A DNA stretch of 24,000 bases from Methanomethylovorans sp. (GTDB lineage Archaea > Halobacteriota > Methanosarcinia > Methanosarcinales > Methanosarcinaceae): the NCBI GenBank assembly GCA_014361205.1, contig JACIVZ010000011.1:1-24000 (forward strand). Direction: 5' to 3'. Positions 1 to 24,000 of this stretch are shown piece after piece. Position numbers and translations under genes: made by a program. Under the pieces are notes generated by a model. The model saw nothing but the letters and a program-made list of their open reading frames with translations. It had not been told where the DNA came from and did no database searches. How positions within the stretch are numbered: position 1 is the first letter of the stretch; each line of letters starts with the position of its first letter.

Positions 1-256
1 TAAGTATAGAGAGCTTAAGAGGAAATAATAGCCCTTGAATATTAAATAAGGCTATTACTTTTTAAATAGATTACTTTCAATTGTAGTTATTTAAAACATT
101 TTTAATTTCCTAAGAATATATATTTATCTGTTAATGTTTTTCTAAGATTGATGAATGAATATACGCTGTGTAAAATATAGTGCTGCATGAATTTTCCCCA
201 TGCAAGAGTCCTAAGAAAAGGAACAGCAAAATAAGTTAAATACTGCAGAAAAGAAC

Positions 257-985
257 TTAATCTACGAATTTTATGCTTACATCTTTCATGTTATTACGTA
301 TAGCAACATTTAGAAGAAGTGGTGTAAGAGATTCAACCATTGAGGATGCTTCAAGAGGACCAATATCCAGAGGGCGCATTCCAGGAATATCTCTTACGAG
401 ACCAAAAACAATATTTTTTGATTTTTCACAATTGCCACATACTCCAATATCATAATTAAGTTCTATATCAAGGTCTGCAAGTTTTGCAGCAGGTACTGTA
501 TGGAATGCAGACACAACCTCAGTTGCACTATCCTTAAGCAAAGAAGCAATTTCCTGTGCAGCACTTCCTATAGCTGGAGCTATGTAACAGAAATATTCTT
601 TTTTGTAATCGTCACTAAAATTCGTTGATATTTGAAGGGGAACTTCCCCTGGAACAATCATACAGGAATTCTTTTCCATAGGTACAACTATAGATATCAG
701 TATCTTACCAGCAATTCCAGGTTTTATTTGCTCAATGGTGGAGGCAACCTGAGCATATCTTATTGCAAGGAGAACCACATCTGCTTCTGCGGCTGCCTTT
801 ACATTGACATCTCCAGTTATGTCTGCCTTATAGCCATAAACTTTCAAGATATCATTATATTCAGCTGCCTTAGCCAGTGCTTTTTCTTGATTCCTTGAAC
901 CTACTATCACCTTGTGTTTCAGTCCCCACCTGAGAGCAAAACCTTTACCGATGCTACCTGTACCACCAATTATTGCAATCTTCAT
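257..985 (-). CDS. fno: F420H2:NADP+ oxidoreductase (Fno/NpdG family)
   Basis: 242-aa ORF with an N-terminal Rossmann motif (MKIAIIGGTGSIGKG). It is collinear with archaeal Fno over its full length (SAFHTVPAAKLA, GMRPLDIGPLE, VESLTPLLLN, IKF at the C-terminus). A GAGGGG RBS-like element lies just upstream of the ATG. Confidence 0.9.
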   Translation of the reverse strand: MKIAIIGGTGSIGKGFALRWGLKHKVIVGSRNQEKALAKAAEYNDILKVYGYKADITGDVNVKAAAEADVVLLAIRYAQVASTIEQIKPGIAGKILISIVVPMEKNSCMIVPGEVPLQISTNFSDDYKKEYFCYIAPAIGSAAQEIASLLKDSATEVVSAFHTVPAAKLADLDIELNYDIGVCGNCEKSKNIVFGLVRDIPGMRPLDIGPLEASSMVESLTPLLLNVAIRNNMKDVSIKFVD

Positions 986-1110
986 GATAATCCCCTCAAC
1001 AACAATATAACATTTATAAGACTAAAAAGGAAGAAACCTTTCATATGGTCTGTAAATGCACAACATATAAATGTTTCTCAGCTGTATTGCAGGATTGGAT
1101 CCTTTAAGAA

Positions 1111-1341
1111 TTAGATCCATCCTCTTTCATTCATTATAAATACACCCCGTTCAATAGCAACAAAATAAGCAGCAATTCTTATATCAACAGCTACACGCAG
1201 TTCGCGCATTAGATGTCTGAGCATTTTATGTATGTTTTCATCATGTACAAGAATGGCAGCACTTTTTAACAGCTGTTTTCTTGAATTTTCAAATGGATTT
1301 TCTAAAGCCATTAATAAAGACATTAATCTTCCTCTCTGCAT
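1111..1341 (-). pseudogene. Glutamate dehydrogenase relic: N-terminal ~45 aa joined in frame to C-terminal ~25 aa
   Basis: The 76-aa ORF starts like hexameric GDHs (ENPFENSRKQLLKSAA...LRHLMRELRV, compare NPFE..KQL..AA...L..P.R...V). It ends like the extreme GDH C-terminus (IRIAAYFVAIERGVFIMNERGWI, compare MRDAAYVVAVQRVYQAMLDRGWV of Pyrococcus-type GDH). The ~350 aa catalytic and NAD(P) core is absent. Confidence 0.55.
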
Positions 1342-1550
1342 GTAATATACTTATGTTGAAATAAGGTGAGTAATAACCTACTTCTTACTATAATTTGTTT
1401 TCTATTTTTATGATATAAAATCTGAAAATAAACATTTACACAAAACTGATATTATTCCTGCATTGAAATTATATCCCAAAAGATTGGAAAATTAAAATTA
1501 AATTATAAAACTTGATTATAATTAAACATTGAATTAAACTTTATGGGGTT

Positions 1551-1757
1551 TTAATCCTCAGCTTCAAGTGCCTGTATAATATCATTTATAGTAAGTTCAC
1601 CTCTTGCAACACGCAAGACAGTAGGATATATGAAAGAACAGTCTTCAATCTTGCTCCACCGTTCTTCACCAATGATATTCACTACTTCTGCCATTATTTT
1701 TCCACATTCATTACAATATCTGTTGGTGCTTTCAACACCACAAACAACACATTTCAT
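1551..1757 (-). CDS. Small zinc-ribbon protein (hypothetical)
   Basis: 68-aa ORF with CxxC-x9-CxxC at the N-terminus (MKCVVCGVESTNRYCNECG) and a non-repetitive acidic C-terminal half. It is flanked by AT-rich intergenic DNA. No family was recognised. Confidence 0.45.
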   Translation of the reverse strand: MKCVVCGVESTNRYCNECGKIMAEVVNIIGEERWSKIEDCSFIYPTVLRVARGELTINDIIQALEAED

Positions 1758-2093
1758 TTATTCACCTCCGCAACTGCATCCCCAACTAATGGATAATTTA
1801 CTTAGTTATTTTAACGATTTGCTTTGATATTATTTAGATTTTGAGTATCACCTCAAAACAATCAATACAAACAGAATTAATAGTACAGCTTCTAAAAGAC
1901 CTTTAGAAGTTGTTTAAGAATGCAAAGCTTTGTGTGTGTTACAAAAATAATAGGATGATATTAAAAAATGTAGCAGTGATATATCTATATTTTCAATTTT
2001 CAAGGATTTTACATGAAATGTAGCGTTATATTAATAACAGAATTCCTCATAATTCAGCGACACACATAGAATACATTTTCCAGAGGGAAAAAC

Positions 2094-3227
2094 GTGTCAG
2101 ATGATCTTTTTAACTTAAAAATTGGAAATTTATCTCTTAAAAACCCCATAGCTCTTGCATCGATGGGGGGAATAACAGATAGTATATTTGCAAATGAATT
2201 TGCAAAAGATGCCGGGCTTGTAATACTTGGTGGATATAATCTTGACACAGTAACAAATAGGGCAGCATCCGACATAATAAAGAGAGGAAGAACTGAATTC
2301 ATTTCAGAAGAACCTTTAAAACTTATAAGTAACGAACTTGAATCCATTAAAATCGGTGGCGTGGTTGCTATCAATGTAAGAAGCTGCAGCATCGAACCAC
2401 TTATCGAAGCTGCGGAGATAATTAAAAATGCAAATGCTATAATTGAAATTGACGCACACTGCAGACAACCAGAAATGACAAAAATAGGCATTGGAGAAGC
2501 ATTATTAAAAAATCTGCCGAAACTGGAGGATATTATCCATAGAATAAAAACAACTGGAGCAATAGTATCCATAAAAGTCCGTGCCAACGTAATTGACAAT
2601 ATTAAAATGGCTAAAGCAATTGAAAATGCAGGTGCAGATATACTCCACGTCGATGCAATGAAGAAAGGGGCAGGAACAGATCTTGAAGCCATCAGGAAGA
2701 TAAGAGATGCTACAAGACTTTTACTTATAGGTAACAACTCAGTAACTGATTTTAACACTGCAAAGGAAATATTTGCAAGAGGTGCAGACATAGTTTCAGT
2801 TGCAAGAGGCGTAATTGAAAATCCTTCACTTATATCACAGCTTGTAAAAGATGTGACTTCACTTCAGGAAGAAATTGGCTGGTACAATGCACCTAAACAC
2901 GTATGCAGAGGAGAAGGGGACTTGCGCGGTCTTACTTTCTGCTGTCTCCCGGTCAAGGCATGCCCAGTTCACTCAAATATAAAGAAGATAGGACTCACTG
3001 CAAAAGAATTTGCTGATATAAAAATGGAATTTGCAAAGGGAACTCCTCTCGAATATGGTGACAGTACCTGTTTTGGTAGTCTTGTCTGGTGCTGTAAGAT
3101 AACAAAAATGTGTCCTTTAAGAGATTCTGTGCTTGAAACTATAGGCCTTTCTGATGCAGAATACATGAAACTCAAAAAAGAGCTTGCAGATTACATTCTT
3201 AATCACCCAAAGGTCACAGGTAAATGA
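2094..3227 (+). CDS. DUS/DHOD-like FMN-type TIM-barrel oxidoreductase with a C-terminal duplicated Cys-rich domain
   Basis: 377-aa ORF with a GTG start. IEIDAHCRQPEMTKIGIGEALLKN resembles the dihydrouridine synthase motif IDIN.GCP...G.G.ALL. IGNNSVTDFNTAKEIFARGADIVSVARGVIENP resembles I.NGDI....A......G.DGVMIGRGA..NP. The C-terminal 110 aa carries two copies of C-x(6-11)-CC-x5-CP (Cys271/283/284/290 and Cys326/333/334/340). Confidence 0.8.
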   Translation: MSDDLFNLKIGNLSLKNPIALASMGGITDSIFANEFAKDAGLVILGGYNLDTVTNRAASDIIKRGRTEFISEEPLKLISNELESIKIGGVVAINVRSCSIEPLIEAAEIIKNANAIIEIDAHCRQPEMTKIGIGEALLKNLPKLEDIIHRIKTTGAIVSIKVRANVIDNIKMAKAIENAGADILHVDAMKKGAGTDLEAIRKIRDATRLLLIGNNSVTDFNTAKEIFARGADIVSVARGVIENPSLISQLVKDVTSLQEEIGWYNAPKHVCRGEGDLRGLTFCCLPVKACPVHSNIKKIGLTAKEFADIKMEFAKGTPLEYGDSTCFGSLVWCCKITKMCPLRDSVLETIGLSDAEYMKLKKELADYILNHPKVTGK

Positions 3228-4198
3228 AAGCAATTCAATATTCAAAAGAGAAACTTGATAAGGCTTCAAGAAAAAAGGCTGCTTCGTACGTGGCACGATG
3301 TGCACAACTTGCCATGTTGCTTGAGGTATCCGCACATCCCAAACCCGGAAATATAGACCGTGATCATGATTATGATAATACTACTTTTGAGCATTTTCTT
3401 ACATCTTCGGTTTCAGTATATCCTGTATTAGAAAAAGCTGCAAGCAGGGAGTATGGTGTTGGACAATATGTACATAAAGCCGTACTTGAAAGCATAGCCT
3501 GGCAGAAAGGAGGTAATACACATTTTGGCGCTTTTCTGCTTTTATTCCCTCTTGCAATGGCAGCTGGTAAACTTATCCGTGATCAAAAAGAGCTCACCCC
3601 TGTGAATCTAACCAAAGAAGCATTCAATATTGTCAAAGAAACAGATGTAAGAGATGCAATAAAAATCTACATGTCCTTTGAACATGCAGGTGTAAAAGTC
3701 CGCAAGGTGGATAAATACGATATGTCGAATGCAGATGCCATTGAAGAGATAAAAAAGAATTCCATCACATTATTTCAATTAATGGAAATGTCAAGTTCTT
3801 ATGATATTATTGCAAGAGAATGGATATCTTGTTTTAGACAATGTGCAGAATGTGCCCGATTAATAACCAGTGAAATGAAAGAAAATGGTATATTGACCCA
3901 TTCGGGAAACTCCAGAATAAATCATGTAATAGTCTACGCTTTTCTCAAAATGCTTGCTTATGAAAAAGACACATTTATTGAAACAAAATTCAACAGTCAA
4001 ATAGCTGAAGAAGTATCTGAAAAGGCAAAACAAATTATTTTGAAACTTCAAGAATCAGGGCACAAGATGGAAAGTATACTGGATGATGTTCATAACTTTG
4101 ACGAAGATCTTCTTGCAAGGAATATAAATCCCGGTTCAACAGCTGATATAATAATTGGTGGCCTTTTTATAGCTCTTCTTGGAGGAATGAGATTCTGA
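3224..4198 (+). CDS. Triphosphoribosyl-dephospho-CoA synthase (CitG/MdcB)-like protein
   Basis: 324-aa ORF whose ATG overlaps the upstream stop (ATGA at 3224-3227). CitG-family signatures are present: LEVSAHPKPGNIDR, GGNTHFGAFLLLFPLA, and C-terminal NPGSTADIIIGGLF. No citrate lyase or malonate decarboxylase genes are nearby. Confidence 0.85.
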   Translation: MKAIQYSKEKLDKASRKKAASYVARCAQLAMLLEVSAHPKPGNIDRDHDYDNTTFEHFLTSSVSVYPVLEKAASREYGVGQYVHKAVLESIAWQKGGNTHFGAFLLLFPLAMAAGKLIRDQKELTPVNLTKEAFNIVKETDVRDAIKIYMSFEHAGVKVRKVDKYDMSNADAIEEIKKNSITLFQLMEMSSSYDIIAREWISCFRQCAECARLITSEMKENGILTHSGNSRINHVIVYAFLKMLAYEKDTFIETKFNSQIAEEVSEKAKQIILKLQESGHKMESILDDVHNFDEDLLARNINPGSTADIIIGGLFIALLGGMRF

Positions 4199-4299
4199 AA
4201 GAGAGCAGAAAACTAAAGCTGGAGGATTTCGGACTCTTTGAAGGTATCTCTGAAACCATTGTTACCACAAGCCAGGGTCTGTCACCTAATGCAGCTCCC

Positions 4300-4788
4300 A
4301 TGGGCATCATCAGAAAGCACGACACTACACTTATACGTATTTTTAAAGGTTCAAAAACGTATAAAAACATCACGACTGACAATTTCCTTGTGGCTAATAT
4401 AACAAATGACCCACTTGCCTTTGTCAGATACACTTTTTCTGAAGTGCTGCCTGAAGATATACAAACAATTTATTCTCAGGAAAGAGAGTTTCCCGTGCTT
4501 AAAGATGCTCAAAGCTGGGTTGCTTTTGAATGCATCAACACCAAAATAACACCTTATTCACTAGTAGCAGAACTTAGACCAGTCATGGGACATGTGAACT
4601 GTTGTTACCCTAAGGCACCTAATCGGGGCTTAAATGCGTTAATCGAAGCAACAATACATGCCACTCGTTACAAAATGCATGGAGAAGAAAAATATCTGGA
4701 ACTGATAAATTTCTATGAAGATATCATTAACAAATGTGGAGGAGAGAGAGAAAAAGAAGCACTTCGGCTATTGCGTACTTATCTTTAG
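4300..4788 (+). CDS. DUF447-family (flavin-reductase-like split barrel) protein; the true 5' end is probably upstream of 4300
   Basis: 162-aa ORF from the first ATG. The same frame is open back to 4147 and encodes KLKLEDFGLFEGISETIVTTSQGLSPNAAPMGI, which matches the conserved DUF447 N-terminus (G..E.IVTT....NAAPMG). No ATG, GTG or TTG occurs in that stretch. The stop overlaps the stop of the convergent PHP gene (TTTAG, 4785-4788). Confidence 0.8.
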   Translation: MGIIRKHDTTLIRIFKGSKTYKNITTDNFLVANITNDPLAFVRYTFSEVLPEDIQTIYSQEREFPVLKDAQSWVAFECINTKITPYSLVAELRPVMGHVNCCYPKAPNRGLNALIEATIHATRYKMHGEEKYLELINFYEDIINKCGGEREKEALRLLRTYL

Positions 4789-5456
4789 TCTCGTCCCAGT
4801 ATTTTAGCAGTTCTCTTCTGTGCATTCGTAAACATCTGCTTTATAACAAATATCTTTGGTGTTTTTTTGCCCCCAGGTTTTACCTTTCCTTCCCGGATAG
4901 CATCAAGGACTGCAGATAATGACCGTTCCTTTACATCAATCTCAGTATAAGACATGCCTATCATTTCAGGTACATGACAATCACTGCCTCCAACCTGAGC
5001 AAGTCCCAGCAAAGTTGCTGTTTTACGTGCCTTGTTATTAGGACCATCTGTTAAACAGCGAGAGTTCAACACTTCCACAGCATCTACATCAAGACCTTCC
5101 ACATACCCTATACCATGAGATGTTATCTTAAAAGGATGAGGTAATATTACCACAGCATTCTGAGCTCTTGCTTGCTTAATGGTTTCGGCTGGTGACAGAC
5201 CAGGTGCTATACTTTCGTTTATACCCAGTGCCAACAGGTGACCTTCAGATGTAGTGATTTCAACACCCGGAATAATCAAAAGGTCTGAACCTAGCTCAGA
5301 CGCCCTCTGAACAGTAAATGGACCGCCTTCGATTACATCATGATCACATACAGCAAAACCGTCTAAACCATTTTTTTTGGCATAATAAATTAGAGCGTCG
5401 ATATCTGCATTACTATCTTTTGAAAAACGTGTATGGACATGCAGGTCTAACTTCAT
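4785..5456 (-). CDS. PHP-domain metal-dependent phosphoesterase
   Basis: 223-aa ORF. MKLDLHVHTRFSKDS is the PHP motif I (DLH.HT..S.D). CDHD, LPHPF and GGSDCH supply the remaining metal-ligand motifs. Confidence 0.85.
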   Translation of the reverse strand: MKLDLHVHTRFSKDSNADIDALIYYAKKNGLDGFAVCDHDVIEGGPFTVQRASELGSDLLIIPGVEITTSEGHLLALGINESIAPGLSPAETIKQARAQNAVVILPHPFKITSHGIGYVEGLDVDAVEVLNSRCLTDGPNNKARKTATLLGLAQVGGSDCHVPEMIGMSYTEIDVKERSLSAVLDAIREGKVKPGGKKTPKIFVIKQMFTNAQKRTAKILGRD

Positions 5457-5751
5457 AGTATCACATTAAAAATACATCCATATAAAATGTAGCTGTTGGT
5501 TTGATATTTTGGTTTGATAAATAGAAGAATAAATAGAAACAAAACGTATATATGGATAAAAGAGTCTTTCATCATAGAAAAGCCTTAGAAAAGACACGCG
5601 AACGGGTAAAAGGAGTTGTGTATTGGGTGGTTGGATAGGATTGGTGGTACATTTGAGAAGAGACCCGTTCGCATATATACTAACATACTCTATATTATAT
5701 AAACATATCGACAGATATACTGTCAAAAATACAAATTGTAACAAATTATGC

Positions 5752-6996
5752 TTACACTATTGAAAATGATTTCACTTTATTCATGATCTCTTCCCTTGCT
5801 TCCAGGTCTACAAGAACATGATCAGTATATTTGACAGAATGTACAATTCCTTCCTTGAACAGCCATGAGAGAACTGACATTGAGTTCTCTGAAAAAGGCA
5901 TTGATATTGTTTTCCTTTTCCATACAGGCAAGTTATGTTGTATTGCCTGTTTCAAATCGTCTATTCCTTTTAAGGTCTTTGCAGAGACATAGACAGGATT
6001 AGGAACAAGATATCCTAAAGATTCCATTTTTATATTCAGCTCTTCTTGACTGATGAGATCTGTTTTATTCATCACTGTAATAATAGATGCATGCTGTACC
6101 TGTTGCCACAGAGTATCATGACATGTGAGCAACTTGTCATGCATTACTTCCAGTGGCTCACTTGAATCTACTACAAGCAATATAATATCAGCAAGGAATA
6201 TCTCATTAAGAGTCGAGCGAAAAGCATCAATGAGCCAATGGGGTAAATCCTCTATAAAACCTACTGTATCAGTAAGTATCACTTTACGCCCCATTATGTC
6301 CATAGAACGGGTAACTGGTGCCAGAGTGGTAAACAGCATATTTGCTACAGCCACATTTTCATCCATCAGGGCATTGAATAAAGTACTTTTTCCTGCATTT
6401 GTATATCCTGCAAGTGCAACTACTGAAAATCCGTGAGAATGTCTGAAACTGCGAAGTGATTCATTCTGAATCTGTACATGACTTAGCTCATCCTTTATTC
6501 TAGCTATCCTTCCCTTGATATCTTGCTCATAAGAATCCTCATAGCCTCCCAGACCCATAAATCCTGGTCTTTCCTCTTTTTTCATATGTGATATAACAAT
6601 TCGTGCTCTTGGTATTTCATATTCCAGCCTTGCAAGTTCCACCTGTAATTTGGAACGTCGTGTGGTAGCACGTAGTGCAAAAATTTCAAGGATGAGCTGG
6701 AACTTATCAATAATTTGACATTTGCAGATCTCTGTAATATTGTACAATTGCATGCTACTTAATTCATTGAGAAAAACTACTTTTTCCGCATGAAGTGATT
6801 TTACAGCCTCTGCAAGTTCCTGAACCTTTCCCTTACCTATCTGGTATTTTTTATCCGGATAACGACACTGAATTATCTCCCCAACAACAGAATAGCCTGC
6901 AGCATGAGCCAATTCCTTCAGCTCTGCAAGCTGTCTCTTATTCTTAGACTCATCAGTGCCTTGATTTATCCTCTGTACTATAATCACTTTTTTCAT
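5752..6996 (-). CDS. hflX: GTPase HflX
   Basis: The HflX N-terminal domain is present (MKKVIIVQR...ELAHAAGYSVVG...FALRATTRRSKLQVELARLEYEIPR). G1 is GYTNAGKST and G3 is DTVGF, with NKTD downstream. The ORF track starts at 7032, but the ATG at 6996 has a GAGGAT RBS about 8 nt upstream and gives the usual N-terminus. Confidence 0.92.
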   Translation of the reverse strand: MKKVIIVQRINQGTDESKNKRQLAELKELAHAAGYSVVGEIIQCRYPDKKYQIGKGKVQELAEAVKSLHAEKVVFLNELSSMQLYNITEICKCQIIDKFQLILEIFALRATTRRSKLQVELARLEYEIPRARIVISHMKKEERPGFMGLGGYEDSYEQDIKGRIARIKDELSHVQIQNESLRSFRHSHGFSVVALAGYTNAGKSTLFNALMDENVAVANMLFTTLAPVTRSMDIMGRKVILTDTVGFIEDLPHWLIDAFRSTLNEIFLADIILLVVDSSEPLEVMHDKLLTCHDTLWQQVQHASIITVMNKTDLISQEELNIKMESLGYLVPNPVYVSAKTLKGIDDLKQAIQHNLPVWKRKTISMPFSENSMSVLSWLFKEGIVHSVKYTDHVLVDLEAREEIMNKVKSFSIV

Positions 6997-7414
6997 GTGG
7001 TATATCCTCTGTATTCGACTGATGAGCAACATTACACTTCATTTTAAGAAGTCTACGTGCACCCACAGAAATGTGGTGAGCGATCTCGATTGCCCTTCGT
7101 TCACTTAGAGACTCCTGATACTTAAAATTCCTTGAAAACATGTTTGAGACAAGAAACTGTGGTTTGTTGAACATATCTCCTGCTTCCATTACAATAGTAC
7201 TTTGAGGATTTAAGCCTGTTACTGTTTTTTCCACCATATCCACTACATCAATTAGTTCAGGTGCATTAGTGCTTTTAAAGTAACAGATATTCACATCATG
7301 TGTTTTCTCTATATGATCTGGCGAGACTGAAACTGATACAGCTGCACATACCATGAAATATTCATCATTCTCTAAATGTCTTCCAGAAATGTCCACTGCA
7401 ATAATATCAAACAT
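6953..7414 (-). CDS. Conserved-looking archaeal hypothetical protein (orf153)
   Basis: 153-aa ORF packed between endA (9-nt gap) and hflX, whose start it overlaps by 44 nt. Composition is non-repetitive, with motifs IIAVDISGRH, MEAGD and ERRAIEIAHHIS. The family is not confidently recognised; it may be a DUF2209-type archaeal protein. Confidence 0.6.
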   Translation of the reverse strand: MFDIIAVDISGRHLENDEYFMVCAAVSVSVSPDHIEKTHDVNICYFKSTNAPELIDVVDMVEKTVTGLNPQSTIVMEAGDMFNKPQFLVSNMFSRNFKYQESLSERRAIEIAHHISVGARRLLKMKCNVAHQSNTEDIPHEKSDYSTEDKSRH

Positions 7415-7423
7415 GTATATCGA

Positions 7424-16213: not shown

Positions 16214-18868
16214 ATGGATTTAAATCGTTTTACTCAGAAAGCCCAGGAAGCTATCCAGCACTCAACCACAATTGCTGCCAGATACCACAACCAGCAGATA
16301 GATTGTGAACATCTGCTTCTTGCAATGCTAGAACAAAGAGGAGGATTAGTACCTACAATTTTGCAGAAGCTTGATGTAGATCCTGGAAAAGTCATGGAAA
16401 AAGTTGAAAATAAGATTGCAAGCCTGCCACAGGTATCAGGTCCTGGGGGAGAACAGGTTTACATGACTCAGACACTTAAGAGAGTGCTGGATGCCGCTAA
16501 CAAAATAGCGGAAAAAATGCAGGACGAATATATCAGCGTGGAACATCTGCTCATTGCTATTACAGATGAAAAAGATTCTGTATCAAGTAAGATATTGGCA
16601 GGCGAAGGTGTAACAAAAGATCGTATTCTTGATGCAATTAAGCAAATAAGAGGAGGTAGGCGCATCACCTCAGAAAACCCAGAAGATACAATGGAGCCAC
16701 TTAAAAAATATGGAATAGATTTCACTGAACTTGCAGCGCAGGGTAAGCTTGATCCTGTCATCGGCAGGGAACAGGAGATAAGACGCACCATAGAGATCCT
16801 GTCACGGCGCAGGAAGAACAATCCAGTTCTTATCGGGGAGGCAGGTGTAGGTAAAACAGCTATAGTAGAAGCACTTGCACAACGTATTGCAAAGAAAGAT
16901 GTACCAGATGCAATGAAAGATAAGCGGATAGTTGCATTGGACATGGGAGCACTCATTGCAGGTGCAAAATTCAGAGGAGAGTTTGAAGAAAGACTGAAAG
17001 CTGTGCTCAAGGAAGTTGTTGAATCCGAAGGGCAGATTATTCTGTTTATAGATGAACTGCATACTATTGTAGGGGCTGGAGCTACAGAAGGTGCTATGGA
17101 TGCAGGAAATTTGCTTAAACCCATGCTTGCACGTGGTGAGCTGCATTGTATAGGTGCCACTACTGTCAATGAATATCGTAAATATATTGAAAAGGATGCA
17201 GCACTTGAACGTCGTTTCTTGCCGGTTTTTGTAGAAGAACCAACGGTAGAGGATACTATTTCGATTTTGCGTGGTCTTAAAGAGAAATATGAAGTACATC
17301 ATGGTGTGCGTATTAAGGATTCTGCATTGGTTGCAGCTGCCATAATGAGCCACAGATATATAGCTGACAGGTTCCTGCCTGATAAAGCCATTGATCTTGT
17401 TGACGAAGCTGCTGCAAAGAAAAGAACTGCTATTGATAGCAAACCTGCAGAACTTGATGAAGCTGACCGTAAGATAATGCAGCTTGAAATCGAAAGAGAA
17501 GCCCTCAAGAAAGAGAAGGATGAAGCATCAAAAGAAAGACTGGAAGCTTTGGAAAAGGAACTTGCAGATATCCGGGCTGAATCAGATGCCATGAGAGCAA
17601 AGTGGAATCAGGAAAAAGAAATTATAGCCAAACTTAATTCCATTAAGCAGCAAATTGAAGAAATCAAGATACAACTGGAGCTTGCCGAAAATGATAACAA
17701 TCTGGAATTGGCTTCCAAGCTTAAATATGGTAACCTTATTCCTCTCCAGCATCAGTACGCCCAGGAAGAAGAGAAACTTAAGCAAATGCAGGGAGAAATG
17801 CTTCTAAGTGAGGAAGTAGGTGAAGAAGACATTGCTGAAGTAGTTTCTGAGTGGACAAAGATCCCTGTTACAAAGCTTCTGGAAGGCCAGCGCGAAAAAC
17901 TTATGCGTATCGAAGAAAACTTGCACCGTCGTATAGTAGGTCAAGAAGAAGCTGTAAAAGCGGTAGCTGATGCTGTGATACGAGCTTATGCTGGTATCAA
18001 AGACCCAAGAAGACCCATTGGAAGTTTTATATTCCTAGGTCCAACTGGAGTAGGGAAGACCGAATTGGCAAAAGCTCTTGCAGCTGAGTTGTTCGATGAC
18101 GAAAAAAACATGATCCGCATAGATATGTCCGAATATATGGAAAAACATACAGTTGCTCGTATGATCGGTGCACCTCCAGGTTATATCGGCCATGACGAAG
18201 GTGGGCAACTGACAGAGGCTGTGAGAAGGAGACCCTATGCAGTGGTGCTTTTTGATGAGATTGAAAAAGCCCATCCTGATGTATTCAATGTCATGTTGCA
18301 AATATTGGATGACGGAAGACTTACAGATTCAAAGGGTAGGACAGTGGATTTCAAGAACACCATCATTATTATGACCTCCAATATCTTTGCTGGAGACTTG
18401 ACAAAGCTGCTGAGTGTTCCTGACGGAACATACAGGCCGGAACAGGGCATACCTGAAGTGTTACATAAGGGAGGTTATGAATATGCTCAGTTGCAAGCAA
18501 GAGCTCTCAGCGAGCTTGGAAAGTATTTCAGACCTGAGTTTCTCAATCGTATTGATGAAATTGCCATTTTCCATGCCCTAAGACCACATGAACTTGCAAA
18601 GATAGTAGACCTTAAGGTTGCAGATCTTGTGGAGAGGCTGCATGACAAGAGAATACACCTGGAGATCACAGATGAAGCAAAACAATATCTGGGCAGAGTA
18701 GGCTACAGTGATACATTCGGTGCCAGGCCTCTAAAACGTGTTATTCAGAACGAAGTGGAGACTAAAGTAGCAAAGCTTATAGTTGCAGGCAAGGTTACTG
18801 AAGGATCGACTATCGTTGTTGATGTAAGAGATAATCAGATCGTATTGGACATTGTCCAGAAAGTATAA
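16214..18868 (+). CDS. clpB: Disaggregase ClpB (class I AAA+ chaperone)
   Basis: 884 aa. It has a Clp N-domain, NBD1 Walker [13 protein letters not shown], Walker B ILFIDELH, a long coiled-coil M-domain (residues ~410-530), NBD2 Walker [13 protein letters not shown], Walker [12 protein letters not shown], and GARPLKR. No ClpP-binding IGF loop was seen. A GGAG RBS precedes the start. Confidence 0.97.
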
Positions 18869-18886
18869 AGCAAGTATAAACTTGCT
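18869..18886 (+). terminator. Short hairpin immediately after the clpB stop
   Basis: AGCAAGT-ATAA-ACTTGCT forms a 7-bp stem with a 4-nt loop starting 1 nt after the TAA. T-rich tracts follow within 10-40 nt. Confidence 0.35.
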
Positions 18887-19032
18887 GAACAAACCTATTT
18901 TACCAATATGGTCAAAATTATCCTATTTATTTTTTATTTAAGTTGCTTTGAAATTCCAGAAAATAAATATACCCCTTTGTACAATATTCGCACATCCGAA
19001 CAAAACCTATAAAATATAGAGGAGATTATTTG

Positions 19033-19719
19033 ATGAACATCGAAGAGATCCACAAATTAGGAGCAGAACTTATAGATATACTCTCTCTGGAAACATCACC
19101 TGTCGCAGTACATCTTGTTAAAGCGGGTGAAAAGCTGCCTGAGAATATACTCAGAATTGCCGAAAATACTAGGCATTGTCAGATGGTTGATAATGTCAGA
19201 AGGAATGGCTATCAATTCTATACTTTGCTTGAAGACCATATGTGTAAAGGTGGAGCAGCAGTAATGGGACTTACAGAAATGGGAGAAAAACTAAAAACTG
19301 GAGAAGTATACTATCATCTGAATCATTTTGAATCTCTGGATGCTGCAAAAAAAACTATGGAAAAAGTACCAAGCATAGCAGCACATTCAATAAAAGCTGT
19401 CGTATATTCACCTCTTGAGAAAACTACATTTAAACCAGACATTATTTTAATAATAACAAATCCCAAAAAAGTAATGGAACTATCTCAGGCATTAGTACAC
19501 AAAAAAGGAGGACGCATAAATGCAAGTTTTGCAGGCAAGCAGAGTGTTTGTGCAGACGGTGTAGCTTATCCATACCTTTCAGGTGAAGCTGGCGTGACAG
19601 TGGGATGCAGCGGTAGCCGCAAGTACACTGAAATAAAGGACGATGAGATGATAATAAGTATACCTGTAGACATGCTACCAGAGCTTGTGGCATCTGCAAA
19701 AACGATGTTCAGCAATTGA
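19033..19719 (+). CDS. DUF169-family protein (copy 1)
   Basis: About 228 aa, starting at ATG 19033 with a GGAG RBS about 8 nt upstream. Family motifs are SPVAV.L, TRHCQMV, HMCKGGAAVMGL and CADG...VGCSGSRKYTEI.DDEMIISIP. It is homologous to the ORF at 21815-22519. Confidence 0.8.
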   Translation: MNIEEIHKLGAELIDILSLETSPVAVHLVKAGEKLPENILRIAENTRHCQMVDNVRRNGYQFYTLLEDHMCKGGAAVMGLTEMGEKLKTGEVYYHLNHFESLDAAKKTMEKVPSIAAHSIKAVVYSPLEKTTFKPDIILIITNPKKVMELSQALVHKKGGRINASFAGKQSVCADGVAYPYLSGEAGVTVGCSGSRKYTEIKDDEMIISIPVDMLPELVASAKTMFSN

Positions 19720-20125
19720 AATATAATCCTGAAGATTTTTCATTTGAGTGATTGTGGGACCTTAGTGCCTATGTCAAGTTTGTCACTCAACTATAATCCT
19801 TTCTTTTACTAAAATGAACTTTCCTGATTAGTTACATTATATCTTATGAGAAGAATGTTTTTCTGTAACTATTCCACTAAAAAAATCAAGATAGCTTCTT
19901 GTAGGTAGCATTTTTTTTATTCGTCCTATGAATGCATGGAATGAAAGAGAACCAGAGAAGTCAATGAATCTGTTTTACAGGACATTACTTTCAATGGAAA
20001 AACATATATCATGATTTAAGAATAATAGTTATGTGTCTGTTTTTTATTAAAGAATTGTCAAGCATGATAGCTTAAGAACAACAACTATTGATTGAAATTT
20101 AAGTCACATAAAATGGGGGATTAGT

Positions 20126-21316
20126 ATGAAACGGAGTATACTGATTTTGGGAGCAGGCTATTCTGGCTCGGTAGTAGCCAACATACTTGCCAGAGAGTTT
20201 AGGAAAAAGATAGCAAAAGAGGAATTGGAGATTACTATTCTTGACAAAAATGATATAACTATAAATCAAGGTGGTTTTACTTTTATTCCTTTTGGACTCT
20301 ATACGCCTGAGGAGATCACAATACCTAGAAAGAAAGTTATAAGTCCCAGAGTTAAAACCTTTTTCGGAAAAGATGGTGAAGTAACATTTATAGACCTTAA
20401 GAATAAGGAGGTCATGGTCAGAAGCGATAAAAAATATAGCTATGATTATCTTGTTATTGCAATGGGATGTACAGCTGATATAAATGCAATACCTGGACTT
20501 GCGGATGATCTGAACACTTTCTATACATCAATTGAAGATGCATTCAAAGTGCGAGATCTTGTAAAAAATATAAATAGTGGAAAAGTTGTAGTATGTGTCG
20601 CCTCAATGCCCGTTCCATGTCCAGGTGCACCTGTAAAATTCACTTTTATGCTGGAAAGTTATCTGCGTCATATAAAGAAGAACAGAGATGACGTACATTT
20701 AACCCTTGTTTGGCCCATGGAGCCTATTGGGCCACCTGAGTTTAACAAGCTTGTCACAGAAGAGTTTAAACAAAAGAATGTAGAGATAATTAGGAATTTT
20801 CCACTGTCTATTGTTGACACTAGTAAAAAGGAAATAGCATCAAAGAATGGAGATAAGATAAACTATGACCTTTTGATCACAGTTCCACCACACAAAGCTC
20901 CACAAGTGTTGATAGATTCAGGTCTTGCAGATGAAAAGGGCTGGATATCTGCAGATAAAGCCACACTACATTACAGAGGACCTGCAGGTAGCTATGACAA
21001 TGTATATGTACTCGGAGACCTTGGTCCTGCTGATATCCTTAAAACAGGGATTGGTGCACACTATCAAGCCATCGCAGTGAGCCAGAATCTCAGCAATGAT
21101 ATTTATGGAAATAAAATAAAGACCCTATATATGGGGGAAACTGGATGTCCTATTGTGACTGAACTGGAATCTCCATTCACTAAAGGAAAAGGATACATTG
21201 CAACTTGGAAATATGGAATGCTTCCATCTCCCTTCACAACTACAAATATGGGATGGTTCCTTTACCGCATGTATTATTACATCCACTGGGACATCAGCGT
21301 AAAGGGGATGTTCTAA
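20126..21316 (+). CDS. FAD-dependent sulfide:quinone oxidoreductase (SQR)-like / type II NADH dehydrogenase-like flavoprotein
   Basis: 396 aa. The N-terminal FAD fold is ILILGAGYSGS. VPCPGAPVKF (Cys165) and GETGCPIV (Cys341) sit where the SQR redox cysteines lie. The second dinucleotide-type motif is YVLGD. The C-terminus is aromatic and amphipathic (MGWFLYRMYYYIHW). Confidence 0.85.
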   Translation: MKRSILILGAGYSGSVVANILAREFRKKIAKEELEITILDKNDITINQGGFTFIPFGLYTPEEITIPRKKVISPRVKTFFGKDGEVTFIDLKNKEVMVRSDKKYSYDYLVIAMGCTADINAIPGLADDLNTFYTSIEDAFKVRDLVKNINSGKVVVCVASMPVPCPGAPVKFTFMLESYLRHIKKNRDDVHLTLVWPMEPIGPPEFNKLVTEEFKQKNVEIIRNFPLSIVDTSKKEIASKNGDKINYDLLITVPPHKAPQVLIDSGLADEKGWISADKATLHYRGPAGSYDNVYVLGDLGPADILKTGIGAHYQAIAVSQNLSNDIYGNKIKTLYMGETGCPIVTELESPFTKGKGYIATWKYGMLPSPFTTTNMGWFLYRMYYYIHWDISVKGMF

Positions 21317-21328
21317 GGAGGGAGGATT

Positions 21329-21697
21329 ATGAGAGGCGAAAACAACATAGACAATATATCAGGAATCGAGATTACACCCACAGATGTTGAAGCTGTGTTA
21401 GACCTTATACGAACTGCGGGAATACTACAGAACTATATTAACGATGAAACTGCCCATGGTATTGCACGGCTTTTGTCAGCTGTATTGAAGATAACCAATA
21501 CGATAATTAGCACTGATTTTGTTGACGTGGTGGAAAGAGGGTTCCAGGACCCAGAACTTGACAAAGCGCTCATCAACCCTCCAAAAATTGGAATCGGAAG
21601 TTTGCTGAAGCAGACACAGGATGAAGACTTCCAGAAAGGTATGGGTCTCATGATAGAACTGATTAAAGCATTGGGACGAGCAACAGAAGATATTTGA
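21329..21697 (+). CDS. DUF1641-family protein
   Basis: 122 aa, with an AGGAGGGAGG RBS, starting 12 nt after the SQR-like stop. The C-terminal segment GSLLKQTQDEDFQKGMGLMIELIKALG matches the DUF1641 signature (L.......D...Q.G.G....L.KALG). Confidence 0.75.
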   Translation: MRGENNIDNISGIEITPTDVEAVLDLIRTAGILQNYINDETAHGIARLLSAVLKITNTIISTDFVDVVERGFQDPELDKALINPPKIGIGSLLKQTQDEDFQKGMGLMIELIKALGRATEDI

Positions 21698-21814
21698 AAA
21701 TATTAGCTCTTTTCAAGAGCAAAATATATTATCTTATAATGAATTTCCAACAACACTTGTTAATACTATTCTTTTTTCCTAAAAATGACATAATAATTTT
21801 TAGAAAAGAGATGG

Positions 21815-22519
21815 TTAAATTTCCCTTTTTCTTGCTTTTTGCATTGGTCCTTCGTGTATTATCTCAAGGGCTTCAACAATTTTTTCCAGGTTTGCATATG
21901 GTATTCCAGCCATCATTTCTTCATTTTTAATATCCGTAGACTTGCGACATCCGAAACATCCAAGGCTCATGTTCATTCTACCTGTTTGCAAAGGAATGAG
22001 AGTAGAATCCACACATGTTGCCTGGAAAGCTGCTGTACTGAATGTTTGTCTTCCACCTTCAAAAAAGGTCGCTGCCGGAATAAGCCAGTAGAGAGTTTCG
22101 GGAAGGTCCACAAGGATTACTATATCAGGTTCGAATTCAAACTCTTTCAACGGACCAACAACTGTAGCAACTATACTTCCATTTTCCAATTCAGAACGTT
22201 GGGATATCATATTTGCAGCTGCTTCGGCACATCCAAACATTCCAAGGTTCGCATGGAATTCACCTGATTTTACTTTAGTAGGGATTGGAACCAAACCCAA
22301 ACTTGATGCGCCCACTACACAAGCATGCTTTTCAGCTGGGATAATAAACGATTCACCTTTTCTTGCTCTCATTATGGACTGGCAGTGCCTTATAGTGTTT
22401 TCTGGCTCTGAAAAGCAACGAGGAATATTTTGTCCTTTCCAAACCAATTTAACAGCTACAGGTTCATATTTCAGGCCCAGGATCTTTACAAGCTTATCAG
22501 ATATATCAGAATTCTTCAT
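21815..22519 (-). CDS. DUF169-family protein (copy 2)
   Basis: 234 aa. Motifs are EPVAVKL, IRHCQSI, HACVVGASSLGL and CVDS...LGCFGCRKSTDI.NEEMMAGIP. It is convergent with the SQR-like/DUF1641 pair. Confidence 0.8.
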   Translation of the reverse strand: MKNSDISDKLVKILGLKYEPVAVKLVWKGQNIPRCFSEPENTIRHCQSIMRARKGESFIIPAEKHACVVGASSLGLVPIPTKVKSGEFHANLGMFGCAEAAANMISQRSELENGSIVATVVGPLKEFEFEPDIVILVDLPETLYWLIPAATFFEGGRQTFSTAAFQATCVDSTLIPLQTGRMNMSLGCFGCRKSTDIKNEEMMAGIPYANLEKIVEALEIIHEGPMQKARKREI

Positions 22520-22962
22520 ACTATAAGAATCCTTGAAGATACTATTTAAATTTAACAGTGGTTGGATGTGTAGAAATGTTATGTTTAATATAAGTATCTT
22601 GACATACTGTAAGGTTATGCATTAAGAGCTTCACTCCTTTGGTTTTGCAGCATCGTTCCAGCAATTTCATAGCTTGCTTTATGTCTTGTACAGGTTTACC
22701 AGATATTGTAAAAACAGTGATAACAAAATTTTTTGTATCGATAGAAATACTCACTTTCAGGAATAATCTACATTTCTTTTCCGTCCTAATAGAGTAATAG
22801 TAGCTACAATGACCACTGTAACCCCCTTTGAATCAATTAAGTGAGATCCTTTTTTACTATATGAGTGAAAGTCACAATAAAAAAAGCAGACTTTAAATTT
22901 AGAGTGGGAAATATCAAACGTGGGGTTCCTATTAAAAAATTGCTGTGTTATGGGAATCACAG

Positions 22963-23364
22963 CTATGATAAGAGCACTTCCTGAGCTCTTTTAAATATCA
23001 GATCTGCAATGAGCTCATCACTTCCAAGAGGCTTTCCGTAGAGAATTTTTACCTCTCTTCCATTCATTTTTATGCTGCCTTTGTTGGTCTGGGGATCCAG
23101 TTTCAATATTTCTGGAATGTCTTTGGTGATATGTACACCAGATGCAAGAAATACAGGCACTGCGACAATTGTACTTACACCTGTATCCTGAAATGAAAGT
23201 AATGCTTCTTCCACTGAAGGAGAACTCATTTCCATAAATCCGGCTTTTACAACATATTCAGGGTGCTTTTTTGCAATAATGTCTGCAATTTCCGTAACTA
23301 CCTGATTGTTATAGGGCAATCTGCTTCCATGTCCTATAGCAAGAATACCAATCTTTTCGTTCAT
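22963..23364 (-). CDS. cfbA: Small sirohydrochlorin chelatase CbiX(S)/CfbA (cobalto-/nickelochelatase)
   Basis: 133 aa. [14 protein letters not shown] holds the catalytic His and [16 protein letters not shown] the second His. The size is typical of archaeal CbiX(S), which acts as the Ni-chelatase CfbA of F430 synthesis in methanogens. Confidence 0.88.
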
Positions 23365-23495
23365 ATATGAATCACCTTTTTGAAAAATTGTAGCAATAAT
23401 CCTATTAAAAGTGTTACTACTCGCATCTTCTAAGTTTTAATCAAATATAGTTCTTTTGCATTTCTACTACAAAACAGAAAATTGAAAAATTTAAA

Positions 23496-24000
23496 CTATA
23501 ATATCCTGTATTCAGCACTGTAGATATACATATTAGGCTCTCTCACGAAACCTACCAGGGTAAGATCCGCATCCTGTGCGAGTAACACCGCCTCCTGCAC
23601 AGTGGCTCCTTTACTTGCCATTAGAGGAAATCCTGAATATATGGCTTTGGATACCATAGTACCTGCAAGCCTGCCTGTAGTAACAAGTGCACACCTGGAA
23701 ATATCTATGCCTTCAAGCAATGCTTTACCAACTGCCTTATCTACTGAACAGGAACGTCCTATGTCTTCACAAAAAACAAGGATATTGCCTGATGTATCAC
23801 ATACCAGCGAAGAGTGAGCACCACCGGTCTTTTTCCATGCATTGCCCCATTCTTTCAGTTTCTCTACTGCATTGAATATGACCTGATGAGGAAAAAAAAC
23901 ATCTCTGGGTAAGAAAGGGTGACTTTTGGGAATAAAAAGGGTTGTTCCGCATCTTTCCACTCTCCCCAAATTAAAAAGCTCAGATGTATCCATATCGATT
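23496..24000 (-). CDS. fdhD: FdhD-like sulfurtransferase (formate dehydrogenase / molybdoenzyme accessory), possibly 5'-truncated by the window edge
   Basis: The FdhD C-terminal domain pattern is present: TGGAHSS...EDIGRSCSVDKAVGKAL...TGRLAGTMVSKA...G.P....GATVQEAVLLA....TLVGFVR. The usual GRHNA.DK motif is altered to GRSCSVDK. The frame stays open from the ATG at 23993 to the end of the window. Confidence 0.7.
   Translation of the reverse strand, partial: IDMDTSELFNLGRVERCGTTLFIPKSHPFLPRDVFFPHQVIFNAVEKLKEWGNAWKKTGGAHSSLVCDTSGNILVFCEDIGRSCSVDKAVGKALLEGIDISRCALVTTGRLAGTMVSKAIYSGFPLMASKGATVQEAVLLAQDADLTLVGFVREPNMYIYSAEYRIL

Follow-up and report, generated by a model that had tools for sequence, protein, structure and literature searches.

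Introduction

Three genes on one strand are packed tightly across positions 2094-4788 of a 24,000-nucleotide stretch of Methanomethylovorans sp. DNA (contig JACIVZ010000011.1, positions 1 to 24,000; the window), and they encode a protein with a dihydrouridine synthase (Dus)-like barrel, a CitG-like protein and a DUF447 protein. This combination raises the question which cofactor, or which cofactors, such a cluster serves. The ribitol of methanopterin bears an alpha-linked ribose 5-phosphate, and to our knowledge methanopterin synthesis has no enzymes assigned to reducing the ribofuranosyl ring, to adding the alpha-ribose phosphate or to adding hydroxyglutarate. For F420 synthesis in archaea, the source of 2-phospho-L-lactate (2-PL) or, alternatively, the dehydro-F420-0 reductase has been reported as unidentified (PMC6450877, PMC8498797, PMC8764529).

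In this study, we followed up a preliminary description of the locus by profile and structure searches and by comparison of gene order among genomes. On balance, we favour reading the stretch as a translationally coupled cofactor-biosynthesis operon in which two functionally separable modules are joined, the CitG-like/DUF447 pair (module A) and gene 1 (module B). Databases and literature already contain both the protein families and the link to methanopterin, and the window copy is an ordinary one, the same module being present in most methanogens. What the operon offers is three concrete candidates for enzyme-less steps in two cofactor pathways central to methane metabolism, and these candidates occur in cultivable, genetically tractable organisms (Methanosarcina, Methanococcus, Haloferax).

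Organization of the locus

The gene calls (Table 1) agree with the earlier observation of three same-strand genes, the first two of which share an ATGA. The PHP-domain phosphoesterase gene is convergent to the operon in the window (WIN) and in loci L005, L013, L020 and L025, which together represent four family codes. The F420 reductase gene npdG is located 1.1 kb upstream of the cluster in the window.

Table 1. Positions of genes and features in the window.
Feature	Position	Strand	Remarks
Gene 1	2094..3227	+	377 aa; GTG start; predicted FMN TIM barrel and marker 9 domain
Gene 1 barrel	~residues 1-255	+	Dus/DHOD/DPD-class FMN TIM barrel (predicted)
A-H-C-R-Q codons (residues 121-125, Cys123)	2454..2468	+	presumed active-site loop of gene 1
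Marker 9 domain (residues 262-370)	2877..3203	+	tandem duplication, unit ~55 aa; 8 Cys as putative metal/Fe-S site
ATGA overlap	3224..3227	+	gene 1 stop / gene 2 start
Gene 2	3224..4198	+	324 aa; CitG-superfamily protein
Gene 3, DUF447 (FMN-binding split-barrel family)	4192..4788	+	ORF listed 4300-4788, 162 aa
PHP-domain phosphoesterase	4785..5456	-	convergent neighbour; possibly associated, weakly

The start of gene 3 had to be corrected. The ATG at 4300 truncates a conserved N-terminal strand, the DUF447 match begins at 4249 and the frame is open from 4147; upstream of 4300, no ATG, GTG or TTG was found in this frame. Candidate starts are ATT 4192 (5 nt after GGAGGA), CTG 4195 and CTG 4219. 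Read from ATG 4300, gene 3 matches DUF447_N (PF04289) with 70 bits and DUF447_C (PF20766) with 71.3 bits, and the DUF447_N score rises to 96.9 bits when the gene is read from 4249. Thus, the former assignment to DUF447 stands for both domains, but the start listed for the ORF does not.

In each of ten GTDB family codes (f1, f4, f6, f8, f9, f13, f16, f18, f26, f27), every genome sampled has the marker-9 fusion, the CitG-like gene and the DUF447 gene contiguous on the same strand. Such a recurrence of the order is beyond chance, and co-localisation reaches far beyond close relatives, against the limit that the preliminary description had named as refuting its proposal. Also, of the 85 phylum-sample genomes having both genes, nearly all have the CitG-like gene directly upstream of DUF447, with family f14 and genome G149 as exceptions; in G124 the two are fused in a single 501-aa ORF. 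Adjacency among related lineages is partly inherited synteny and not independent evidence.

Gene 1: barrel and marker 9 domain

The barrel of gene 1 matches the Pfam Dus profile (4e-15, 56 bits) over profile positions 54-228 of 311, and no match to the C-terminal helical part of this profile (PF01207) was found in gene 1. TIGR00736, the MJ0144 family, gave 188.8-190.2 bits, below its curated cut-off of 218.7 bits, which was passed only by stand-alone copies of family f7; the DusB model (TIGR00737) gave 58.8 bits with a cut-off of 293. Judged from these scores, gene 1 is best regarded as a relative of the MJ0144 family that is divergent and fused, and homologues close to it carry the NCBI name 'methanogenesis marker 9 domain-containing protein'. 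A separate full-length Dus is encoded elsewhere in the genome (261 bits over profile positions 2-296, compared to 56 bits for gene 1). The possibility that gene 1 is itself a tRNA Dus, which the preliminary description had named as fatal to its proposal, was therefore rejected, as the true Dus is encoded separately and gene 1 matches the barrel part only.

The AlphaFold2 model of gene 1 has a mean pLDDT of 83.6 with values >90 in the barrel, and its best Foldseek matches are DPD, DHOD B/2 and Dus enzymes (E ~1e-9; 11-20% identity). DPD, DHOD and Dus are FMN enzymes with an active-site Cys that reduce a C=C bond adjacent to a carbonyl. The IDAHCRQP loop is present in gene 1 with its Cys at residue 123, and we take this loop to correspond to the one in Dus, DHOD and DPD enzymes where the Cys serving as catalytic acid is located. 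The AHCRQ motif is invariant across fused methanogen, haloarchaeal and stand-alone forms and is lost only in family f4. The Dus-like barrel with a Cys-containing loop, noticed before, is borne out by Pfam Dus and TIGR00736, with FMN binding as a prediction.

The tail of gene 1 is not new but a catalogued domain, TIGR03277 (methanogenesis marker 9), which matches with 170.8-173.7 bits (cut-off 96.2) over model positions 1-108 of 109. Its eight Cys (C271, C283, C284, C290, C326, C333, C334, C340; nt 2904-3113) are spaced as C-x11-CC-x5-CP followed by C-x6-CC-x5-CP. The two halves are 36% identical over 36 residues, and since they align at E 1e-7, the duplication suspected earlier is real. None of the eight Cys varies among 14 sequences from 12 family codes, nor among 57 close homologues, so the doubt raised at the outset about their conservation is removed. 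Among 14 control genomes, TIGR03277 was found in M. jannaschii and M. acetivorans only, and in the phylum sample the domain is absent from 12 family codes that are without a full match; both results accord with a domain confined to methanogens. AlphaFold2 confidence is low over this domain, and a search by sequence for a PDB relative of the 8-Cys tail found none.

Genes 2 and 3

Gene 2 matches Pfam CitG (PF01874) with 1.5e-71 over the full profile (positions 1-284 of 284), in line with the CitG signatures recognised before, and it matches PDB 3h9p, an archaeal member of the fold family, with 2.9e-27. The CitG/MdcB equivalog models TIGR03125, TIGR03132, NF007503 and NF002315 gave 35.6-48.7 bits, far from their cut-offs of 272-477. 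By these scores, gene 2 is a CitG-superfamily protein and not a CitG/MdcB orthologue. The known clients of CitG are missing from the window, as had been stated for the locus: no citrate-lyase or malonate-decarboxylase genes were found in its 24 kb, and the partner CitX was not found across the genome.

Gene 3 matches PDB 2nr4 (1.7e-55), presumably an FMN-bound structure, and also 2iml, 2ptf and 3b5m. The profile search further matched the flavin-reductase/FMN-binding proteins 1eje, 2d36, 1rz0 and 3nfw with 4e-6 to 2e-4.

Separability of gene 1 from the CitG-like/DUF447 pair

In the preliminary description the trio was treated as one unit, and one alternative to two modules keeps this view: the three proteins would form a stoichiometric unit that performs ribosyl transfer and flavin/Fe-S redox on a single methanopterin intermediate, with gene 1 as the dedicated reductase or electron-input subunit. 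This is consistent with the contiguous, same-strand and often overlapping trio in every sampled methanogen family with the full fusion, with haloarchaeal family f20, where the barrel stays with the CitG-like and DUF447 genes despite cofD being 430 kb away, and with family f4, which keeps the 8-Cys tail beside the pair though the barrel has degenerated, suggesting that the tail serves its neighbours.

The distribution of the genes argues the other way. Sulfolobus acidocaldarius and eight Planctomycetes keep the CitG-like gene, DUF447 and an RFAP-synthase-family gene and have neither cofD nor an MJ0144-type barrel, and in nine Halobacteriota families the pair is likewise present without the barrel. 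Conversely, four of the 151 Halobacteria are without DUF447, CitG-like and RFAP-synthase-family genes, and in all four cofD is retained, followed directly downstream by the Dus-like gene; as they span two genera, there were at least two losses. In G181, a cofD-barrel arrangement is located 5.6 kb from the CitG-like/DUF447 genes on the opposite strand. Gene 1 is thus dispensable for the pair, and we regard the single unit as rather doubtful. Separability also tells which phenotype to seek with which gene.

Links of the pair to methanopterin

Co-occurrence and clustering with assigned methanopterin genes (RFAP synthase, DmrX, pterin genes) were observed for genes 2 and 3 only. DUF447 is fused to a beta-RFAP-synthase-family domain in the P0315 representative and in two Planctomycete loci, where TIGR00144 scores 169 bits on the fused domain (cut-off 113.5). 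In 80 Planctomycete loci the order is pabA (64/80), DUF447 and RFAP-synthase-like (71/80), and the Planctomycete CitG-like gene adjoins a PTPS pterin gene in four of six loci. Directly downstream of DUF447, dmrX was found in L005, L013, L008, L018, L020 and L025; DmrX, the dihydromethanopterin reductase, was identified by TIGR02700 (302 bits, cut-off 251). In H4MPT islands of methylotrophs, the order mch-orf5-orf7 has been described, orf7 being CitG-like (PMC3615186, PMC11533326). In the secondary sources from which the numbering is taken, the 'archaeal-like' H4MPT-linked islands of methylotrophs and Planctomycetes are given as mch-orf5-orf7-fae and orf19-orf22. The connection of the CitG-like and DUF447 proteins to methanopterin-type metabolism, put forward earlier, is supported by the dmrX adjacency, the RFAP-synthase fusions and adjacency, and the methylotroph islands.

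Halobacteria pose a puzzle here. They reportedly rely on tetrahydrofolate and have no methanopterin (PMC8305020 supplement), yet DUF447 is present in 147 of 151. A CitG-like gene was found in every DUF447-positive Halobacteria genome checked, at least seven (check codes G127, G137, G166, G174, G188, G195, G204, G206, G147, G181), and an RFAP-synthase-family gene in six of six, in G166 only below the cut-off. Therefore, either module A has another role in them or an RFAP-derived compound has escaped notice, and the question arises why almost all haloarchaea retain the set of RFAP-synthase-like, CitG-like and DUF447 genes.

Proposed roles of the two modules

What was observed in this study are the families to which the proteins belong, the order and fusions of the genes, the patterns of shared loss and retention, and the fold, and from them we infer every substrate and reaction named below. 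Most likely, module A works on a methanopterin-type, RFAP-derived pterin, at its side chain. By analogy to CitG, the CitG-like protein would use ATP, with adenine being released, to place a 5-triphospho-alpha-D-ribosyl group on its presumed acceptor. DUF447 may perform or feed a flavin-dependent reduction by which the RFAP adduct would have its ribofuranosyl ring turned into ribitol. Module B is a predicted Dus/DHOD/DPD-class FMN ene-reductase with a conserved active-site Cys, and the 8-Cys tail of the methanogen proteins may be its electron-input domain with an Fe-S or metal site.

For the pathway of gene 1, the genomic context was compared with that of cofD (TIGR01819, 340 bits, cut-off 257). 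cofD is located directly upstream of the cluster in f9, f12, f22, f24 and f25, and directly upstream of the CitG-like gene in f15 and f23. In all methanogen families gene 1 is tied to the CitG-like gene and cofD lies elsewhere except in f9; in the genome of the window it is on a different contig. The context of gene 1 is therefore conflicting: the gene is glued to the CitG-like gene in methanogens and f20, and lies beside cofD in the haloarchaea without the pair. The top-scoring stand-alone barrel, that of family f7, adjoins dapF and gyrA, not cofactor genes. As cofD is near-universal (89 of 91 sampled genomes), co-occurrence of barrel and cofD has almost no statistical power, and since the barrel is absent from nine cofD-positive families, gene 1 is no universal F420 enzyme.

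The best-supported candidate job for gene 1 would lie within archaeal F420 synthesis, in its phospholactyl branch beside CofD, where it could act either in the conversion of PEP to 2-PL or in that of dehydro-F420-0 to F420-0. Tentatively, gene 1 and its tail-less haloarchaeal relatives may thus be the missing archaeal FMN ene-reductase for one of these steps, the marker-9 tail wiring in a low-potential donor; we put this forward as an idea that is unlikely rather than probable. In bacteria, FbiB's C-terminal domain is the FMN-dependent dehydro-F420-0 reductase, which reduces the enolpyruvyl C=C and is encoded beside F420 genes (PMC6450877). Archaeal CofC/CofD pairs favour 2-PL (PMC8764529), and therefore the missing step may be 2-PL formation and not dehydro-F420-0 reduction. 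If gene 1 performs the conversion of PEP to 2-PL, 'CofB' would be no lactate kinase but a reductase. Alternatively, gene 1 may in methanogens be the source of reductant for module A.

That the whole cluster serves F420 biosynthesis, for example by making or activating the phospholactyl unit, is very unlikely. The structure of F420 contains no ribofuranose for a CitG-type transfer, the eight Planctomycetes and S. acidocaldarius have the pair and an RFAP-synthase-family gene without cofD, and the four haloarchaea retain cofD without the pair, although cofD does precede the cluster or the CitG-like gene in the seven families named above, npdG is found 1.1 kb upstream in the window, and haloarchaea make F420 and reportedly no methanopterin (PMC8305020 supplement). 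Hardly credible is a literal reading of the annotations, with gene 1 as RNA Dus, gene 2 making triphosphoribosyl-dephospho-CoA for an ACP prosthetic group and the clustering incidental, since the Pfam Dus and CitG matches and the NCBIfam title of TIGR00736 ('RNA dihydrouridine synthase-like') are set against the separate full-length Dus and barrel-only match of gene 1, equivalog scores of 35-49 bits with cut-offs of 272-477, the lack of CitX in the genome and of citrate-lyase or malonate-decarboxylase genes in the window, and a ten-family order and DUF447/RFAP-synthase-like fusions that are not incidental.

Comparison with known systems

For the barrel of gene 1, DPD, class 1B/2 DHOD and tRNA Dus are the closest structural matches in Foldseek; unlike tRNA Dus, gene 1 is without the tRNA-binding helical domain. 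In DPD, an FMN barrel is followed by an Fe-S domain, but the motif of the 8-Cys tail of gene 1 differs from that of a ferredoxin. The function of the FbiB C-terminal domain corresponds to the role proposed for gene 1, whereas its fold is that of a nitroreductase and not a TIM barrel.

CitG/MdcB, the ATP:dephospho-CoA 5-triphosphoribosyl transferase (EC 2.4.2.52), shares the Pfam family and the fold family with gene 2, and by analogy the common chemistry would be the use of ATP as ribosyl donor with formation of an alpha-glycosidic bond. The acceptor of CitG/MdcB is dephospho-CoA, whereas that of gene 2 may be a pterin-aryl-ribitol; also, CitG/MdcB work with an ACP system, and the constant partner of gene 2 is instead DUF447. 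The H4MPT islands of methylotrophs contain a CitG-like gene as the operon does, and in Planctomycetes DUF447 is found with pabA and the RFAP-synthase-like gene and the CitG-like gene with PTPS. These bacterial H4MPT-linked genes are dispersed, whereas the Methanomethylovorans genes are coupled, and the bacteria have no MJ0144-type barrel, marker-9 domain or cofD.

Genome sampling

The gene trio was surveyed in 91 genomes sampled from the phylum, and its arrangement was confirmed on fetched loci. Genome sampling as a whole covered Halobacteriota and Planctomycetota and was complemented by 14 named control genomes. Planctomycetes were covered by a single contig scan, for which the sequence of PDB 3b5m, the DUF447 protein of Rhodopirellula, served as query. 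A protein profile search returned mostly already-known Methanosarcinaceae proteins.

Operon layout and neighbouring genes

The three genes encode an FMN TIM barrel with a Cys-rich tail (gene 1), a CitG-like protein (gene 2) and a DUF447 protein (gene 3); according to the ORF listing, genes 1 and 2 share an ATGA at their junction. The other genes of the window (npdG, hflX, endA, radC, mobB/moaE, groES/EL, hsp20, clpB, a PHP phosphoesterase gene and an IorA-like gene together with marker 11) are housekeeping genes unrelated to the trio. On the opposite strand, 1.1 kb before the operon, npdG (NADPH-dependent F420 reductase) is a second F420-related neighbour. A small ORF with a zinc-ribbon-like CxxC...CxxC N-terminus and no family match is located in the AT-rich spacer that precedes the operon. 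The gene for methanogenesis marker protein 11 overlaps the start of the IorA-like gene, which looks truncated (331.7 bits; cut-off 650.9), and the two may represent a further pair of uncharacterised marker genes. Further downstream, a chaperone block of bacterial type was found in this archaeon. In its listed GroES ORF, 48 N-terminal residues precede the start of the family match, an extension which probably stems from an alternative start upstream.

Features of the window and of two fetched loci
Feature	Sequence	Position	Strand	Length	Basis
npdG	window	257-985	-		TIGR01915, 219 bits
Small ORF	window	1551-1757	-	68 aa	
Gene 1	window	2094-3227	+	377 aa	ORF listing
Gene 2	window	3224-4198	+	324 aa	ORF listing
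Gene 3	window	4300-4788 (as listed)	+	162 aa	ORF listing
Marker protein 11 and IorA-like gene	window	8748-11202	-		Marker 11: TIGR03280, 366.6 bits
groES, groEL, hsp20-type gene, clpB	window	13407-18868	+		
Gene 1 orthologue	L012 (genome G004, family f4, same class)	7857-8810		317 aa	
Fused CitG-like/DUF447 gene	L013 (genome G124, family f9)	7946-9451		501 aa	

Barrel and marker-9 tail of gene 1

The Pfam Dus profile matches only the barrel of gene 1 (profile positions 54-228 of 311; 4e-15), and the score of 188.8 bits against TIGR00736 ('MJ0144 family RNA dihydrouridine synthase-like protein') is slightly below the cut-off. Because of this barrel-only coverage, and because a separate, true Dus of full length is encoded on another contig of the genome (261 bits, positions 2-296, versus 56 bits for gene 1), a canonical Dus role was rejected: gene 1 is not the tRNA Dus. 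The best structural matches of its AF2 model (mean pLDDT 83.6; barrel >90, tail 49-88) are dihydropyrimidine dehydrogenase, dihydroorotate dehydrogenases, old yellow enzyme and Dus. The fused barrels of methanogens, the tail-less barrels of haloarchaea and the stand-alone barrels of family f7 (f numbers are GTDB family codes) all share the invariant loop E-(I/L)-(D/N)-A-H-C-R-Q. Both the cysteine loop and the fold fit an FMN ene-reductase using cysteine as proton donor.

The preliminary description had regarded the Cys-rich tail as non-canonical; instead, residues 262-370 are a catalogued domain of uncharacterised function, TIGR03277 'methanogenesis marker 9 domain' (170.8 bits versus a cut-off of 96.2), and the nearest homologues, from Methanomethylovorans (82-86% identical), bear the NCBI name 'methanogenesis marker 9 domain-containing protein'. 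Its eight cysteines (271, 283, 284, 290, 326, 333, 334 and 340) are all conserved without exception across 14 sequences representing 12 family codes, including two lineages in which a divergent marker-9 domain stands alone, and its two halves share 36% identity across 36 aligned residues. As no sequence relative of the tail was found in the PDB, we infer rather than assign its role, which could be that of an electron-input domain for the barrel; the same applies to metal binding, given also the poor AF2 modelling of the tail.

Family f4 is the only one in which the AHCRQ loop is missing. Its orthologue on locus L012 has lost this loop along with other conserved barrel stretches and retains 8/8 tail cysteines. 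Since the tail is kept without the loop, it may have a function of its own. Why a tail should persist beside a barrel that does not look functional by its sequence is left unexplained by the present reading.

Proteins encoded by genes 2 and 3

Gene 2 matches the Pfam CitG family over its full length (1.5e-71). A canonical CitG role was rejected, as the equivalog models for CitG and MdcB (cut-offs 272-477) score the protein at only 35-49 bits and CitX was not found in the window genome.

Gene 3 belongs to the DUF447 family, whose conserved N-terminal strand starts at position 4249, ahead of the first ATG. Between 4147 and 4300, this strand is preceded by no canonical start codon. Translation would need either to begin at a non-canonical codon or to re-initiate once gene 2 has terminated. 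The codon at 4213 is CTA in the window, ATG in the congeners G069 and G109 (MKLEDFG...) and CTT in G063. One candidate start is ATT at 4192, 5 nt beyond a GGAGGA which at the same time forms part of the gene 2 coding sequence.

Conservation of the trio

The marker-9 fusion, the CitG-like gene and DUF447 sit side by side on the same strand in all sampled genomes of ten family codes (f1, f4, f6, f8, f9, f13, f16, f18, f26 and f27), so the genes co-localise well outside close relatives. Together with the separation from tRNA Dus and the conserved cysteines, this confirms the trio as observed in the preliminary description and shows that the genes have not come together by chance.

The barrel gene lies between cofD and the CitG-like gene. 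The order cofD-barrel-CitG-like-DUF447 was found in f9, f12, f22, f24 and f25, with dmrX (dihydromethanopterin reductase) next in f9 and f24. After rearrangement, the barrel stays with cofD in genome G181 and in four haloarchaea lacking the CitG-like/DUF447 pair, and with the pair in f20 and all other methanogens. In Haloferax volcanii, the barrel gene adjacent to cofD is HVO_2479. The stand-alone barrel of f7 adjoins dapF and gyrA, an uninformative context.

DUF447 was detected in 85 and the CitG-like gene in 88 of the 91 genomes, the latter directly upstream of the former in almost all (exceptions: family f14 and one f21 genome). In G124 both form a single ORF, on a locus that also clusters cofD, the marker-9 fusion, dmrX, ubiX and genes for a PHP phosphoesterase and a UbiD-family protein. 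Some lineages that have no marker-9 domain carry the pair as well, and among the control genomes it is present in Haloferax volcanii, Sulfolobus acidocaldarius and two methanogens.

Separate loss and retention of two modules

Among 151 near-complete Halobacteria, 147 possess DUF447. Of the four without it (G157, G201, G211 and G214), three belong to genus g52 and one to g61, and as they fall in two genera, at least two losses must have occurred. Their genomes are small (2.1-2.4 Mb). All four also lack the CitG-like gene and the family of RFAP synthase (RFAP: beta-ribofuranosyl-aminobenzene phosphate, a methanopterin precursor), and in each of them cofD is retained, immediately followed by the Dus-like barrel gene; five control haloarchaea possess all five genes. 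Conversely, S. acidocaldarius has DUF447, the CitG-like gene and the RFAP-synthase family and lacks cofD and the barrel. Eight Planctomycetes have the CitG-like gene and neither cofD nor the barrel; the loci leading to these genomes, five of them cluster representatives of an 80-locus survey, carry DUF447 and a divergent RFAP-synthase-like gene. In nine Halobacteriota families, the pair is present and the barrel absent at E <= 1e-10.

From these co-losses and converse cases it follows that the RFAP-synthase-like, CitG-like and DUF447 genes behave as one functional set, independent of F420, and that the barrel is neither needed by this set nor dependent on it. The trio, proposed as one unit, is a real, conserved and biochemically unassigned operon, probably for cofactor biosynthesis. 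The most plausible reading divides it into two modules, the CitG-like/DUF447 pair and gene 1.

Possible links to methanopterin and F420 biosynthesis

Several gene contexts connect the pair to pterins. The representative protein P0315 is a fusion of DUF447 to a beta-RFAP-synthase-family domain. Contigs encoding P0314 were too short for gene-context reading. The 80 Planctomycete loci show the order pabA (present in 64), DUF447, divergent RFAP-synthase-like gene (present in 71), the last two being fused in 2 of them. One CitG-family gene, unlinked to DUF447, was found in 8/8 tested Planctomycete genomes and adjoins a PTPS-type pterin gene in 4/6 loci. In six fetched loci, which represent five family codes, dmrX immediately follows DUF447, and RFAP synthase was found in the window genome (358.9 bits). 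In methanotrophs, the secondary literature gives the order mch-orf5-orf7, where orf7 carries the annotation triphosphoribosyl-dephospho-CoA synthase (PMC3615186, PMC11533326). Haloarchaea are stated to have tetrahydrofolate without methanopterin (PMC8305020), and the near-universal retention of the pair in this group is left unexplained by a methanopterin reading. In haloarchaea, the genes next to the RFAP-synthase-like gene (KaiC-like and TFS-like, by eye from translations) were uninformative.

For gene 1, the proximity to cofD directs attention to F420. The M. jannaschii CofC and a CofD homologue turn phosphoenolpyruvate into dehydro-F420-0, and the archaeal reductase was not found in a search limited to nitroreductase folds near cofE (Bashiri et al. 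2019, PMC6450877). 2-Phospho-L-lactate was later re-established as the archaeal substrate, its source still not being known (Hasan et al. 2022, PMC8764529). A cofD-adjacent ene-reductase could either supply 2-phospho-L-lactate or reduce dehydro-F420-0. This proposal draws on gene order and co-retention; the co-occurrence of cofD and the barrel has no statistical power since almost every sampled genome of the phylum carries cofD (89/91), and the barrel is absent from nine cofD-positive families. For these reasons, we consider it possible, though on balance unlikely, that the barrel catalyses the missing archaeal F420 step.

The value of these results is that two long-standing pathway gaps become directly testable; the window itself holds nothing peculiar, its copy being an ordinary instance of a module widespread in methanogens.

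Follow-up and report, generated by a model that had tools for sequence, protein, structure and literature searches.

Positions 19033 to 22519 of the window (the whole 24 000-nt stretch of Methanomethylovorans DNA that was analyzed, from a 170-contig assembly) hold four genes. The first encodes a DUF169 protein (paralogue a, DUF169a; 19033..19719, + strand, start at 19030 or 19033). It is followed by a 387-nt spacer (19721..20107) and by a two-gene cassette (20108..21721, + strand) made up of a ribosome-binding site, an SQR-like gene, a DUF1641 gene and a 3′ hairpin. Within the cassette a flavoprotein of 396 aa is encoded at 20126..21316 (+ strand) and the DUF1641 protein at 21329..21697 (+ strand). 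The second DUF169 gene (paralogue b, DUF169b; 21815..22519, − strand) is convergent with DUF169a. By ORF coordinates, 406 nt separate DUF169a from the flavoprotein gene and 12 nt separate the latter from the DUF1641 gene. The four genes, including both flavoprotein redox Cys and the closely spaced DUF1641 gene, thus lie where a preliminary description of this DNA had placed them. No additional DUF169, DUF1641 or SQR-like genes were found in the same genome.

The flavoprotein matches Pyr_redox_2 (Pfam, E 1.8e-13) and carries an FAD-binding GxGxxG Rossmann motif (ILGAGYSGS, residues 7–15) whose G9, G11 and G14 are invariant in the homologue alignment. Its top HMM is the type III SQR model NF049943 (E 2.7e-78, full-length alignment). 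The score of 263.7 bits is below the curated cut-off of 525 for this model, which is an 'exception' model for a selenoprotein subtype, and the miss bears on subtype, not on SQR family membership. The nearest solved relatives, from a search of solved structures by sequence, are SQRs (human SQR, E 3e-23). In the alignment with the human enzyme, C165 (VPCPGAP) falls on catalytic Cys201 (VKCAGAP) and C341 (GETGCP) on catalytic Cys379 (TSCP); neither varies among 15 homologues with 47–86% identity to the window flavoprotein. A second dinucleotide-binding GxGxxG, for NAD(P)H, is the feature that divides NDH-2 from SQR; it is absent here, where the stretch reads VVVCVASMPVPCPGAP, and residues 153–170 (VVVCVASMPVPCPGAPVK) also lack GxGxxG.

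Because of the best HMM, the solved relatives, the invariant Cys pair and the missing second GxGxxG, we class the flavoprotein from its sequence as an SQR-family enzyme, type III-like and not NDH-2; the type III assignment is based on the HMM and PDB matches. An NDH-2 reading was considered and rejected, since the redox Cys are there and the NADH motif is not. The preliminary description had been right that both SQR redox Cys are kept, and right about an aromatic C-terminus, which is real and nearly invariant (GW..YRMYYY..W in the 15-homologue alignment). Its family assignment stands also. Sulfide is the probable substrate.

In every one of the 68 related loci that have a 3′ flank, the flavoprotein gene is followed directly by a co-directional DUF1641 gene, which bears out the earlier statement that DUF1641 accompanies such flavoproteins. 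The two genes are 0–59 nt apart across these loci or appear to overlap, the apparent overlaps occurring where ORF starts are over-called. The loci span Methanosarcinaceae, ANME-1, Syntrophoarchaeum, Alkanophaga, Bathyarchaeia, Thermoproteota, Altiarchaeales, Dehalococcoidia and Planctomycetota. Both genes are absent from one genome of the same genus (G016). Since the DUF1641 gene is there in 68/68 loci and the two genes are missing together in G016, they very probably constitute one two-gene unit, or operon. Among sampled Methanosarcinaceae, DUF1641 is present in 18 of 61 genomes and 5 of 16 genera; the pair-carrying genera, as given by locus titles, include Methanolobus, Methanomethylovorans, Methanohalophilus and Methanohalobium.

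The DUF1641 protein matches PF07849 at residues 83–117 of its 122 (41.7 bits, cut-off 21), a family match that leans on this 39-residue Pfam domain and on gene context. Its AlphaFold2 model is all-helical, with five helices (mean pLDDT 78.9). A profile comparison with ForE1 (PDB 8rqz) gave a weak match (E 0.25) in the domain region only. A Foldseek search of PDB with the monomer model returned no match with E < 2, only chance helical ones; such a search tells little about a subunit that belongs to an intertwined tube. The preliminary description had held that neither DUF has an assigned function, which for DUF1641 is outdated: it is the HucM/ForE/Ncp (YjlC) family of helical membrane plugins, or HMPs (PMC13524794, PMC13433803, PMC8808070). 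Members build tubes that move quinone from the membrane to enzymes (PMC13524794, PMC13433803, PMC8808070, PMC10017518), and several enzyme classes are served in this way (PMC13433803). SQR genes adjoin most HMP genes, a pairing published in 2026; comparative genomics has this adjacency as the commonest and probably the ancestral HMP gene context (PMC13433803). The window DUF1641 protein is presumed to be the tube-forming partner of the flavoprotein.

The closest known systems are the SQR-associated HMP pairs themselves (PMC13433803, Nat Commun 2026), where, as in the window, an SQR gene adjoins a co-directional small DUF1641/HMP gene. The emphasis there is on Crenarchaeota and Firmicutes, whereas the window is from a methanogen, and neither PMC13433803 nor PMC13524794 was found to mention methanogens, ANME or carriers other than quinones in its text. 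The literature yielded no purified or solved SQR-HMP complex and no biochemistry on any methanogen SQR homologue. The quinone-transporting Ndh-Ncp (YjlD-YjlC) filaments of Bacillus subtilis (PDB 9pxk; PMC13524794, PMC13433803) likewise join a flavoprotein of two dinucleotide folds to a DUF1641 protein. YjlD is distantly homologous to the window flavoprotein (E 2.7e-8) and docks via its C-terminal domain (PMC13433803), the C-terminus being invariant in the window flavoprotein. YjlD differs in taking NADH as substrate rather than the sulfide presumed for the window flavoprotein, in having an NADH-binding motif and in lacking the redox Cys pair; its carrier is menaquinone-7.

Type III SQRs, as in Caldivirga maquilingensis and Methylacidiphilum fumariolicum SolV (MFUM_v2_0219, PMC10205796), share with the window flavoprotein the best HMM class, two catalytic Cys and the FAD motif. 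The characterized ones reduce quinones in respiring organisms, in contrast to the strictly anaerobic window host, where no menaquinone pathway marker was found, and the SolV operon has TusA and DsrE2 rather than DUF1641 (PMC10205796). By sequence, the closest solved relative is human mitochondrial SQR (PDB 6oi5, 6mp5), with the Cys pair aligned; it differs in being type II, membrane-monotopic without an HMP partner, and a reducer of ubiquinone.

By analogy with the solved Huc-HucM, ForC-ForE and Ndh-Ncp structures, we propose that the small helical protein builds a tetrameric hydrophobic tube. This tube would meet the membrane through the conserved DPxLD-PP-G loop of the DUF1641 protein and would dock the flavoprotein, probably by the invariant aromatic C-terminus of the latter. 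It could then serve as the path along which a lipid-soluble electron carrier travels between membrane and flavin site. HS− would be oxidized at Cys165/Cys341 to sulfane sulfur (persulfide or polysulfide), and two electrons would pass via FAD to the carrier. The likely roles would be removal of cytoplasmic sulfide, supply of sulfane sulfur, or both.

The menaquinone pathway markers MqnA/D had no match in the host genome, in keeping with the earlier claim that the host lacks a quinone route. FpoH is present (369 bits). HdrE, searched as PF02665, had no match in the same genome at E up to 0.001, and a family-wide search gave an HdrE-like frame of 268 aa at E 0.004. HdrE matched weakly in all these genera in the family-wide search, and its apparent absence was dropped as an anomaly for that reason. 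Because the genome lacks the menaquinone marker and encodes Fpo and an HdrE-like protein, the carrier in this methanogen may be methanophenazine, from which electrons could go on to HdrDE. We put methanophenazine as the carrier of the pair, by analogy with the quinone tubes, at somewhat short of an even chance. With E0′ values of about −270 mV for S0/HS− and about −165 mV for methanophenazine, transfer from sulfide to methanophenazine is thermodynamically feasible. The clade to which the pair belongs is also found in lineages that possibly have menaquinone (ANME-1, Bathyarchaeia) and is thus not specific to methanophenazine.

The pair might instead run in reverse in vivo, as a methanophenazine-dependent reductase of (poly)sulfide or elemental sulfur that forms a respiratory side branch in methylotrophic methanogens and ANME. 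None of the hosts, all of them strict anaerobes, has an obvious high-potential acceptor, reduction of elemental sulfur by methanogens is well established, and SQR chemistry is reversible in principle; but the standard potentials (−270 against −165 mV) favor oxidation of sulfide by methanophenazine. The characterized SQR-family enzymes, type III included, also oxidize sulfide (PMC10205796 and references therein), and we consider the reverse direction unlikely.

Still less likely is that the flavoprotein is not a sulfide enzyme at all but another two-Cys disulfide or persulfide oxidoreductase (with CoM, CoB or CoA persulfides as its substrates, for example), or an NADH dehydrogenase-type enzyme with an HMP tube. 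The homologues do carry differing annotations ('NADH dehydrogenase', 'NAD(P)/FAD-dependent oxidoreductase'), CoA-disulfide reductase models match weakly, and HMP tubes serve more than one enzyme class (PMC13433803). However, those CoA-disulfide reductase matches reach a mere 45 bits where the cut-off is 579, SQRs supply both the best full-length HMM and the best solved relatives, the Cys pair falls exactly at the SQR catalytic positions, and the NAD(P)H-binding GxGxxG is missing. Oxidation of sulfide by an SQR-family flavoprotein is the reading that we retain.

The preliminary description had suggested that all four genes may form one sulfur module, which makes the DUF169 genes the next subject. 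DUF169 is PF02596 (COG2043), and both proteins match it over their full length (241 bits for DUF169a and 215 bits for DUF169b, Pfam cut-off 27). The two are 34% identical and have four Cys motifs in common. The conservation claimed earlier for these Cys positions proved to be family-wide, at 95%, 95%, 97% and 73% of 115 diverse DUF169 proteins. Sequence and fold searches of DUF169 against solved structures gave no match; it is still an uncharacterized Cys-rich family, with a fold that is confidently predicted and unmatched. DUF169 is found across Methanosarcinaceae whether the SQR pair is there or not, in 61/61 sampled genomes versus 18/61 for DUF1641. With a family-wide DUF169 HMM, only one of 73 related loci had DUF169 adjoining the pair, and four of five genomes from other phyla that have the SQR-DUF1641 pair and are not methanogens had no DUF169 match.

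Comparison with genomes of the same genus accounts for the arrangement in the window. There, DUF169a orthologues (80–83% identity) come after clpB, and in three genomes (G052, G060 and G031) ClpB is followed by DUF169a and then DUF169b, with the DUF169 genes convergent, directly tail to tail; CfbA and FdhD are next in order in G052 and G031. The SQR-DUF1641 pair of these three genomes lies elsewhere, after the S10 gene (rpsJ). By blastn, positions 20108–21721 share about 80% identity over 1.6 kb with what follows rpsJ in same-genus genomes, and the S10 site in the window's own genome is without the 1.8-kb segment. DNA homology to the same-genus genomes stops at 19720 and restarts at 21828 (blastn breakpoints 19720/19721 and 21827/21828). 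Since the S10 site is empty here and is occupied in the three genomes whose DUF169 genes are adjacent, a cassette of ~1.6 kb very probably moved from its ancestral site after rpsJ into the ~100-nt spacer between DUF169a and DUF169b, the bracketing being recent. Only short, chance-level direct or inverted repeats were found at the cassette ends.

The spacer before the cassette (19721..20107) has no counterpart in the sister genomes, matching neither empty-site nor donor-site loci by blastn. It contains a T8 and a T6 run (at 19911 and 20040), which from their sequence are likely archaeal terminator signals for DUF169a. It presumably holds the new promoter of the cassette, and a simple pattern search upstream of the SQR gene found no canonical archaeal TATA motif. 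In a second, independent assembly (L008) the cassette adjoins DUF169b in the opposite orientation, which might point to selected linkage instead of a chance arrangement.

DUF169a and DUF169b are resident genes of a ClpB-DUF169a-DUF169b-CfbA-FdhD neighborhood and stand outside the SQR unit, and the bracketing that the preliminary description took as possibly functional is not kept in the sister genomes, where the two DUF169 genes and the SQR-DUF1641 pair occupy different sites. A single sulfur-handling module of all four genes, in which the Cys-rich DUF169 proteins would receive or carry SQR-derived sulfane sulfur, can draw on their neighborhood in the window, on DUF169b next to the SQR gene in L008 and on the three DUF169 Cys conserved at 95–97%, but it is very improbable given the single adjacency among 73 loci, DUF169 in all family genomes against the patchy DUF1641, the other-phylum pair-bearing genomes where DUF169 is unmatched, the DUF169 genes that adjoin without the cassette in three sister genomes, and the oligo-T runs between DUF169a and the SQR gene. 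A false lead is thereby removed: a sulfur-carrier role should not be given to DUF169 from this locus.

On balance we favor an SQR-HMP operon that would oxidize sulfide, perhaps with methanophenazine as carrier, with the DUF169 genes outside it. More tentatively, we suggest that HMP tubes in methanogens carry methanophenazine and that the pair is a sulfide:methanophenazine oxidoreductase that feeds the HdrDE branch. If so, the donor sulfide would include that released inside the cell by demethylation of methanethiol and dimethylsulfide in Methanomethylovorans and Methanolobus, and sulfide would serve methanogenesis as an auxiliary electron donor while also yielding sulfane sulfur. The wiring of soluble enzymes to the membrane by HMP tubes has been recognized only recently, and so far only with quinones. 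The strict SQR-HMP pairing in methanophenazine methanogens and in ANME-1 offers a direct test of whether the tubes carry phenazines, and the same pair can serve to test whether strict anaerobes route sulfide electrons into their energy chain or merely detoxify sulfide.

Four ORFs make up the locus, each at the position assigned in the preliminary description: a DUF169 gene on the plus strand (DUF169a, 19719 end, start at 19030 or 19033; PF02596, 241 bits), the gene for a 396-aa flavoprotein (20126-21316, plus strand; Pfam Pyr_redox_2), a 122-aa DUF1641 ORF 12 nt after it (21329-21697, plus strand; PF07849, 41.7 bits) and a second DUF169 gene on the minus strand (DUF169b, 21815-22519; PF02596, 215 bits). 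On the upstream side are groEL, hsp20 and clpB; the next minus-strand genes after DUF169b match cfbA (nickel chelatase of F430 synthesis) and fdhD in Pfam/HMM searches. The assembly is a draft (2.15 Mb, 170 contigs, 99.85% complete), and a search of all of it found no further DUF169, DUF1641 or SQR-like genes.

The top curated model for the flavoprotein is NF049943, "type III sulfide quinone reductase, selenoprotein subtype", which aligns end to end (E 2.7e-78) at 263.7 bits, under the subtype cut-off of 525. A sequence search of solved structures places human SQR (E 3e-23), Acidianus SQR 3h8l and Aquifex SQR 3hyv closest, with far lower scores for NADH dehydrogenase-type (NDH-2) enzymes. The protein has the N-terminal GxGxxG for FAD; the second GxGxxG, for NAD(P)H, is absent from its sequence, which sets it apart from NDH-2. 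Catalytic Cys201 of human SQR aligns with Cys165 (VPCPGAP) and its Cys379 with Cys341 (GETGCP), and both positions are invariant across 15 homologues of 47-86% identity. Cys115, the sole residue that could bind the flavin covalently, is variable in the homologues, and the C-terminal 22 residues (GW..YRMYYY..W...K) form one of the best-conserved stretches of the homologue alignment. Judged from sequence, this is an SQR-family enzyme with its catalytic cysteines; the model match, the SQR structures and the two cysteines support the SQR-like enzyme first proposed, the type assignment being based on HMM and PDB matches.

Close relatives of the flavoprotein are encoded at 73 loci in a survey taking one genome per species. 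Wherever downstream sequence was available (68 loci), a DUF1641 ORF lies directly 3′ of the SQR gene on the same strand, mostly after 0-31 nt, which bears out the partnership suggested in the preliminary description. Four of the other five loci stop at or within the SQR gene. The fifth, L074 (an ANME-1 G60ANME1 contig, about 6001-6600), holds an N-terminal SQR-like fragment only (residues 1-183), with no DUF1641 after it, and looks like a decayed copy. Archaeal hosts of the pair are Methanolobus, Methanomethylovorans, Methanohalophilus, Methanohalobium, ANME-1, Syntrophoarchaeum, Alkanophaga, Bathyarchaeia, Thermoproteota and Altiarchaeales, joined by one Dehalococcoidia and one Planctomycetota genome. 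The Methanosarcinaceae sequences form a single clade in a maximum-likelihood tree of the flavoprotein, beside ANME-1 and the deep-branching Methanomicrobia sequence JdFR-19. DUF1641 was found in 18 of 61 sampled Methanosarcinaceae genomes (5 of 16 genera), and the sole same-genus genome that has no SQR gene, G016, has no DUF1641 either. SQR and DUF1641 are thus a strict gene unit, jointly absent from G016.

The unit has moved. In three same-genus genomes (G052, G060 and G031) clpB is followed by DUF169a and then by convergent DUF169b, the stop codons ~100 nt apart, with cfbA and fdhD next in G052 and G031. The SQR-DUF1641 pair comes immediately after rpsJ (S10) in the same three genomes and, as a rule, in Methanolobus, the donor context being the end of the nusA-S12-S7-EF2-EF1a-S10 cluster. 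The S10 site of the window's own genome (contig C81) is collinear with those of its sisters to the S10 stop codon and picks up again at the small ORF downstream of their DUF1641 gene, with 141 nt in place of their 1.8-kb segment. DNA comparison of the window with the sisters' DUF169 locus shows homology that ends at 19720 and restarts at 21828, and 20108-21721 shares ~80% identity with the cassette at the sisters' S10 site, this homology beginning only ~18 nt upstream of the SQR start codon. The empty S10 site and the homology breakpoints therefore show that a two-gene cassette, without its old promoter, moved between already adjacent DUF169 genes. The 387 nt from 19721 to 20107 match none of the compared sequences, the sister donor and target sites included, and contain T8 and T6 runs that, by sequence, should terminate the DUF169a transcript; the short repeats flagged earlier at 19722-19800 fall here.

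Comparison of the own S10 site (L119, G000:C81:1-6000) with the sister locus L114 also showed the sisters' 422-aa gene after the small ORF to be missing, with homology resuming at a 135-nt stretch (98% identical) that is possibly an RNA gene.

DUF169 does not belong to the unit. It had been counted in the module, and conserved adjacency elsewhere had been proposed as a test; this was run with each window copy as a direct query and with an HMM built on 115 diverse family members, and found DUF169 in only one of the 73 related loci, ~6 kb of flank being present on both sides in 33 of them. All 61 sampled Methanosarcinaceae genomes carry DUF169, including every one without the SQR pair. Of five other-phylum genomes with the pair, which may be incomplete, only one gave a DUF169 match. 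The one positive locus is L008 (DAIPJA010000240.1, 2508 nt), a contig from a second, independent assembly; it is binned as Gudongella sp. (Bacillota) but encodes a Methanosarcinaceae DUF169b (82% identity) and SQR-like gene (85% identity), so that it is almost certainly misbinned and clearly of Methanosarcinaceae origin. Here DUF169b and the SQR gene are neighbours in a relative orientation opposite to the window's. The tree is compatible both with a single move that was later inverted and with two independent moves. It is the sole hint of DUF169-SQR linkage, and a weak one.

The conserved DUF169 cysteines pointed out earlier prove to be family-wide: among 115 diverse proteins the four are retained at rates of 95%, 95%, 97% and 73%. 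AlphaFold2 models DUF169 with confidence (pLDDT 92.7, pTM 0.90), and a search of solved structures gave no structural neighbour for the model (best E 0.3, TM-score 0.2); no solved sequence relative was found, and the mentions of DUF169 found in the literature are gene-context remarks only. The unmatched confident model, with three cysteines at 95-97%, therefore puts DUF169 forward as a candidate for an unsolved fold with a probable metal- or cofactor-binding site.

The DUF169a-DUF169b spacer is variable among genomes. In the compared genomes of genus g4 (apparently Methanolobus) the spacer of the convergent pair holds genes for DUF1847 (Cys-rich) and a metallo-beta-lactamase fold, in the same direction as DUF169b (L120:4397-5647, L121:4264-5517, L122:4355-5605 and L123:4062-5315); these two genes may point to the function of DUF169b better than the SQR pair does. 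DUF169b is absent from the locus in two same-genus genomes (L116, G016:C1:738000-746000; L117, G044:C9:21500-29500), an 815-aa gene taking its position in G016.

DUF1641, described earlier as lacking an assigned function, has acquired one in work of 2021-2026: its proteins, such as HucM (Huc hydrogenase), ForE (ForCE formate dehydrogenase) and Ncp/YjlC (Bacillus Ndh), form tetrameric helical tubes that scaffold the oxidoreductase, reach the membrane and channel quinone to the enzyme (PMC10017518, PMC8808070, PMC13524794, PMC13433803). They are called helical membrane plugins (HMP) in PMC13433803, where Ndh docks onto its HMP via the Ndh C-terminal domain and the majority of HMP genes adjoin SQR genes, so that SQR is probably the ancestral HMP partner. 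Since SQR-DUF1641 pairing is reported there as a genomic observation, the window pair belongs to a kind already published; no purified or solved SQR-HMP complex was found in the literature searched. The window's DUF1641 protein is predicted by AlphaFold2 to be all-helical (pLDDT 79), its invariant residues clustering in a DPxLD...PP..G loop between helices, then in the DUF1641 helix. A fold search with the monomer model was uninformative, and a profile search gave a weak match to ForE1 (E 0.25).

By analogy with the solved HMP complexes, the DUF1641 protein would form a tube docking the flavoprotein, probably via the invariant aromatic C-terminus, and this tube would give the enzyme access to the membrane's lipophilic carrier. 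Methanosarcinales use methanophenazine, and the genome has no match to MqnA/D, leaving methanophenazine as the sole evident carrier, in support of the non-quinone host first proposed. That earlier interpretation is thus partly supported, namely for the SQR-like enzyme, the DUF1641 gene that accompanies it and a non-quinone host, but not for DUF169 as a module component. The genome encodes FpoH, and also an HdrE-like protein outside the window (G000:C92:4512-4817; E 0.004, below the PF02665 cut-off). In this genus and several others of the family the HdrE-like cytochrome b falls under that cut-off; automated annotation could therefore wrongly call HdrE absent. With methanophenazine (about -165 mV) as acceptor, oxidising sulfide (about -270 mV) is exergonic, and host biology suggests that electrons from sulfide could pass through methanophenazine to HdrDE. 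Methanomethylovorans and Methanolobus, both carriers of the pair, are known methanethiol and dimethylsulfide degraders; this metabolism frees sulfide inside the cell, and we infer its link to the pair. A comparative study (PMC10134854) interpreted the SQR genes of ANME-1 as serving to detoxify sulfide. The interest of the pair lies in the proposed idea, drawn by analogy, that HMP tubes may be able to carry methanophenazine.
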